From assembly GCA_947473325.1 (NCBI GenBank), contig CANJEJ010000005.1, positions 1 to 60,590 of the forward strand: a DNA stretch of 60,590 nucleotides, in the 5' to 3' direction. The notes beneath the pieces were generated by a model that was not told the DNA's origin, did no database searches, and was given only the letters and a program-made list of their open reading frames with translations. Each line of letters opens with the position of its first letter. The first letter of the stretch is position 1. This stretch comes from Alphaproteobacteria bacterium. Its GTDB lineage: Bacteria; Pseudomonadota; Alphaproteobacteria; SHVP01. This document shows positions 1-60,590 of this stretch, piece after piece. Both the position numbers and the translations under genes were made by a program.

Positions 1-2
1 AC

Positions 3-959
3 CAGTGGCACGCCGTCCCGGTCCTGGCGCCGGCGATAGAACACCTGGCCGAAGGGCGTGTCGGCATAGCCGCGGACGATACGGCCGGGGATCGGCGCCG
101 GATTCGGGATGGGCGCCAGCGGCTTCACACCACGATGAGGTTCGAACAGGGCCGCGATGCGGTCGAGCCAGGCATCGTGGTCCGGCCCCAGCCGCTCGAT
201 CCGCGACGTCGCAGGCAGCGGCGGCAGCTTGTCGAGATGGGTGAAGAGCTGGTCGCTGGAGCGGGAGATATAGGTCGCCGGAATCGGCAGCGCGGCGATG
301 TCGGGGATGTAGTCGTAGCGGATCGCCGCCTTGGGCCCGCTGGAATACCAGGCGCCGGCGCGCACGATGTCCATGAACACGTCATGGATCTCGGCCACCG
401 GCGGCACGTCCATGTCGAGCCGGTTGGCGAGCGCGTATTCGTACCAGGGGAAGAACAGCCAGCGGTCGCGCACCCGGTTCCACGCCCAGGCGAGATGGCT
501 GCCTTCGGGCTTGGGCTCGAACAGCAGGCTTTCCTGGATGGTGCGGGCGATGGCGGCGGGTGTGAAGATCGGCATGCCGTCGATCACCGCAGCGGTGAAG
601 CGGCCGGGATGGTGACGGGCCATCGCCACCACCTCGATGGCGCCGGTACGGCTGCCATAGACGGGGCTGGGCCCGATGCCGAGCCGGTCCATCACGGCGA
701 CCAGATTGTCGAGATAGCCCGGCAAGGTCGGTTCGGCCGGACCCGGCAAGGGATCGGAGCCGCCGTAGCCGGGACGATCAAAGGCAATGGCTGTGTGGCG
801 TGCACCCAGGCGCGCAAGGTGCGGCTCGAGCTCCGCCGTCGATTTCGGCGACTGGTGTAGCAGAACGAGCGGCGGGCCGTCACCGGCGATCCGGTAGTGG
901 ACCTGGCGGCCGTCGATGGTCAGATAGCCGCGGCGGACGGCGGCCGACTGGGCCGGCAT
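3..959 (-). CDS. Alpha/beta-hydrolase fold protein, probably two tandem domains; runs off the left edge of the window
   Basis: Translated by hand (not in the ORF track): MPAQSAAVRRGYLTIDGRQVHYRIAGDGPPLVLLHQSP...AFDRPGYGGSDP...VYGSRTGA. A second domain appears to begin at RIVRGYADTPFGQVFYRR. GGAG RBS upstream. Confidence 0.8.
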   Translation of the reverse strand, partial: MPAQSAAVRRGYLTIDGRQVHYRIAGDGPPLVLLHQSPKSTAELEPHLARLGARHTAIAFDRPGYGGSDPLPGPAEPTLPGYLDNLVAVMDRLGIGPSPVYGSRTGAIEVVAMARHHPGRFTAAVIDGMPIFTPAAIARTIQESLLFEPKPEGSHLAWAWNRVRDRWLFFPWYEYALANRLDMDVPPVAEIHDVFMDIVRAGAWYSSGPKAAIRYDYIPDIAALPIPATYISRSSDQLFTHLDKLPPLPATSRIERLGPDHDAWLDRIAALFEPHRGVKPLAPIPNPAPIPGRIVRGYADTPFGQVFYRRRQDRDGVPL

Positions 960-1099
960 GGCAACTCCCGATCAGCAGGAACGAGGAAGAGGACAGAGAG
1001 TAGAGCAGCGCGTCACGAAAAAACCAGCGTTGCGCAGGTTGTCCTATCCAGCGGGCAAGGCCTGTGATTCCATCGCCCGTCCCCTTCCAGGAGTGTCCC

Positions 1100-1549
1100 A
1101 TGCTGTCGTGGTTGTTCGTGTTGCAGGTCGCCATTGCCGGCGCCCTGATCCCGGTCCAGTCGTCGGTCAACGCGCAGCTCGGACGTGTCGTCGGGCATCC
1201 GCTGGGTGCGGCGATGATGAATTTCATCGTCGGCCTTGCCGTGCTGATCACCATGTCGGCGGTGCTGCGCGCGCCCTTCCCCACTCCGGCGCGGCTGTCC
1301 GAGGCGCCGTTCTGGATGATCGTGGGCGGCGGCGTGATGGGGTCGTTCTTCGTCTTCACCGCGCTGTTCCTGACGCCGAAGCTGGGCGCGGCAACGCTGG
1401 TGGCGGGCATCATGGCGGGCCAGATCGTCGGCTCGCTGGTCATCGACCATTTCGGCCTGTTCGGCCTGCCGCAGCACGAAGTGAATGTCGGCCGCATCGC
1501 CGGCGTGCTGCTGCTGATCGCGGGCGTGGTGCTGGTGCGGAAGTTCTAG
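1100..1549 (+). CDS. DMT-superfamily inner membrane exporter (YdcZ/DUF606-like)
   Basis: AGALIPVQSSVNAQL, GGVMG, GQIVGSLVIDHFG motifs; about 5 TM segments; AGGAG RBS. Confidence 0.85.
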   Translation: MLSWLFVLQVAIAGALIPVQSSVNAQLGRVVGHPLGAAMMNFIVGLAVLITMSAVLRAPFPTPARLSEAPFWMIVGGGVMGSFFVFTALFLTPKLGAATLVAGIMAGQIVGSLVIDHFGLFGLPQHEVNVGRIAGVLLLIAGVVLVRKF

Positions 1550-1597
1550 AAGCCCGCGGCTCATCGGCTCAAGTGAGCGTCATCCCGCGTACAAACA

Positions 1598-1654
1598 AAA
1601 ACGGCGGCCATCGGCCACCGCTGAAAATAGAACGGCGGCCCCGAGGGGCCGCCG
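1598..1654 (-). terminator. Two tandem intrinsic terminators downstream of the histone-like gene
   Basis: Minus strand CGGCGGCCCC-TC-GGGGCCGCCG-TTCTATTTT, then GCGGTGGCC-GAT-GGCCGCCGTTTTTGTTT. Confidence 0.7.
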
Positions 1655-1778
1655 ATCACTTGGTCTTAGACGTTGAAAGCCCGCCTCTAGGCCACCCGGC
1701 GATTACCAAACCGGTCGTAGATGACGACCGTAGTGAGTGACGTGGGCTTTTGTTGTGCGGCTGTCTTCGTCGAAACCG

Positions 1779-1991
1779 TTAAGCCTTTTTTGCGGCCTTA
1801 CGCTTCGCGGGCTTGCGGGTCGCCTTCTTGGCGGCCGGCTTGCGCGCGGTCGTCTTGCGAGCCGTCGTCTTGCGGGCGGTGGTCTTCCGCGCCGTCTTCT
1901 TCGCCGCGGGCTTACGAGCCGTGGTCTTCTTCGCCGCCGGCTTCTTACGCTTCACAGTCTTCTTGGCCGCAGCCGTTTTCATCATCGCCAT
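1779..1991 (-). CDS. Small Lys/Ala/Arg-rich histone H1-like nucleoid protein (70 aa)
   Basis: MAMMKTAAAKKTVKRKKPAAKK(TTARK)n... with KPAAKK and TTARK repeats; strong GGAGGG RBS. Confidence 0.8.
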   Translation of the reverse strand: MAMMKTAAAKKTVKRKKPAAKKTTARKPAAKKTARKTTARKTTARKTTARKPAAKKATRKPAKRKAAKKA

Positions 1992-2075
1992 GGAACCCTC
2001 CAATTTGGTCCTCAATGCGGTCACAGGTGCTCACGCGTAATCACAGAACCACGCGAAAGTGGATTGATGCTAATC

Positions 2076-2338
2076 GATTCTTTTGCGTTCGTCACGCGAA
2101 AGTTGACAACTTTCTCCGAATATCACAGTCGCCACTTGGGACGAGTCCTTTGTCGGCAAGTGCAGCACAGCGCGACTCGGCTCTGATTCATCTTCGCGAC
2201 AGGAGTCGGACAAGGCGAGCAGACACGATTCAACTGGTCGCCGCCAAGGACTCGCAGGCTGCGTCCCGACTCGAAACAGGACTCGCGTGGCCATTACTTG
2301 AGTCGTTGTCCGATTCAGTTTGAAGAGTCCTAGGACTC
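2076..2338. promoter_or_regulatory. Dense array of 13 GANTC (CcrM-type methylation) sites upstream of the histone-like gene
   Basis: GANTC at 2076, 2143, 2174, 2185, 2203, 2227, 2249, 2268, 2280, 2300, 2312, 2325, 2334. Confidence 0.7.
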
Positions 2339-2404
2339 CCGGAGGGACCGTGACCGCCGTTACTATCCGCACGAAAAATCAATGTATTTCAGCCTGTTAG
2401 CTTC

Positions 2405-3172
2405 TCAGGGTGTGAGGCCGCCACCGTTCACATACAACACTTGGCCGGTCATGTAGCGGGCCGCGGGCCCCGCCAGGAACAGGATCGGGCCCACGACATC
2501 TTCGACGACCCCAAGTCTTCGCAGCGGGATTGCTTGCAAGTACTGGGAGAAGTCGCGCTGCCAGTTTTCGTTGTCGACGCGGCCCGTGCCGCCGGCGAGA
2601 AACGCGGTGTCGATGGCCGACGGCGCGACGGCATTGGCGCGCAGCCGCGGTGCATTTTCCACCGCGAGCGCCTTGGTGAGCGCGATGACGCCCGCCTTCG
2701 ACGCCGCATAAGGCCCGTAGCCGGCGAGCACGCGCGTCGCCAGGCCGGACGACATGTTGACGATGGCGCCGCCGTCCTTCATGCGCGGCACAGCCGCGCG
2801 GCAGATCAGGAAAGCCGCGCGCAGGTTGCCGGCGATGACTTCGTCCCAGGATTCAAGGCTTCGCGCATCTACCGGCGCAAGGTCATGGTTGAAGCCCACC
2901 AGCATCACCAGCACGTCGAACACGCCCACCCGGCCAAAGGCCGTGTCGATCGAGACCGGGTCGAAGGCGTCGATGGCGTGAAAATCTACGCCCGCCGGCA
3001 CCGGATGGCGGGCCTGCGACGCGGCGAGGTCTAGCACGGTGACGCGCAGGTCCGACTCAAGTGCCGCCCGCACCACGCCGCGGCCGATGCCACCACAGCC
3101 ACCGGCCACGACCATGTGGCTGCCGGGCGCCGGCCCGAGTCGGCGGAAATCGGGATGGGGCAGATCGCTCAT
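2405..3172 (-). CDS. SDR family oxidoreductase
   Basis: AGGCGGIG Rossmann motif, YAASK catalytic motif, TGQVLYVNGG C-terminus. Confidence 0.9.
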   Translation of the reverse strand: MSDLPHPDFRRLGPAPGSHMVVAGGCGGIGRGVVRAALESDLRVTVLDLAASQARHPVPAGVDFHAIDAFDPVSIDTAFGRVGVFDVLVMLVGFNHDLAPVDARSLESWDEVIAGNLRAAFLICRAAVPRMKDGGAIVNMSSGLATRVLAGYGPYAASKAGVIALTKALAVENAPRLRANAVAPSAIDTAFLAGGTGRVDNENWQRDFSQYLQAIPLRRLGVVEDVVGPILFLAGPAARYMTGQVLYVNGGGLTP

Positions 3173-3264
3173 GCGAACCTCAATGGTTTGGAAACCGTTA
3201 CGCTTGGCCCGGCCCCGCGACCGGGTCTATACGGGACGCGAACCGCATTCCGCCGGAACCGACC

Positions 3265-4230
3265 ATGATCCGCGCTTTCATCGACGGCAGCCTGAAGACG
3301 ATCGAGGTGTCGCAGCACGAGCATGTGCCCGCCACCGCGCCCTGGCTCGACCTGATGCAGCCGACCCGGGCCGAGGAGCTGGCCGTGGAAAAGGCGCTGG
3401 GTGTCGAGCTGCCGACGCGCGAGGAAATGCTGGAAATCGAACCGTCGAGCCGCCTTTACCAGCACAATGGCGCCACCTTCCTGACTGCCCACGTGCTGTT
3501 CCATTCGGACACCGACACGCCCAGCATCACGCCGATCTCCTTCGTGCTGGCGCAGGGCCGGCTGGTGACGATCCGCTATGAGGAGCCGCGCTCGTTCCAG
3601 GTCTTCGCCATGCATGCCGGGCGCGACAACACGCTCTGCCCCGACGGCCCGACCGCGCTGGTCGGCCTGGTCGATGCGATCATCGACCGCACCGCCGACA
3701 TCCTGGAGCGCACGGGCGCCGAGGTGGATGCCATCTCGCGCGACATCTTCACGCCCGAGGCGCGCAACCGCTCGACCAAGGACTTCTCCGCGATCCTGCG
3801 CAAGCTCGGCCGCAAGCAGGACCTGATCTCGAAGGGCCGCGACAGCCTGGTGACGCTCGCCCGGCTCCTGAGCTTTCTCGGCCTGCCGGGCGAGATCAAG
3901 GCGAACAAGGAGATCAGCGCCCATGTGAGGGTACTGGCGCGCGACGTGGCCTCGCTGACCGACCACGCCAGCTTCCTGACCGGCAATATCAGCTTCCTGC
4001 TCGATTCCTCGCTCGGCCTCATCAATGTCGAGCAGAACCAGATCATCAAGATCGTGTCGATCGTGTCGGTCGTGTTCCTGCCGCCGACGCTGGTGGCGAG
4101 CATCTATGGCATGAACTTCAACTTCATGCCGGAGCTGAAGTGGGATCTCGGCTATCCGCTCGCCCTCCTGCTCATGGCGCTGGCGGCCGTGCTGCCCTAT
4201 GCCTTCTTCAAGCGGAAGGGCTGGCTGTAG
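3265..4230 (+). CDS. corA: CorA-family Mg2+/Co2+ transporter
   Basis: LPTREEMLEIEPSSRLY N-terminal motif; YGMNF signature; MPEL loop. Confidence 0.92.
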   Translation: MIRAFIDGSLKTIEVSQHEHVPATAPWLDLMQPTRAEELAVEKALGVELPTREEMLEIEPSSRLYQHNGATFLTAHVLFHSDTDTPSITPISFVLAQGRLVTIRYEEPRSFQVFAMHAGRDNTLCPDGPTALVGLVDAIIDRTADILERTGAEVDAISRDIFTPEARNRSTKDFSAILRKLGRKQDLISKGRDSLVTLARLLSFLGLPGEIKANKEISAHVRVLARDVASLTDHASFLTGNISFLLDSSLGLINVEQNQIIKIVSIVSVVFLPPTLVASIYGMNFNFMPELKWDLGYPLALLLMALAAVLPYAFFKRKGWL

Positions 4231-4239
4231 CCGCGCCGG

Positions 4240-4950
4240 TCAGGCCGCGGCCCGGGCGCCGCTGCGTTCCAGGAAGCCGAACATGCGGGCATGCGCGCTG
4301 TGCGCCTCGGCCGCGTTGAAGACCTTCAGGCCGGTGCGCGTGAAGCCGTGGTCCACGGTCGGGTAGTCGAAGATCTCGACATCCTTCTTGTGGGCGAGTG
4401 CCGCCTTCACCTGGGCCACCGCCGCTTGCGACACATGCTTGTCGAGGCCGCAGAAGTGAAGCTGCAGCGGCGTCCTGACCCGGGGCGCAACCTCGAGCCG
4501 CTTTTCCAGCCGCACGCCATGGAAAGCCACGCCCGAGGTGACCGCCAGCCGCGCCGCCGCAAGATAGACCTGCAAACCGCCCAGGCAATAGCCGACCAGA
4601 TGCACCACGCCGTTGCATTCAGGCCGGGCACGGACCTGCTCGACGATGGTGCCGATGTCATCGACCGACTGGTCGTCGTTGAGCTTGTTGCGGGTGTTGA
4701 AGGCGTCGGTGAAGCCCTGCCCCTCATACTGGAAGACGGCGCCGGGGCTGGCGCGGAAATACATGTCCACCGCCAGCGCGGCATAGCCCTGCGCGGCGAA
4801 AAAGGGCACGCGCGACTTGATGAAGTCGGTCAGGCCGAAGATCTCGTGCAGGATGATCACGGCCGGGGCCGGCTTGCCGCCGGCCGGCGCCGCGAAAACG
4901 TTGCCGATGGCGAGGCCGTCGGACGAGCGGAGCGCGAGCGCGCCGGCCAT
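4240..4950 (-). CDS. Dienelactone hydrolase family protein
   Basis: HEIFG, GYCLGG nucleophile motif, D(K)HV, HGF triad; 8 bp after the NHase alpha stop. Confidence 0.88.
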   Translation of the reverse strand: MAGALALRSSDGLAIGNVFAAPAGGKPAPAVIILHEIFGLTDFIKSRVPFFAAQGYAALAVDMYFRASPGAVFQYEGQGFTDAFNTRNKLNDDQSVDDIGTIVEQVRARPECNGVVHLVGYCLGGLQVYLAAARLAVTSGVAFHGVRLEKRLEVAPRVRTPLQLHFCGLDKHVSQAAVAQVKAALAHKKDVEIFDYPTVDHGFTRTGLKVFNAAEAHSAHARMFGFLERSGARAAA

Positions 4951-4958
4951 GGCCGCGC

Positions 4959-5606
4959 TCAGACCGGGCGCGGCAGGGTGACGCCCACCATGCAGTCGCG
5001 GGTAATGAGGCCGGCCAGCGCCGCTTCGTCGAGCTTCTCGCTGCCCTTGGGCAGCATCGGCAGCACGAGGTAGCGCATGTCGGCGGTCGAATCGACGACG
5101 CGGATCTCGACATCGTCGCCGATCGTGGTGCCGAATTCCTGCAGCACAGCGCGCGGCTCGACGACGACGCGGGCGCGATATTCCGTGCTCTTGTACCAGT
5201 CGGGCGGCGGGCCGAGCAGCACGCGCGGATAGCAGGAGCACAGCGTGCAGACCACGACATGGTGCACCTGGGGCGTGTTCTCGAGGACGATCAGGTTCGG
5301 CTCCGGGCCGCCGAGGTCGTAGCCCAGCTCCTCGATCGCCTTCTTCGAACCCGTGAGCAGGCGCTGCTTGAAGGCGGGGTCGCGCCAGGCGCGGGCGATG
5401 ACGCGGGCGCCATCGGCCGGCGACACGGTGGCGCCCTGGTCGATCACGCGGCGCACATCGTCGGCGGTGAATAGGCCCTTTTCGATCAGCAGCTCGCGGA
5501 TCGCGCGCTCCAGCAGGGCGAATTCCTTCGCCTCGGCGTCCTGCTCGATCGGCGCGTGGTCGTCATGGTCGTGGTCATGGTCGTGATGGTCATGCGGGCC
5601 GGACAT
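4959..5606 (-). CDS. nthA: Cobalt-type nitrile hydratase alpha subunit / thiocyanate hydrolase gamma-like subunit
   Basis: VVCTLCSCYP metal-binding motif, PPDWYKS.EYRAR, GARVIARAW; His/Asp-rich N-terminus. Confidence 0.92.
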   Translation of the reverse strand: MSGPHDHHDHDHDHDDHAPIEQDAEAKEFALLERAIRELLIEKGLFTADDVRRVIDQGATVSPADGARVIARAWRDPAFKQRLLTGSKKAIEELGYDLGGPEPNLIVLENTPQVHHVVVCTLCSCYPRVLLGPPPDWYKSTEYRARVVVEPRAVLQEFGTTIGDDVEIRVVDSTADMRYLVLPMLPKGSEKLDEAALAGLITRDCMVGVTLPRPV

Positions 5607-5618
5607 GGTGGGTTTCCT

Positions 5619-5906
5619 TCAGCGCGCCGGCTCGAGCCAGTGTTCATAGATATCGGCCGACACGGTGTCGGCAGCGGGGCCCTTGTAGCCCGGCCACACC
5701 TCGGCCTGCTTGAAACGGATCAGGTACAGCGGCCGCTTGGGCAGGCCGGGCTTGCCGAAGGCGAGTTCTTCCGGGTTGCGGAATTCGCCCCAGCGCTCCT
5801 CGACCACCCCGGTCTTGCCGCGGATATAGAAAGGCGTGCGGATATGGCCGGGCGGATCGCCGGCCAGCACGCGCACCTTGTCGCCGACGGCGTAGCGGTA
5901 GCTCAT
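5619..5906 (-). CDS. NHase beta C-terminal SH3-like domain as a separate subunit (ScnA-like)
   Basis: YAVGDKVRV, GHIRTPFYIRGKTGVV, PLYLIRF..EVW, DIYEHWLEP; ATGA overlap with the upstream gene. Confidence 0.88.
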   Translation of the reverse strand: MSYRYAVGDKVRVLAGDPPGHIRTPFYIRGKTGVVEERWGEFRNPEELAFGKPGLPKRPLYLIRFKQAEVWPGYKGPAADTVSADIYEHWLEPAR

Positions 5907-6211
5907 GCCTCCGCTCCGTTTTTCTTGTAGGAGGCGATGCGCGCCTCGATCTGCGCGGGCGTGAGCACGCCCTTCTCGGTCAGAATCATGCGCATGGCCG
6001 ACAGCCATTTCTGGTAGTAGCTGAGGCGGTAATAGTCGTCGCCCAGCGATTCAATGCAGCGGCGAAGCTCGTCGACCCGGTAGAGCCGCGCACCATAGCC
6101 GCCCATCAGGCGCTGCAGCGCATCGACATGTCTGTCGAACGGGGTAAGGCTGTGTTCGCTGCGGTCGACAGGGCCGAAGTCCTTGCCGCCGACGTCATGC
6201 GGTCCGGGCAT
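5903..6211 (-). CDS. NHase beta N-terminal domain as a separate subunit (ScnB-like)
   Basis: HDVGG..FGPVD, DELRRCIESL, YYRLSYYQKWL, LTEKGVLT. Confidence 0.85.
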   Translation of the reverse strand: MPGPHDVGGKDFGPVDRSEHSLTPFDRHVDALQRLMGGYGARLYRVDELRRCIESLGDDYYRLSYYQKWLSAMRMILTEKGVLTPAQIEARIASYKKNGAEA

Positions 6212-6354
6212 GGCGCCATTACACGGCCATGCGCGGCCTTCGTCAATGTGATTGCGCGGGTGACGCCCACCCTTGTGCCTGCCGATGCAGGCTGGTATTG
6301 CGCTGGTCCACCACCCGGCATGCCGGCGTCGCCGCACCAGCAAACAGGCCTCCC

Positions 6355-7431
6355 ATGATGGATATTGTCGCCGAAATATTCAGCCCGGCCGGTCTGGCCG
6401 CGCTCGGCCAGGTCATCATGATCGACCTGGTGCTGGCCGGCGACAATGCGCTTGCCGTCGGCATGGCCGCCGCCGGCCTGCCCAAGCATCAGCGCGGCAA
6501 GGTCATCCTGATCGGCATCCTCGCCGCCACGGTGCTGCGCATCATCTTCGCGCTCGGCACCAGCTACCTGCTGGGCGTCTTTGGCCTGCTGCTGGCGGGT
6601 GGCGTGCTGCTGCTCTGGGTGTCGTGGAAGCTGTGGCGCGAGTTGCGCGCGGGCGGTGGCCACGCCCAGGAAGAGGGCGAGAAAGCCCTGGAAGGCCAGA
6701 CGGCACCAAGCGCCCAGCCCAAGACCTTCATGCAGGCGGCCATCCAGATCATCGCCGCCGACGTCTCCATGTCGCTCGACAACGTGCTCGCCGTCGCCGG
6801 CGCAGCGCACGATCACCCCACCGTGCTGATCATCGGCCTTGTGCTGTCGGTCGCGCTGATGGGCATCGCCGCCACGCTGGTCGCGCGCATCCTGCAGAAA
6901 TACCGCTGGGTCGCCTATATCGGCGTGCTCATCATCTTCTATGTCTCGATCGAGATGATCTGGAAGGGCGCCAACCAGTCCTATGGCGAGATGGTCACCG
7001 ACTGGCCCGCCTTCCGCCTGTGGATCATCGCGCTGCACATCATCGCAGCGACGATCTGGATCGGCGGCATGATCTGCCTGCCGCTGCTTTATGCCGCTCA
7101 TGTGCGCGGCCGGCTGCAGGCCGAGGCGCTGGTGAGGGCGGAACTCACCCTCCTGCGCATCGTCATCGCACCGGCCATGATCATCGGCCTTGTGCTGGGC
7201 GCCGTGCTGATGGTCATTCCCGGCGAGCCGGACCTCGCCAACACCTGGCTCTGGGTGAAGCTGGCCGGCGTGGTCGGCCTGCTCGCCCTGCACGGTGTCT
7301 ATGTGGTGGCGCAGCGGCGGCTGGCCGCCGGTGCCGGCATGTCGAGCGCGCTCACCTATGACAGCCTGGCCGCGGTTTCGCTGGCGGCGGGGGCGGTGAT
7401 CGTGATCATGGTGACCGTCCAGCCGTTCTGA
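6355..7431 (+). CDS. TerC/YjbE-family membrane protein fused to a C-terminal HemJ/CopD-like domain
   Basis: N-terminal IDLVLAGDNA and ADVSMSLDNVLAVAGAA (TerC). C-terminal LWIIALHIIAATIWIGG...PAM...WLWVKL...LH...VIVIMVTVQPF (HemJ-like). One continuous ORF. Confidence 0.82.
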   Translation: MMDIVAEIFSPAGLAALGQVIMIDLVLAGDNALAVGMAAAGLPKHQRGKVILIGILAATVLRIIFALGTSYLLGVFGLLLAGGVLLLWVSWKLWRELRAGGGHAQEEGEKALEGQTAPSAQPKTFMQAAIQIIAADVSMSLDNVLAVAGAAHDHPTVLIIGLVLSVALMGIAATLVARILQKYRWVAYIGVLIIFYVSIEMIWKGANQSYGEMVTDWPAFRLWIIALHIIAATIWIGGMICLPLLYAAHVRGRLQAEALVRAELTLLRIVIAPAMIIGLVLGAVLMVIPGEPDLANTWLWVKLAGVVGLLALHGVYVVAQRRLAAGAGMSSALTYDSLAAVSLAAGAVIVIMVTVQPF

Positions 7432-7499
7432 TCCCCCCGGCTGGACGGCCTTCGGCTTCGGGGCCTAACATCGGCCACCGGACAGCCAGGGAGGCAGCC

Positions 7500-7913
7500 A
7501 TGCCCGAACCGATCTTTCACATTGCCATCGCCGTCGACGACCTGAAGAAGGCGCGCGAGTTCTACATGGGCACGCTGGGCTGCACCGAGCGCGCCGACAC
7601 GGTGGGCCGCGGCCAGGCCGTGATCAACTTCTTCGGCGCCCAGCTGGTCGCCATCGAGGCGCCGGACCAGGTGGAAAAGTCGAACGATCAGGAAGGCTAC
7701 GAGCCCTACAAGCATTTCGGCATCATCATGGACTGGGACGAGTGGCATGCCCTGGTCGACCGGCTGAAGGCAAAGGGCGTGGCCTTCCGCACCGAGCCCA
7801 AGATTCGCGACCACAAGACCATCGGCGAGGTCGGCAACCTGTTCCTCGCCGATCCCTCCGGCAACTACGTCGAGTTCAAGAGCTACCGCAACCGCGCGCG
7901 GGTTCTTGCGTGA
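7500..7913 (+). CDS. VOC/glyoxalase family protein
   Basis: FHIAIAVDDL, FFGAQLV, HFGII, FLADPSGNYVEFK. Confidence 0.9.
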   Translation: MPEPIFHIAIAVDDLKKAREFYMGTLGCTERADTVGRGQAVINFFGAQLVAIEAPDQVEKSNDQEGYEPYKHFGIIMDWDEWHALVDRLKAKGVAFRTEPKIRDHKTIGEVGNLFLADPSGNYVEFKSYRNRARVLA

Positions 7914-8311
7914 CACCGGGCATCTCGCCCGAGGTCCTGCTCGAATTTGTTCTATTCTTGAGTCTGGGCGCGCTGGCGGGCTATTCGACTTATGCATTCG
8001 GCCTGTGGCGTCGCCGGGACGATCTGCTGAAACGGGAAAGGCGCCACCTGCGCCAGGTGATGCTGGCAGGCATCGCCTTGCTGGTCCCCGTCTCGCTCGA
8101 ATTTCTCACCGGGCTACTCTTCGGCTGGGGCGCCGCGGCACTTGTTCCCGCGGCACTCTGCGTCCTCTATGCCCTTGCGCTCTATCGCGGATCGCGCAGG
8201 TTTGGGGGCGCGCTCCAAGGCCTCGATGACGTCCTGCTCGAGGGGAGACCGCGCCACATCCAGGCCTCGCGCTGGGATCCGAAGCGCTGGGGTCCTCCGC
8301 CGCGGGAATAA
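7910..8311 (+). CDS. Hypothetical membrane protein
   Basis: GTGA overlap with the VOC stop; about 3 hydrophobic segments. Confidence 0.55.
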   Translation: MTPGISPEVLLEFVLFLSLGALAGYSTYAFGLWRRRDDLLKRERRHLRQVMLAGIALLVPVSLEFLTGLLFGWGAAALVPAALCVLYALALYRGSRRFGGALQGLDDVLLEGRPRHIQASRWDPKRWGPPPRE

Positions 8312-8329
8312 TCGCATGCGAAGGGCGCC

Positions 8330-8686
8330 ATGAAATCGCTCGCCGGCCTCACGCCGGAAGCAGCGTTCGACTTCTTGGTCTTCATCGTCGCCCTGATCCT
8401 GGCGCTGGCCCTGCTGCTGTGGACCTTCCGCGTGGGGCGCGGCTGGCTGACGCGGGCATCGCTGACGGTGCCCGAGCGCCGCGCGCTGCAGGGCCACATG
8501 AAATCGCTGGGCAACCTCGCGCTGTTCTGCACGGCGGGCATCGGAGTCAGCTACCTCGCCGATCCGCATGGACCACTGCTGCGCGTGCTGTCGCCAGAGG
8601 GCGCCCTGCTGTTCGCCGGAGCAACCATCCCCTTCTTCGCCGTGCTGCGGCTGGCGGCGCGGCGGGTCGACCGGGAGATTGCCTGA
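8330..8686 (+). CDS. Hypothetical membrane protein
   Basis: 118-aa ORF, about 3 hydrophobic segments, same strand and closely spaced. Confidence 0.55.
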   Translation: MKSLAGLTPEAAFDFLVFIVALILALALLLWTFRVGRGWLTRASLTVPERRALQGHMKSLGNLALFCTAGIGVSYLADPHGPLLRVLSPEGALLFAGATIPFFAVLRLAARRVDREIA

Positions 8687-8705
8687 GCGACCCGCCGTCG
8701 CGCGA

Positions 8706-9542
8706 TCAGTAGGTCCGCGACCGCTTGCAGGGGAAGCGCGACTTCGCCGCCGCTTCTTCCGGCGGCAGTTTCGAATCCCACAGCTTCGCGACATAGCGGT
8801 CGCCCGCCTTGCCGTTCGACAGGTCGGAGACGAGATACTGGATCGGCGGCACCATGATCTCGGGTTCGAACAGGTTGCCGTCGGCACCGGTGCGCGTCTT
8901 GTCGTTGAGGTCGCCGGGAATCATCTTGGTGTTGGTGGCGCCGCCGGGCAGCAGCGCGTTCACCGTCACGCCGGTACCTTCAAGGTCCTGCGCCATGATC
9001 ACGGTCTGGCCCTCGCAGGCCCATTTCGACGCGCCATAGGGCAGGTAGCCCTTTCGCTGCATGGTGATGAGGCTGGTGGAGACATTGACCACGCGGCCCC
9101 AGCCTTCCTTCAGCAGATAGGGCACCGCCGCCTTGGTCATCAGGAAGATGCCGGTGATGTTGGTGTCCATCATCATCCGCCAGGTGTCGCTTGGGATGTC
9201 CCAGAAATGCGGGCGCGCCTTGGTGAAGTCGTTGTGGACATAGGACATGCCGCGGCCGGCGTTGTTCACCAGCACATGGATATGGCCGAATTTCCTGTGC
9301 GTCTCCGTCATCACCCGTTCGCAGTCGGCATCCTTGCCGACGTCGGCCTGGACGGTGAGCACGCAGTCGGGCCCGCCGATGCGGCGGCAGTCTTCCGCCG
9401 TCTGCGCCAGTTCCGCACCTTCGCGCGACGCGGTGATCGCAACCTTGGCGCCTTCCTTGACAAGGCCGAGCGCCATGGCGCGCCCCAGGCCACGCCCGCC
9501 GCCGGTAATGATGACGACCTTGTCGCGAATGGACGGATGCAT
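8706..9542 (-). CDS. SDR family oxidoreductase
   Basis: TGGGRGLG, VNNAG, YGASK. Confidence 0.9.
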   Translation of the reverse strand: MHPSIRDKVVIITGGGRGLGRAMALGLVKEGAKVAITASREGAELAQTAEDCRRIGGPDCVLTVQADVGKDADCERVMTETHRKFGHIHVLVNNAGRGMSYVHNDFTKARPHFWDIPSDTWRMMMDTNITGIFLMTKAAVPYLLKEGWGRVVNVSTSLITMQRKGYLPYGASKWACEGQTVIMAQDLEGTGVTVNALLPGGATNTKMIPGDLNDKTRTGADGNLFEPEIMVPPIQYLVSDLSNGKAGDRYVAKLWDSKLPPEEAAAKSRFPCKRSRTY

Positions 9543-9776
9543 CGACCTTCTCCCTGACTGGTTCCCGGCTGCCGTCATACGGCGGCCCGCTGCGATGCAC
9601 AATCCCCCCGGCGGGAGCGCCCACCCACCGGACGATGCGCACGGGGTCCGTTTGCACCATGCGGTGTTCCGTCACGCATGAAACAGGGGCCGTTATCGGC
9701 GATCAGGCAATTCCACTTGCTCGCGCGCTGCTCTAAGATGCCTGCCAACAAACCAGAAAAAGTCCCGGAGGACTGC

Positions 9777-10559
9777 ATGACCGCCACTGGCAGCGCGCCC
9801 ACGCGCACCGGTCCCGTATGGACCGACAAGGGCGAGTATCGCGTCGTCGTCGAGCCGAACCCGCGCCGCATCCGCGTCTTCTTCAACGGCGCCACCATCG
9901 CCGATTCGCGCAACATGCGCCTGCTGCACGAGACACGCCACTCGCCGGTCTATTACTTCCCGTTCGAAGACGTGGCGATGCAATACCTGACCAAGACGGC
10001 GCACAGCACGCATTGCCCGCACAAGGGCGACGCGTCCTACTGGAGCATCAAGGTCGGCGACAAGGTGGCCGAGAACGCGATCTGGGCGTACGAGAACCCG
10101 ATCGACAGGCAGCCGGAGCTGAAGGGCCTGTGCGCCTTTTACTGGAACCGCGTCGACAAGTGGATGGAGGAGGATGAGGAAATCCTGATCCATCCCAAGA
10201 ACCCCTACTGGCGCGTCGATGTGGTGAAGAGTTCGCGCCATGTTCAGGTCAAGGTGGGCGGCGAGGTAATCGCCGATTCGAAGCGCCCGATGGTGCTGTT
10301 CGAGACCGGCCTGCAACCGCGCTATTACCTGCCGCGCGAGGACGTGCGGATGGACAAGCTGGTCCGCACCGATCTCCGCACCGGCTGCCCCTACAAGGGC
10401 CATGCGTCCTATTGGTCGCTCAAGGCCGGGGACCAGACGCTGGAAAATGTCGTCTGGTCCTATGAAGACCCGCTGCCCGAATCCGAGCGCGTGCGCGGTC
10501 TCGTAGCCTTCTGGTCAGAGAAGATCGACGCGGTAACGGTCGACGGCCAGCGCATCTAG
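9777..10559 (+). CDS. Tandem DUF427 domain protein
   Basis: Two repeats with YYFP/YYLP, THCPHKGDASYW and TGCPYKGHASYW, WAYENP/WSYEDP. Confidence 0.88.
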   Translation: MTATGSAPTRTGPVWTDKGEYRVVVEPNPRRIRVFFNGATIADSRNMRLLHETRHSPVYYFPFEDVAMQYLTKTAHSTHCPHKGDASYWSIKVGDKVAENAIWAYENPIDRQPELKGLCAFYWNRVDKWMEEDEEILIHPKNPYWRVDVVKSSRHVQVKVGGEVIADSKRPMVLFETGLQPRYYLPREDVRMDKLVRTDLRTGCPYKGHASYWSLKAGDQTLENVVWSYEDPLPESERVRGLVAFWSEKIDAVTVDGQRI

Positions 10560-10612
10560 TTTTCGTCTTTTTCTTCTTTTTCGTTCCTTTCTCTCCTGCT
10601 GCAGGAAACCCC

Positions 10613-11485
10613 ATGCCGACCAAGAAATTCACCTCGCTCCCCGACCTGCTGAAACGCCCCGAGACCCTGGTGGTGCCGGGCGGCGGCACGGCGCTGGAGC
10701 TTCGGCTGGCGCAGCTCGCCGGGTTCGAGGCGGGCTATGTCTCGGGCTATGCCACCTCGGCGGCGGTGTTCGGCGTGCCCGACGTCGGCCTCATTGCCTA
10801 TAACGAGGTGGAATCCAATGTGCGCGCCATCCGCGGCGCCACCGACTTCCCGCTGATCGTCGACTGCGACACCGGCTATGGCGACATTGCCAACGTGCAG
10901 CGCACCGTGCGCGGCCTGGAGCAGGCCGGCGCCGCCGCGCTGCAGTTCGAGGACCAGAAATGGCCGAAGAAATGCGGCCACATGGAAGGCAAGCTGGTCG
11001 AGCCGCTCGACATTGCCGTCGCCCGCATCAAGGCCGCCGTCGCCGCGCGCTCGTCCAAGGACTTCCTGATCGTGGCGCGCACCGATGCGCGTTCGCCGCT
11101 CGGCTTCGACGCCGCCATCGACCGCCTGCGCGCTTACAAGGAAGCGGGCGCCGACATCCTGTTCATGGACGCGCCCTATTCGCGCGAGGAACTGGAGAAG
11201 ACCGCCGCCGCCCTGCCGGGCCCCAAGGTCGCCAACATGTCGGAAACCGGCAAGACGCCGCTGTTCTCGGCCAAGGAACTGGGTGAGATGGGCTACAAGA
11301 TCGCCCTCTTCCCCAGCAGCACGCTGCGCGTGATGGTCCGCAACATCGCCCTGTTCCTTGGCGACCTGAGGAAGACCGGCGATTCGCGCCCATGGCTCGA
11401 CCGCATGGCCTCGCTCGACGAGACAAACGAGGCGCTCGGCCTGCCCGAGCTCAACGCGATCGGCGACAAGATCCGCGCCGCCTGA
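10613..11485 (+). CDS. Isocitrate lyase/PEP mutase superfamily lyase (methylisocitrate lyase / dimethylmalate lyase-like)
   Basis: DCDTGYG, EDQKWPKKCGH, ARTDA. Confidence 0.88.
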   Translation: MPTKKFTSLPDLLKRPETLVVPGGGTALELRLAQLAGFEAGYVSGYATSAAVFGVPDVGLIAYNEVESNVRAIRGATDFPLIVDCDTGYGDIANVQRTVRGLEQAGAAALQFEDQKWPKKCGHMEGKLVEPLDIAVARIKAAVAARSSKDFLIVARTDARSPLGFDAAIDRLRAYKEAGADILFMDAPYSREELEKTAAALPGPKVANMSETGKTPLFSAKELGEMGYKIALFPSSTLRVMVRNIALFLGDLRKTGDSRPWLDRMASLDETNEALGLPELNAIGDKIRAA

Positions 11486-11490
11486 TCGCC

Positions 11491-11985
11491 ATGGCGACCC
11501 CGCAAGGGCGGGTACCGGCAACGGCGGCGCTGCGCTGCGACCATGTCGCCTTGCAGTGCTATGACGTGGACGAGACCCACCGTTTCTATGCCGAGGTGCT
11601 GGGCTTGCCCCTCGTCGACTGCCAGTCGGGCGATGACTGGGGCGGCAAGGCCTGGCTGATGATGGTCTTCGCGCTGGGCGATGGCCGGCGCATTGCCCTG
11701 TGCACGTTCAAGGGCACGCGCAAGCCCGCGCAGCGTGACCGGCCGCCCGATCTGCCGCATGTCGCCTTCGCGGCGGGCTCGCGCCGCACGCTCGGCCGCT
11801 GGAAGACGCGGCTGCGCGGTGCCGGCGTGGCGATCCAGGAGGAAAGCCATGGCGCGCAGCAGTCGATCTATTTCAGCGACCCCAATGGCCTGGTGCTGGA
11901 AATCACCGCGCCCGCCGGCCGGCCGCAGGCGCGGCCCAACGCCGTCGCCACCGCCCATGTGCGGCGCTGGATCAGCAAGAAGTAG
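11491..11985 (+). CDS. VOC/glyoxalase family protein
   Basis: DHVALQC, FYAEVLGLPL, HVAF, SIYFSDPNGLVLE. Confidence 0.88.
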   Translation: MATPQGRVPATAALRCDHVALQCYDVDETHRFYAEVLGLPLVDCQSGDDWGGKAWLMMVFALGDGRRIALCTFKGTRKPAQRDRPPDLPHVAFAAGSRRTLGRWKTRLRGAGVAIQEESHGAQQSIYFSDPNGLVLEITAPAGRPQARPNAVATAHVRRWISKK

Positions 11986-11996
11986 CGGCGAATAGG

Positions 11997-12419
11997 TTAG
12001 TGCACCCGGTCCTGCGGCGTCGGGCCTTCCTTGACGAAGGCGCGGGCAACCGGCGAGGCATGGTGGTGCGTCATCTTCCATGCGCCATCCTCGCGCACGA
12101 AGACATTGGTCGCGGCGAGCAGGTTGTTGCCCACCGCCTCGTTGCAGGTGACGAAGGCGACATCGCCATAGAGCAGCGCATGCGGCTCCAGACACGTCAC
12201 GCGCACGCGGGCCTCGCGGCCGCTGTCGAGAATCCCTTTCCAGCTGTCGAGAATGCGGGCGCGGTCGTGCAGCGCCGTCCATCCCGGATGCGTGCAGGCG
12301 ACGGGCGCGGCGGCGGCCCACAACGTGTCCATCGCCGCGACATCACCGCTTTCGAAGGCGCGGTAGAAGGCGGCATTGGCGGCGATGACAGCGGATTCGT
12401 CGGAAGGTTTCTTGGCCAT
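11997..12419 (-). CDS. SnoaL-like / NTF2 family protein
   Basis: AANAAFYRAFESGD, CTHPGW, ATNVF..EDGAWKMTHHHAS. Confidence 0.88.
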   Translation of the reverse strand: MAKKPSDESAVIAANAAFYRAFESGDVAAMDTLWAAAAPVACTHPGWTALHDRARILDSWKGILDSGREARVRVTCLEPHALLYGDVAFVTCNEAVGNNLLAATNVFVREDGAWKMTHHHASPVARAFVKEGPTPQDRVH

Positions 12420-12463
12420 GGCAACGATGGTGCCTATCCCGGCCCGCCAAGGCGAACCCTAAG

Positions 12464-12514
12464 TTATCCACAGCATCTGGCGCTGTTTCCTGTGGATAAC
12501 CACTACATGTAGTG
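12464..12514. promoter_or_regulatory. Two inverted perfect DnaA boxes interleaved with two NrdR-like boxes
   Basis: TTATCCACA 12464-12472; TGTGGATAA 12491-12499; CACAGCATCTGGCG at 12469 and palindrome CACTACATGTAGTG at 12501 (32 bp apart). Confidence 0.65.
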
Positions 12515-12628
12515 ACAGCTCCGTTGACTCCCCCAAGGGAGGGCTTACACCATCGGCTTGCTTCGGCGGCGCGCCGAAGGCCGTGGCCAACAAATGCAGG
12601 CCGGATTTCCGGGCTGGAAGGGGGAAGC

Positions 12629-12859
12629 ATGTCGGACTGGTTCACCATGGTGAAAACCTGGATCTACCGCTTGGTGGAACTCGGCCTCGCGCTCATCGCG
12701 CTGGGCGTGATCGTGCAGATCCTGTTCGGCAACACGCCGTTCCTCGGCGCCGACATCGTCGGCAACCTGACCGGCCTGATCGGCGCGCTGGGCGACAACG
12801 GCCTTGTCGGCCTGATTGCGCTCGCCATCATCCTCTGGCTCTTCATTAAGAAGCCGTAG
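12629..12859 (+). CDS. Small hypothetical membrane protein (76 aa)
   Basis: MSDWFTMVKTW...QILFGNTPFLGADIVGNL...GLVGLIALAIILWLF; purine-rich RBS; hairpin plus T-rich tract after the stop. Confidence 0.75.
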   Translation: MSDWFTMVKTWIYRLVELGLALIALGVIVQILFGNTPFLGADIVGNLTGLIGALGDNGLVGLIALAIILWLFIKKP

Positions 12860-12885
12860 CCGCCTGCTGCGGCTTGCTTGGGCGG

Positions 12886-12925
12886 GGGCCCGGTCTCCGA
12901 TTCGCGGAGCCCGGGCCCTTCTCTT
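12886..12925 (+). terminator. Probable intrinsic terminator
   Basis: GGGCCCGG.CTCCG-ATTCG-CGGAG.CCGGGCCC followed by TTCTCTT. Confidence 0.55.
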
Positions 12926-12958
12926 GTCGGCACCTGCGCCACGGCGCATAACGGCGGC

Positions 12959-13531
12959 ATGACCCGACCGCCGCGCGAGAAGAAGCCGCCGCGCCCGCTC
13001 ACCGAAGAGCGGCTGCGCAAGGCCGCGCTGCATTACCTCGAACGCTTCACCACGTCGGCCGGCAACCTGCGCACAGTGCTGGAACGGCGCGTGCGCAAGA
13101 ACGCCATGGCGGGGCTGGAAACGCCCGAGGCCGAGGCCTGGATCGAGCGCATCGTTACCAGCCTGGTCGCCGCCGGCGTGATCGACGACCGCGCCTATGC
13201 CGAGATGCGCGCGGCGAGCCTGGTGCGCGCTGGCCGCAGCCGCGCCCGCATCAAGGCCACGCTGCAGCAAAAGCGCGTCGACCCCGCCGCGCTTGACGGC
13301 GCGCTCGAGCAGCTGCAGGAAGACCAGCCCAATGCCGATCTGGTCGCCGCGGTGAATTTCGCCCGCCGCCGCCGGCTCGGGCCCTATGCCGTCGGCGACC
13401 GCGCGGCACGGCGGCTGAAGGACATGGCCGCGCTCGCCCGCGCCGGCTTCTCCTCGGCCATTGCCCGCCGCGTCGTCGATGCCGAGGATATCGAAGCCCT
13501 CACCGCGCAACTGGAAGACGACCCGTCATGA
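12959..13531 (+). CDS. recX: RecX family regulator
   Basis: AALHYLERF, GVIDDRAYA, GRSRARI, FARRRRLGP, ALARAGFS. Confidence 0.85.
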   Translation: MTRPPREKKPPRPLTEERLRKAALHYLERFTTSAGNLRTVLERRVRKNAMAGLETPEAEAWIERIVTSLVAAGVIDDRAYAEMRAASLVRAGRSRARIKATLQQKRVDPAALDGALEQLQEDQPNADLVAAVNFARRRRLGPYAVGDRAARRLKDMAALARAGFSSAIARRVVDAEDIEALTAQLEDDPS

Positions 13532-14331
13532 CCGCGCGCCCCGCCCCGCAGCCGATCGTGCAGATCGACGCCTTCACCGACCAGCCCTTTACCGGCAACC
13601 CCGCCGCCGTCTGCCTGCTGACCGGCCCGCGCGACGCGGCCTGGATGCAGGCGGTCGCGATGGAGAAGAACCTGTCGGAGACCGCCTTCGTGCAGCGCCG
13701 CGCCGACGGCAGCTTCGACCTGCGCTGGTTCACGCCGGGGGCCGAGGTCGACCTGTGCGGCCATGCCACGCTCGCCAGCGCGCATCTCCTGTGGGAACAG
13801 GGCCACCTGCGCCCGCAGGACGCGGCCCGCTTCCACACCCGCTCCGGCCTGCTCACCTGCACGAAGGACGGCGGCTGGATCGAGATGGATTTCCCCGCCC
13901 TGCCGGCGCACGCCATCGACATGCCGGCCGGCATCGAACCCGTGCTCGGTGCGAAGCCGCTGCGCGCCGCGCGGTCGAAATGGAACCTGCTGCTCGAACT
14001 CGGCAGCGAGGCCGAGCTGCGGGCGATGACGCCGGATTTCGCCGGCCTGAAGGCCTTTTCCGACCATGGCATCATGGTCACGGCAAAAGGCAGCGGTGTG
14101 TTTGATTTCGTCTCGCGCTATTTCGCGCCGTCGATCCGCGTCAACGAAGACCCGGTGACGGGGTCGGCGCACTGCACGCTGGCGCCCTGGTGGGGCGAGC
14201 GGTTGGGCAGGAAGCGCATGCTCGCCTTCCAGGCATCGGCGCGCGGCGGCGTGATCCGTGTCGAGCCGAGGGGTGAGCGCGTGTTGCTCGCCGGCCAGGC
14301 GGTAACGGTGATGGAGGGACGGCTTCTTTAA
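13528..14331 (+). CDS. PhzF family isomerase
   Basis: DAFT..PFTGNPAAV, NLSETAF, EVDLCGHATLA, EDPVTGSAH. Confidence 0.93.
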   Translation: MTARPAPQPIVQIDAFTDQPFTGNPAAVCLLTGPRDAAWMQAVAMEKNLSETAFVQRRADGSFDLRWFTPGAEVDLCGHATLASAHLLWEQGHLRPQDAARFHTRSGLLTCTKDGGWIEMDFPALPAHAIDMPAGIEPVLGAKPLRAARSKWNLLLELGSEAELRAMTPDFAGLKAFSDHGIMVTAKGSGVFDFVSRYFAPSIRVNEDPVTGSAHCTLAPWWGERLGRKRMLAFQASARGGVIRVEPRGERVLLAGQAVTVMEGRLL

Positions 14332-15338
14332 TCCGTGACCCGTCCCGCAACCGGAAAACGCGGGTCGGTGAAGCCATGCGTCGACATATGGCCGGGCGCG
14401 ACCAGGGCGTTGACGAAGGCTTCGTCCTCGGCCTGCCAGCTGCGGCCGATGATGCCGAGATAATCCTGCCACTGGTCGAGCGTGCGCGGCCCGGCAATGA
14501 CCGAAGTGATCAGCCGGTTGTTGAGACACCACAGCGTCGCGAACTGTACCGGCGACAGGTTCCGCTCGCGTGCCCGCGCCACCATCTTTTCCGCCACCGC
14601 CATCGAATCCGGGCGGAATTCGGCCTCGAGCATGCGCGAGTCCTTGCGCGCGGCGCGGCTGCCCTCGGGCGGCGCGGCACCGGCCCGGTACTTGCCGGTG
14701 AGGATGCCGCGTGCGAGCGGCGAGAAGTTGGCGACACCGAGACCGAAGTGCCCGCAGGCCGGCAGCACCTCCACCTCGGGCAGGCGGTTGACCGCGCTGT
14801 AGTTGGGCTGGCAGATCACCGGCTTCGGCACGCCCATCTTCTCGCAGACATGGACGATCTCGGCGATGCGCCAGCCGGAGAAGTTGGAGACGCCGAAATA
14901 GAGGATGCGGCCATCGGCGATCTCCCGCCCCAGCGCATCGACGGTTTCCTCGAGCGGCGTCTTCGCATCGTCGACATGCAGATACAGGATATCGACATGG
15001 TCGGTGCCCAGCCGCTGCAGGCTGCCGTCGATTGCGCCGCGAATCGCCTTGCGCCCGGCGCCGCGCTGGTTGATGCCCGGCCCGAAGGGGTTGGCGAGCT
15101 TGGTCGCGATCACCCAGTTGTCGCGGTCGCTCTTCACCAGCGCGCCGGTGATGCGTTCCGATTCGCCGCCCTGATAGACATTCGCCGTGTCGATGAAATT
15201 GACGCCCGCGTCGCGCGCTGCGCCGACGATGCGTCCGGCCTCGGTGGCGTCCGTCGGCCCGCCGAACATCATCACGCCGAGACAGAGCGGCGACACCTTG
15301 AGACCGCTGTCGCCGACGCGGCGGTATTCGATGGGCAT
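14328..15338 (-). CDS. Aldo/keto reductase
   Basis: GLKVSPLCLG, FIDTANVY, IATK, SLQRLGTDHVDILYLH, FSPLARGIL. Confidence 0.92.
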   Translation of the reverse strand: MPIEYRRVGDSGLKVSPLCLGVMMFGGPTDATEAGRIVGAARDAGVNFIDTANVYQGGESERITGALVKSDRDNWVIATKLANPFGPGINQRGAGRKAIRGAIDGSLQRLGTDHVDILYLHVDDAKTPLEETVDALGREIADGRILYFGVSNFSGWRIAEIVHVCEKMGVPKPVICQPNYSAVNRLPEVEVLPACGHFGLGVANFSPLARGILTGKYRAGAAPPEGSRAARKDSRMLEAEFRPDSMAVAEKMVARARERNLSPVQFATLWCLNNRLITSVIAGPRTLDQWQDYLGIIGRSWQAEDEAFVNALVAPGHMSTHGFTDPRFPVAGRVTD

Positions 15339-15398
15339 GGGCGGGTTCCTGCTTCTGAAGACGGCGATTCGTGGCATGCCGGGGGATGCACATCAACC

Positions 15399-15884
15399 CT
15401 AGCGTTCGCGCAGCCGGATCACCTCGTCAACCGGAATGCCCCAGAAGCCGCGGCGCTGGGCGCGGGCGATGCGTTCAAGCGTGACATAGTCGAAGGGCGC
15501 ATCCGGCGCCGCCACCGCCCAGCCTTCGCGCAGCAGGAAGGCGGCGAGGTCTTCGGCCGGCCCGCCCGGGCTGGGCACATGGGTGCAGCGACCGACGATG
15601 GTGCCGTCGGGATCGTGGGCACGTTCCTCGCAACGCACGAAGCCGCGCAGGCGGCCATCGAGGGCGAGTGCGGTGCGCGAGCCGCAACGGGTGGGCGCGG
15701 CCTCGCGCCGGCAGGTGCGGCTGGTGTCGGGAATGTGGATACCGGCAAGCCGCACGGTCTGGTCGGCAAGGCGCAAGCTCGCGTCGTCTCGCACAGTGGC
15801 ATAGCTGACGATCTCGGCCCGCGCGGGCCCGGCCAGACCCAGAACGACGGCAATCAGAAACGCTGTGCAAACCCTGTCGCCCAT
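15399..15884 (-). CDS. Exported thermonuclease (SNase)-like protein with a degenerate active site
   Basis: Signal peptide; VRDDASL, VRLAGIHIPD, LLREGWA, ARAQRRGFWG. Confidence 0.75.
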   Translation of the reverse strand: MGDRVCTAFLIAVVLGLAGPARAEIVSYATVRDDASLRLADQTVRLAGIHIPDTSRTCRREAAPTRCGSRTALALDGRLRGFVRCEERAHDPDGTIVGRCTHVPSPGGPAEDLAAFLLREGWAVAAPDAPFDYVTLERIARAQRRGFWGIPVDEVIRLRER

Positions 15885-15909
15885 GGCGGACCCGTGCTCT
15901 ACTGCGCCC

Positions 15910-16578
15910 ATGTCACTGGGCGCGCAGGGCGTGTTGCTGACCTGGACCGAGATCCCCGTGGAGCTCGAGGCCGAATATCACGCCTGGTACAACGATAAGC
16001 ACCTTGGCCAACGCCTGGCCATGCCCGGCTTCCTGCGTTGCCGCCGCTATGCCGCGGTCAGCGGCGGGCCGCGCTTCCTCGCCACATACGAAACCCGGAC
16101 CATCGAGGATCTCGTCTCCGGCCCCTATCTCGCCCTGATCAGCCGGCCCGACGCCCAGGACAGCCGCATCATGGGCGCCTTCACCACGCTGGAACGCCTG
16201 ACCTGCCGCATCACCTTTGACCGCCGCAGCGGCGTGGGCGGCGCGCTCGGCGTGCTGCGCTTCTTCCCGCCGCCCTCGGCCATGGTGGCCCTGCGCCGCT
16301 GGTTGGCGGAGGAAGCCTTGCCGGCCCTGACCGACCGCACCGGCGTGCTGGGTGCCGGCCTGTGGGAGAACGACCTGGGCATCGCCAACGGCCCCGCCCG
16401 CGTGCCGGGCCTGAAGCTGCCCACCGTGAACGAAGCAGAATGGGTGATCTTCGCCGAAGGCACCGATGCCGAAACCGTCGCCGCCGCGCTGACCGATTGC
16501 GCGCTGGCGCCACGGATCGGCAACAAGCCGGTCCGCAGCGCCATCTATCGCCTCATGGTCTCGCTGACGCGGGACTGA
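15910..16578 (+). CDS. Hypothetical protein, EthD/dimeric alpha-beta barrel-like
   Basis: EYHAWYNDKHL..RLAMPGF.RCRRY pattern. Confidence 0.7.
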   Translation: MSLGAQGVLLTWTEIPVELEAEYHAWYNDKHLGQRLAMPGFLRCRRYAAVSGGPRFLATYETRTIEDLVSGPYLALISRPDAQDSRIMGAFTTLERLTCRITFDRRSGVGGALGVLRFFPPPSAMVALRRWLAEEALPALTDRTGVLGAGLWENDLGIANGPARVPGLKLPTVNEAEWVIFAEGTDAETVAAALTDCALAPRIGNKPVRSAIYRLMVSLTRD

Positions 16579-16587
16579 CGTTGCGCG

Positions 16588-17928
16588 TCAGGCCGCCCGC
16601 ACCTCTGCCGGATTGAGCCGGCTCAGCATCCTCGCCGCCTGCGCGCTGTATGGCTTCAGCGTCGCACGCTGCTTGACGAAGCCGCGGGCCGTGGCACGGT
16701 CACCTTAGCGCAGCGCGGCTTCCGTCATCGTCCAGTGAATCAGGTCGCGCTGGGCATTGCTGCCGCCGAAGCGCACGGCAATGCCCTTGATGCGGCGCAG
16801 GCCTTCCACCGCCTCGCCATAGCGCCCCGCTTTGAAGGCATGCAGCGCGCGAACCAGCGGCAGGCCGACATCGCGCGTCATCATGCCATTGGTGCGGCTG
16901 TCGTCCTCTGCCGCCTCGTCCATGGCGACGAAGGTCTCGCGCAACAGGTCGCAGCGGCCGGCGAGCAGGAAGGCCATGGCGGCATGGGCATCGCTGAAGG
17001 CGTAGAGCCCATCCCGCGCGCGCGGCGCCCAGGCGTCGGCCAGTTCCTGCGCCCGTCCGGCGACATCGACGCCGGTCAGATTAAGGCGCCACAACATCGC
17101 CGAGGCATCCACCATGTCGAGCACCACCGGCGAGCGGGTCGCCCGGACTTGCGAGTCATAGAGTTCCAGCACACGGTCGGTCTCGCCACGGTCAAGATGA
17201 AACAGGGCGAGATGCCACCAGTTGTGAATGGCAAAGAAATTCTCCGGCACCCAGCCGTCCTTCGTCTCGCTGAGCCAGGCAATGCCGTCGGCGCTGCGGC
17301 CTTCCATTTCCAGCACGTGGGCAACGGCATGGACGGCCCATGCGTCCCGCGCGTCGTGCTCGACGGCGCGGCGTCCGGCGCGTTCGGCGGCGACATAGTC
17401 GCCCATTTCTTCCAGCCCGAAGGCGTGCATGCCCAGGACATGGCCGAAGCCTGGCACACCTGAGTCCCACCGCGGCAGAACGCGGCCGACGCGGTCGCGC
17501 AGGTTGATCGTGTCGCCCAGGTAGAAATCGACCGTGTGGCCCATCTGCAGCGCCAGCAGGTCGCGCGGATGATCCATCAGGATATCGTCGAGGATCCGGC
17601 TCGCGCCGACCAGGTCGCCGCGGAACCAGGCGCGTGCAGCGGCGAGGTGGCCTAGCTCGCGCGGCGTCAGCCCGGCGGTATAGCGTTCGGCGGTCTTCAG
17701 CGCCGCTTCGGCATCGCCGCGCGCCGACATCTCGGCACCGGAAATCAGCAGATGCGCGCGCATGACATGGGCGAGCGCAAAGGACGGGTCGAGGTCGGTC
17801 GCGGCCTGCAGCGCGGCCAGCGGATCGCCGGCATAGATGGAGAACAAGCGCTGGGCCTTCTCGAACTCCGCCAGGGCTTCCACGCTCGCCGTGGTGAGGG
17901 GGTAACCGCGAGCGTCGTTCCGGATCAT
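16588..17928 (-). CDS. TTC38-like tetratricopeptide repeat protein, interrupted by an in-frame TAA at 16705-16707 (possible pseudogene)
   Basis: GMHAFGLEE, DAWAVHAVAHV, HNWWHLAL, DASAMLWRL, FGGSNAQRDL; the frame continues 38 codons past the TAA to TGA at 16588. Confidence 0.8.
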
Positions 17929-18050
17929 TTTTTCCTCTCCTTGTTGGGCCCGGTCGTCAGCCGCCGGGTACCCCCAAGACATAGAACATCCCCTCGCCGC
18001 CCCCTATGAACCGGTTCACAATGGCCGGATGCCAGCCTGAGAGGGACCCC

Positions 18051-19292
18051 ATGCTGCTGAACCTGCCGCGCGCGCAAGCCATTATGGACAAACACAAATT
18101 GGACGGTTTGATCGCCGCTCAGAAGCAGAACATCTACTATCTGACCGACCACTTTCCCTATGCCCTGCGGCTTGACCGGCACTTCACCACCTTCGCCGTG
18201 CTGCCCCGGCGCGCCGACATGCCGGCCGCGCTGGTGATCGGCATGACGGAGAATGGGCGGCTCGCCAACAGCAAGACCTGGATCCCCAACATCATCGCCG
18301 CTACGGGGCGCGGCTCCCCCACCGCGGCCAACACCAGCGGTCCGAACAAGGAAGAAGGCCTCGGTCCACTCAGCACCTATATCCGCCGGCCGAATCCCGT
18401 GCTGTCACCGGTGGAAGAGAAATGGGCCGATCTCGCCCGGGCACGCATCGGGCGGATGGTGGTGCGCCCCATCGACGGCCTGAAGCGCGCGCTGGAGGAC
18501 GCGGGCCTGACCAGCGGCCGCGTCGGCAGCGACGATCCGCGCGTCATCGGCTGGATGAACGACATGGGCTGCAGCCTGCAGGGCGTCGATGCCAGCAACA
18601 TCTTCCGCGAAATCCGCATGGTGAAATCGCCCGACGAGATCGAATTGCTGCGCAAGTCGGCCCAGGCCAACGAGGCGGCCGTCGACGTGACGATCAAGGC
18701 GATGCATGAGGGCGCCACGCAAGCCGAGCTGGAGCGTGAATTCATGCTGGAAATGGTCCGCCAGGGTGGGACGGGCGTCTACATCCTGCTCGGCATGGTG
18801 AGCGGGCTGCGCCAGGGCAGGATGGTGAAGGGCGAACCGGTGATGGTGGACGCACTCGCCACCTATGCCGGTTACAACGGCGACCTTGGCCGCACCGTGG
18901 TGATCGGCGAGCCCGATGCCGAGACGCGGCTTCGCGACAAGGCGATGCAGAAGGGCTGGCAGGTCGCCTGCGAGATGATGAAGCCCGGCGTGAAGGGCAG
19001 CGAGCTCGTGCGCAAGGTGATGGACGTGGTGCACAAGGAAGGCTTCCCCGCCTTCAACCATTCGGTCGCCCACACCGTCGGGCTGGAACACACCGACCAT
19101 CCGTTCTCCATTGGCGCCGACGGGCTGGGCGGCCTGGCGGACTTCACCGTCGAGGAGAACATGGTCCTCAACTTCGACATGCCCTATCAGGAATGGGGCT
19201 GGGGCTCGATGCACATCGAGGACACGCTGTGCATCACCAGGGACGGCTTCAAGCCGCTGACCAGCCTGAAGACGGAATTGCGCCAGATATAG
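18051..19292 (+). CDS. M24 family (Xaa-Pro) metallopeptidase-like protein
   Basis: RMVKSPDEI, D..YNGDLGRT, HTVGLEH, HIEDT. Confidence 0.85.
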   Translation: MLLNLPRAQAIMDKHKLDGLIAAQKQNIYYLTDHFPYALRLDRHFTTFAVLPRRADMPAALVIGMTENGRLANSKTWIPNIIAATGRGSPTAANTSGPNKEEGLGPLSTYIRRPNPVLSPVEEKWADLARARIGRMVVRPIDGLKRALEDAGLTSGRVGSDDPRVIGWMNDMGCSLQGVDASNIFREIRMVKSPDEIELLRKSAQANEAAVDVTIKAMHEGATQAELEREFMLEMVRQGGTGVYILLGMVSGLRQGRMVKGEPVMVDALATYAGYNGDLGRTVVIGEPDAETRLRDKAMQKGWQVACEMMKPGVKGSELVRKVMDVVHKEGFPAFNHSVAHTVGLEHTDHPFSIGADGLGGLADFTVEENMVLNFDMPYQEWGWGSMHIEDTLCITRDGFKPLTSLKTELRQI

Positions 19293-19308
19293 ACGAGCGG
19301 AGGACGCC

Positions 19309-19986
19309 ATGCAGCACACCACACAACGCGGCAAGATCCTGTACCTGCGCGAAGGCCAGGAAACCGGCCGCGAATGGTTCACCATCACCAAACACACGAC
19401 CGGCCACCGCACGCTGCGCGCCCATTGCGAAATGGACGACCATGAGCTGCTGCGCGACGTCACCTATTCCGTCGGCGAAGACTGGAAGCCGCGCGATGCC
19501 TTCGTGCGCCTGTCGCTGCACGACCAGTTCGTCGGCTCGAGCTGGTTCCGCTTCGGCGAGCGGCAGGTGGAGTGCGAGGGCATCACGGTGAAGGAAGGCC
19601 GCTTCAGCCAGCATTTCGACATCGCGACGCGGGCGCCATCCTTTGGCGCGCACCCCATCTGCTGCGACGTCTGGCACCTGACCCAGTTCGACCGCAAGGG
19701 TCCGAAGCAACAGATCCTGAAAGGCGCCGTGATGTCGTCGCCGCTGCCCGATGGCGGGTCGGGCCCGATGATCGGCATCAAGGACCTGAACATCCTCTAT
19801 TTCGGGCCGGAGACGATCACCGTGCCCGCCGGCACCTTCACCGCCGAGCATTTCCAGTTCGTGCTGTCGGGCGAGCATCCCGGCAACGAGGATGTCTGGT
19901 TCCTGTTGCCCGACTACATCCCGCTCAAGATCGGCTATCCGATCTACAACTCGACCTATGAACTCGCCGAGCTGACCGAGGGCTGA
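19309..19986 (+). CDS. Hypothetical protein
   Basis: GGAGG RBS; 16 bp after the peptidase stop; ETITVPAGTF.A beta motif. Confidence 0.7.
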   Translation: MQHTTQRGKILYLREGQETGREWFTITKHTTGHRTLRAHCEMDDHELLRDVTYSVGEDWKPRDAFVRLSLHDQFVGSSWFRFGERQVECEGITVKEGRFSQHFDIATRAPSFGAHPICCDVWHLTQFDRKGPKQQILKGAVMSSPLPDGGSGPMIGIKDLNILYFGPETITVPAGTFTAEHFQFVLSGEHPGNEDVWFLLPDYIPLKIGYPIYNSTYELAELTEG

Positions 19987-19990
19987 CGGG

Positions 19991-20299
19991 TCAGAAGTGG
20001 TCGCCGCGCAGCACCTGGACGTCGGAGACGACGATGATGGCCATGCGGTCGCGCAGGATGACGTCGGCTTCGTCGAGGACGCGGCGCGCCACCTCCTCGC
20101 CGGCGATGACGACGATCATCGCGCTGTCGCCAATACCGCCGGGATCGCCGGCGCGGCGCAGGCCCTGGTGGCCCTTGCCCGCCAGCACCGGCAGCACTGT
20201 GTAACCGGGCACGCCCAGGCGATCGAGCAGCGACGTCACCGCCGGCACATGCACCGCCTCGATCACCAGTTCGATTTTCTTGCGTGCGTGTGTCTGCAT
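19991..20299 (-). CDS. sbtB: PII-like signalling protein (SbtB-like)
   Basis: KKIELVIE, GVPGYTV..GKG..G, VSDVQVLR..HF; directly after sbtA. Confidence 0.8.
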   Translation of the reverse strand: MQTHARKKIELVIEAVHVPAVTSLLDRLGVPGYTVLPVLAGKGHQGLRRAGDPGGIGDSAMIVVIAGEEVARRVLDEADVILRDRMAIIVVSDVQVLRGDHF

Positions 20300-20310
20300 G
20301 GCGGCGCTCC

Positions 20311-21285
20311 TCAACCGGAAATCGCCAGCGCCGCCGCCGTGCACAGCGGGATGCCGACGAGCACATTGAGCGGGAAGGTGATGGCGAGCGACAGGGTCAT
20401 GGCGACGCCAGGGTTGGCCTGGGGCAGCGCGAGGCGCATCACCGCGGGCACCGCGATGTAGGACGCGCTCGCCCCCAACACCGCCATCAGCGCGACGCCT
20501 CCGGGCATCAGGCCCGCCGCCAGGCCGGCGGCAAGGCCGCAGGCGGCACCTGCCACCGGCATCACGAAGCCAAAGGCAATCACCGTGGGCGACAGGGCGC
20601 GGCTTTCACGCAACTGGCGCGCGGCGATCAGGCCCATGTCGAGCAGGAACAGGCAGAGCAGACCGGGAAACAGCCCGTCAACGAAGGGCCTGAGCTGGAC
20701 CATGCCACGCTCACCGCTGATCCAGCCGACCGCGAAGCTGCCGAGCAACAGCAGCACCGAGCCGTTGACCGCGACCTCGCGCAGGATATGGCCGGTGCCG
20801 GCCCCGGACGGCTGGGCGCCGGCGCGGCGCGCCAGCCACAGAGCGCTCAGGATGGCGGGTGTTTCCATCAGCGCCATCACCGCCGGCATGAAACCCTCGT
20901 GCGGGATGCCGGCGCTGGCGAGGTAGGCGGTCGCGGTGACGAAGGTGACGACGCTCACCGAGCCGTAATGGCCCGAGACCGAGGCCGCCGTGACCGCATC
21001 GAGCCGCGAGGCCACCCGAAGGGCACCGTAGGCAAGGAAGGGAATCGCGAAGCTGAGCACGATGCCGGCGAGGATGGCCCCCGCCAGCGTCCAGCCGAGC
21101 GGCGCCGCGGCAACCGCGACGCCGCCCTTGAAGCCGATGGCCAGCATCAGATAGAGCGACAGACCCTTGCCGATGGCGTCGGGCACGCTGAGGTCGGAGC
21201 GCACCAGGGCCGCACCCGCGCCGAGCAGGAAAAAGAGGACCGGCGGTGCGAGCACGCCGGCGAGCGAGGCGCCGAAGATATCCAT
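20311..21285 (-). CDS. sbtA: Sodium-dependent bicarbonate transporter family permease (SbtA-like, DUF897)
   Basis: SLYLMLAIGFKGG, HYGSVSVVTF, FLLDMG, ASASYIAVPA, TFPLN. Confidence 0.9.
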   Translation of the reverse strand: MDIFGASLAGVLAPPVLFFLLGAGAALVRSDLSVPDAIGKGLSLYLMLAIGFKGGVAVAAAPLGWTLAGAILAGIVLSFAIPFLAYGALRVASRLDAVTAASVSGHYGSVSVVTFVTATAYLASAGIPHEGFMPAVMALMETPAILSALWLARRAGAQPSGAGTGHILREVAVNGSVLLLLGSFAVGWISGERGMVQLRPFVDGLFPGLLCLFLLDMGLIAARQLRESRALSPTVIAFGFVMPVAGAACGLAAGLAAGLMPGGVALMAVLGASASYIAVPAVMRLALPQANPGVAMTLSLAITFPLNVLVGIPLCTAAALAISG

Positions 21286-21352
21286 CGCGATTGTATCAGG
21301 CCGGGGGCGGGCGCCGGAATTCTGGCCGAGCGGCGCCCGTTACCGCGGCCCG

Positions 21353-21553
21353 TCAGAGGCCGAGGGCGGGCAGCAGGCCCTGGACCAGGCCAATCGCGCC
21401 ATCGCCACAGGCGAGGACTGCATCACGGGCCAGCTGCGCCGCCTCGCGCCAGCGGCCGCCGACAAGATGGTCGATCAGCACCGCGGCGTTCTCCGCCACC
21501 GGGCTGCAGGCGGCGGCGAGGCTGTCGAGCGTGGAGATGGGCGAGGTTTCCAT
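21353..21553 (-). CDS. Small hypothetical protein (66 aa)
   Basis: AAAGGAG RBS; fills the gap between terC and sbtA on the same strand. Confidence 0.5.
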   Translation of the reverse strand: METSPISTLDSLAAACSPVAENAAVLIDHLVGGRWREAAQLARDAVLACGDGAIGLVQGLLPALGL

Positions 21554-21580
21554 GATCGTCTCCTTTCACGGGCAGTGGGA

Positions 21581-22528
21581 TCAGGCAGCAGGCGTGTCAG
21601 CCGGCGCTGGCACCGCTGGCGCGCGCGGGCGCAGCAGGGACAGCACGATCGAGCCGGCGATCAGGGCAACGGTGACAGCCAGCGCGAGCACGGTCGGCAC
21701 CTTCCAGATATCGACGAGCACCATCTTGGCGCCGACGAAGACCAGCGTCAGCGACAGACCATATTTCAGGTAGTGGAAGCGGCGGATGATGCCGGCCAGC
21801 GCGAAGTAAAGGGCGCGCAGGCCGAGGATCGCGAACACGTTGGAGGTGTAGACGATGAAGGGGTCGGTGGTGATGGCGAAGATCGCCGGGATGCTGTCGA
21901 CGGCGAAGATGAGGTCCGTCACCTCGACCAGGACGAGGGCCAGGAACAGCGGCGTGACAAAGAGCAGGCCGTTGCGCCGCGTGAAGAAGTGCGCGCCTTC
22001 ATAGCCTTCGGTGACGCGGAAATGGCGGCGGATGAATCGCACCACCGGGTTGTCCCGAAGGTCGGGCTCCTTGTCGGCCGTCAGCGCCATCTTGATGCCG
22101 GTGAAGATCAGGAAGGCGCCGAAGACATAGATGATCCAGCGGAACTCCATGATCAGCGTGGTGCCGGCGAAGATCAGGATCGCTCGCATGACCAGCGCGC
22201 CGAGGATGCCCCAGAACAGCACGCGGTGCTGATACTGCGGCGGCACCGCGAAGGCGGTGAAGATGAGCGCGATGACAAAAATGTTGTCGAGCGAGAGGCT
22301 CTTTTCGATCAGGTAGCCGGTCGTGAATTCGAGGCCGGCCTGGTCGCCGCGGAAATGGAAGATGCCGGCGGCGAAGATGGCCGCCAGCGCGATATAGAAG
22401 CCGCTGAGGATGAGGGATTCGCGGATCCCGATCTCGCGCTGCCTGCGATGCAGAAGGCCAAGGTCGAAGGCCAGCAGGACGAGGACGAAACCGGTAAAGC
22501 CGAGCCAGAGCCAGATGGATGTTTCCAC
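21581..22528 (-). CDS. TerC family (Alx-type) membrane protein
   Basis: GYLIEKSLSLDNIFV, QHRVLFWGI, TDLIFAVDSIPA, SNVFAILGLRALY; GTG start with GGAGG RBS. Confidence 0.92.
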   Translation of the reverse strand: METSIWLWLGFTGFVLVLLAFDLGLLHRRQREIGIRESLILSGFYIALAAIFAAGIFHFRGDQAGLEFTTGYLIEKSLSLDNIFVIALIFTAFAVPPQYQHRVLFWGILGALVMRAILIFAGTTLIMEFRWIIYVFGAFLIFTGIKMALTADKEPDLRDNPVVRFIRRHFRVTEGYEGAHFFTRRNGLLFVTPLFLALVLVEVTDLIFAVDSIPAIFAITTDPFIVYTSNVFAILGLRALYFALAGIIRRFHYLKYGLSLTLVFVGAKMVLVDIWKVPTVLALAVTVALIAGSIVLSLLRPRAPAVPAPADTPAA

Positions 22529-22640
22529 CGGAGCCTCCAGATGCGATAGCGCCGCGACAGCGCGAGGGCATGTGAAGGATCCGACATCACAGCCAACGCC
22601 TTGGCTGCCAGAGGGGCCCGGACCCGGTCCCGAAGGACGT
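22529..22640 (-). ncRNA. Candidate structured cis-regulatory leader of terC (resembles the terC RNA motif)
   Basis: Minus strand GTCC-TTCG-GGAC hairpin; GGGTCCG/CGGATCC stem enclosing CAGCCAA-GGCG-TTGGCTG; TTGACG -35-like hexamer at 22671-22676. Confidence 0.5.
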
Positions 22641-22685
22641 GGACTGCACTTGGGGAGCACCCCCCGGGGCCGTCAAGACCATGGC

Positions 22686-22721
22686 AAAGAAAAGGCCGCG
22701 CGGGTTGCCCCGCGCGGCCTT
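22686..22721 (-). terminator. Intrinsic terminator after the ABC substrate-binding protein gene
   Basis: AAGGCCGCGCGGG-GCAA-CCCGCGCGGCCTTTTCTTT on the minus strand. Confidence 0.75.
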
Positions 22722-22738
22722 GAGGGTGTGCGTTTCGG

Positions 22739-24262
22739 CTACTGGAACGTGATGTCGCCGTAGTCGTAGCGCTGGGCGACGTTGACGAAGTTGCGCACGC
22801 GCTTGCTGAGGCCGGTGAGGTCGGGGATCACGTTGAGGTTGATGATCGCCGCGTTCTCGTGGTTCAGCGCCAGCAGCTGCTGGACAAGCTTGCGCTGCTT
22901 CTCGGTGTCGAACTCCTGCTCGATCGCCTCCATCAGCTTGAGCTCGTTCTGGTCGCAATGGCTGGGCTGCAGCTTGCGGCAGGACAGGTTCGGGAACACG
23001 TCCAGCGGATGCGCGGTGAAGCTCATGCAGCCGTTCTGGAAGATGTCGTTGAAGCCCATCGTCTTCGCGTCAGGACCCGGCGACCACTTCTGCAGCCACT
23101 GGCCGAAGGTGATGATCTCAAGGTCGGTCTTGATACCGATCGCGCCCAGGTTCTGCGCCGCGAGCTGGTAGGTCTCGCCATCAGCCGGGAAGTTGCCCGG
23201 GATGACGTCGGCCTTGACCGAGAAGCCGTTGGCAAAGCCGGCTTCCGCCAGCAGCGCCTTGGCCTTGGCCGGGTCGTAGGCATAGGGCTTGATGTTCGGG
23301 TCATAGCCGAAGGAACCAGGCGTCGCGCACTGGCCGGCCGCGCTGGCGATACCCTTCATCAGGTCCTTCTCCAGCGCCGGGCGGTTGATGGCATGGTTCA
23401 TCGCCTGGCGCACCCGCTTGTCCTTCATCGGGCCATCGCGCGTGGCCATCAGGCGCAGCGCGCTGGTGTCGGTGCGCTCCACCACGTCGACCTTGGCGCC
23501 TGACGCCTTGATGCGGTCGAGGTCGTCGATCGGCACGCCGATCGCGATGTCGAGCTCGCCCGAGATGACGCCGCCGGTGCGCGTCGCCGCTTCCTTGATC
23601 TCGCGGATGCTGAGGTTCTTGATCTTCGCCGGATTGCGGGCGTTGGCGTTGGCCGTGTACTTCACCTCGGCGCCGTCCCACGAAACCAGTTCATAGGGGC
23701 CGGTGCCGGCGCCCTTCTGCGCCAGCGCCTCGATGCCCTGTTCGGCGAAGAACTTGGGCGCGACGATCCAGTAGGCGGCGAGGTTGCGGTCGACCACCGA
23801 CACCGGCGCGCTGGTCTCGATGCGGATCGTGTCGTCCGAGACCGCCGTCGTCTTCACGATGCGCGACTGGTTCTGGAAATTCTGCGCCGAGACGTATTTC
23901 TTCGAATCGGGGTTGCCAAGGAAGGCGAACCAGTCGGCCACGCCCTGCGCGGTCATGACCTCGCCGTTGTGGAACTTGACGCCTTTCTTGATCTTCACTT
24001 CCCACGTGGTCTTGTCGATGTTCTTCCACGATTCGCTGAGCATCGGCGTCACGTCGCCCTTGGCGCTGACGCGGTTCAGCGTTTCGTACATCGGCGCCAT
24101 CGTGTAGGAGCACGGGCTGGCGCTGCCCGAGACGGGAAGCGCACGCGTCGGGCAGACGACCGGGGAGCCGACGCGGATGGCGTCGGCGGGCTGGGCCTGG
24201 GCGGCGCCAGCCAATGCGGCCAGCGCCAGTGCGCCGGTCGCCACATGGAATACGAATTTCAT
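22739..24262 (-). CDS. ABC transporter substrate-binding protein, family 5 (peptide/nickel)
   Basis: Signal peptide, GVKFHNG, GTGPY, DKRVRQAMNHAINR, YDPAKAKALLAEAG. Confidence 0.9.
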   Translation of the reverse strand: MKFVFHVATGALALAALAGAAQAQPADAIRVGSPVVCPTRALPVSGSASPCSYTMAPMYETLNRVSAKGDVTPMLSESWKNIDKTTWEVKIKKGVKFHNGEVMTAQGVADWFAFLGNPDSKKYVSAQNFQNQSRIVKTTAVSDDTIRIETSAPVSVVDRNLAAYWIVAPKFFAEQGIEALAQKGAGTGPYELVSWDGAEVKYTANANARNPAKIKNLSIREIKEAATRTGGVISGELDIAIGVPIDDLDRIKASGAKVDVVERTDTSALRLMATRDGPMKDKRVRQAMNHAINRPALEKDLMKGIASAAGQCATPGSFGYDPNIKPYAYDPAKAKALLAEAGFANGFSVKADVIPGNFPADGETYQLAAQNLGAIGIKTDLEIITFGQWLQKWSPGPDAKTMGFNDIFQNGCMSFTAHPLDVFPNLSCRKLQPSHCDQNELKLMEAIEQEFDTEKQRKLVQQLLALNHENAAIINLNVIPDLTGLSKRVRNFVNVAQRYDYGDITFQ

Positions 24263-24462
24263 CAAAGAACCTCCCTCGAGGATTCGGCCGTGGGCGAACT
24301 GTTTCGCCGCCCATCGGCCATCGGGCGAGTTTAGTCCCGGTGCAGTTCAAAGCCTATCGACGGGAAATGTATACTTGCTGCGACATAACGCCCGATAGCG
24401 GGCTTGCGGCCGAATCCCCGGCCCAGTAGCGTCGCGCCGCCCCTACCCCGGACCCCGTCCCC

Positions 24463-24726
24463 ATGTTTGGTTTCACCTTTGTCACGGCGATCGGCGTGGT
24501 CGCCGCCCTGCTGACCACGGTCGCCTTCCTGCCCCAGGCGCTGAAGGCCTGGCGGTCACGCTCGACGCAGGATATCTCGCTCGCGATGTATGCCCTGATG
24601 GCGACCGGCAACATCCTCTGGCTGATCTATGGCCTGCTGCTCGACAGCCTGCCGCTGATCGGCGCCAATGTCGTGTCGCTGTCGCTGACCACCTCGATCC
24701 TCGCGCTCAAGCTGCGCTATCGCTGA
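24463..24726 (+). CDS. SemiSWEET / PQ-loop transporter
   Basis: LTTVAFLPQ, S..DIS..M, LWLIYG, PLIGAN. Confidence 0.9.
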   Translation: MFGFTFVTAIGVVAALLTTVAFLPQALKAWRSRSTQDISLAMYALMATGNILWLIYGLLLDSLPLIGANVVSLSLTTSILALKLRYR

Positions 24727-24748
24727 TTTCGCCCCGAAGGAGTTCGCC

Positions 24749-25597
24749 ATGTCTGACCCCGTCAACTACCGCGACTGGATCGGCCGCCAGGAAGTGGCCG
24801 AGGACACCATCAGCGCCGGGCCGGTGTGGGGCCTGCAGGACGCGCTCGACCTTGACCTCGCCCCGCCGAAGGATGGCACGCCGGTCATTCCCGGCGCGCA
24901 TCTTTGCTATTTCTGGCCGCATGCGCCGATGCGCGAGATCGGCGCCGACGGGCACCCGGAACGCGGCAGCTTCATGCCGCCGATCACCCTGCCGCGCCGC
25001 ATGTATGCCGGCGCCCGCATCACCTTCCAGCGCGACCTGAAGGTCGGGGTGAAGGCGACGCGCACGCGCACCATCACCGACGTCACCGAGAAGACGGGCC
25101 GCACCGGCACGCTGGTCTTCGTCTCGTTGCGTGAAGACTTCGCCGACAAGGATGGCCTGTGCATCCGGCAGGAAAACGACATCGTCTTCCGCGCCCTCGC
25201 CCAGCCCGGCGAGACGGCGCCGAAGCCCGCCGCGCCGCCGGCAAAGCCGGTGTGGCGCCGCACGGTGACGCCCGACCCGGTGATGCTGTTCAAGTATTCG
25301 GCCGTCACCTTCAACGGCCACCGCATCCATTACGACCGCCCCTACACGATGAACGAGGAAGGCTATCCGGGCCTTGTCGTGCACGGGCCGCTGACGGCGG
25401 CGCTGCTGATGGACCTGTGCCGGCGCGAGAAGAAGGAGCGCCTGGCCACCTTCAACTTCCGCGCCCAGGCGCCGCTGTTCGACACCGCGCCCTTCACCGT
25501 CAACGGCGCACCGAAAGAGGATGGCAAAGCCTGGGCGATCTGGGCGGAAACGCCCGAGGGCGGCGTTGCCATGCTGGCCGAGGCGACCTTCGGCTGA
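24749..25597 (+). CDS. MaoC-like double-hotdog acyl-CoA (de)hydratase (mesaconyl-C4/itaconyl-CoA hydratase-like)
   Basis: DGHPERGSFMPP..LPRRM, LFKYSAVTFNGHRIHYD, YPGLVVHGPL. Confidence 0.88.
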   Translation: MSDPVNYRDWIGRQEVAEDTISAGPVWGLQDALDLDLAPPKDGTPVIPGAHLCYFWPHAPMREIGADGHPERGSFMPPITLPRRMYAGARITFQRDLKVGVKATRTRTITDVTEKTGRTGTLVFVSLREDFADKDGLCIRQENDIVFRALAQPGETAPKPAAPPAKPVWRRTVTPDPVMLFKYSAVTFNGHRIHYDRPYTMNEEGYPGLVVHGPLTAALLMDLCRREKKERLATFNFRAQAPLFDTAPFTVNGAPKEDGKAWAIWAETPEGGVAMLAEATFG

Positions 25598-25763
25598 GGG
25601 ACGGCCAAAAACGCTATTCCGCCGGAACGACGCCAAATTTCCCCTTTGGAATCAAAGGGTCATCCGGCCCAGGCCTGATCACAAGCCCGTGAGATGCACA
25701 GGCTGAGCCGGCGTGCGCCTGCGTTTGTCAGACAGCCTTTTTGGTTCTGACAAAGGATGCCCC

Positions 25764-26504
25764 ATGAAACGGATTCTCGCCGCCGGCCTGGGCGCGGCGC
25801 TGCTTGCTGTGCTGGTTGCCGCCACCGCAAACCCCGGCGCCTCCGCGCCGCCGCCCGACATTCCGCTCGAACAGCACAAGGGCCCCTACACGCTGGCGCC
25901 GCTGCCCTATGCCACGGATGCGCTGAACCCGGTGATCGACACGGCGACGATGGAGATCCATCACGGCAAGCACCACCAGGCCTATGTCACCAACCTGAAC
26001 GCTGCGCTCGAAGCCAACCCGGCGCTGAAGGACAAGACGCTGGGCGAGATCTTCGCCGGCGTCTCGCAATATGACGCGGCGGTGCGCAACAACGCGGGCG
26101 GCCACTGGAACCACACGCTGTTCTGGCGGACGATGGCGCCGCCGGGCAAGGGCGGCGCGCCGTCCGAGGTGTTGCGCGCGCAGATCGAGAAGGATTTCGG
26201 CTCGTTCGATGCCTTCAGGAAAGCCTTCCAGGCCGCCGGGATGAAGCAGTTCGGCGCCGGCTGGGTGTGGCTCATCTGGGCCGACGAACGCCTGCAGATC
26301 ACCACCACGCCGAACCAGGACAACCCCCTGATGGCCGTGGCGGCTAAGCGCGGCAAGCCCATCCTGGGCAACGACCTGTGGGAACACGCCTATTCCCTGA
26401 AGCACCAGAACAGGCGCGACGCCTACCTTGCCGGCTGGTGGGACGTGGTGAACTGGACCGAAGTGACCCGCCCGTTTTATCGCGCGGCGGCGGTGCCGGG
26501 GTGA
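25764..26504 (+). CDS. Fe/Mn superoxide dismutase with N-terminal signal peptide
   Basis: HHGKHHQAY, NNAGGHWNH, NQDNP, DLWEHAY; hydrophobic leader. Confidence 0.9.
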   Translation: MKRILAAGLGAALLAVLVAATANPGASAPPPDIPLEQHKGPYTLAPLPYATDALNPVIDTATMEIHHGKHHQAYVTNLNAALEANPALKDKTLGEIFAGVSQYDAAVRNNAGGHWNHTLFWRTMAPPGKGGAPSEVLRAQIEKDFGSFDAFRKAFQAAGMKQFGAGWVWLIWADERLQITTTPNQDNPLMAVAAKRGKPILGNDLWEHAYSLKHQNRRDAYLAGWWDVVNWTEVTRPFYRAAAVPG

Positions 26505-26564
26505 GGGGACGGCTCCCATAAGGCTTGGCTGCGGCGGGGCATTTTGCTGTAGTGTCCCGCCACC

Positions 26565-27449
26565 ATGACTCTGCCCACATTCGTGGTCGCCGGCACGCAA
26601 AAAGCCGCCACCACATGGCTCTATGAATGCCTGAACGAACACCCTGAGGTGTTCGTCCCCACCACCAAGGAACTGCATCACTTCTGCGAGGCAGCAGACT
26701 GTCGCCTGTCAACGCGGGCGCAAGGCGATGCCTACTACCTGGGGCAGTTCGATGGCGCCGGGCCACAGCACAGTGCGGTCGGCGAACTTACCATCGACTA
26801 CATGTATTTTCCCTACATTGCCGCCGACCTGCAGCGCATCAACCCGGCAATGAAGGTGATCTTCATCCTGCGCGAGCCGGTCGAGCGGGCCTATTCGGCC
26901 TACTGGATGGTGCGGCGGGGTCGGATCGAATTCGCGCCCTTTGAAGACTTCCTCAATCCCGACAACCATATCGTCGGGCGCGGCTTCTACTATCGGCAGA
27001 TCGAGAACTTCCGCCGCCTTTTCCCCGACAGCCAGCTCAAGATCCTGATCTACGAGGACATCCAGCGGAACCCGCAGGCTTTCGTCGCGGAGGTGTTCCG
27101 TTTCCTCGGCGTCGACGATCGCTTTGTCCCGCCATCCTTGCGCCAGCAGATCGGCGAGACTCGGGTCATGTCGCCGCGTATGTCGACGCTTTTCTATCGC
27201 CGCCTGTCTCCCCTGCTGCAAATCCCACCGGTGCTTGCCGCATGGCGCCTGTTCAAACGCGTGACCGGATACAAGCGCGCCAAGCCAAATGCTGCGAGCA
27301 GCGGCGGCATCCAGCACCATTACCCCCCCCTGCCCGCCGACCAGCGGCGCCGGTTAGAGAATCTCTATCGCGACGACACCGAGCGGCTGTTTGGCCTGAT
27401 CGGCCGGCGTGTCGGCGATTGGACTCACCAAGCAGAGCCCGGCGAATAA
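26565..27449 (+). CDS. PAPS-dependent sulfotransferase
   Basis: 5'-PSB motif FVVAGTQKAATTWL, HPEV..KELHHF, 3'-PB motif LREPVERAYS. Confidence 0.88.
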   Translation: MTLPTFVVAGTQKAATTWLYECLNEHPEVFVPTTKELHHFCEAADCRLSTRAQGDAYYLGQFDGAGPQHSAVGELTIDYMYFPYIAADLQRINPAMKVIFILREPVERAYSAYWMVRRGRIEFAPFEDFLNPDNHIVGRGFYYRQIENFRRLFPDSQLKILIYEDIQRNPQAFVAEVFRFLGVDDRFVPPSLRQQIGETRVMSPRMSTLFYRRLSPLLQIPPVLAAWRLFKRVTGYKRAKPNAASSGGIQHHYPPLPADQRRRLENLYRDDTERLFGLIGRRVGDWTHQAEPGE

Positions 27450-27535
27450 CGTCTTTTTCGGCAATTCGCCGGTCCGCCACTGGGCCACTATTGACACCCC
27501 AAGCGCCAATGCCCTATTGCGCGGAACCCTTTCGC

Positions 27536-28339
27536 ATGAAACCCATGAATCACCTCGACCAGCTCGAAAGCCAGAGCGTCTACATTTTCCGCGAGGCGTT
27601 CGCCACGATCGACCGCCTGGCGATGCTGTGGTCGCTCGGCAAGGACTCGAACGTGATGATCTGGCTGGCTCGCAAGGCCTTTTTTGGCCATGTCCCGTTC
27701 CCGGTCATGCATATCGACACCGGTCGCAAGTTCCGCGAGATGTATGAGTTCCGCGACCGCTACGCGGCGGAGTGGAACCTGAATTTCCTGCGCGAAGAAT
27801 GCCCGTCCTATGAAAGCACCGACCCGACCCTGCCGCCGGCCGCCCGGTCCGCCGCGCGCAAGACGGGCGGGTTGAAGGCGGCGCTGCAGAAGCACGGCTT
27901 CAAGGGCATCTTCGCCGGCATCCGCCGCGACGAGGAAGGCACGCGCGCCAAGGAACGCTATTTCAGCCCGCGCGGCGAGAACGGTGCCTGGCAGTTTCGC
28001 GACCAGCCGCCGGAATTGTGGGACCAGTTCAACACGGACTTTCCCGACGGCACGCATGTCCGCATCCACCCGCTGCTGCATTGGTCGGAACTCGACATCT
28101 GGCGCTACACCCAGCGCGAAGGCATCCCCACGGTGCCGCTCTATTTCGCGCGCGATGGCAAGCGCTACCGCTCGCTCGGCGATCAGGACATCACCAACCC
28201 GATCGTGTCCGACGCCGTCACCATCGACGCGATCATCACCGAACTGGAAAACACCCGCGCGCCGGAACGGGCCGGGCGAGCCATGGACCATGAAGCGGAA
28301 GACGCCTTCGAACGGCTCCGCGCCGACGGGTACATGTGA
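27536..28339 (+). CDS. cysD: Sulfate adenylyltransferase subunit 2
   Basis: [39 protein letters not shown]. Confidence 0.92.
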
Positions 28340-30207
28340 GCGGCATGAGCGCTGACCGCGAAACGCTGCGCGTGGTTGTCATCGGCCACGTCGATCATGG
28401 AAAATCCACCCTGGTGGGCCGCCTTTTCCACGACACCGGCATGCTGCCCGACGGCAAGCTGGAAGCGATCCGCGCGATGAGCGAGAAGCGCGGCATGCCC
28501 TTCGAGTGGGCTTTCCTGATGGATGCGCTGCAGGCCGAGCGCGACCAGGGCATCACCATCGACACGGCGCATATCTGGTTTCGCACGCCGGAGCGCAACT
28601 ACGTGCTGGTTGATGCGCCGGGCCACAAGGAATTCCTGAAGAACATGGTCACCGGCGCTGCGGCGAGCGATGCCGCGCTGCTACTGATCGATGCCGTCGA
28701 GGGCCTGCGCGAGCAATCGCGCCGCCATGCCTTCCTGCTCCACCTGCTCGGCGTGCGCGAGATGGCGGTGGTGGTAAACAAGATGGATGCCGCCGGCTAT
28801 TCGGAAGAACGGTTCCGGACCATCCAGCGGGACTACGAGGCCTATCTCGCCGAGATCGGCCTGAAGGCGCAGGCCTTCATCCCCATCTCCGCCCGCAACG
28901 GCGAGAACCTGGCATCGTCCTCGGCGGCCATGCCGTGGTATCACGGCCCTACGGTGCTGCAACAGCTCGGCCGCTTCCAGATTCGCGCGCCGTCAGAGAA
29001 CCGTCCGCTGCGCATGCCGGTCCAAGGGGTCTACAAGTTCGACGACCGGCGCATCATCGCCGGACGGCTGGAAAGCGGACGCATCGCCGTGGGCGACACG
29101 GTGCTCTTCTCGCCGTCGAACAAGACGACGCGCGTCGCCTCGATCGAGCGCTGGCAGGCGAACCGCAGCGCCGAAGCCGGTGCCGGGGAAAGCATCGGCG
29201 TGTGCCTGACCGAGCAGATCTTCGTCGAACGCGGCGAGATCCTGAGCCATGTCGCGGACGCGCCGGTGGAAACCGACGTGCTGCGCGCCCGCCTGTTCTG
29301 GCTGGGCCAGCGGCCGATGGGCGTAGGCTCGCGCTACAAGATCAAGCTGCACGCCGCCGAGGCGACCGCCACGGTGCAGTCCATTGAACGCATCTTCGAT
29401 GCGAGCTCGCTGGAAGAGGTGCGCGGCGGGGCGGTCGAAAAGAATTCCGTCTGCGAGATCACGCTGCGGCTGAGCCGGCTGGTGGCGCTGGACCCCTATG
29501 ACCGCAACGCCGTCACCGGCCGCTTCGTGCTGGTCGACGATTATGACATCGCCGGCGGCGGCGTCGTCTCGATGGAAGGCTATGCCGACCAGCGCCGGGT
29601 CACGACGGTGCGTGCCACCGACATCACCGCCGTGGACCACGGCGTGTCATTGGTGGCGCGCACCCAACGCAATGGCCACGAGGGCGGCGTGCTGTGGCTG
29701 ACCGGCCTGTCGGGCGCCGGCAAGTCGACGCTGGCCGTCGCGCTGGAAGCCGCGCTGTTCACCCGTGGCTACCAGGTCTATGTGCTGGATGGCGACAACG
29801 TTCGCCATGGCCTGTGTGCCGACCTGGGCTTCTCGCCCGAGGACCGGGCCGAAAACATCCGCCGCGTCGGCGAAGTGGCGGCATTGATGGCCGGCGCCGG
29901 CATGATCGTCGTCACCGCCTTCATCTCGCCTTACCGGTCCGACCGCGACCGCGCGCGCAAGGCGGCCGACACGCGCTTCCACGAAATCTATGTCAAGGCC
30001 GATCTCGCCGTCTGCGAAACCCGCGATCCCAAGGGCCTCTACAAGAAAGCCCGCGCCGGCGAGCTGGCCAACTTCACCGGCATCTCGGCACCCTATGAAG
30101 CGCCGACAGCCCCCGAGCTCGTCGTCGACACCGGCACCAAGTCGGTCGATGCCTGCATCGACGATCTGGTGGCCTATGCCGTGAAGGCGTTCAAGCGGCA
30201 GGGCTGA
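28336..30207 (+). CDS. cysNC: Bifunctional sulfate adenylyltransferase subunit 1 / APS kinase
   Basis: [18 protein letters not shown] GTPase motifs, plus [26 protein letters not shown] kinase motifs. Confidence 0.93.
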
Positions 30208-30214
30208 GCGGCAG

Positions 30215-30544
30215 TCAAACCCCGCGCCAGTTGATCGCAAAGCGGATCAGCACACACAGCGAAACAATTGCGCCCCAGTGCATCAACAGCGCGTCGGGCG
30301 CGAGGACCGCGTCCGGCGGCACTTCCAGAAGGAAGCTGTGGTCGTAGTAGCGGCGGCCGAAATCTTGCGGGGTGCGCCACGGCGGAAAGAGCAGCGAAGC
30401 CAGAAACAACAGTATCGCAAGCCCGGCATTCAGCCAGTGCGCGATGCGACGGTCCTTCTCGATCCGCGCCAGCATCTGCTGACGCGCTTCGTCCGTCGGC
30501 AGGTTGTCAGCGTAAGGGTCGCGCCACGGCTTGCGATGGCGCAC
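30215..30544 (-). CDS. Hypothetical membrane protein
   Basis: LLFPPW motif, 2 TM segments, directly downstream of the GST gene. Confidence 0.5.
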   Translation of the reverse strand: MRHRKPWRDPYADNLPTDEARQQMLARIEKDRRIAHWLNAGLAILLFLASLLFPPWRTPQDFGRRYYDHSFLLEVPPDAVLAPDALLMHWGAIVSLCVLIRFAINWRGV

Positions 30545-30548
30545 CCGC

Positions 30549-31247
30549 TCAGCTCCGCTTCTGGTACTGCATGTCGCCGAAATAGGCCCGGCGGTGTTCT
30601 TCGCTGATCGGGCCGGGCTTCGTCACATTGTCGGAGAGGATCGCCCAGGCCCGTTGCGTCGCGGGGCGTGCGGCGATGGCGGCGAGCCAGCGCTGCACGT
30701 TCGGGAAGTCGGCCATGTCGACCTTGCGGTTTTCCCAGCCCATCGCCCAGGGATAGGTCGCCATGTCGGCGATGGAATAGTCGCCGCCGAGATAGGGCAC
30801 ATCGCCAAGCCGCCGGTTCATCACGTCATAGAGACGTTTCACCTCGTTGTCGTAGCGCTGCTGCGCATAGGGAATGGGCTCGGGTGCGTAGCGGTTGAAA
30901 TGGCCCTGCTGGCCGAACATCGGCCCGACGCCACCCATCTGGAAATAGAGCCACTGCTTCACCGTCCAGCGGGCGCGCGCCTCGCTCGGCAGGAACTGGC
31001 CGTGCTTTTCCGCCAGGTATTCGAGGATGGTGGCGGATTCGAACAGCACGATCGGCTTGCCGCCCGGCCCCTTCCAGTCGACGGCCGCGGGGATCTTGTG
31101 GTTCGGGTTGATCGCCAGGAAGGCGGGATCGAACTGCTCGCCCTTGGTAATGTTCACCGGCTTCACCGTGTAGGGGATGCCGAGTTCCTCTACCATCATG
31201 TGGATCTTGCGCCCGTTGGGCGTGGGCCAGGTGTAGAGGTCGAGCAT
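30549..31247 (-). CDS. Glutathione S-transferase (YfcG/YghU-like disulfide oxidoreductase)
   Basis: TPNGRK, INPNHKIPA, FESATIL, FQMGGVGPMFGQ. Confidence 0.92.
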   Translation of the reverse strand: MLDLYTWPTPNGRKIHMMVEELGIPYTVKPVNITKGEQFDPAFLAINPNHKIPAAVDWKGPGGKPIVLFESATILEYLAEKHGQFLPSEARARWTVKQWLYFQMGGVGPMFGQQGHFNRYAPEPIPYAQQRYDNEVKRLYDVMNRRLGDVPYLGGDYSIADMATYPWAMGWENRKVDMADFPNVQRWLAAIAARPATQRAWAILSDNVTKPGPISEEHRRAYFGDMQYQKRS

Positions 31248-31301
31248 CGTTAATCCTGCTGCTATGAACTGGAACGGCTGTCCGCGGGATATCCTGGAAG
31301 G

Positions 31302-31580
31302 TCACTCGTCTTTTCTTTCGCCGGGCAAGGGCAAGCCCAATGCCATCAGCGCAAGGTGAGCTAAGCCCCACAACACGATTCCGGCGACTGCTGCGGCAGC
31401 ATAGACAATGAAACCGAAGCGTTGGGGAAGGCCGTAGGCAATCGCCAAAACAACCAGGACAATTACGAAAAGAAATCCAACAGGCCCTAGCCGCGCTAGC
31501 CGGCTTGTCCCACCCGATGTCTCGTCGTGGCGCGGCTCGAACTCCGGCCGGTTGTTGCGGCGTCGAAAATCCCAGTCCAT
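31302..31580 (-). CDS. Hypothetical membrane protein
   Basis: 92-aa ORF with 2 TM segments; lower GC. Confidence 0.45.
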   Translation of the reverse strand: MDWDFRRRNNRPEFEPRHDETSGGTSRLARLGPVGFLFVIVLVVLAIAYGLPQRFGFIVYAAAAVAGIVLWGLAHLALMALGLPLPGERKDE

Positions 31581-31594
31581 CTGCCTCGTATGGC

Positions 31595-32740
31595 TTACGC
31601 CACCGCGCCGTAGACGTGCCAGGGCTTGCCCTTCTTGCCCTCGCCGCCGCGGAAGGTGACGCCCGTCTTCGTGGCGCTGCGCACCACCGGTGCGTCGCCG
31701 TGGAAATAGCGGGAGAAGCCCGCGCCCTGCGCCAGCCTGGCGATGTCGGTGTCGCGCATGCGGCCCATGAAGGGTTCGTTGTTATTGTAGGTGTCCCAGT
31801 CGGGGATGAAGAGGTCGAAGGCATCGCCTTCCACCTGCGGCACGTCGACATGGCACATCACCCCGCCCGGGCGCAGCAGGCGGCGCGATTCGCGCAGGAT
31901 GGCGGCGATGGCGGGGCTCGAGGTTTCGTGCAGCAGCACGGCGCTCGCCACGATATCGAAATGCCCGTCCGGGAAATCGGTGCGTTCGGCGTTCTGCTGG
32001 CTGAAATGCACGCGGTGGCCGAGCGATTCGGCGCGCGCATGGGCATAGCGCAGCGAGGCGGCACCCAGGTCGATGCCATGCACCTCGGCGTCGGGGAATG
32101 CATCGGCCCAGGCCAGCGTCGAGTTGCCGATGGTGCAGCCCATGTCGAGGATGCGCTTCGGCTTCATGTTCGGGAAATTCTGTCTGATATAGGCGGCACC
32201 ACTGCCGCCGATATCGGCGTTGAGGGGGCCGAGCCCACCCATGGCGTAGATGTAGAGCCCGCGGTCATAGATCGCGCCGGCGAAGACATCGCCCTCCATC
32301 AGGTCGGTGTGATAGCTGCCCGGCATCACATGCGTGTCGACCGCGGCCTGGTAGCCCGGCACGCGCAGGGCAGGATCGAGGCGCAGCGAGCCGCGCGTCT
32401 TGCCGCTGGTGCGCGCACGCGCCATCAGGTCGGGCAGTTGCCGTTCGACCGAGGCGCCGACTGAATCCCACATCAGCTCCTGCGTCGTGCGCAGCAGCGC
32501 CGACCAGTTCTGGTAATGCGCCTCGGGCTCCATCGCCTTGCGCACCTCGTGCCGGTCCTTCGGCACCCGCCGGTGCGCCTTTTCGAAAGCCGGGCGCACC
32601 TTGCGCTCGTAGACCTGGCGGGTGCCGTCCGACACCGTGGTCATGACATGGATGCGCAGGTTGGACACGAAGCCCTGGCGCGCCAGTTCGTCATGGTTCG
32701 GATCGGCGAGAACGGCGTGGCGGATTTGCTGGTCGTGCAT
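31595..32740 (-). CDS. Class I SAM-dependent methyltransferase
   Basis: RILDMGCTIG, GIDLG, FDIV...LLHE, LLRPGG. Confidence 0.88.
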   Translation of the reverse strand: MHDQQIRHAVLADPNHDELARQGFVSNLRIHVMTTVSDGTRQVYERKVRPAFEKAHRRVPKDRHEVRKAMEPEAHYQNWSALLRTTQELMWDSVGASVERQLPDLMARARTSGKTRGSLRLDPALRVPGYQAAVDTHVMPGSYHTDLMEGDVFAGAIYDRGLYIYAMGGLGPLNADIGGSGAAYIRQNFPNMKPKRILDMGCTIGNSTLAWADAFPDAEVHGIDLGAASLRYAHARAESLGHRVHFSQQNAERTDFPDGHFDIVASAVLLHETSSPAIAAILRESRRLLRPGGVMCHVDVPQVEGDAFDLFIPDWDTYNNNEPFMGRMRDTDIARLAQGAGFSRYFHGDAPVVRSATKTGVTFRGGEGKKGKPWHVYGAVA

Positions 32741-32798
32741 GGCGGGGCCCCTGTTGCTTCATGCAGTGTAGCGTTCCCACCCCCTTGTGGGGAGGCCT

Positions 32799-34196
32799 CT
32801 ACAGCTTCGGGTGCCGCTGGTGCCAGTCGGTGTTTTGCTGGAAGGCGTGGCCGGCGCGGATCGCCAGCTCTTCCTCGCCATGGCGGGCGATGATCTGCAC
32901 CCCAAGGGGGAGTCCTTGGCGGTTGAAGCCGCCGGGGAAGCAGACGCAGGGGTGACCGGAGAAATTCCACGGCGCGGTGAATTTCAGCATCTCGCCATGG
33001 TCGTCGAGCACGGCCGCGCCTTCGCGGCGCTGCAGCGGCGGCGCCGGGTTGGGCCAGGACGGGCAGATCAGCAGGTCGACATCCTCGAACAGCGCGCGCA
33101 CGCGGGCCGTCCACTCGCGCGCCGGTGCCTGCAGCCGCGCCATGTCGGTGGCGAGCAGCGCCTGGCCGCGGCGGAGCAGGCCTGCCAGTTCGGGGCCGTA
33201 ATGTTCCGCCTGCGCCGGAAAGGTCGCCTCATGGGCGATGGCGGCTTCGACCGCGACCAGGTCGGTGAAATGGGCGAGGAAGCCGGAGGGCGACGGCAGG
33301 CTGACCGGCAGGATGCGCGCGCCGCGCGACACGAAGGTGTCGGCCGCGGCGAACACGGCGTTGGCGACATCGGGATCGGTGTGCGCCGTGACATAGCGTT
33401 CGTCGAGGCCGATGCGGCAGCCGCGCAGCCCGCGTTCCAGCCGCACGGCATAGTCGGGCACCACGCCGGGCAGCGTGAGCGGGTCGGCCGGATCGGGCCC
33501 GGCGATCACCGCGAGCATCGCCGCGCAATCGGCGAGGCTGCGCGCCATCGGCCCGACATGGTCGAGCGACTGCGCCAGCAGCAGGATGCCCGACAGGCTG
33601 ACGCGGCCATAGGTCGGCTTGATTCCGGAGACGCCGGTGGCGGCGCAGGGAAAGCGGATCGAGCCGCCGGTGTCGGAGCCAAGCGCGCCATAGGCCATGC
33701 CGGCGGCGAGCGCGACCGCCGGGCCGCTCGACGACAGGCCGGTCATGTGGCCTTCGTTCCACGGATTGACCGGCGGCGGCACGCTGGGATGATGGGCGAT
33801 GTAGGCGCCCTCGGTCATCGCCAGCTTGCCGAGCACCACGGCGCCGGCTGCCCGCAGCCGCGCCACCACGGTGGCATCGCGGTCGGGCGCGGCGCCGCCC
33901 GGCAAGGCCGATCCGCCGCGCGTCGGCAGGCCCTCGGTCAGGCAGAGATCCTTGAGCGCGATCGGCACGCCGGCGAGCGGCCCGCGCAGCTGGCCCATGG
34001 CGATCCCGGCTTCCGCCGCGCGCGCCGCGTGGAGCGCGGCATCCCCGGCCACGGCGACATAGGCCTTGAAACGGGGGTTGAGCGCGGCGATGCGCTCGAG
34101 CGTCGCCCTGGTCACATCGACGGGCGACAGCGCCCGGCGGCGGTAGGCATGCGCAAGGTCGATAATGCTGGCGAAAGGAAGATTGGCAGCGGTCAT
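32799..34196 (-). CDS. Amidase signature family enzyme
   Basis: GVPIALKD, GLSSSG, GSDTGGSIRFP, GLPLGVQ. Confidence 0.93.
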   Translation of the reverse strand: MTAANLPFASIIDLAHAYRRRALSPVDVTRATLERIAALNPRFKAYVAVAGDAALHAARAAEAGIAMGQLRGPLAGVPIALKDLCLTEGLPTRGGSALPGGAAPDRDATVVARLRAAGAVVLGKLAMTEGAYIAHHPSVPPPVNPWNEGHMTGLSSSGPAVALAAGMAYGALGSDTGGSIRFPCAATGVSGIKPTYGRVSLSGILLLAQSLDHVGPMARSLADCAAMLAVIAGPDPADPLTLPGVVPDYAVRLERGLRGCRIGLDERYVTAHTDPDVANAVFAAADTFVSRGARILPVSLPSPSGFLAHFTDLVAVEAAIAHEATFPAQAEHYGPELAGLLRRGQALLATDMARLQAPAREWTARVRALFEDVDLLICPSWPNPAPPLQRREGAAVLDDHGEMLKFTAPWNFSGHPCVCFPGGFNRQGLPLGVQIIARHGEEELAIRAGHAFQQNTDWHQRHPKL

Positions 34197-34280
34197 GGCC
34201 AAAGACTTGCGCGAGGCCGGGGCCGCACGCAAGCCGATAGAGGCCCCACGCGCCGCCCGCGACCGCCCGTCATTGTGGTC

Positions 34281-35252
34281 CTACGGCCGGCCGTTGTTGA
34301 AAAGCCGCCCCACCTCGTATCCCGCCATCAGCAAGGCCGCAAAGGCGAGCGGCAGGATGAGGTAGACGATGCGATAGATGATGATGGCCGAGACCAGCGC
34401 ATCGACGGGCACGCCCGGGATGGAAACGATCATCACCGCCTCAAACACGCCGATGCCGCCCGGCACATGGCTCAGCACCGACGCGGCGATGGCCAGGCAA
34501 TAGGCGCCAAGGAACAGCGGGAACGACACGACGACGTCGGGCGGCAGCAGCACGTAGAGCACGCTGGCGGCCAGCGTGAGGTCGATCAGCGCAAGGCCGA
34601 TGCCGGCCAGGTTGGTCCAGAATCCCGGCACGCGCAGAATCAGGCTAAAGAGCTTGAGTGGACCGGGCCGGAACGCCGTCCAGGCCAGGTAGGCGACGGC
34701 GGTGCCGAGGATGAAGACGCCCAGGGCGACCAGCACGCCGGGCGGCAGGCCGAGCAGCAGGCGCGCATCCTTCGGGTCGAGCACCAGGGTGACGCCGATG
34801 GCGACGATGATGCCGAAGGTGAAGACGAAGGTGCAGTAGGCGACAACCTCGGCGATCTCGTTTGCCAGCAGGCCGGCGCCGGAATAGATGCGAAAGCGCA
34901 CCGAGCCGCCGGTGACAAAGCCGAGCCCGACATTCTGGCTGAAGGAATAGCCGACGAAGGAGGCGAAGGCGACATGCGGATAGGGTACGCGCTTGCCGAT
35001 GTGGCGCAGCGCCAGCACGTCGTAGAGCGTGAGTACGAGATAGCTCGCCACCGTCAGGCCGAAGGACCAGGCCAGCGCGCTGCTCGACAGTTCGTTGACG
35101 CGGTCGAGCAGGTTGCGCAGCGAGATCGCGGACAGCTCGCGCGCAAGCACCCAGATGGCGAGCCCGAAGACGATCAGCGTCACGGCGCCGGCAACCCAGT
35201 GCCAGCGGCTGGACGTGGCCGGCGGCGGCGCGGCGGGCTCTGCGGTGCTCAT
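34281..35252 (-). CDS. Lysylphosphatidylglycerol flippase-like membrane protein (MprF N-terminal/UPF0104) without a synthase domain
   Basis: YDVLAL, GGSVRFRIYS, SHVPGGIGVFEA, YRIVYLILP. Confidence 0.85.
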   Translation of the reverse strand: MSTAEPAAPPPATSSRWHWVAGAVTLIVFGLAIWVLARELSAISLRNLLDRVNELSSSALAWSFGLTVASYLVLTLYDVLALRHIGKRVPYPHVAFASFVGYSFSQNVGLGFVTGGSVRFRIYSGAGLLANEIAEVVAYCTFVFTFGIIVAIGVTLVLDPKDARLLLGLPPGVLVALGVFILGTAVAYLAWTAFRPGPLKLFSLILRVPGFWTNLAGIGLALIDLTLAASVLYVLLPPDVVVSFPLFLGAYCLAIAASVLSHVPGGIGVFEAVMIVSIPGVPVDALVSAIIIYRIVYLILPLAFAALLMAGYEVGRLFNNGRP

Positions 35253-35399
35253 CGAATGGGTATAGCGAAAGGATTCATCCTTCCCGCTTACCCCGGCAGG
35301 CCGGGGCGGCACAACCCCGGCGACCAAAACGCCGTGCGACGGCGCACCGCACCGGCGTCATGGCCGGAATTGCTCTAGGCTGGGTCTACGAGTCCGCCC

Positions 35400-35618
35400 A
35401 TGACCCTCACCATCACCCTTCTTGTTGTGGCCGCTGCCGCCGCCGTCTTTGCCTGGTCGGTGTGGCGCGTGCGCCGCGAGGTGCCCGGCGAACCGTCGCT
35501 GATACCGCATGGCGCCATCCAGTTCCTGTGCGCCATCGCCCTGATCCTGATGGCGGCCCATCTCGTGTCGCTGCTGAGCGGCCAGCCGCTGACCGGCCGG
35601 ATGATGGGCGGACGCTAG
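35400..35618 (+). CDS. Small hypothetical membrane protein
   Basis: 72 aa, 2 TM segments, PGEPSLIP and AHLVSL pattern. Confidence 0.6.
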   Translation: MTLTITLLVVAAAAAVFAWSVWRVRREVPGEPSLIPHGAIQFLCAIALILMAAHLVSLLSGQPLTGRMMGGR

Positions 35619-35752
35619 GAAAACACCCAACATCACTGGGGAATTGACCGGCCGCAAACACGATTGGTTGTGACCCGCGTCACTGGTCAACCGCCGGCTG
35701 CTTCCGCAGACTTGGTGCGTTGGTCTTGCAAACTTTGTCTGGTTCCTGCTTG

Positions 35753-35785
35753 AAACCCGGCCCCGAAAGGAGCCGGGTTTTTTTG
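35753..35785 (+). terminator. Intrinsic terminator, possibly bidirectional with motA
   Basis: AAACCCGGC-CCCGAAAGGA-GCCGGGTTTTTTT. Confidence 0.7.
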
Positions 35786-35812
35786 CGCGATTCGTACGGA
35801 GAGCCCGTGCGC

Positions 35813-36679
35813 TTACGCCGCCGGCACGTTGGCCAGCGCTTCTTCCAGGTCGTAGAAGCTCGGCTTGATCTTCGACGGCACGGCCTGGCGGCCGATCTCG
35901 ACCGAAATCTGCGGCGAGTTGCCATGCAGGTGCGCGACCATGATGTCGCGGATGATGGCGTAATATTTCGCCTCTTCGTCGACCACCTGCTTGATGCGGG
36001 TGGCGAAGGGGCCGACCATGCCATAGGCGAGCAGCACGCCGAGGAATGTGCCGGTGAGCGCGCCGCCGATCAGCGCGCCGAGAATTTCCGGCGGCTCGGC
36101 AATCTGGCTCATGGTCTTGATGATGCCGAGCACGGCGGCGACGATGCCGAGCGCGGGCAGCGCATCCGCCATCGCCTGCAGCGCCTCGGACCCGCGCACC
36201 TCTTCCTTGTGATGCTTCTCGAGCTGCTTTTCCATGATCTCCTCGACCTGGTGCACGTCGTCGAAGTTCATGGTCATCATGCGCAGGTAATCGCAGATGA
36301 AGGTGATGGTGAACTTGTCCTTCAGGACATTCGGATATTCCTGGAACAGCGCGCTTTCTTCCGGCGCCTCGATATGCTTTTCCGCCGCGATCGGGCCCTT
36401 GGTGCGGATCATCTTGGTGATCGCGAACAGGAGGCAGAGCAGGTCCTGGAAGTCCTTTTTCTTCCACTTCGGCCCCTTGATCATCTTGCCGAAACTCTTG
36501 AGCGTGGCGCTCACGATTTCCATCGAGTTGGAGATGATCAGTGTGCCGACCGCGGCACCGCCGATGATCAGGCCTTCATAGGGCAGCGAATGCAGAATGA
36601 TGCCGAATTTGCCGCCCGACAGCACATAGCCGCCGAACACGCAGACAAAGACAAAGACAAGACCGCCGATAGAGAGCAT
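35813..36679 (-). CDS. motA: Flagellar motor stator protein MotA
   Basis: EGLIIGGAAVG, FICDYLR, ADALPALGIVAAVLG, ALTGTFLGVLLAYG, EIGR. Confidence 0.93.
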   Translation of the reverse strand: MLSIGGLVFVFVCVFGGYVLSGGKFGIILHSLPYEGLIIGGAAVGTLIISNSMEIVSATLKSFGKMIKGPKWKKKDFQDLLCLLFAITKMIRTKGPIAAEKHIEAPEESALFQEYPNVLKDKFTITFICDYLRMMTMNFDDVHQVEEIMEKQLEKHHKEEVRGSEALQAMADALPALGIVAAVLGIIKTMSQIAEPPEILGALIGGALTGTFLGVLLAYGMVGPFATRIKQVVDEEAKYYAIIRDIMVAHLHGNSPQISVEIGRQAVPSKIKPSFYDLEEALANVPAA

Positions 36680-36889
36680 TCGGATCCTCTTCCAGGGGTC
36701 ATGGCCGCCCGAGGGGCCATTGTCGCCACACCCCGGCAGCAGCGCAACATACGCCTGCCCGGCGGGGGTGCCCGCCGGAACAGGGCTAATGTTGCAAAAA
36801 GCGTCGAAAAAGGCCACCAAGGAGAGATCACGGAGCCGCGTTTAGGGGGACCAGACGCAGGACCCCTCTCCGTGCCGGGGGAAGAGAAG

Positions 36890-37426
36890 ATGACTGCCGC
36901 AACGCCGCAGAGCGGAATCGTGGTTAACAGCAGCACCAATGTCACCTGGCTGGCCGGCCAGACCAAGGGCAGCGCCGAGGTCGAGATCGGCTTCAGTGGC
37001 GCCGTGGCCAGCGACCGCACCATCAAGATGGGCTTTGCCTGCCACGAGATGGCGGTCGCCCGCGCCGCCGCCTCGGTGCTGGGCTACTTCCTGCTGCTCC
37101 TGGTCCAGGACGCGGCGCGCGCCGGCAATGCCTCGGTGGCGCAGGTCGATATCGGGGACGACATCAATGCCGTCACCTTCGAGATCCGGGCCGATGTCCG
37201 GCCGGTGGTCGACTTCCTGGTGTCGGTGGCCATCGCCCCGGGCACCAACACGCGGGAGGAGGCCTCCGCCTCGGCCGCCACGCGGCTGGCCAGCGTCACC
37301 GCACTCGAACTGCAGGAGCGCACCGCCGCGGTGCGCGAGGCGCTGACGCACCTGCAGCCGATCAAGACCTATTACCCCGAGGTCCTGCACGCCGCCGTCG
37401 AACGGGCGCGCCGCGCGCTCGGCTAG
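36890..37426 (+). CDS. Hypothetical protein
   Basis: GC3-rich ORF starting MTAATPQSG after a purine-rich RBS; divergent from motA. Confidence 0.6.
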   Translation: MTAATPQSGIVVNSSTNVTWLAGQTKGSAEVEIGFSGAVASDRTIKMGFACHEMAVARAAASVLGYFLLLLVQDAARAGNASVAQVDIGDDINAVTFEIRADVRPVVDFLVSVAIAPGTNTREEASASAATRLASVTALELQERTAAVREALTHLQPIKTYYPEVLHAAVERARRALG

Positions 37427-37575
37427 GCGGGCGCCCCGCCCGGGGCCAACGCAGCGCGCCGGGGTCTGCCGCCCGCAGCGTGGGCGGAATCGGGCGACCG
37501 CCTGTCCGGCCGGGACGGGGGTGGTAGCATGCCGGCACGCCAATTCAGTCACCTGCAGCATAAGGAGGCAGTGCC

Positions 37576-38739
37576 GTGCGGTTTTCCTACACCCACCACA
37601 TGCCCTATACCGACATCAAATCCGCCGGCCAGGACTGGCCCGTTCCGAACAAGCAGTTCGATGCCGAGAAGGGCGCGCAAATGATGCGCACCTATATCGA
37701 CGACAAGATCTACGCCGAGGAAGTCGGCTTCGACTGGATCGCCTGCAACGAGCATCACATGAGCCCCTATGGGCTGATGCCGAACCCGAACCTGATCGGC
37801 TCGATCCTCGCGCACAACACCAAGCGGTCCGGCATCCTGATGTCGGGCAACATCGTGCCGATCGTGAACCCGATCCGCGTCGCCGAGGAATACGCGATGA
37901 TCGACGCGATCTCGGGCGGCCGCCTGATCGCCGGCTTCATGCGCGGCATCCCGCACGAATACGTCGCCTACAACTGCCCGCCGGACGAATCCTATGGCCG
38001 CATGTTCGAGGCGGTCGAACTCATCCGCAAGGCGTGGAGCGAGCCCGAGCCCTTCGGCTGGGAAGGCGAATACTACCAGTTCCGCGCCGTGTCGATCTGG
38101 CCGAAGCCGGTGCAGAAGGAAGTGCCGCTACTGATGTCGGTGTCGAGCGAGATGTCCTCGAAGCTCGCCGCGAAGCACAAGGCAATTGCCGGCGTGCTGG
38201 GCATTTCAAGCCTCGACGATGCGCGCAAGATCATGTCCCGCTTCCATGACGACGCAAGGGAATACGGCTGGACGCCGACGCCGCAGCATTTCATGGTCGG
38301 CATGAATTGCTGCATCGCGCCCACCTATGAAGAGGCCAAGGAAATCCTGAACAAGGGCCAGGAATATTTCTTCGGCGTGCTGGGCGGCGGCATCCGCACG
38401 GCCCAGAAGCTCGTCGTCAGCAAGACGCGCTACTACCACGACAAGGCGACGGCCGAGAAACAGTCACAGCGCTTCGTCAACAACCGCGGCGCCGGCCGCA
38501 TGGAGTCGAGCTTCGACGAGAAGGTGGAAACCGGCACGATCCTGTGCGGTACACCCGACATGGTCGTGAAGCAGATCGAGCGCCTGCACAAGGAACTTGG
38601 CCATGCCCGCATGGGCCTGTCGGTCAAGGTCGGCAACATCAGCGACGCGCATGTGACGCGAACGCTGAACTACCTGAAAGACCAGGTCTTCCCGGCCACC
38701 CGCCACCTCGGCGAAGGCACGCAGAAGGCCGCGGAGTAA
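37576..38739 (+). CDS. LLM-class (luciferase-like) flavin-dependent oxidoreductase
   Basis: AEEVGFD...NEHH, PIRVAEEYAMID.ISGGRL, GTPDMV; AAGGAGG RBS. Confidence 0.9.
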   Translation: MRFSYTHHMPYTDIKSAGQDWPVPNKQFDAEKGAQMMRTYIDDKIYAEEVGFDWIACNEHHMSPYGLMPNPNLIGSILAHNTKRSGILMSGNIVPIVNPIRVAEEYAMIDAISGGRLIAGFMRGIPHEYVAYNCPPDESYGRMFEAVELIRKAWSEPEPFGWEGEYYQFRAVSIWPKPVQKEVPLLMSVSSEMSSKLAAKHKAIAGVLGISSLDDARKIMSRFHDDAREYGWTPTPQHFMVGMNCCIAPTYEEAKEILNKGQEYFFGVLGGGIRTAQKLVVSKTRYYHDKATAEKQSQRFVNNRGAGRMESSFDEKVETGTILCGTPDMVVKQIERLHKELGHARMGLSVKVGNISDAHVTRTLNYLKDQVFPATRHLGEGTQKAAE

Positions 38740-38853
38740 CCACCCCCGGCGGCGGCGGGCCCAACGGGCCTTGCCGCCGAGTCCGGCGCGTGGGAAGGTG
38801 CAGCGCAACGGCGCGCTGGGGGGCCTGCGCCGCACCTCCGCGCGGCGCTGGGC

Positions 38854-40125
38854 ATGGACCGTAGCGAACTTCTCGACATCCTCCGCAAACATCGGGCTTT
38901 CGTCGAACGCCGGGCGGGCGAGGGTAAGCGCGCCAATCTCGCGCATGCGTCCCTGACGGGCCTGAAGCTGCCCGACGTGATGCTGGAAAGCGCGACGCTG
39001 ACAGGCGCGGACTTATCGCATTGCATCCTCACCGGGGCAAACCTGTCACAGGCGGACCTGTTCTGCGCCAACCTTGAATTCGCCGACCTGAGCCGCGCCA
39101 ACCTGGAGCGCGCCAACCTGCGCGGCGCCCGGCTGCAGGGGGCGAAGCTGGCCAACGCCAACCTCAAGCATGCCGACCTGCGCCCCGGCGTCATTCGGCA
39201 GGCCCAGAAGGACCGCCGCACCGACCTGTCGAAATCCAGCATCGATGGTGCCAACCTGGAAGAGGCCAAGCTGGACGGGGCCAACATGGCGGCGGCGTCG
39301 GCCAAGGGCGCGAATTTCCGCAAGGCCTCGCTCGAGGCCTGCGACCTGCGCGGCGCCGACCTGACCGGCGCCGACCTGTTCGGCGCCCAGCTGAAGAACG
39401 CCAATCTCGCCGGCGCCAACCTGGAAAATGCCATCCTGGTGCAGGCCCGCGTCCAGGGCGCCAACATGCGCGGCACCCTGATGATCAATGTCGACCTGCG
39501 CTCCGCCAATCTGAGCGATGCGATCATCATGCTGGGCGCCAATCGCCTGTCGGTGAACCTGCAGCGCGCGCTGCGCGAGCATGCCGTGTGGATCGAATCG
39601 AACGGCACCGACGGCACGCGCGCCGACCTGTCGGGCCAGGACCTGTCGGGCCGCGACCTGCGCGGGGCCTTCCTGTCCGGCGCCAGTCTGGCCGGCTGCA
39701 ACCTGGCCGACACCGACCTGTCGGACAGTCTGTTCGAGATGAGCGACCTGAGCGGCGCCAACCTGGCCAACGCCAATCTGCGCCGCGCGGTAATGGCGGG
39801 AGTCAACCTGCGCGGCGCCAACCTGCGCGGCGCCAAGCTCGCCGCCGCCAAGCTGGGCCCCATCGACCTGACCGATGCGGACGGGCAGAAGTCCGGCCAG
39901 GTCAAAGCTGCCGACCTGACCAATGCCGACCTCGAGGGTGCCGATCTCTATCGCACCGATTTGACCCAGGCCCTGCTCGAGGGGGCAAAAGTTGCCGGAA
40001 CGACGCTCGACAAGGCCAGTTCGGCCCCGGCAAAGACGGCCACGGGCGGGGCACCGGTGGCCGCCCAGCCGCCGGCGCCCACCGCCAAGACGGATACGGC
40101 AGCAGCCGGCAAGAAGCCCGGCTGA
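38854..40125 (+). CDS. Pentapeptide repeat protein
   Basis: Extensive A(D/N)LXX repeats in two modules, each opened by L..H..(F/W)...G..G.RA.L. Confidence 0.92.
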   Translation: MDRSELLDILRKHRAFVERRAGEGKRANLAHASLTGLKLPDVMLESATLTGADLSHCILTGANLSQADLFCANLEFADLSRANLERANLRGARLQGAKLANANLKHADLRPGVIRQAQKDRRTDLSKSSIDGANLEEAKLDGANMAAASAKGANFRKASLEACDLRGADLTGADLFGAQLKNANLAGANLENAILVQARVQGANMRGTLMINVDLRSANLSDAIIMLGANRLSVNLQRALREHAVWIESNGTDGTRADLSGQDLSGRDLRGAFLSGASLAGCNLADTDLSDSLFEMSDLSGANLANANLRRAVMAGVNLRGANLRGAKLAAAKLGPIDLTDADGQKSGQVKAADLTNADLEGADLYRTDLTQALLEGAKVAGTTLDKASSAPAKTATGGAPVAAQPPAPTAKTDTAAAGKKPG

Positions 40126-40256
40126 TCAACATCTGCTTGTAGCGGGCTGCGCGCTCGCCACCACCGGCTGAGGCCGGAGACCGCTTCCCCTGCCTGTCTG
40201 ACCCGTCCAGTTCGGCCACCGGCGCGGCCGTACCGCAAAACCGGCATCTGTTTTGC

Positions 40257-40273
40257 TTTACCGGCCATTAACC
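40257..40273 (+). promoter_or_regulatory. CtrA-like box upstream of flagellin
   Basis: TTTA-CCGGCCA-TTAACC versus the TTAA-N7-TTAA consensus. Confidence 0.5.
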
Positions 40274-40326
40274 AACGCGGGGGTAAACCGTGTTGGAGAG
40301 ACCGCAACCGCCTGGAGGCACTGGCT

Positions 40327-41151
40327 ATGGTGCAAGGACTTTCCATTCTGACGAACACGGGCGCTTTGACGGCGCTCGAGCAGCTGACGCGCACCAACAA
40401 GAAGCTGAACACGACGCAGCTGCGCATCACGACAGGCCTGAAGGTCACGGGTCCCAAGGACGACGCCGCCACCTATGCCATCGCGCAGCGCCTACGCGGC
40501 GACATCGCCGGCACCAACGCGGTGAAGATCGCGCTGTCGAACGGCGAAGCGACGGTGAACGTGGCGATTTCCGCCGGCAAGGCGATCGCCGACCTGCTGA
40601 CGGAAATGAAGGCCAAGATCGTGCAGGCCAACCAGGCCGGTCTCGACTCCGCCTCGCGCACGGCGCTCAACAACGATTTCAAGGCGTTGCGCGACCAGGT
40701 CGAATCGATCGTCGCCACGGCGGCTTTCAACGACAAGAACCTGATCGAGTTCAGCGCCACGAACCTTCTGGTGCTCTCGACCGTCGATGGCTCGACCATC
40801 ACGGTGAGCGCACAGAAATTCGACACCTCGACACTGACGCTGGCGACGCTCGACCTGCTGACCAGTGCCGGCGCCTCGACCGCCCTGAGCTCGATCGAAA
40901 CCGCGATCACGCGAGTGGCCGACGGCCTCGCCAACCTCGGTTCGGCGGCCAAGCGCATCGACGTCCAGACGGACTTCACCACCTCGCTGGTAAACATCCT
41001 GACGGAAGGCCTCGGCAACCTGGTCGACGCCGACCTGGCCGAAGAGAGCGCGAAACTCCAGTCGCTGCAGATCCAGCAGCAGCTTGGCGTCCAGTCACTC
41101 GCCATCGCCAACGCCGCGCCGCAGACGATCCTGTCGCTGTTCGGCGGCTAA
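40327..41151 (+). CDS. Flagellin (short, Caulobacter Flj-type)
   Basis: ILTNTGAL.AL, RITTGLKV..KDDAA, GLGNLVDADLAEESA.LQSLQ.QQQL, ILSLF. Confidence 0.95.
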   Translation: MVQGLSILTNTGALTALEQLTRTNKKLNTTQLRITTGLKVTGPKDDAATYAIAQRLRGDIAGTNAVKIALSNGEATVNVAISAGKAIADLLTEMKAKIVQANQAGLDSASRTALNNDFKALRDQVESIVATAAFNDKNLIEFSATNLLVLSTVDGSTITVSAQKFDTSTLTLATLDLLTSAGASTALSSIETAITRVADGLANLGSAAKRIDVQTDFTTSLVNILTEGLGNLVDADLAEESAKLQSLQIQQQLGVQSLAIANAAPQTILSLFGG

Positions 41152-41171
41152 AGTTAAGGGACGGGGGACAA

Positions 41172-41205
41172 AGAAAGCCGGCCGGGGCAACCCGGCCGGC
41201 TTTCT
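41172..41205. terminator. Bidirectional terminator hairpin
   Basis: AGAAAGCCGGCCGGG-GCAA-CCCGGCCGGCTTTCT between convergent genes. Confidence 0.75.
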
Positions 41206-41217
41206 GCTGTCCGTAGT

Positions 41218-42024
41218 TCAACCGGCGAGGGCGTGACCGATGCAGAGTACGGTACAGCCTTCGCCGCCCACGCCCTTCACCGTCAGTTTCGCCGGCGCGC
41301 GCCAGTCGAAATAGGCTCCCTTGCGCAGCGCGATGTCCGTGCTGCCGTCATTCAGTGTCATCGTGCCGTTGACAACGAACAGCCAGCGGCGGTGCTCGTC
41401 GGTGGTGAGCGCCTGGCCCGCCGCGCTGCCCATCGGCAGGTGCACCATTGTGACGGGATAGAAGCCCGGCGGCGCGCCGGTTTCGTTGCGCGACACCATC
41501 CGCTGCATCCAGCCCTTCACCTTCGGATGCGGCGCCCAGTCGAGCTTGTCGGTTTCGACAATGTTGGGGACCGTGAAGTCGCGGCCGTGGTTGTCGAAGT
41601 TGCCTTCGAATTCGAGATAGATGCTTTCCTTCAGGTCGGCTTCGAATTCACCGCCATCCGTGCTCCAGATCAGGAAGGTGCCGCCGGCTTCCGAGGTCTG
41701 GTGGCTGCCGCGGCCATGCACGCTGCGCGGCGGCCGGTCCATGAAATGGCCCTCGCGGAAGGTCACGTCCCAGCCCTTGGTGTCGGCCGCGCTCCTGAAC
41801 TCCCAGTCCGGCAGGTCGCCGCCCAGGAAATAGAAGGTTTCGCGCACGGTGCGGTGATAGCGCCGCACCGATTGCTCGGTCTTGCCCGGCTGGGCGAAGC
41901 GCAGGTGCACATAGCCTTCGGTCTGCGGATCGACATAGAGCACCTTGCGGATCGAGCCGCCGATGACATGGTCCTGCCAGGGCATCGAGGCGGTGTCGTG
42001 GTGCGTGTAGGGTTGCGTGGTCAT
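41218..42024 (-). CDS. Hypothetical tandem cupin-like (ChrR-like) protein
   Basis: Two D/ET..M/L.W...G..(R)K/M.L/V starts; YH...E.FYFLGGD and RPPRSVHG. Confidence 0.6.
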   Translation of the reverse strand: MTTQPYTHHDTASMPWQDHVIGGSIRKVLYVDPQTEGYVHLRFAQPGKTEQSVRRYHRTVRETFYFLGGDLPDWEFRSAADTKGWDVTFREGHFMDRPPRSVHGRGSHQTSEAGGTFLIWSTDGGEFEADLKESIYLEFEGNFDNHGRDFTVPNIVETDKLDWAPHPKVKGWMQRMVSRNETGAPPGFYPVTMVHLPMGSAAGQALTTDEHRRWLFVVNGTMTLNDGSTDIALRKGAYFDWRAPAKLTVKGVGGEGCTVLCIGHALAG

Positions 42025-42065
42025 CGTTCGGCGTCCTCCCGTTTGCGTGAAGGCTAGAACACCGC

Positions 42066-42096
42066 TTGACCATCCCCCAAGGGGAAATCCAAGAAT
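42066..42096 (+). promoter_or_regulatory. MerR/CueR-type promoter for copZ
   Basis: TTGACC-19 bp-AAGAAT with the dyad TCCCC-CAA-GGGGA in the long spacer. Confidence 0.65.
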
Positions 42097-42125
42097 GCCT
42101 GCCAATTACACCCCATGAGGCACCC

Positions 42126-42335
42126 ATGGCCAAAACCTATCGCGTCGACGGCATGTCCTGCGGCGGCTGTGTGAAATCGGTCAGCAACGCCATTGCGGCC
42201 AAGGACCCCAAGGCCCGCTTCACCGTCGACCTGCCGAGCGGCACGGTGCGGGTGGACAGCGACACGGCCGAGCCGCTGGTGATTGCCGCCATCACTGATG
42301 CCGGCTTCGACTTCAGGGGCGTCAGCGCCAGCTAG
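42126..42335 (+). CDS. copZ: Heavy-metal-associated domain copper chaperone
   Basis: GMSCGGC, ITDAGF. Confidence 0.88.
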   Translation: MAKTYRVDGMSCGGCVKSVSNAIAAKDPKARFTVDLPSGTVRVDSDTAEPLVIAAITDAGFDFRGVSAS

Positions 42336-42459
42336 AGCAACGAGCCCCTCACGTCGAACCAAAGGTTCGACCTGTGGGCACAAATTGCTCTGCTCTTTTT
42401 ACGATTCTAGAGCCGCGATCGACGATCAAGCGGGTTCACTTGATCGTCCGCTGCTCTGG
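42332..42459. repeat. Two tandem CTAG-ended palindromic intergenic elements
   Basis: CTAGAGCAA...GTCGAACC-AAA-GGTTCGAC...TTGCTCTG (42332-42392); CTAGAGC...GACGATCAAG-N8-CTTGATCGTC...GCTCTGG (42407-42459). Confidence 0.6.
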
Positions 42460-42534
42460 CGGGACTTGACCTGCGCCCTTGGAGGGCTGACATGGACAGG
42501 GCGGCTGATCAGCCGCCATTATTTGTGAGCTTCC

Positions 42535-43614
42535 ATGTCGCTGATTCCCGTTTCCGTACTCACCGGCTTCCTGGGCGCCGGCAAGACCACCCTGCTCAAC
42601 CGCCTGATGCAGCGGCCGGAACTGGCCAACACCGCCGTCATCATCAATGAGTTCGGCGAGATCGGCATCGACCACCTGCTGGTGGCGCGCAGCGACGAGA
42701 ATGTGGTCGAAATGGCCAGCGGCTGCCTGTGCTGCACCATCCGCGGCGACCTGATCGAAACCTTCGACGACCTGCTGGCCAGGCGCGACGCCGGCACCAT
42801 CAAGACCTTTGATCGCGTGGTGATTGAGACCACCGGCCTCGCCGACCCCGCGCCGATCCTGCACACGCTGATGAGCGACCCCAAGCTGTTCCGCCGCATT
42901 GCGCTCGACAGCGTCGTCACCATGGTGGACGCGGTGACGGGTGACGCCACGCTCGACCGCCATCCGGAGGCGGTAAAGCAGGCCGCGGTGGCCGACCGCA
43001 TCGTGCTGACCAAGACCGACCTGGCCCAGGACGCAATATCAAGGCGCGATGTCGAGAAGCTGAAGGCGCGGTTGCGGGCGCTGAATCCCGCGGCGCCGAT
43101 CCTGACCGCGGAGCGCGGCGCGGTGGACCCCGCCCGGCTGTTCGATGCCGGCGTCTATGACCCCACCACCAAGCATCCCGATGTGCTGGGCTGGCTGCAG
43201 GCCGAAGCCTATCTCGATCCGCATGGTCACCATCATCACGGGCACGGCGATCACGTTCACGCGCCCGGCCGGCCGGGCCAGGATGCGCATGACGTCAACC
43301 GCCACGACGCGCGCATCCGCGCCTATTGCGTCGTCCGTGACCAGCCGATCAGCGCCCAGGCCTTTAACCTGTTCGTCGAAATCCTGACCGCCAACGCGGG
43401 CGAGAACCTGCTGCGGGTGAAGGGCATCCTGAACCTGGCCGAGGCTCCGGGCACGCCGGTCATCGTGCACGGCGTGCAGCACCTGTTCCACCCGGTGGAA
43501 TTCCTGCAGGCCTGGCCGAGCGAGGACCACCGCAGCCGCCTCGTCTTCATCACCCGCGACATTCCGCGGGATCACATCGAGCGGCTGCTCGATGGCCTGA
43601 ACACGGCGGCCTAG
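42535..43614 (+). CDS. CobW/COG0523 metallochaperone GTPase
   Basis: GFLGAGKTT, NEFGE, GCLCC, ETTGLADP, His-rich linker, LLRVKG. Confidence 0.93.
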   Translation: MSLIPVSVLTGFLGAGKTTLLNRLMQRPELANTAVIINEFGEIGIDHLLVARSDENVVEMASGCLCCTIRGDLIETFDDLLARRDAGTIKTFDRVVIETTGLADPAPILHTLMSDPKLFRRIALDSVVTMVDAVTGDATLDRHPEAVKQAAVADRIVLTKTDLAQDAISRRDVEKLKARLRALNPAAPILTAERGAVDPARLFDAGVYDPTTKHPDVLGWLQAEAYLDPHGHHHHGHGDHVHAPGRPGQDAHDVNRHDARIRAYCVVRDQPISAQAFNLFVEILTANAGENLLRVKGILNLAEAPGTPVIVHGVQHLFHPVEFLQAWPSEDHRSRLVFITRDIPRDHIERLLDGLNTAA

Positions 43615-43623
43615 CGCGAGGCC

Positions 43624-44136
43624 TCAGCCGCGCCCGCGATAGGGCGAGACACCGGGGTCAGGAACATGGACGCCCCGCGGCGGCTCGCCGGTCTGGAAGA
43701 AGACGTCGATCGGAATGCCGCCCCGCGGGTAGAAGAAGGCGGCAATGCGCAGCCAGCGTGGCTTCAATTCTCCCACCAGCCGCTTCGCGATGCCCACCGT
43801 CACCGATTCATGAAAGCTCGCCTCGTTGCGGAAGCTGTGCATGTAGAGCTTCAGCGCCTTGCTTTCGACCAGCCAGCGATGGGGCACATAGTCGATGACG
43901 ATATGGGCAAAGTCGGGCTGGCCGGTCACCGGGCACAGACTGGTGAATTCCGGGCAGGTGAAGCGCACGACATAGGCGCTGTCCGGATCGGCGTTGGGGA
44001 TACGGTCGAGGACAGCGTCTTCCGGCCGGGCCGGCATTGCGGTCCTGCGGCCCAGCATCGTCAATTCGCCCGCGGGCTTGGCGGTCGTCCTGCGCCTGCC
44101 CGGCCTTGTCGTCGCCCCTGCCTTCCTGGCCGCCAT
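43624..44136 (-). CDS. queF: NADPH-dependent preQ0 (7-cyano-7-deazaguanine) reductase, type I
   Basis: [35 protein letters not shown]. Confidence 0.95.
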
Positions 44137-44218
44137 CGTCCCCTCCATGCAAAAGGGCCGGCGGTTGTCCGCCGGCCCCTGGTGCTGTCGTCGTCCGGCA
44201 GATGCCGGGTCGAAGATC

Positions 44219-44692
44219 TTACTTCGACACTTCTTCGACGATCTTGTCGTAATCCTTGTCCGACTGCATCGTGAGCTGGTCGAGTTCGACCTGGACGATG
44301 CGCAGGATGCGCGCGATGTAGTCCGCACGCCACTGCACGCGCCACTGCTCGACCGCTTCGGTCGGCTTGTAGCTTTCGATGTTGTCCGAGGTCGGGAACT
44401 TCTTCTTCTCGGCCAGGCGCTCATGCGTGTCGAGACGCTCGCGGATCACCGAGACTTCGCCGGTCAGCGCCATGATCATGGCGAGCAGCTTGTCGATGTT
44501 CGGATCGTCGAAGAAATAGGGGCGGCGGCCCTTTGCGGTGCGGATGCGCTTGATCTGCGGCGCCGCGGCCGGAGCGGCAGCCTTGGCCGCCGACTTCTTG
44601 GGGGCAGCCTTGCGGGCGGGTGCGGCCTTCGCCTTGGTGGTCTTTTTCGTGGCGGTCTTGGGCGCCGCTTTCTTTGCTTTCTTCATGGCCAT
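44219..44692 (-). CDS. Hypothetical protein with a Lys/Ala-rich N-terminal tail
   Basis: [12 protein letters not shown]... followed by [18 protein letters not shown]...[11 protein letters not shown]. Confidence 0.75.
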
Positions 44693-44987
44693 GTGATGTG
44701 CCCTCTTTGATCGGTCGATTTGGACGGGTTCCCTGCCGGACCTGATAGGCAGTTTTTTCTTGATGATCCGGGCAAACTTTCAGCGTTCGGCCCGAAGCCT
44801 GTCAAGCCCGTATACACCGGCAAGGCGGTGAATCTTGCCGCATGCGGACAAAGGTTCGCCGAAGCCTACTTTCGTGGCGTTTCCGCCGCCGCACCGGGGG
44901 CAAATTCGCGCCTCGTCACGCAGCGCAGTTGACTCGCGATCTTGCATTCGCTCCTGTGTCGGGCCAGCCGTCGCGGGGAGCCGATTC

Positions 44988-45704
44988 ATGGCCGATTTCA
45001 AGGATCAAGTCGTTGTTGTTACCGGCGCGGCCGGCACGCTGGGCGGCGTGATCGCCGACGCCTTTCTGGCTGCGGGCGCCCGTCTCGTCCTGCCTGACTT
45101 CGCCGGCGACCGGCTCGAGGCGCGATTCGCCGCATTGCGCGGCAAGCCGGACCATGTGCTGGCGCCTGGCGCCGACCTGACCGATGCGCCCGGCGTCTTA
45201 CGCCTCATCGATGCGGCGGCGGTGACGCTCGGCGGCATTGACGTGGTCGTCAACACGGTGGGGGGTTTTCGCGGCGGCCAGCCGCTGCATGAAGCGCCGC
45301 TCGCCGACTGGGACGTGATGCTGCAGATGAACCTGCGCCCAACCGTGCTGGTGTGCCGCGCCGCCATCCCCCACCTGCTGCGCCGCGGCCGGGGCCGCAT
45401 CATCAATATCGGCGCCCGCCCCGGCGCCACGGGCGTCGGCGGCCTGTCGGCCTATGGCGCCAGCAAGGCGGCCGTCATCCGCCTGACCGAAAGCCTGTCG
45501 GAGGAGCTGAAGGACAAGGGCATCACCGCGAACAGTGTGCTGCCCAGCACCGTCGACACGCCCGACAACCGCGCCGCCATTCCGGACGCCGACCCGAAGC
45601 GCTGGGTGGAGCCCGCCGCCATTGCCGATCTCGTGCTGTTCCTGGCCGGCCACGGCGGCCGCGCCATCTCGGGCGCGGCGATCCCCGTCTACGGCCTCTC
45701 GTGA
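44988..45704 (+). CDS. SDR family oxidoreductase
   Basis: TGAAGTLG, YGASK, NSVLPSTVDTP.NR. Confidence 0.9.
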   Translation: MADFKDQVVVVTGAAGTLGGVIADAFLAAGARLVLPDFAGDRLEARFAALRGKPDHVLAPGADLTDAPGVLRLIDAAAVTLGGIDVVVNTVGGFRGGQPLHEAPLADWDVMLQMNLRPTVLVCRAAIPHLLRRGRGRIINIGARPGATGVGGLSAYGASKAAVIRLTESLSEELKDKGITANSVLPSTVDTPDNRAAIPDADPKRWVEPAAIADLVLFLAGHGGRAISGAAIPVYGLS

Positions 45705-45705
45705 G

Positions 45706-45766
45706 CTGGAGCCTTCACTTCGACTTCGGTCGAACCGAGGTTCGACTGAAGTCGAAATTGCTCTAG
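45706..45766. repeat. CTAG-ended palindromic intergenic element
   Basis: CTGGAGC...TTCGACTTCGGTCGAACC-GA-GGTTCGACTGAAGTCGAA-ATTGCTCTAG. Confidence 0.65.
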
Positions 45767-46341
45767 GGCTGCGCCACGCAGACGGCTTCGAGGACCGGCA
45801 GGCGCCAGGTCTCGGCGCGGGCCTTCCAGGCGTCGAAGGCCTTCTCGCCGGCCAGCGGCGCGAAGGAATAGCGGCCGAAACGCTGCACGCCGCGGATCGA
45901 GCGCTCGACGCTCCACTGTTCCACACCATCCGCCGGTGCATCGCCAGCGATGAGGACGATGCGCTCGCCCATCGGGGCATGGCCGCGTCCCCTGCGCTGC
46001 GCCAGATAGACATGGGCATTGACCGACAGGTCGTCGGCCTTCGGCCCCTGGCCCCAGAGATCGCGCCAGCCCGCGGTGAATTTCACCACGTCGGGATTCG
46101 TCCAGATGCGGTCCGCTGCTACCGTGTTTTCGATCAGCATGAAATCGAACCAGGCGAAGCCCGGCGACGCGCCTGCCTGCTGCACGACTTTCCAGTTCAT
46201 GTAGCGCACGATGCCCGGGACGCCATTGAAGAAGGGGTTGTCGACGCGGCGCAACCAGTCCTCATAGCCGCGCGCGACGGAATCGGCACGCGGCGTGTAG
46301 GTCAGGAGAATCATCGTTTCGGATTCGGCGGGCTGGACCAT
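45763..46341 (-). CDS. Hypothetical protein (dimeric alpha-beta barrel-like)
   Basis: YEDWLRRVDNPFFN.VPGI..Y.NWKV. Confidence 0.6.
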   Translation of the reverse strand: MVQPAESETMILLTYTPRADSVARGYEDWLRRVDNPFFNGVPGIVRYMNWKVVQQAGASPGFAWFDFMLIENTVAADRIWTNPDVVKFTAGWRDLWGQGPKADDLSVNAHVYLAQRRGRGHAPMGERIVLIAGDAPADGVEQWSVERSIRGVQRFGRYSFAPLAGEKAFDAWKARAETWRLPVLEAVCVAQP

Positions 46342-46548
46342 GAAGACTCCCAGAGTGCGGCAATGTGTGCGGCAACGATTGTAGCCGGGGTACGACCATG
46401 GGATAATGCACCTTGCCGGTTGGTGCACGCCACCAGGTAAGGCCCGGTTGCAGCCCCGATAACAGCCACCAAACGCCCGCCCTGCGGGAGTGTGTGTTTT
46501 GCCTGCGGATGATGTGCGTCCGCGTCAGTCTGGAGGTCGCCGCTTTTC

Positions 46549-47583
46549 ATGTTTTGGGGTTTTTTCGGTCTTGTCAGCGACTCCCTTGCCATCGACCTTG
46601 GCACCACCAACACGCGCATCTACATCCGTGGCCGCGGCATCGTTCTCGACGAGCCATCGGTCGTGGCGGTCAGCGAGTCCGAGCAGACGCGCCAGATCCT
46701 GGCGGTGGGCGAGAAGGCGGCGCGCATGATCGGCCGCACGCCGGTCAACATCCGCGCCGTCCGGCCGATGCGGGCCGGCGTCATCGGCGACTTCGAGATC
46801 GCGCAGGAAATGATCCGGCATTTCATCCGCCGCGCCAACAAGCGCTCGGACCTTGCCCGCCCGCGCATCATCATCACCGCGCCGTCGTCCTCCACCGCGG
46901 TGGAACGGCGGGCGATCCGCGAGGCGGCGGAAGCCGCCGGCGCCCGCCAGGTCTTTGTCATCGAAGAGGCGATGGCGGCGGCGATCGGCGCCGGCCTGCC
47001 CGTCACCTCTCCCACCGGTTCAATGGTGGTGGATATCGGCGGCGGCACCACCGACGCTGCGGTGCTGTCGCTGGGCGGCATCGTCTGCACGCAGTCCGTC
47101 GATGTCGGTGGCCAGGTGATGGACGAAGCCATCATGGGCCATGTGCGCCGCGTCTATAACCTGCTGGTCGGCGAAGCGAGCGCGGAACACGTCAAGAAGA
47201 CCATCGGCTCGGCCATCGTGCCGCAGAGCGGCGACGGCGCGACAATGGAGATCAGCGGCCGCGACCTTGCCAGCGGCGTGCCGCAGCGCATCACGGTGAC
47301 CGAGCAGGAAATCGCCCGCTGCCTGATGGAGCCGGTGGCCGCCATCGTCGGTACGGTGAAGAACGTTCTCGAACAGGTGAAACCGGAACTCGCCGCCGAC
47401 ATTGTCGACAGCGGCATTGCGCTGACGGGCGGCGCGGCTTTGCTGCGCGGCATCGACGTGGTGCTGCGCGAAGCAACCGGCCTGCCGGTCTTCGTGGCGC
47501 CCGACCCGCTGACCTGCGGCGTGCGCGGGGCCGGTCAGGCGCTGGAAGAAATGCGGACGCTGAAAACGGTGATCCAGAGCTAG
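46549..47583 (+). CDS. mreB: MreB/Mbl-family actin-like protein, stand-alone paralog
   Basis: AIDLGTTNT, EPSVVA, AAAIGAGLP, VDIGGGTT, LTGGAALL; no mreC follows. Confidence 0.88.
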   Translation: MFWGFFGLVSDSLAIDLGTTNTRIYIRGRGIVLDEPSVVAVSESEQTRQILAVGEKAARMIGRTPVNIRAVRPMRAGVIGDFEIAQEMIRHFIRRANKRSDLARPRIIITAPSSSTAVERRAIREAAEAAGARQVFVIEEAMAAAIGAGLPVTSPTGSMVVDIGGGTTDAAVLSLGGIVCTQSVDVGGQVMDEAIMGHVRRVYNLLVGEASAEHVKKTIGSAIVPQSGDGATMEISGRDLASGVPQRITVTEQEIARCLMEPVAAIVGTVKNVLEQVKPELAADIVDSGIALTGGAALLRGIDVVLREATGLPVFVAPDPLTCGVRGAGQALEEMRTLKTVIQS

Positions 47584-47598
47584 GGCAGCAACACTCCG

Positions 47599-47958
47599 TC
47601 AGGCCTTGCCCGCGCGCTCGCCTTTTTCCAGCACAAGGATGGCAGATTCCACGTCGCCGATCAGTTGGCCGATGAGGTGACGATAGGCCACCAGCAACGC
47701 ATCGGGTGTCCGCTTCTCGCCGACGATATGGCCAAGCGCGCTGGCGAAGCTCGGCTGGCGGAACATGTGGAAGCGCAGGCCGTCGCGGCCGAAGATCTCG
47801 CCCAGGCGACCGTTGATGTCCTGCCACAGGCGCTCAAGCTTCTTTTCGATGCCGGAATCAAGGCGGTTGGGGTCGATCGCCCGTAACTCGCCGAGAACGA
47901 CGCGCAGCATGGGAACCGCATCCCGGGGGCGCGGCACGGATGTGGCCGAGACACTCAT
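47599..47958 (-). CDS. Hypothetical protein
   Basis: ORF starting MSVSATSVPRP after an AAGGGAG RBS. Confidence 0.5.
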   Translation of the reverse strand: MSVSATSVPRPRDAVPMLRVVLGELRAIDPNRLDSGIEKKLERLWQDINGRLGEIFGRDGLRFHMFRQPSFASALGHIVGEKRTPDALLVAYRHLIGQLIGDVESAILVLEKGERAGKA

Positions 47959-48517
47959 TCCGGCTCCCTTCCGCGATGACTCGTCGGAACGCGGCGCGGC
48001 AAATCGTGACAAACCATTGCTACCCATGACTACCCCGATCATACCCTTCGATGCGTCGCGCGGATGCACGCCCGGGCTCACCACAAAACTGCGCTGCACG
48101 ATCCGATCTCCCGTCTTTCCCGGAATGAATGACCAAGCAAGGCAATGGTGCCTGACTACCGCGCCGCGCCAATAAAGAACGGCGGGGCCGGGTTGGGGAT
48201 CGGTGCGGAACCGCCGGCCCCGCCGCTGGAACGAACAGGAAAATCCGCGATCCCAGGGATCGGGAAATCCGCTGCTCATCCAGTACTGGCGCTAGCGGCG
48301 TCCGGTCTGCCGGGCGGCGAGCCCGCGACGCCGGTCGTTTTCCGCATATTGCGCGCATGGCGTCACACCATCGGAAAACCTGAACTCGTCATGAAACCGA
48401 TATAGGCAGGCCGGACGTTTCCTGCTGTGGCAATATCGTGGCATGTTGGGCGTCGGAAAACCGGTAGGCCCATGCCGCAATTCCGCCGCGACGCGCTGCT
48501 ACGAGGACCGGCCCGTG

Positions 48518-49033
48518 ATGTCCACTCTGCGCCTGTTCCGACCCATCGTACCGATCGCGCTGGCTGCTTTGCTGGCCGGCTGCGCCGCCTTGGCGCCGCC
48601 GCGCACCAGCGGCGATCCCGTGCCTGCCGCTGCCACCGCACGCCCGGAGACGCCGCCCACCGTCCTGCCCCCGCCACCGGCTGCCCCGCCGCCGGCCGAA
48701 ACGCAGCGGGCGATGACCACCCCACCGACCGCCCGGCCACCGGTTTCGCCCGTTCCGCCAGCGATGCCGAACGATCCCGTCATTCTGGTCGGCCTGTCCC
48801 AGGAGCAGGCCAATGCCATGCTCGGGCCGCCTTCGAGCATCCGGCAGGAAACCCCGGCTACGGTATGGGCGTATAGGATAGGCGATTGCCAACTGGACCT
48901 TTTCTTCTACGAGGACGTTAAGACGAGGCGGCAACAGTCCCTCGCCTACGAACTCCAGACCCGTGAAAAGACCGACCAGGCGCAGCGCGCTTGCTTCAAC
49001 AGAATTTGGACCGTGAAGAATGGCCGCCCCTGA
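48518..49033 (+). CDS. Pro-rich lipoprotein
   Basis: Lipobox LLAGC; LVGLS....MLG.PS..R.E.PA.VWAY....C.LDLFFY. Confidence 0.75.
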   Translation: MSTLRLFRPIVPIALAALLAGCAALAPPRTSGDPVPAAATARPETPPTVLPPPPAAPPPAETQRAMTTPPTARPPVSPVPPAMPNDPVILVGLSQEQANAMLGPPSSIRQETPATVWAYRIGDCQLDLFFYEDVKTRRQQSLAYELQTREKTDQAQRACFNRIWTVKNGRP

Positions 49034-49772
49034 GGACAACGCCACCGACAAGCGCATCGTAATCGTCGATGACGACGACCTGTTCCGCGAATCCGTCACC
49101 GAGAACCTGCGCGAGGCCGGCTACCTCGTGGTCGGCTTCGACCGGGGGCCGAAATTCCTCGAGTTCATGCGCAAGGAACAGGGCATCGACCTGATCCTGC
49201 TCGACTGGAAGATGCCCGAAATGAACGGCATCGAGGTTCTGCGAACGCTGCGCAAGGACGGTTTTGAGGTACCGGTCATCTTCCTGACCGTGCTGAGCGA
49301 CCAGGTCTATGAAGAGGCCGCGCTGACCACCGGCGCCGTCGACTTCGTGGAAAAGTCGCGCAGCTTCTCGATCCTGCTGAAACGCATCCAGCTGATCGAA
49401 GGCGGCGCCCGCGGCGGCGCACCGGCCGCCGATACGCTGGAAACAGGGCCCCAGACGCTGGGGCTGCTCCGGCTCGACGGCCAGCGCGCCTTCTGGCGCG
49501 AGAACCAGGTCGACCTCAGCCTGACGGAATACCGCATCGTCAGCATGCTGGCGCAGAAGGCCAACAAGGACGTCAGCTACAGGGAGATCTATGACCTCGT
49601 GCATGGCGAGGGCTTCGTCGCCGGTGCGGGCGAGGACGGCTATCGCGCAAACGTTCGCACCTTCATCAAGCGGATCCGGCAGAAGTTCCGCGATCTCGAC
49701 GACACCTTCGATCGCATCGAGAACTATCCAAGCTACGGCTATCGCTGGGCGACCGGCGCCGACGACGCATAG
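49020..49772 (+). CDS. OmpR-family response regulator (ChvI-like)
   Basis: IVDDD, LILLDWKMP, FLT, DFVEK, IKRIRQKFR..D..FDRIE.Y..YGYRW. Confidence 0.9.
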   Translation: MAAPEDNATDKRIVIVDDDDLFRESVTENLREAGYLVVGFDRGPKFLEFMRKEQGIDLILLDWKMPEMNGIEVLRTLRKDGFEVPVIFLTVLSDQVYEEAALTTGAVDFVEKSRSFSILLKRIQLIEGGARGGAPAADTLETGPQTLGLLRLDGQRAFWRENQVDLSLTEYRIVSMLAQKANKDVSYREIYDLVHGEGFVAGAGEDGYRANVRTFIKRIRQKFRDLDDTFDRIENYPSYGYRWATGADDA

Positions 49773-49780
49773 GGCGCGCC

Positions 49781-51262
49781 ATGACCTGGCTGTGGCGGTC
49801 CGTTGGCGGCAAGCTTCTGCTTGTGCTGCTGATCTTCGTCGCCGTACCGGTCATTGTCGCGCAGCAGTTCCAGGCCGCCGAGCAGCAGCGCAAGTCGATC
49901 CTGCTGAAGGCGCTGCAGGACCAGGGCCACCTGGTCGCACTGAGTGTCCTGCCACTCCTTGAAACCTACCGGCCCCAGGCCCTGCCCGAACTCAACCGCC
50001 AGGTCGCGCGGATGGGCAGCGAGCGCATGCGCCTCAAGGTTTTGTTCCAGCCGACCGGCGCCGCGGATGGCGGCTTCTTCTTCGTCGCCGTCGCGCCGCA
50101 GGTGGGGGCGCCCTATCTCGACCGTGACCTGCAGGAACTGATCGACACCGGCATACTCGACCAGGTGGGCGCGACCTGCAGCGACAGCCGCCAGCTTGCC
50201 ATCCGCTACCGCAACCCGGCGGGCGAGGCAGAGCTGATGACCTCGGCAAGCCCCGTGCGCACGCCGGCCGGCTGCTGGCTGGTGATCACCTCGCAGACGG
50301 CGAGCGACGTGGTCGGCTCGGCCATCCTGCGGCCCTTCTGGCAGGAACCGGAAATCCGCGTTGCCGCGGCAATCTACATCGTCATGGCGGTGCTCGTTCT
50401 GCTGCTGCTGCTCGGCCTCTGGGGCAGCTTGCGCCGCTTCGCCCAGCGCGCGCGCGAGGTGCGCGCTGGCGTCGGCGGCGACGCGCCCTTTGCCGCCACC
50501 AACCGCATCCCCGAGCTCAACAGCGTCGCCGGTGAATTCGACCGGCTGGTCGCGGCGATGCGCGATTCGGCGCGCGCGCTGCGCAACGCGGCCGAGGAAA
50601 ACGCGCATGCCTTCAAGACACCGCTCGCCACCATCGCCCAGGCGGTGGAGCCGCTGCGCCGCGCCATCGCGCCGGAGGATGCCCGTGCCCAGCGCGCACT
50701 GGAGGTGATCGAACGATCGGTGACCCGGCTGGATTCGCTCGTCACCGCCGCGCGGCGCATGGACGAGACGATCGCCGAACTGATGAATCCGCCGCGCCAT
50801 CGCGTCGACCTGTCACGCCTGATCGAGCACATGATGCGCACCTATGGCAAGCAGACCGACCCGACCCAGCCGCAGGTGAAAATGACGGTGGAGCCAGGCC
50901 TGTTCGTCTTCGCGAGCGAAGACCTGTTCGAGACGGTGGTCGAGAATCTGCTGGAAAACGCCTTCAGCTTCTCGCCCGCGAGCACCGCGGTCGATGTCAC
51001 ACTGAAGCGCCGCCGCGGCCAGGCGGTGCTGTCGATCGAGGACCGCGGCCCCGGTGTGCAGCCGGAAAACCTGGAGCTGATCTTCGACCGCTATTTCACC
51101 CTGCGCCCGCACAACGGCACCGGACATGGCGCGCCCGGCAACCAGGGCCTGGGCCTGTGGGTCGTCCGCCGCAATATCGAAGCGGCCGGCGGTACGGTGA
51201 AGGCTTTAAACCGGCCCGGCGGCGGTTTGTCGGTGGAAGTCACCCTGCCTCTCGCACGCTGA
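49781..51262 (+). CDS. Membrane sensor histidine kinase (ChvG-like)
   Basis: 2 TM segments, HAMP, H-box AHAFKTPL, NLLENA, EDRGPG, GLGL. Confidence 0.9.
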   Translation: MTWLWRSVGGKLLLVLLIFVAVPVIVAQQFQAAEQQRKSILLKALQDQGHLVALSVLPLLETYRPQALPELNRQVARMGSERMRLKVLFQPTGAADGGFFFVAVAPQVGAPYLDRDLQELIDTGILDQVGATCSDSRQLAIRYRNPAGEAELMTSASPVRTPAGCWLVITSQTASDVVGSAILRPFWQEPEIRVAAAIYIVMAVLVLLLLLGLWGSLRRFAQRAREVRAGVGGDAPFAATNRIPELNSVAGEFDRLVAAMRDSARALRNAAEENAHAFKTPLATIAQAVEPLRRAIAPEDARAQRALEVIERSVTRLDSLVTAARRMDETIAELMNPPRHRVDLSRLIEHMMRTYGKQTDPTQPQVKMTVEPGLFVFASEDLFETVVENLLENAFSFSPASTAVDVTLKRRRGQAVLSIEDRGPGVQPENLELIFDRYFTLRPHNGTGHGAPGNQGLGLWVVRRNIEAAGGTVKALNRPGGGLSVEVTLPLAR

Positions 51263-51500
51263 GGGCGCAGCGTCTGCCCGGCCCACTTTTTGTCACAAGA
51301 ATGCCGCGTGCTTGTCGCACCCCAGGAAAGCGGTGGTCTGGCATGTTTTGCGGGCCCGGAGTCGCGGGTTCATGCCCCACACGATGACATTCTCCGTCCC
51401 CCTAGCGGCGCTTATCGTGATGAACCCGTGACCTCCGGGCAAACTCTTCCTGAATTCAGAAGATCGCGGGCGGCCAGAAGGCCGCTCCTTTCGTTTGGCC

Positions 51501-51881
51501 TTAAGGCCGCCGCACCAGCAGCCCGGCCAGCGCGAGCGCCAGCCAGCCGGCGATGAGGGCGAGGCCGCCGACGGGCATCATCACCCCCGGCCCGCCCGCC
51601 TCGGTCAGCGCCCGCCAATAGAGCCCGCCCGAGAACAGCAGCGTCCCCCCGGCAATAAGGCCGAGGCCCGTATGTGCGGCACGCACCGCGCCGCCCGACA
51701 GGCGATCCGCCAGCGCGGCGCCAGCCAACAGCGCGACGGCGTGCAACGCGTGATAGGCCTGCGCCGTGGCGAACCAGCTCTGCTGGATCGCCGAGCCGCC
51801 AAAGCCATGCGCGCCATAGGCGCCCAGCGCGACCGCCGCCGCACCGGCAAGGCCGGCGATGATGAGCCAGAGACGGGACAT
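51501..51881 (-). CDS. DUF423 (YgdD/TMEM256) membrane protein
   Basis: AVALGAYGAHG, TAQAYHALH, GTLLFSGGLY, PVGG...IAGW. Confidence 0.88.
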   Translation of the reverse strand: MSRLWLIIAGLAGAAAVALGAYGAHGFGGSAIQQSWFATAQAYHALHAVALLAGAALADRLSGGAVRAAHTGLGLIAGGTLLFSGGLYWRALTEAGGPGVMMPVGGLALIAGWLALALAGLLVRRP

Positions 51882-51893
51882 CGGTTCTCTCCC

Positions 51894-52937
51894 CTATTGC
51901 ACGCGGATGATGACCTTGCCGATCTTGTCGCCGCCGGCCATGTAGGCGATGGCGTCGTTGACCTGGCCGAAGTCATAGATGCGGTCGATCACCGGCTTCA
52001 CCTTGTGAGCGGCCATCTGTGTCAGCAGGTTCACGAACATGGCGCGGCTGCCGACGATGACGCCCTTGAGCGTCAGGTCGCGGATGATGAGGAGCGGCAG
52101 GCGGGTCAGCGGCTTGGGCACCGGGTCCTTGCGGTCGGGCGCCACGGCGTTGGCGCCGACATACATGACGCGGCCGCCGGAAACGCAGGATTCAAGGCAC
52201 TGGTCGACTTCCGACATGCCGACATTGTTGACCACGATTTCGGCGCCGCGGCCCCCGGTGAGGTCCATCACCGCCTTCGCCCACAGTGGCGTGGTGCGAT
52301 AGTTGATGCCGTCGTCGGCGCCCAGCGCCTTCATGCGCGCGATCTTGTCGTCGGAGGAGGAGGTGACGATGACGCGCGCGCCCAGCATCTTCGCCCATTG
52401 CATGCAGAAGACCGACACGCCGCCAGTGCCTGTGGTGACGACAGTCTGGCCGGCCTTCACGCCGCCGCTTTCCACCACGGCGTTCCAGGCCGTCAGGCCG
52501 GCGCTTTGCAGCGTGGCGGCTTCCTCATAACTGATGCTGTCGGGCAGGCGGATGAGCGGCGCGGCCGGCACGATGGCCTGTTCCACCAAGAAGCCGTCAA
52601 GTGTCTGGGCGAAGTCCTCCGCGCGCATCGACACGTCCCAGTTGCCGTCGAGCCAGCGCCAGTAATGCGTCATGGTCACGCGGTCGCCCGGCTTCACATG
52701 GGTGACGCCGTCGCCGACCGCGATCACGTCGCCCGCGTTGTCGGAGAGCGGAATGCGCGTCGGCGCGACCGTCTGGCCGAACTGCAGCCCGCGCATGATG
52801 GAGAGGTCGCGCGCGTTCAGGCCGGTGGCGCGGATGCGGACCAGCGCCTGCCCCGGGCCGGGCGGCGGCAGCAGCGGCCGATCGACCAGCCGGAGCTTGC
52901 CCGTCTGGGCGAAATCCTGGATTTCGTAGGCTTTCAT
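51894..52937 (-). CDS. MDR-family NAD(P)-dependent oxidoreductase
   Basis: LNARD, IPLSDNAG.V, AGLTAWNA, GTGGVS, KPVIDR, GKVII. Confidence 0.9.
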   Translation of the reverse strand: MKAYEIQDFAQTGKLRLVDRPLLPPPGPGQALVRIRATGLNARDLSIMRGLQFGQTVAPTRIPLSDNAGDVIAVGDGVTHVKPGDRVTMTHYWRWLDGNWDVSMRAEDFAQTLDGFLVEQAIVPAAPLIRLPDSISYEEAATLQSAGLTAWNAVVESGGVKAGQTVVTTGTGGVSVFCMQWAKMLGARVIVTSSSDDKIARMKALGADDGINYRTTPLWAKAVMDLTGGRGAEIVVNNVGMSEVDQCLESCVSGGRVMYVGANAVAPDRKDPVPKPLTRLPLLIIRDLTLKGVIVGSRAMFVNLLTQMAAHKVKPVIDRIYDFGQVNDAIAYMAGGDKIGKVIIRVQ

Positions 52938-53032
52938 GGCGATCCTGCTCAAGCGTGCATTTCTTCGCGGGCGGAGACTATCTCCTCGACCCCTGGTGTG
53001 GCGAGAAATTCGGCAGTTGCATTCGACACAGA

Positions 53033-53061
53033 AAAGCGGCGCCGCTTGCGCGGCGCCGTTT
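53033..53061. terminator. Probable terminator
   Basis: AAAGCGGCGCCGC-TTGC-GCGGCGCCGTTT. Confidence 0.6.
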
Positions 53062-53079
53062 CCCTTCTGGCTGGTATTT

Positions 53080-53952
53080 CTAGCGCGAGGACATCGGTCC
53101 CGGACGCACGTCGGTGTAGTAGATCTCGACCAGGCGGTTGCGCGGTTCGCGCACCCCGTCAGCCGTGGCGACCGGCGGCTCGGTTTCGCCGACCCAGCCG
53201 ACTGTCACGCGTTGCGATGGTACACCTTGCTGCAACAGGGCGTTGCGGACCGCATTGGCGCGCTTGTCGGACAGCACTTCGTTGTAACCCGTCGTCCCCG
53301 AGCGATCGGTCTTGCCCGTCAGGCGGACATGCAGCGTGCCGTCGTTGCGTCCGTCCAGCGCCGTCTTGGCGATGATCCGGCGGGCGTCGGTGCTCAGTGC
53401 GGCGCTGTCATGCTCGAAGAAGATGTTCTCGCTGAACACGGGCACCGGGCGGGTCGGCGCGGCCACGGGCACGAAGGCAGGCGCAAGCGGCGCCGGTGCG
53501 GCGAGCGAAGCGACGCCAATTGACTGGCAGGACCTGGCCGTGGCGAGAGATGTGGCCGGGCGAAGGCCCATTTCCAGGTTCTTGCAGGCAATTTCGTCGA
53601 TATCGAAGCCTCGCGCCCATTCGGTGGTGGTGGTCATCGGCTGGATCTCGTCGCCCGTGACCATCGCAGAGCGGTAGAGCGGTTCGGCCTGCTCCATCTT
53701 GCCCTGGCGCTGCAGCGCGGCACCGAGGTTCAGCTGATAGAAGGCTTCATTAGGGTTGGCACGAAGTGCGCCATCGAAATACTGCGCGGCGGTCACGTAG
53801 TCGCCGCCGTTGAGCGCCTTGTAGCCAACGCTCGATGCCGTCGTGTTGTAGTAGTTGTTGGCGTTGTTCGCTGCCGTTTGATCGCCCATGGCGCAGGCGC
53901 CAAGAAGCAGAAGGCCGAGCGGCAGTGCCCGGACGAGCCGATTGCGGACCAT
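53080..53952 (-). CDS. Lipoprotein with an N-terminal TPR and a C-terminal OmpA-like peptidoglycan-binding domain
   Basis: Lipobox LLGAC; TPR helices (YQLNLGAALQRQG..EQAEPLY); FFEHDSA.L, GKTDRSG..YN..LS.KRA.AV, NRLVEI. Confidence 0.85.
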   Translation of the reverse strand: MVRNRLVRALPLGLLLLGACAMGDQTAANNANNYYNTTASSVGYKALNGGDYVTAAQYFDGALRANPNEAFYQLNLGAALQRQGKMEQAEPLYRSAMVTGDEIQPMTTTTEWARGFDIDEIACKNLEMGLRPATSLATARSCQSIGVASLAAPAPLAPAFVPVAAPTRPVPVFSENIFFEHDSAALSTDARRIIAKTALDGRNDGTLHVRLTGKTDRSGTTGYNEVLSDKRANAVRNALLQQGVPSQRVTVGWVGETEPPVATADGVREPRNRLVEIYYTDVRPGPMSSR

Positions 53953-54381
53953 TGTTGTTCTCCGTGATTTTGTGGTCCTGCATCCGACTGCCTGCCCTCC
54001 ACGGCTCCCGGCGGTTGATGCAACCATCCACACAGGGCAAACGGCAGGTCCATCGCAGTATCACGGGAAATTACGCTTGCCTCACCGTTCACCCACCCGT
54101 GTCCTTTCACGCGTATGGCGGTGCGTGCGGCGGCGGAAGAAAGCGCGCCTTTGAACGCGAAGCGCGTGCAAATTCCTGATTCGATCGGAAACCATCAGCC
54201 GATCCTGTCGGCCGGGCAGCCCGCGATCAGCGCGCTCAGAATCCGCACGTAACCGACCTTCCATCGGCAGAACATTCGGGACCGATTAAGGCAAGTGTCA
54301 TTGCGCAGGCCTTGGGTCACACCATGGAGCTGCACGATGACCGCCTGAGCCGGCCAGAGCATCCCCAGGAGCGGTCAGGCC

Positions 54382-55464
54382 CTATTGCTGGGCCATGCGT
54401 CGACCTGACTGCAGGAAGTAGTGGAACCGGTCGGGCGCCACGAAGAGTGGCAGCGATTCGCCCGCACGAATTCGATGAATGCCGGGAAGCCGCGCCATGA
54501 TGCGATCCTCTGAGCCGACCAGACGCCCATGCAAGACCGAATCCGCGCCGAGCACTTCGACAAGATCTATCCCAACCACCAATCGCACGGCCTCTCCCTG
54601 GCCATTCGGCTGGAGGTGGATGTCCTCGGGACGAATCCCCACAATGATATCCTGCGCCGGACTTGGACTATCCAACGACGTCAACGGCTGCCCACCACGC
54701 AGGGTCAGGGTTCGCGACTCGCCGTTGACGGAGACCGGTAGAAAGTTCATGGCCGGAGACCCTATGAAGCTCGCAACGAATGTCGTCGCGGGCCGCTCAT
54801 AGACTTCGACAGGCGAGCCAACCTGCTCTGCCACGCCCTTGTTCATCACCACCAGACGGTCGGCAAGCGTCATCGCCTCGACCTGATCGTGGGTAACGTA
54901 GACGCTCGTGGTGCGTAGCGCCTGCTGCAGGCGGCGGATTTCCACCCGCATATGGACCCGGAGCTTGGCGTCCAGATTGCTTAGAGGCTCGTCGAAAAGA
55001 AATACCGCTGGCTTGCGCACGATCGCTCGTCCCATGGCAACGCGCTGGCGTTGACCGCCGGAGAGCTGACGGGGTGTGCGCTCAAGATATTCGTCCAACT
55101 CGAGAATTCGGGCCGCATCGCGCACCCGCACCTCGATCTCCTCCCGCGGCGTGCGGCGATTGCGCAGGCCATAGGCCATGTTGTCGAACACAGTCATGTG
55201 GGGGTAGAGCGCGTAATTCTGAAAGACCATGGCGATGTCGCGATCCTTTGGCTCTCGCTCGTTCACCACCTTCCCACCGATGGCAACGGTTCCGGCAGAT
55301 ACGCGCTCCAACCCCGCGATCATGCGAAGAAGAGTTGATTTGCCGCAGCCCGATGGGCCCACCAGCACGACCAGCTCGCCGTCGGCGATCTCGAGATTGA
55401 CGCCATGGATCACCTCCAGCGATCCATAGCTCTTGCGCACGTCTTTCAGTTGCAGCGTTGCCAT
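54382..55464 (-). CDS. ugpC: sn-glycerol-3-phosphate ABC transporter ATPase
   Basis: [42 protein letters not shown]. Confidence 0.92.
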
Positions 55465-55474
55465 GCCGACCGCC

Positions 55475-56323
55475 TCATTTTTCCGTATCCGTCAGACCGC
55501 GCACAAATTGCCGTTGCATGAAGACGATCACCAGCACCGGGGGCAGCATGGCGAGGATTCCCAGCGCCATGATCAGGTTCCACTGCACCACGCCGTCTTG
55601 CACATTGGCCTGGCGCGATACGGTCATCACAATCGTATAAAAGCTTTCCTTGGTCGTGATCAGCAGGGGCCAGAGATGCTGGTTCCAGCCATAGATGAAC
55701 TGGATGACGAAGAGCGCGGCAATGCTGTTCCGGCTCATCGGCAGCAGGATGTCGCGAAAGAAGCGCAAAGGTCCTGCGCCATCGACCCGCGCTGCCTCGG
55801 CCATTTCGTCGGGCACTGACAGGAAGAACTGGCGAAACAGAAAAGTCGCCGTTGCCGATGCGATCAGCGGGATGATGAGGCCGGCGTAGGAGTCCAGCAT
55901 TCCCAGCGACGCAACGACGCTGAACGTGGGCACGATGCGTACTTCGACAGGCAGCATAAGTGTGACGAAGATGAGCCAGAAGCAGGTCATGCGCAGGGGA
56001 AAGCGGAAATAGACGATGGCGAAGGCTGCCGTGATCGAAATGGCGATCTTTCCGATTGTTATGCCCAGCGCCATGACCAGACTGTTGAACAGCACCAGCC
56101 ATTGCGGCACGCGGGAGGCCTGACCGAACCCCTCGAACAGCACGGTCGCGTAGTTGTCCAGCAAATGGGTTCCGGGGATCATTGGTGCCGGCGGCCGCAG
56201 CATGGTCGCCGCTTCATGGGTCGAGGCAACAAAGGCCACCCATACCGGCAAGACGATGACCAGGCAGCCTGCCAGCAGCACAAGATGCGACAGGACGGTG
56301 AGCCAGGGACGATTCTCGACCAT
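55475..56323 (-). CDS. ugpE: sn-glycerol-3-phosphate ABC permease
   Basis: [31 protein letters not shown] loop. Confidence 0.92.
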
Positions 56324-56332
56324 CGCGCGGAC

Positions 56333-57211
56333 CTAATAGTGAATGCGGCGTTCGATGAAGCGGAACTGCACCACCGTCAGGACGACGACGATGCCCATCA
56401 GAATGGCCGACTGCGCCGCCGAGCCGCCAAAGTCCTGGCCGCGGAAGCCGTCGGAATAGACCTTGTAGACAAGGATCTCCGTCGAGCGTGCCGGACCGCC
56501 CTTGGTCAGCGCATCGATAATGCCGAAGGTGCCAAAGAAGGCGTAGATGATGTTGACGACCAGGAGGAAGAAGCCGGTCGGCGCCAGCAGCGGAAAGACA
56601 ATGGACCAGAAGCGGCGGCCGGGGCCGGCGCCGTCAATGGCGGCCGCCTCTATCAGTGCCCGCGGGATCGACTGCAGGCCGGCCAGGAAGAAGACGAAAT
56701 TGTAGCTGACCTGATTCCAGCAGGCCGCCGCGATGACCAACAGCAGCGCCTGATTGCCGTTGATCTGGTGGTTCCAGGCGACGCCCATCAGGTTGAGGTA
56801 GTAAGGCAGCAAGCCCGCGCCGGGATTGAACAGGAAACCCCAGAGCACGCCAGCCACCGCCGGCGCCACGGCATAAGGCCAGATCAGCAGACTGCGATAG
56901 GCGCCCGCGCCACGCAGGCTGCGATCGGCGGTGGTGGCCAGCAACAAGGCAAGCGCAAGACCGATGGTGGCGACGGCGATGCTGAAGATGGCGGTGGTCT
57001 CGAACGAGGCCCAGTAGCCTTCGTCGTCGAACAGCCGTTCGAAATTGCGGAACCAGACGAAGCGCGACGAGCCGCCGAACGCATCCTCCAGCAGCATCGA
57101 CTGCCAGATAGCTTCGCCTGACGGCCAGATGAAGAAGACCAGGGTGACGATCAGCTGCGGTCCGAGCAGCAGATAGGGCAGCAGACGGTCGTTGAAGATC
57201 GCGCGTTTCAT
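56333..57211 (-). CDS. ugpA: sn-glycerol-3-phosphate ABC permease
   Basis: PYAVAPA, SYNFVFFLAGLQSIP, LVYKVY.DGF, SAAQS. Confidence 0.92.
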   Translation of the reverse strand: MKRAIFNDRLLPYLLLGPQLIVTLVFFIWPSGEAIWQSMLLEDAFGGSSRFVWFRNFERLFDDEGYWASFETTAIFSIAVATIGLALALLLATTADRSLRGAGAYRSLLIWPYAVAPAVAGVLWGFLFNPGAGLLPYYLNLMGVAWNHQINGNQALLLVIAAACWNQVSYNFVFFLAGLQSIPRALIEAAAIDGAGPGRRFWSIVFPLLAPTGFFLLVVNIIYAFFGTFGIIDALTKGGPARSTEILVYKVYSDGFRGQDFGGSAAQSAILMGIVVVLTVVQFRFIERRIHY

Positions 57212-57219
57212 GGCAGAAC

Positions 57220-57248
57220 CAGTGCCCCGGATGGATTCCGGGGCACTG
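57220..57248. other. Intercistronic hairpin between ugpB and ugpA
   Basis: CAGTGCCCCGGA-TGGAT-TCCGGGGCACTG. Confidence 0.55.
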
Positions 57249-57257
57249 TGTCCCTAC

Positions 57258-58574
57258 TTAGTTGGCGGCCTGGAAGTCCTTCAGGAGCTTGTTGCCGCGG
57301 CTGACCGCGGTGTCCAGCGCCTGCTGGGCGGTCTTCTGGCCAGCCCAGACCGCTTCCAGCTCTTCGTCCACCACGTCACGGATCTGGACGAAATTCCCGA
57401 TGCGCAGACCCTTCGAGTTGATCGTCGGTGCGTTGAGCTGCAGCTGCTTGATGGCAATGTCGCGTCCCGGGAACTTCTGGTAGAAGCCCGCCTGCGCCGT
57501 GATTCCTTCGGCCGACGCGGTGATCGGCACATAGCCGGTTTCCTGGTGCCACTTCGCCTGCACGTCGCCACGCGACAGGAAGGTGAAGAACTTGGCAACG
57601 CCCTTGTATTCTTCCTTGGGTTTGCCCTGCAGTGCCCAGAGCGTGGCCCCACCGATGATCGAGTTCTGCGGCTTGGTATCGCCCCAGACCGGCATCATCG
57701 TCGTGCCGACCTTCTCCGCTCCCAATGCCTTTTCAATGGCCGCCGCGGATGCCGAGGACCCGATGTGCATGCCGCAATCCCCGCCGGTGAACATGGCGGT
57801 CGACTTGCCCTCGCGGCCGCCATAGACGAACACCTTTTCCTTGCTCCAGTCGGACAGTGCCTGGATCAGTGTGACACGCGCGGTGTCATTGAACTTCAAT
57901 TCGATATCGGTCGAGGCGAAGCCGTTTTCGCCCGTCGCGTAAGGCAGGTTGTGCCAGGCGCCGAAATTCTCGATCAGCGTCCAGGTCTGCCACTGCGGCG
58001 TGAAGCCACACTTGGCGCCGGAGGCGACAAGCTTCTTGCCCATTTCGCCGACGTCCTGCCAGCTGCGCGGGCCCTTGTTGGGGTCGAGCCCGGCCTTCTG
58101 GAACATCTCCTTGTTCCAGTAGAACACCGGCGTCGAGGAGTTGAAGGGCATGGACAGAAGCTTGCCGTCGGTCGTGGCGTAATAGCCGTAGACCGGGCCG
58201 ATATAGGCCTTGGGATCGAACGGCTCGTTCGCGTCAGCCATCAGCTGATGCACTGGATAGGTGGCGCCCTTGGCCGCCATCATCGTGGCCGTGCCGACTT
58301 CGAACACCTGCACGATGTGCGGATGGGCATTCTGGCGCGCACGGAAAGCGGCGATCGCCGCCGTGAGAGTCTCCGTGTAGGAGCCCTTGAAAACGGGAAC
58401 AACCTTGTAGTCGCTCTGCGACGCATTGAACTGCGCGGCGAGCTGGTCGACTGTTTCGCCGAGGTTGCCGCCCATGGCGTGCCACCACTGGATCTCGGTC
58501 GCGGCCAACGCGGCCTGCGAAGTCGCCAGCATGACGCCAGCGGCCACCGCCGCAAGAATTCGACTCATCTTCAT
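57258..58574 (-). CDS. ugpB: sn-glycerol-3-phosphate-binding protein
   Basis: TEIQWWHAM, QVFEVGTATMM, PFNSSTP, IGGATLW, WHQETGY. Confidence 0.93.
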   Translation of the reverse strand: MKMSRILAAVAAGVMLATSQAALAATEIQWWHAMGGNLGETVDQLAAQFNASQSDYKVVPVFKGSYTETLTAAIAAFRARQNAHPHIVQVFEVGTATMMAAKGATYPVHQLMADANEPFDPKAYIGPVYGYYATTDGKLLSMPFNSSTPVFYWNKEMFQKAGLDPNKGPRSWQDVGEMGKKLVASGAKCGFTPQWQTWTLIENFGAWHNLPYATGENGFASTDIELKFNDTARVTLIQALSDWSKEKVFVYGGREGKSTAMFTGGDCGMHIGSSASAAAIEKALGAEKVGTTMMPVWGDTKPQNSIIGGATLWALQGKPKEEYKGVAKFFTFLSRGDVQAKWHQETGYVPITASAEGITAQAGFYQKFPGRDIAIKQLQLNAPTINSKGLRIGNFVQIRDVVDEELEAVWAGQKTAQQALDTAVSRGNKLLKDFQAAN

Positions 58575-58636
58575 GTCGGATGTCCTCAGGAGAAGTCAGG
58601 AGTGACGGACTCCTAGGTGGTGAGCGCTTCATTTCG

Positions 58637-58664
58637 GTGACACTCGCATGACCGCCCGATGACG
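58637..58664 (-). promoter_or_regulatory. Pho box (PhoB) upstream of ugpB
   Basis: Minus strand CGTCAT-N5-GGTCAT-N5-TGTCAC, 11-bp periodicity. Confidence 0.6.
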
Positions 58665-58774
58665 ATGGCTCTCCCACAGAATCTCCTCCATCACGCAATG
58701 GTCATCTGCAAGTCACGGTGGAGTCACCCTTTCCCGATGTACTCCGCGCTTATCAATCAGCGCGGAAGACCGTC

Positions 58775-59572
58775 ATGACCCTGGAAGCCGTTGTCGCGTC
58801 CGCGAATTCACAGGATCCCCGCAACGAGGGCTGGCAGCGGCTGGTTCCCCTGCGCGGAGTCTCCAACCTGAGGGACCTCGGCGACTACATGACGGCCGAC
58901 GGCCGGCGCGTCCGGCGCGGCCAGGTTTACCGCTCTGCCGCCCTCGACAAGATCGACGACGCCGACATTGATGCCTTCCTGGCGCTCGGCCTGCGCACCA
59001 TCGTCGACTTTCGCTCGCCGCAGGAACGTGACGTGGCGCCCTATCGCCGGCCGGCAGGCTGCCAGGCTGCCGTCCACACGCTGGAAATCGTCTCCGGCGT
59101 CGGTCCCGCCATGCGCGACCTGATGCAGTCCGGCCAAGCAACACCAGACGCCTATCGCGCCCTGCTGATACAGGGCTACCGCGGCTATGTCCGCGATCAC
59201 ACCGAGTCCTACCGGGCGTTGTTTGCGCGCCTGCTCGATCCCACCGCCTATCCCGTGCTGTTCCATTGCTCGGCCGGCAAGGACCGGACCGGTATGGCCG
59301 CGGCACTGCTGCTGACGGCGCTGGGTATCGACTTCGACACCGTGCGCGCCGACTACCTGCTGACCAACGAGCACTGGCACGGCAATTCGCCTTTCGCGCA
59401 GTCCGCGCCACCCGATCTTGTGTCCACCATCATCCGCGCCGACGAGCGCTATCTCGACGCCGCCTTTGCGGCCATCGCCGAGGACCATGACAACGTCGAT
59501 GCCTTTCTCGAGAGCCGCCTCGGCGTCGATGCGCTCGGCCGGGCCGTCCTGCAGCACCTGCTGCTGGCCTAG
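58775..59572 (+). CDS. Protein tyrosine/serine phosphatase family (CX5R)
   Basis: NLRDLG, YRSA, IVDFRS, FHCSAGKDRTG, DYLLTN. Confidence 0.92.
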   Translation: MTLEAVVASANSQDPRNEGWQRLVPLRGVSNLRDLGDYMTADGRRVRRGQVYRSAALDKIDDADIDAFLALGLRTIVDFRSPQERDVAPYRRPAGCQAAVHTLEIVSGVGPAMRDLMQSGQATPDAYRALLIQGYRGYVRDHTESYRALFARLLDPTAYPVLFHCSAGKDRTGMAAALLLTALGIDFDTVRADYLLTNEHWHGNSPFAQSAPPDLVSTIIRADERYLDAAFAAIAEDHDNVDAFLESRLGVDALGRAVLQHLLLA

Positions 59573-59614
59573 AGCCGGCCGCGTCGACCGTTTGAAGCAA
59601 CAAGGGGAAAGTCG

Positions 59615-60590
59615 ATGAAGACTTGGCTGAAAGCGGCGTTGGCCAGCTTCGCCCTGATCCTGCCTGCGCTGCCGGCGGCGGCGCAGCAGAACGAACTCGT
59701 GTTCTACTACTACGCCATCGGGCCGCAGCAGACCGGCGCGATGAGCAGCCTCGTCAACAAGTTCCAGGCCGAAAACCCCGATCTCAAGGTGCGCGCCGTG
59801 GCCAAGAATGGCGCGACGCTGCAGTCCGAGATCAAGGTGGCGCTGGTGGCCGGGCAGGCACCCGATGTCGGCATGATCAGCTCGCAATCGATCGCTGAAA
59901 TGGTCGAGAACGCCAAGGCCATTCCCTTTGACAGCACGCCTGAGTCGAAGGAGTTCATGGATCGCTTCTACCCGACGCTGCGCAAGATCGGCGACTACAA
60001 GGGCCGCACCTACCTGATGCCCTTCGCCCATGGCATGGCGCTGCTCTACTACAACAAGGACCTGATGCAGAAGGCCGGCATCGCCACCACCGCGCCGAAG
60101 ACGTGGGACGACCTGCTGACCGCCGCCCGCGCGGTTCAGGACAAGACCGGCAAATACGGCCTTTATGCCCTGGGTTCCGACAACGACTGGTATGCCCAGA
60201 CGCTCATCATCGCCAACGGCGCCGAGATGCTCGATCCGGCCGGCAAGAAGTTCGTCTTCGACTCGCCCGAAGGTATCGCCGCCCTGCAGATCTGGCAGGA
60301 CGGGGTCCTGAAGCACAAGGTGCAGCCGGTGCTGCCGGTCGCCCAGGCAAGCCAGGCGTTTGCCAGTGGCAACCTCGGCTTCCAGGTTTACACGAGCGGC
60401 GCGCTGCTCTCGCTGACCGGCGATCGGAAGACACCGTTCGAGCTCGGCGTGGCGCCGATGCCCGTGTTCGGCAACCGGTCGCTGAAGCTGCCGAACAGCG
60501 GCGCCGGCCTGATGGTGTTCGCCCAGGATGCGGCGCGCCAGAAGAACGCATTCAAGTTCCTGGAGTTCATGTCACGGCGCGAGAACAGCA
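59615..60590 (+). CDS. ABC transporter substrate-binding protein (sugar/G3P family), truncated by the window end
   Basis: Translated by hand: MKTWLKAALASFALILPALPAAAQQ...KFQAENPD...LLYYNKDLMQKAG...PKTWDDL. Confidence 0.85.
   Translation, partial: MKTWLKAALASFALILPALPAAAQQNELVFYYYAIGPQQTGAMSSLVNKFQAENPDLKVRAVAKNGATLQSEIKVALVAGQAPDVGMISSQSIAEMVENAKAIPFDSTPESKEFMDRFYPTLRKIGDYKGRTYLMPFAHGMALLYYNKDLMQKAGIATTAPKTWDDLLTAARAVQDKTGKYGLYALGSDNDWYAQTLIIANGAEMLDPAGKKFVFDSPEGIAALQIWQDGVLKHKVQPVLPVAQASQAFASGNLGFQVYTSGALLSLTGDRKTPFELGVAPMPVFGNRSLKLPNSGAGLMVFAQDAARQKNAFKFLEFMSRRENS

What the first reader, a model, noticed from the sequence alone, without database searches (positions are those of the whole stretch)
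2076..2338. Helically phased array of 13 GANTC sites upstream of a histone-H1-like gene
Seen: 13 GANTC pentamers (4 GATTC, 4 GAGTC, 5 GACTC) in 263 bp; uniform chance gives about one. Offsets from the site at 2143 are 31, 42, 60, 84, 106, 125, 137, 157, 169, 182 and 191 bp, or 2.95, 4.0, 5.7, 8.0, 10.1, 11.9, 13.05, 14.95, 16.1, 17.3 and 18.2 turns at 10.5 bp/turn. Nine of eleven lie within 0.2 turn of an integer, so they sit on one face of the helix. The spacers between sites are not repeated. Known: GANTC is the target of the alphaproteobacterial cell-cycle methyltransferase CcrM and is read by GcrA. Inference: an epigenetic platform, such as a hemimethylation timer or a multi-site landing pad for a methylation reader, that couples replication state to expression of a small basic nucleoid protein. 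I know of no described system of this form.
Basis: partly seen in the sequence, partly recalled or inferred. Interest (0 to 1): 0.85.

Follow-up and report, generated by a model that had tools for sequence, protein, structure and literature searches.

The report
Dense CcrM-site array before basic-protein gene
Thirteen copies of the DNA-methylation target GANTC are packed just upstream of the promoter of a small, very basic histone-H1-like protein gene, and related bacteria keep a similar cluster there, so it is probably a real methylation-dependent control region in a lineage that lacks the usual protein that reads this mark.

Summary
There are 13 GANTC sites in 2076-2338. This is the only such window in the 3.73-Mb assembly; the next best has 6, and the genome is otherwise GANTC-poor. 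The array fills the intergenic region upstream of a 70-aa Lys/Ala-rich gene (1779-1991, minus strand).

Orthologous genes were found in 14 of 17 genomes of this one-family order. Four of six genera keep 5-13 GANTC upstream although the DNA no longer aligns between genera. One site sits 52-53 bp before a conserved -35-like box in 11 of 11 loci. In eight genomes of one genus, the G, A, T and C columns of four sites are invariant (16 of 16), against 23 of 166 background columns, while the central N changes at three of the four sites. That is CcrM's specificity.

CcrM is present. GcrA was found in 0 of 17 genomes of the order, against 27 of 44 genomes from other families. Phasing at 10.7 bp is significant only in this genome.

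Verdict: a real, conserved, probably methylation-dependent upstream control region with an unknown reader. It is a new variant of a known kind.

The parts
2076..2338 (.). Array of 13 GANTC (CcrM-type) sites. Twelve lie upstream of the -35-like box (2143-2338) and one lies inside the promoter spacer (2076-2080).
2143..2147 (.). Positionally conserved GANTC. It reads AAGGACTCG on the gene strand and starts 52 bp before the -35-like box.
   Evidence: a GANTC starts 53 bp before the box in 10 of 11 loci and 52 bp before it here. One search shows it in the alignment. In G013 the site is GATTC rather than GACTC.
2325..2338 (.). Perfect 14-bp palindrome GAGTCCTAGGACTC made of two adjacent sites. AGGACTC occurs 5 times in the array, out of 117 in the genome.
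2090..2095 (-). -35-like hexamer, GTGACG on the gene strand. Predicted only.
   Evidence: GTGAC[GT], a 17-nt spacer, then TA[ACG]NNT is conserved in 11 of 11 loci from four genera. The E. coli-type consensus scan found nothing.
2067..2072 (-). -10-like hexamer, TAGCAT on the gene strand. It predicts a transcription start near 2060.
   Evidence: RNA-library contigs run from the gene up to 2003 and 2037, which is compatible with this start but does not prove it.
2050..2106 (.). Two copies of CACGCGAAAGT[GT]GA (2050-2063 and 2093-2106), 43 bp apart, bracketing the promoter-like element. They may be an operator pair.
   Evidence: family D2.
1996..2001 (-). Ribosome-binding site GGAGGG, within a block GGAGGGTT..ATGGCGA that is conserved across the order.
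   Evidence: one hit per genome in 14 of 17 genomes.
1779..1991 (-). Gene for a 70-aa Lys/Ala/Thr/Arg-rich basic protein (H1-like by composition). It contains 15-nt tandem repeats, and its orthologs are 70-269 aa long.
   Evidence: RNA-library contigs from two studies cover it (1663-2003 and 1665-2037).
2169..2365 (.). Stretch inside the array that also appears as a 202-nt contig in one RNA library (depth 5.3, against 32 for the gene contig). The strand and the true ends are unknown.
   Evidence: record 6. Strain-variable positions lie just beyond both contig ends (2170 and 2366).
2405..3172 (-). Upstream neighbour, a short-chain dehydrogenase gene on the same strand. Its stop codon bounds the 413-bp intergenic region.
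   Evidence: The same gene order appears in L008.

Best explanation
The array is a cluster of CcrM methylation sites that forms the upstream regulatory region of the promoter of a small, very basic, H1-like protein gene. What is shown: the cluster is real and unique in this genome. It lies directly upstream of a promoter-like element conserved across the order. Related genera keep a GANTC cluster at the same place although the surrounding DNA has diverged beyond alignment. The sites are conserved as GA-N-TC with a free middle base, which is CcrM's specificity. The genome encodes CcrM, and the gene appears in environmental RNA libraries. What is inferred: the sites are methylated. An unidentified protein, not GcrA, reads their state (fully methylated, hemimethylated after the fork passes, or unmethylated if occluded). 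It binds several sites upstream of the promoter, and in this genome those sites lie mostly on one face of the helix. This binding raises or lowers transcription, so production of the basic protein follows replication or the cell cycle. The next-densest intergenic clusters in this genome sit before an ftsB/DivIC-type and a LysM-M23 peptidase gene, both families tied to cell division, which fits that reading.
For: The cluster is the genome-wide outlier, with 13 sites against a next best of 6. GANTC scores 13, against a mean of 1.26 and a maximum of 4 for the 23 patterns of the same composition. An orthologous gene start was found once per genome in 14 of 17 genomes of the order. GANTC counts in -500..-50 are 13 in this genome, 8 in genus g6, 5-8 in eight g3 genomes, and 4 in g7, which has 11 sites within -158..-782. 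GANTC ranks first of 24 patterns in 9 of 14 loci and first or second in 12 of 14. The intergenic DNA itself has no BLAST match in 60 relatives. A GANTC starts 52-53 bp before the conserved -35-like box in 11 of 11 loci from four genera. In eight g3 genomes whose upstream regions are 44-81% identical, 16 of 16 specified columns at four sites are invariant, against 23 of 166 background columns, while the middle base varies at 3 of the 4 sites. Both GAWTC and GASTC sites are used. Strain variants seen in two other DNA assemblies fall at 7 positions within the array and none lies inside a GANTC. CcrM is present here and in 15 of 17 genomes of the order. Other clusters in this genome lie upstream of a DivIC/FtsB-type gene, a LysM-M23 peptidase gene and hemE. 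Gonzalez et al. 2014 (PMC3973325, passages read) report that conserved promoter GANTC motifs predict CcrM-dependent expression in Caulobacter. RNA-library contigs from two studies cover the gene.
Against: There are no methylation data for this organism. No reader has been identified: GcrA, SeqA and YccV-like domains were not found (the assembly is 90% complete). Genera g4 (0 and 0 sites) and g5 (1 site) have CcrM but no cluster, so the array is not obligatory. Phasing is not significant in the orthologous arrays or genome-wide. The flanks of some sites are also conserved (AAGGACTCG, GAGTCCTT), which could reflect a sequence-specific factor rather than the methyl mark. Part of the array appears in one RNA library, so it may be transcribed. 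The promoter is predicted only; the consensus scan found none. The miss of all 7 variable positions is not significant on its own; by my arithmetic the chance is about 0.14.
Confidence: 0.55

Rival explanations
1. The sites are operators for an ordinary sequence-specific transcription factor whose core happens to include GANTC (for example AGGACTCG/GAGTCCT). Methylation would then be incidental.
For: AGGACTC occurs 5 times in the array, out of 117 in the genome. The flanks AAGGACTCG and GAGTCCTT are conserved in eight g3 genomes and form an inverted pair 25 bp apart. The same AGGACTCG word sits at the conserved position in genera g1, g6 and g7.
Against: Four of the 13 sites here, and 6 of 8 in g6 and 6 of 11 in g7, are GAWTC and do not fit that word. 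A GAATC/GATTC site is conserved in all eight g3 genomes. The middle base changes at three of the four conserved sites, including the AGGACTCG site itself (GATTC in G013), while G, A, T and C never change. No single longer word describes all the sites.
Confidence: 0.17
2. This is an occluded, hypomethylated patch. A MucR-type or other nucleoid protein coats the relatively AT-rich upstream region, represses the gene, and shields the GANTC sites from CcrM, as at MucR-bound promoters in Caulobacter and Sinorhizobium.
For: A MucR/Ros gene is present (176 bits). The intergenic region has 51-58% GC, against 66% for the genome. Ardissone et al. 2016 (PMC5172544, passages read) describe MucR-occluded promoters with several GANTC, for example four in P169.
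Against: Occlusion alone does not explain why selection would keep many GANTC sites with a free middle base. MucR binding and methylation state were not testable here. The gene is represented in RNA libraries from two studies, so it is not permanently silenced.
Confidence: 0.12
3. This is SeqA-like sequestration, a hemimethylation timer. After the fork passes, a protein polymerises on hemimethylated sites lying on one face of the helix and switches the promoter until CcrM re-methylates it.
For: The 10.7-bp phasing in this array has p about 0.0015 against random placement. Eleven of the twelve gaps fall at 9-13, 18-24 or 31 bp. The density resembles the GATC clusters of E. coli oriC and the dnaA promoter (recalled, not from a call).
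Against: No SeqA or YccV-like domain was found. Phasing is not significant in the orthologous arrays or genome-wide. It is not known whether CcrM is cell-cycle restricted in this lineage.
Confidence: 0.12
4. The array is a chance or neutral accumulation of GANTC in non-coding DNA that escapes the avoidance seen in genes, or it marks something unrelated to the gene, such as a replication origin or a small RNA gene.
For: GANTC is known to be under-represented in coding DNA and over-represented in intergenic DNA (PMC3973325, passages read). One RNA-library contig lies inside the array.
Against: Thirteen sites were observed against about 1.3 for patterns of the same composition in the same DNA. 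The cluster is conserved across genera and fixed in position. There is no Rfam match. RNA folding z-scores are -0.4 and -0.6. No DnaA box within one mismatch, no CtrA box and no TTAA at all occur in the region. The hemE-linked cluster, the usual origin neighbour, is on another contig.
Confidence: 0.04

Closest known systems
CcrM/GcrA epigenetic promoter control in Caulobacter (ctrA P1, ftsZ, mipZ). Sources: PMC3708114 (search listing only), PMC3973325 and PMC4647560 (passages read).
   Same: GANTC sites in promoter regions, conserved among relatives. CcrM is present. Cell-division genes in the same genome also carry GANTC clusters.
   Different: In those promoters one to a few sites lie in or near the core promoter (partly recalled). 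Here 12 of the 13 sites lie 52-243 bp upstream of the -35-like box. GcrA was not found in the whole order (0 of 17). The sites are not enriched for GcrA's preferred YGAKTCK flanks (4 of 13, against 0.31 of genome sites).
MucR-occluded hypomethylated GANTC promoters (Ardissone et al. 2016, PMC5172544, passages read)
   Same: Several GANTC lie in one promoter region (four in P169). A MucR homolog is encoded here. The region is more AT-rich than the genome.
   Different: There are three times as many sites here. Neither occupancy nor methylation state is known. The association with one orthologous gene across genera is not a described feature of MucR targets.
SeqA sequestration of GATC clusters at E. 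coli oriC and the dnaA promoter
   Same: A dense cluster of methylation sites within a few hundred bp, with spacing that places the sites on one face of the helix.
   Different: The methylase and motif differ (Dam/GATC). No SeqA domain was found here. The array is not at an origin. Phasing is not conserved in relatives.
Dam-dependent switches with a competing regulator (pap/Lrp, agn43/OxyR; named in passages of PMC3973325 and PMC4647560)
   Same: Methylation sites upstream of a promoter whose state could be set by competition between a methylase and a DNA-binding protein.
   Different: Those switches use two or three sites (recalled). Nothing here points to phase variation.

Membership tests
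CcrM target-site cluster (cis-element of the CcrM methylation system) | Sites match GANTC with any middle base | tested here: met
   There are 13 sites: 4 GATTC, 4 GAGTC and 5 GACTC. In eight g3 genomes the four specified bases are invariant while the middle base varies at 3 of 4 conserved sites.
CcrM target-site cluster (cis-element of the CcrM methylation system) | A CcrM-type methyltransferase is encoded in the genome | tested here: met
   Two halves lie at the ends of contigs C58 and C94 and overlap in ...MRSDW. Both best match the solved CcrM structure 6pbd, with E 7e-85 and 2e-73. The C-terminal half was found in 15 of 17 genomes of the order.
CcrM target-site cluster (cis-element of the CcrM methylation system) | The adenines are N6-methylated in vivo | not testable with these tools
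   The runs laid are held only as contigs. No kinetic or signal-level data are available.
GcrA-dependent methylated promoter | GcrA is encoded | tested here: not met
   PF07750 was found in 0 of 17 genomes of the order, 11 of which are at least 90% complete. It was found in 27 of 44 genomes from other families, and the search detects it in the Caulobacter control genome.
GcrA-dependent methylated promoter | Sites fit the preferred YGAKTCK context (PMC4647560, passages read) | tested here: not met
   Four of 13 sites fit, against 0.307 of all genome sites.
GcrA-dependent methylated promoter | A methylation site lies within the core promoter | tested here: inconclusive
   One site (2076-2080) lies in the predicted spacer between the -35-like and -10-like boxes, but the promoter is only predicted.
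MucR-occluded hypomethylated promoter | MucR/Ros is encoded | tested here: met
   C15:10518-10883, 175.9 bits.
MucR-occluded hypomethylated promoter | The sites are under-methylated and bound by MucR | not testable with these tools
   No methylome or ChIP data are available.
SeqA-type sequestration region | A SeqA or other known hemimethylated-DNA binding domain is encoded | tested here: not met
   PF03925 and PF08755 were not found in this genome, which is 90% complete.
SeqA-type sequestration region | Sites are spaced on one helical face | tested here: inconclusive
   In this array R=0.74 at 10.7 bp, with p about 0.0015. The orthologous arrays give p=0.07-0.44. There is no genome-wide periodicity.
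Alphaproteobacterial replication origin | DnaA boxes, CtrA boxes, and a hemE neighbourhood | tested here: not met
   Only one 9-mer lies within 2 mismatches of the DnaA box, and there is no TTAA-N7-TTAA. hemE lies on contig C1 with its own cluster of 5 sites.
Histone H1-like protein Hc2 family (Pfam PF07382, NCBIfam NF038052) | The score reaches the family's curated cut-off | tested here: not met
   Pfam gives 30.5 bits against a cut-off of 40. NCBIfam gives 26.2 against 135. The 128-aa ortholog matches nothing. The likeness is one of composition only.

The most novel reading that the evidence does not exclude
This order of Alphaproteobacteria kept CcrM but has no GcrA. In it, an undiscovered m6A-state reader would assemble on a many-site GANTC platform that is helically phased in this genome. 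It would tie synthesis of an abundant H1-like nucleoid protein to passage of the replication fork. That would be a bacterial counterpart of replication-coupled histone gene expression, and a second, GcrA-independent way of reading the CcrM mark.
Probability: 0.15. Interest if true: 0.85.

Novelty: new variant of a known kind. Interest (0 to 1): 0.6.

Why it matters
CcrM methylation is the model for bacterial cell-cycle epigenetics, but it is known to be read almost only through GcrA, or blocked by MucR. This lineage keeps CcrM without GcrA. Selection in it has nevertheless preserved, and in this genome multiplied, GANTC sites at a fixed place before one gene. That gives a concrete, compact probe of about 260 bp with 13 sites for fishing out another reader of the mark. 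It also points to a nucleoid-type protein as a main epigenetic target. The organism occurs in freshwater, estuary and drinking-water metagenomes from several studies, so long-read methylomes could test the idea without cultivation.

Tried and rejected
- BLAST of the intergenic DNA (2025-2404) against 60 relatives found only the window itself. Conservation therefore had to be tested through the gene.
- A search with the 70-aa protein in the family gave one weak hit (G007, E 8e-4), because the protein is of low complexity.
- Anchoring on the neighbouring dehydrogenase in genome contigs gave one syntenic locus. L008 is the same contig as G013 and has 5 GANTC. The other 79 loci were unrelated paralogs.
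- The start-region pattern in 400 genomes of the class hit three more genomes of the order and three unrelated genes.
- The three-site pattern in five relatives gave 54-106 hits per strand, against 3-15 for the reversed control, so small GANTC clusters are common in the order. The listing was cut, so I could not rank the H1-linked cluster within those genomes.
- The 'order' search repeated the 'family' search, because the order has only this one family.
- Rfam gave no credible match. RNA folding was unremarkable. No tandem repeat lies in the array. The E. coli-type promoter and terminator scan found nothing.
- Origin reading: no DnaA or CtrA boxes.
- Genome-wide distances between GANTC pairs show no 10-11 bp periodicity.
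- SeqA and YccV-like domains were not found.
- RNA libraries: no contig was laid on 2038-2168 or 2366-2650 in X16, nor beyond 2037 in X19. Lack of cover from contigs proves nothing.
- Literature: searches for GANTC together with histone-like or H1-like terms, with nucleoid-associated, promoter and hemimethylated, and for 'GANTC cluster/-rich/density' phrases found no description of such an array. Supplementary tables of the methylome papers were not seen and could list dense clusters.

Full report
OBSERVATION. The window as a whole is poor in GANTC: 129 sites, against 253 +/- 16 in dinucleotide shuffles. The window's genome is an assembly of 3.73 Mb in 301 contigs with 65.8% GC, estimated 90% complete. 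It holds 7464 sites, or 2.0 per kb, against 3.16 per kb expected from base composition. The densest 263-bp window is this one with 13 sites; four loci follow with 6 and sixteen with 5. Among the 24 XXNXX patterns that use each base once, GANTC scores 13 in the 450 bp before the start codon, while the other 23 average 1.26 with a maximum of 4. The array contains no tandem repeat and only 10-14-nt direct repeats, so it did not arise by amplification of a unit. Independent assemblies from other studies carry it. One DNA contig spans 1557-2650 with 13 differences, and only one of these (2225, outside any site) lies in the array.

PHASING. The Rayleigh vector length of the 13 positions peaks at a period of 10.7 bp (R=0.74), the highest value between 5 and 25 bp. 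Against random placement with the same span and a minimum spacing of 5 bp, p is 0.0097 at 10.5 bp and 0.0015 for the best period within 10-11 bp. Shuffling the observed gaps gives p=0.05-0.06, but that null keeps the near-integer gaps (9, 13, 12, 20, 12, 19, 22, 24, 18, 11, 31, 67 bp) and is conservative. The phasing was noticed before it was tested. It is not significant in the orthologous arrays (p=0.07-0.44; best periods 10.3-11.7 bp). No 10-11 bp periodicity is seen among GANTC pairs elsewhere in the genome. I treat it as suggestive for this locus only.

ANATOMY. The array lies in the 413-bp gap between the stop codon of a short-chain dehydrogenase gene (2405-3172, minus strand) and a 70-aa Lys/Ala/Thr/Arg-rich gene on the same strand (1779-1991; ATG preceded by GGAGGG). 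'H1-like' is a description of composition. Pfam HC2 scores 30.5 bits against a cut-off of 40, NCBIfam scores 26 against 135, and a 128-aa ortholog matches no family. An alignment of the 200 bp before the start codon from four genera shows a conserved promoter-like element: GTGAC[GT], a 17-nt spacer, then TA[ACG]NNT. In the window these are 2090-2095 and 2067-2072, which predicts a start near 2060. The E. coli-type consensus scan did not detect it. Twelve sites lie 52-243 bp upstream of the -35-like box and one (2076-2080) lies in the spacer. Two copies of CACGCGAAAGT[GT]GA, 43 bp apart, bracket the element.

EXPRESSION. RNA-library contigs from two studies cover the gene (1663-2003 and 1665-2037). 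Both stop near 1664, which is a weak hint of a 3' end. A third RNA-library contig covers 2169-2365 inside the array at lower depth. Strain-variable positions lie just beyond both of its ends, so its true extent and its strand are unknown.

RELATIVES. The intergenic DNA has no BLAST match in 60 relatives, and the protein is too low in complexity to search with. The ribosome-site and start block GGAGGGTT(2-4 nt)ATGGCGA occurs exactly once in 14 of 17 genomes of the family, which is also the whole order. Each time it precedes a Lys/Ala-rich ORF of 27-269 aa. GANTC counts in -500..-50 are 13 in this genome (genus g1), 8 in g6, and 5, 5, 5, 6, 6, 6, 6 and 8 in the eight g3 genomes. Genus g7 has 4, with 11 sites between -158 and -782; g5 has 1; the two g4 genomes have 0 and 0. 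GANTC ranks first of the 24 patterns in 9 of 14 loci and first or second in 12 of 14. A GANTC starts 53 bp before the -35-like box in 10 of the 11 loci that have arrays, and 52 bp before it here.

In the eight g3 genomes the upstream regions are 44-81% identical pairwise. Four GANTC sites align in all eight. Their 16 specified columns are all invariant, against 23 of 166 ungapped background columns. The middle base differs among genomes at three of the four sites: A/T, C/G and C/T. These genomes are related and the aligner favours identical words, so no formal probability is attached. Even so, the pattern of fixed G, A, T and C with a free N is the specificity of CcrM rather than of an ordinary operator. 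Some flanks are also conserved (AAGGACTCG, GAGTCCTT), and AGGACTC occurs 5 times in this array out of 117 in the genome. A sequence-specific component therefore cannot be excluded. Variants seen in two other assemblies fall at 7 positions inside the array and none hits a GANTC. By my arithmetic the chance of that is about 0.14, so it is only consistent with constraint.

THE METHYLATION SYSTEM. Three PF01555 matches exist in the genome. One is a 589-aa methylase next to a helicase-like gene. The other two are halves of a single gene cut by contig ends (C58 and C94, overlapping in ...MRSDW). Both halves best match the solved CcrM structure 6pbd, with E 7e-85 and 2e-73. The C-terminal half is found in 15 of 17 genomes of the order.

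GcrA (PF07750) is found in 0 of the 17, of which 11 are at least 90% complete, while the same search detects it in the Caulobacter control genome. Among 44 genomes from 44 other families of the class, GcrA is found in 27 and CcrM in 29. By my cross-tabulation of the rows, 25 of the 29 CcrM-positive genomes have a GcrA hit (one of them below the cut-off) and 4 do not. These counts include G055, which is flagged unpublished. The order is therefore a CcrM-positive, GcrA-negative lineage. That is unusual but not unique.

The sites show no enrichment for GcrA's preferred YGAKTCK context: 4 of 13, against 0.31 of genome sites (motif from PMC4647560, passages read). MucR is present. SeqA and YccV-like domains were not found.

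GENOMIC CONTEXT OF OTHER CLUSTERS. Among the clusters of five or six sites, some lie in non-coding DNA before genes. Six sites in 79 bp precede a DivIC/FtsB-type gene. Six sites in 96 bp precede a LysM-M23 peptidase gene. Five sites precede hemE. Other clusters lie inside genes, or before an ammonium transporter, a GST, a cyclase and hisG. Division genes and the hemE neighbourhood are where CcrM sites matter in Caulobacter. This is partly recalled; PMC3973325 names division and DNA-topology genes in the passages read. The hemE region here has no DnaA box within one mismatch, so I do not call it an origin.

INTERPRETATION. The best-supported reading is a methylation-dependent upstream control region for the basic-protein gene. 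The sequence features, their conservation and the presence of CcrM are shown. Methylation of the sites, the existence of a reader and the direction of the effect are inferred. The remaining mechanisms (an unknown methyl-state reader, MucR-type occlusion, SeqA-like sequestration, or a sequence-specific factor) cannot be separated without methylome and binding data. I rank them in the rival list.

NOVELTY. Methylation sites in promoters of cell-cycle genes, their conservation, and occlusion by MucR are all known (PMC3973325, PMC5172544, PMC4647560; passages read). Three things are not described in the literature I could search (supplements not seen): an array of this density, its fixed association with a nucleoid-type protein gene across genera, and its presence in a lineage without GcrA. 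I rate it a new variant of a known kind.

Noticed in passing
G000 contigs C58:3-548 (minus strand) and C94:3-584 (plus strand); loci L002 and L003: The CcrM ortholog is split by an assembly break into two halves at contig ends, overlapping in ...MRSDW. An RNase HII-like ORF lies just upstream of the N-terminal half and a MutY-like ORF follows the C-terminal half. The names of these neighbours come from reading the translations, not from a family search.
   Followed up: partly
Whole order (17 genomes, 7 genera): The order has CcrM in 15 of 17 genomes, but no GcrA (PF07750) was detected in any of the 17. In 44 other families, 25 of 29 CcrM-positive genomes have GcrA. The four exceptions are G022, G046, G049 and G052.
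   Followed up: yes
G000:C81:13566-13644 and G000:C98:2693-2788: Two very tight GANTC clusters (6 sites in 79 bp and 6 in 96 bp) lie just upstream of a DivIC/FtsB-type septum gene and a LysM-M23 peptidase gene. In the first, three pairs of sites are exactly 11 bp apart.
   Followed up: partly
G000:C1:44217-44447: Five GANTC lie upstream of hemE (uroporphyrinogen decarboxylase), next to about 2 kb with no coding-like ORF. This is the usual neighbourhood of the alphaproteobacterial origin, but no DnaA box within one mismatch and no full CtrA box was found.
   Followed up: partly
window 1822-1946: The basic-protein gene contains 15-nt tandem repeats. Contigs from other samples join across 46 or 84 bp there, so strains differ in repeat number. 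Orthologs range from 70 to 269 aa.
   Followed up: partly
window 2169-2365: A 202-nt contig from one metatranscriptome library lies entirely inside the GANTC array, without cover of the dehydrogenase gene next to it. Its strand and true ends are unknown.
   Followed up: partly
window 2050-2063 and 2093-2106: A 14-nt direct repeat, CACGCGAAAGT[GT]GA, occurs twice 43 bp apart, bracketing the predicted -35 and -10 boxes. It may be an operator pair for another regulator.
   Followed up: no
G000:C4:66209-70195 (locus L001): A 589-aa N6/N4 methylase gene lies between a 402-aa ORF and a helicase-like ORF. It looks like a restriction-modification operon and is unrelated to GANTC.
   Followed up: no
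Relatives G003, G006, G007, G008 and G012: Runs of three GANTC within about 70 bp occur 54-106 times per strand per genome, against 3-15 for the reversed control pattern. Clustering of GANTC is therefore a general trait of this order.
   Followed up: partly

Follow-up and report, generated by a model that had tools for sequence, protein, structure and literature searches.

GANTC is the target of CcrM, the alphaproteobacterial cell-cycle methyltransferase, whose methyl marks are the most thoroughly studied epigenetic signal of the bacterial cell cycle. The Caulobacter promoters under CcrM/GcrA control include ctrA P1, dnaA and ftsZ/mipZ, and to our knowledge GcrA alone has been described as a reader of methylated GANTC. 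In E. coli, SeqA binds hemimethylated GATC clusters at oriC and at the dnaA promoter; in a cluster of the SeqA type, neighbouring methylase sites share a helix face and are separated by at most about 31 bp. The locus described here, a GANTC array upstream of a gene for a histone-H1-like protein in a 60,590-nt stretch of DNA from an uncultured freshwater alphaproteobacterium (the window, in what follows), shares with the Caulobacter promoters the methylase family, the motif and the placement of sites in or near a promoter. However, the Caulobacter promoters carry 1-4 GANTC, whereas the array has 13, mostly far upstream of the core promoter, and Caulobacter uses GcrA, which was not found in 17 genomes of the source order. 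With the E. coli clusters the array has in common dense methylase sites, short spacings and same-face phasing, and by that analogy a dense methylase-site cluster could plausibly serve to time an event once the fork has passed; the differences are that the E. coli pair is GATC and Dam rather than GANTC and CcrM, that SeqA was not found, and that the array is not at an origin. The array also resembles the MucR-shielded sites of Caulobacter, Sinorhizobium and Brucella, in that GANTC are clustered in an AT-richer promoter and MucR is encoded, but its density is about 3 times that of the best described MucR-shielded case. The largest promoter cluster described, going by the main text of its report, is the four GANTC of P169, the promoter of CCNA_00169 (10.1101/091785). 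No dense GANTC array and no histone-like target appears in the main texts of PMC3973325, 10.1101/091785 and 10.1101/2024.03.01.583015, nor, supplements apart, in those of PMC11514494, PMC7987155, PMC2877005 and PMC9516812. Hence the opinion of an earlier sequence-only reading of this DNA, that no system of this form had been described, agrees with the main texts of the literature searched.

The array is real. Thirteen GANTC pentamers (4 GATTC, 4 GAGTC, 5 GACTC), starting at 2076, 2143, 2174, 2185, 2203, 2227, 2249, 2268, 2280, 2300, 2312, 2325 and 2334, occupy 263 bp just as the sequence-only reading had listed them, and its estimate of about one site by chance is matched by the 0.99 predicted from the local base composition of 2076-2338. 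The Poisson probability of at least 13 GANTC in 263 bp is 5.6e-11, or about 2e-4 after multiplication by all 3.73e6 possible starts of such an interval in the genome (an assembly of 3.73 Mb in 301 contigs, 90% complete, with 65.8% GC). This is a genome that avoids the motif: it holds 7464 GANTC (2.0/kb) against a mononucleotide expectation of 11,799, and the window holds 129 against 253 +/- 16 in dinucleotide shuffles. The genome-wide density scan that the earlier reading had proposed as a check places the array first, with 13 sites per 263 bp, and the runner-up, found at four other places, has 6. As a control, all 16 palindromic XYNY'X' motifs were scanned genome-wide, and the 11 other motifs that occur fewer than 12,000 times peak at 5-8 per 263 bp. 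The array stretch is also single-copy in its own genome by blastn, and the array stands as a single extreme outlier. That one blastn match likewise rules out a repeated or mobile element. Caulobacter shows the same general bias as the source genome, with GANTC depleted genome-wide and enriched between genes, as far as the cited text goes (PMC3973325).

Within the array, the middle base is G or C at 9 of the 13 sites, a choice made by 28% of GANTC genome-wide (binomial 0.0024). The spacers had been described as not repeated, which is largely so, except that a short flank, AGGACTCGC, recurs (two exact copies and one at 89%) and that the outer end of the array is palindromic (Table 1). The sole feature common to the mixed pentamers is GANTC itself, and several of the sites lie in an AGGA context. 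A 100-aa open reading frame on the minus strand (2070-2372) runs over the array and was set aside as spurious, with no Pfam match and a region of low GC.

Table 1. Coordinates, in the numbering of the window, of the GANTC array and of the features around it.
Feature	Position	Strand	Remark
Terminator-like GC hairpin followed by a T-run	1633..1654	minus	downstream of the H1-like gene
H1-like mRNA, extent	1664..2047	minus, assumed from the gene	RNA-library contigs
Histone-H1-like gene, 70 aa, Lys/Ala/Thr/Arg-rich	1779..1991	minus	ATG 1991-1989, stop 1781-1779
Direct repeat CACGCGAAAGT(G/T)GA	2050-2063 and 2093-2106	none	copies 43 bp apart, bracketing the predicted core promoter
Predicted -10, TAGCAT	2067..2072	minus	aligned with TACGAT of the sister genus at equal spacing
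GANTC (CcrM target) array, 13 sites	2076..2338	none	genome-wide outlier
Predicted -35, GTGACG	2090..2095	minus	7 sister-genus species have GTGACT at the aligned place; the -10 follows after 17 bp
Second RNA-contig stretch	2169..2365	undefined	over the distal 10 array sites
Perfect 14-bp palindrome GAGTCCTAGGACTC	2325..2338	none	the two outermost sites; self-match on the reverse strand
Short-chain dehydrogenase (SDR) gene	2405..3172	minus	upstream bound of the intergenic region; syntenic neighbour

The H1-like gene is on the minus strand, so the array is indeed upstream of it, as first described; the 13 GANTC stand 89-347 bp upstream of the H1-like ATG, and the open reading frame is preceded by a GGAGGG ribosome-binding site. 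The protein scores 30.5 bits against Pfam HC2 (PF07382), short of the cut-off of 40, and 26.2 and 19.5 bits against the NCBIfam models for Hc2 and the Burkholderia H1-like proteins (NF038052 and NF038053), where the cut-offs are 135 and 80. Because all profile scores fall below the curated cut-offs, "H1-like" is a compositional description and not a family assignment. Like chlamydial Hc1/Hc2 and the H1-like proteins of Burkholderia and Bordetella, the source protein is short, Lys/Ala-rich, repetitive and basic; it matches their profiles weakly, and the likeness is one of composition. The 413-bp spacer between the SDR and H1-like genes has 54% GC, compared with 66% for the genome, and the SDR gene itself is outside the mechanism considered below. 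A sigma-70-like core promoter is predicted at 2067-2095 by alignment with the sister genus, with transcription expected to begin at about 2060; a consensus promoter scan called no sigma-70 site, the aligned -35 included. The GANTC at 2076-2080 would lie inside the 17-bp promoter spacer, just upstream of the predicted -10, and the remaining twelve about 70-280 bp upstream of the predicted promoter. In a congener, L069, the -10 position reads TAGAGT and overlaps a GAGTC. Both copies of the CACGCGAAAGT repeat are present in L069 and recognisable in the sister genus, and this direct repeat is possibly an operator.

Conservation speaks to the motif rather than to the architecture. The eight species of the sister genus keep the order SDR-then-H1-like, with 4-8 GANTC upstream, and four of these sites align in all eight. 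At the aligned sites none of the 16 columns that hold G, A, T or C varies and N is invariant in 1 of 4, compared with 24 of 118 invariant columns in the rest of the array region (Fisher p 3e-10, a value overstated by the kinship of the species). Since the four specified bases are fixed while N varies, selection appears to act on the CcrM recognition sequence itself and not on a longer operator or RNA motif, and on this pattern the array is judged to act as DNA, not RNA. Source sites 2143 (AAGGACTCG) and 2227 (GAATC) align with sister-genus sites at a like distance from the conserved promoter. The congener, L069, known from a metagenome contig, also keeps the gene order; it encodes a 54-aa protein close to the source H1-like protein and has 5 GANTC upstream. 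Its spacer is collinear and gap-free with that of the source (310 of 465 positions identical), three of its five sites are in register with source sites 2174, 2203 and 2280, and at most other source sites it is one or two substitutions off GANTC. A gap-free spacer with only five sites implies that the extra source sites arose by point substitution and that positions turn over, a turnover more in keeping with selection for the number of sites (avidity) than for a set architecture.

Further afield, five GANTC stand upstream in L016, from a second genus of the family, and seven, all GAATC or GATTC, in L021, from another family; family member L010 has one, near a short basic ORF. The H1-like protein ranges from 54 to 277 aa among relatives, with varying repeat number. 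The conserved ribosome-binding stretch, allowing up to 3 mismatches, has no match in G001, G002, G005, G006 or G007, and thus no second array from the same genus is to be had from those genomes. Triple-site clusters number 42-66 in the genomes of the sister genus, so that the one at the H1-like gene is not special there. Looked for upstream of orthologous genes in relatives, as the earlier reading had proposed, the array is borne out in the recurrence of GANTC clusters and in GANTC-specific selection, but not in size (5, 4-8 and 1), and the 13-site size is, on these comparisons, specific to the source lineage.

With the H1-like protein as query, the genomes of the order returned the self-match only; low complexity defeats such a search, and further searches relied on the HC2 profile. 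It matched 38 of 121 genomes sampled across the class, one per family, and 30 loci were examined, among which a composition filter kept 15 ORFs. Five were dropped as not H1-like or in the wrong frame (one each in L033, L034, L047 and L052, and the plus-strand ORF of L050). Nine other small Lys/Ala-rich ORFs have 1, 3, 1, 1, 1, 1, 5, 2 and 7 GANTC in the upstream 400 bp, a single site in 5 of the 9. Ten lineages were pooled (L026, L027, L028, L036, L037, L038, L041, L050, L021 and L016), the source window being left out, as was L044 because its genome gave no CcrM match. Their upstream 400-bp regions hold 32 GANTC in 4000 bp (8.0/kb) against 39 in 27,351 bp (1.43/kb) for a comparison set that is the remainder of the same loci and not matched intergenic regions; without L050, from the unpublished genome G055, the upstream figure is 25 in 3600 bp (6.9/kb). 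As the published intergenic GANTC excess is about 1.5-fold in the text cited (PMC3973325), the excess upstream of H1-like genes is greater than the usual bias. Outside the class there were two usable H1-like ORFs, with 1 and 0 GANTC upstream (n=2).

The methylase is present. The absence of ccrM from the genome had been named as grounds for giving up the idea of an epigenetic platform, and ccrM is in fact encoded, in two halves, one at an end of contig C58 and one at an end of C94. For the N-terminal half, the solved CcrM structure 6pbd is a match at E 7e-85; both halves have as their best NCBIfam match the CcrM model NF050803, over its positions 2-166 and 162-349, each below a cut-off that was set for the whole protein. 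ORFs like rnhB and mutY, named from their translations, flank the gene, and two GANTC lie just upstream of ccrM itself (positions 563 and 572 of L002). A match to the C-terminal half of CcrM occurs in 15 of the 17 genomes of the order. GcrA, which the sequence-only reading had offered as the reader, fares otherwise: PF07750 was found neither in the source genome (90% complete) nor in any other of these 17 genomes (the whole family, 11 of them at least 90% complete), compared with 81 of 121 class-level genomes. Genomes that are CcrM-positive without a GcrA match number 15 of the 88 sampled, an uncommon but not unique state. The SeqA domain (PF03925) likewise has no match in the source genome at its 90% completeness. 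MucR is encoded there (PF05443, E 7.8e-52).

The proposal that the sites sit on one face of the helix stands in the source genome and not beyond it. Successive spacings are 67, 31, 11, 18, 24, 22, 19, 12, 20, 12, 13 and 9 bp, with 11 of the 12 no greater than 31 bp. The offsets from 2143 had been given correctly, and the statement that nine of eleven lie within 0.2 turn of an integer was reproduced (binomial 0.006, a post hoc value). In a Rayleigh analysis, R is highest at 10.7 bp (0.74), compared with 0.56 at 10.5 bp; when sites are placed at random over an equal span, phasing as strong in the 10-11 bp band has p of about 0.001-0.004. Permuting the observed spacings gives p = 0.05-0.19, a weak test in which each spacing keeps its own residue. 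The smaller arrays of relatives show no significant phasing (R 0.44-0.80, p 0.10-0.83), and helical phasing near 10.7 bp is thus supported in the source genome only.

There is also some evidence of transcription. The sequence occurs in freshwater, lake, drinking-water and estuary metagenomes and, in part, in six metatranscriptome runs. RNA-library contigs cover the H1-like gene and its leader in 4 runs from 3 studies, at 1666-2046 (X15), 1663-2003 (X16), 1664-2047 (X17) and 1665-2037 (X19). Contigs of two studies stop at 2046/2047, a weak hint that the 5' end of the H1-like mRNA is there; at the same point starts the conserved leader, a 5' UTR shared with the sister genus as far as the ATG. 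Two further contigs, of one study, lie in the array (2169-2365 in X16, 2198-2359 in X15), and since these RNA contigs span 2169-2365, part of the array may lie in a transcript. These RNA data are contigs, and their depth, strand and gaps (2048-2168, and the SDR gene from 2412) carry no inference. On neither strand does 2165-2370 fold more stably than shuffles (z +1.07 and -0.14); an Rfam scan of 1500-3000 gave two chance-level matches (E 0.66-0.67), neither in the array; and a search of the genome for CsrA gave no match. A sponge of the CsrB/RsmZ type, or another structured RNA, was rejected on the lack of a stable fold and of a CsrA match.

Our main reading, to which we give a probability of about 0.55, is that a homotypic cluster of CcrM sites links the H1-like promoter to the state of methylation and replication by way of a reader other than GcrA. 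In this scheme the array would be the upstream regulatory region of a gene for a nucleoid-coating protein. CcrM would methylate every GANTC on both strands in late S phase, and passage of the fork would leave the 13 sites hemimethylated until the next burst of CcrM. A methylation-sensitive factor would bind the many weak sites, roughly on one face of the helix, and its binding would turn the change in methylation into a sharp change in promoter activity; synthesis of the H1-like protein would thereby be coupled to replication and cell-cycle state. The array, then, probably ties production of the H1-like protein to DNA replication. From the sequence we infer its methylation in vivo, its effect on transcription and the direction of that effect, its reader and its timing. 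Because GcrA was not found in the order, the factor is taken not to be GcrA, and the reader is hypothetical. Speculatively, a novel protein unlike GcrA or SeqA might read hemimethylated or fully methylated GANTC, bind cooperatively along one face of the phased array, switch the H1-like gene on or off between fork passage and the CcrM burst, serve as well the clusters at the ftsB and LytM/M23 genes described below, and replace GcrA in CcrM-positive, GcrA-negative lineages; this proposal is, in our estimate, unlikely.

How far do other explanations account for the same facts? That the sites accumulated by chance or neutrally, without function, is scarcely credible: the size of the array does vary strongly among close relatives, but a corrected probability of about 2e-4 in a GANTC-avoiding genome, comparable motifs that reach at most 8, and the GANTC-specific conservation in the sister genus all speak against it. 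It is only slightly easier to believe that the array is no methylation device, and that its pentamers are the core of a longer motif of an ordinary transcription factor, such as AGGACTCG, or act as repeated GGA or hairpin motifs in a small RNA or leader from 2169-2365. The array has 3 copies of AGGACTCG, counting its complement, and the RNA contigs and the AGGA contexts might be read this way; but AGGACTCG, with 60 occurrences genome-wide, is not enriched elsewhere, the pentamers are mixed, N varies at the conserved sites, and the seven sites of L021 are all of the GAATC/GATTC kind. The RNA version meets the negative fold, Rfam and CsrA results given above, and the motifs lie in both orientations.

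More weight attaches to explanations that keep the methylase. Hemimethylated sites might be bound by a SeqA-like protein, or might by themselves alter the bending or stability of the DNA, and so shut the promoter during part of the cycle. The close spacings, the phasing in the source genome and the failure to find GcrA would all suit such sequestration or structural switching, which we nevertheless hold doubtful, for the SeqA domain was not found in this 90% complete genome, the relatives lack phasing, and the fast turnover of positions is better fitted by number-dependent binding. Somewhat less doubtful, if still on the unlikely side, is shielding of the MucR type, in which this H-NS-like zinc-finger protein coats the AT-richer region and silences the H1-like gene, keeping its GANTC hypomethylated, while methylation upon access would antagonise rebinding, as at Caulobacter P169. 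We know of no recognition of GANTC by MucR; shielding alone gives no account of a fixed G, A, T and C with a drifting N, nor of at least 8 extra sites gained by substitution. On its side are the MucR gene of the source genome, the low GC of the intergenic region, and precedents, in the texts cited, from Caulobacter, where MucR1/2 occlude the four GANTC of the CCNA_00169 promoter from CcrM (10.1101/091785), and from Brucella, where hypomethylated sites are shielded by MucR (10.1101/2024.03.01.583015). MucR shielding is compatible with the main reading and does not exclude it.

Where GANTC cluster elsewhere in these genomes is of some help in placing the H1-like gene. In the source genome, one group of 6 GANTC spans 80 bp and lies 11-85 bp upstream of a DivIC/FtsB gene, and another group of 6 spans 92 bp at the 5' part of a gene for a LysM-M23 peptidase; in a relative, G003, the 5' part of a gene for another M23 peptidase carries 6 within 70 bp. 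Because the next densest clusters thus sit at division genes, the H1-like gene is placed in the cell-cycle set by association. The CcrM regulon of Caulobacter includes cell-division genes according to the text cited (PMC4551980), and division genes that carry GANTC clusters are a trait common to that regulon and the source genome. Several GANTC also occur in Caulobacter Cori, again as far as the cited text goes (PMC3973325); a replication origin was considered unlikely for the present array, since the cluster accompanies the H1-like gene from one genomic context to another.

The CcrM-dependent control of promoters is an epigenetic mechanism of a kind already known. What is new is an array of 13 sites, apparently built by selection through point substitutions, a target gene that encodes a putative nucleoid-coating (H1-like) protein, and an order of bacteria that keeps CcrM and in which GcrA was not found. 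From the class-wide excess of GANTC upstream, we propose that H1-like genes are a conserved member of the CcrM regulon; a control search with Pfam HC2 found no H1-like gene in Caulobacter, and so the model organisms could not have revealed such a member. If the array is read, its reader would be a second m6A reader in Alphaproteobacteria, and the array itself would be a high-avidity bait for finding it. On the same condition, these bacteria would possess a counterpart of replication-coupled histone supply.

The GANTC methyltransferase CcrM was found in 15 of the 17 genomes examined in the order, and GcrA, the known reader of methylated GANTC, was detectable in 0 of the same 17. The CcrM-positive, GcrA-negative combination also occurs in 13 more families in a class-level sample of one genome per family. 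In the window's own assembly, G000, ccrM is read as two parts, and since these lie at the ends of two contigs and overlap by a few residues, the interruption is an assembly break and the gene itself is not broken. It is flanked by an RNase HII-like ORF on one side and a MutY-like ORF on the other, with two GANTC sites directly upstream of its start. G000 has a second adenine or cytosine methylase, of the N6_N4 type, and it seems to form a type III-like restriction-modification pair with an adjoining helicase-like ORF; as far as seen, this methylase has no relation to GANTC.

Coordinates of the features discussed (G000, window's own assembly; G003, sister-genus genome)
Feature	Location	Strand	Remark
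ccrM, first part	G000 C58:9-437 (L002)		contig end
ccrM, second part	G000 C94:15-251 (L003)		contig end
N6_N4 methyltransferase	G000:C4:67505-69274 (L001 1297-3066)		589 aa
Six GANTC sites	G000:C81:13566-13640		just upstream of ftsB/DivIC
Six GANTC sites	G000:C98:2693-2784		5′ region of M23 (LytM-type) peptidase gene
Six GANTC sites	G003:C56:41407-41476		5′ region of another M23 (LytM-type) peptidase gene
Direct repeat CACGCGAAAGT(G/T)GA	window 2050-2063 and 2093-2106		copies 43 bp apart
Nitrile hydratase subunit-like ORFs	window 4959-6343	minus	His-rich N-terminus, typical motifs

At the H1-like gene, a direct repeat flanks the predicted core promoter on both sides; it is retained in the congener and recognisable in the sister genus, and may act as an operator for some regulator. 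RNA-library contigs from one study, separate from the H1-like mRNA contig, cover the distal array (window 2169-2365). This RNA could come from an upstream promoter, belong to the dehydrogenase mRNA as its 3′ tail, or be antisense RNA. Among close relatives (L006-L016, L061-L075), the H1-like proteins share a conserved N-terminus, and their Lys/Ala/Thr/Arg repeat region spans 54 to 277 aa; repeat number is evolving fast. A few kilobases from the array and this gene are ORFs that, judged from their translations alone, have the look of nitrile hydratase subunits.

Beyond the array, G000 holds 28 GANTC triples, which are not commoner than triples of similar motifs. Each of four sister-genus genomes (G003, G008, G012 and G014) carries 42-66 triple-GANTC clusters, versus 8-11 for a reversed control pattern. 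Three tight clusters, each spanning 70-92 bp, lie at ftsB/DivIC and at two M23 peptidase genes, and their placement suggests a division-gene methylation regulon operating without GcrA.
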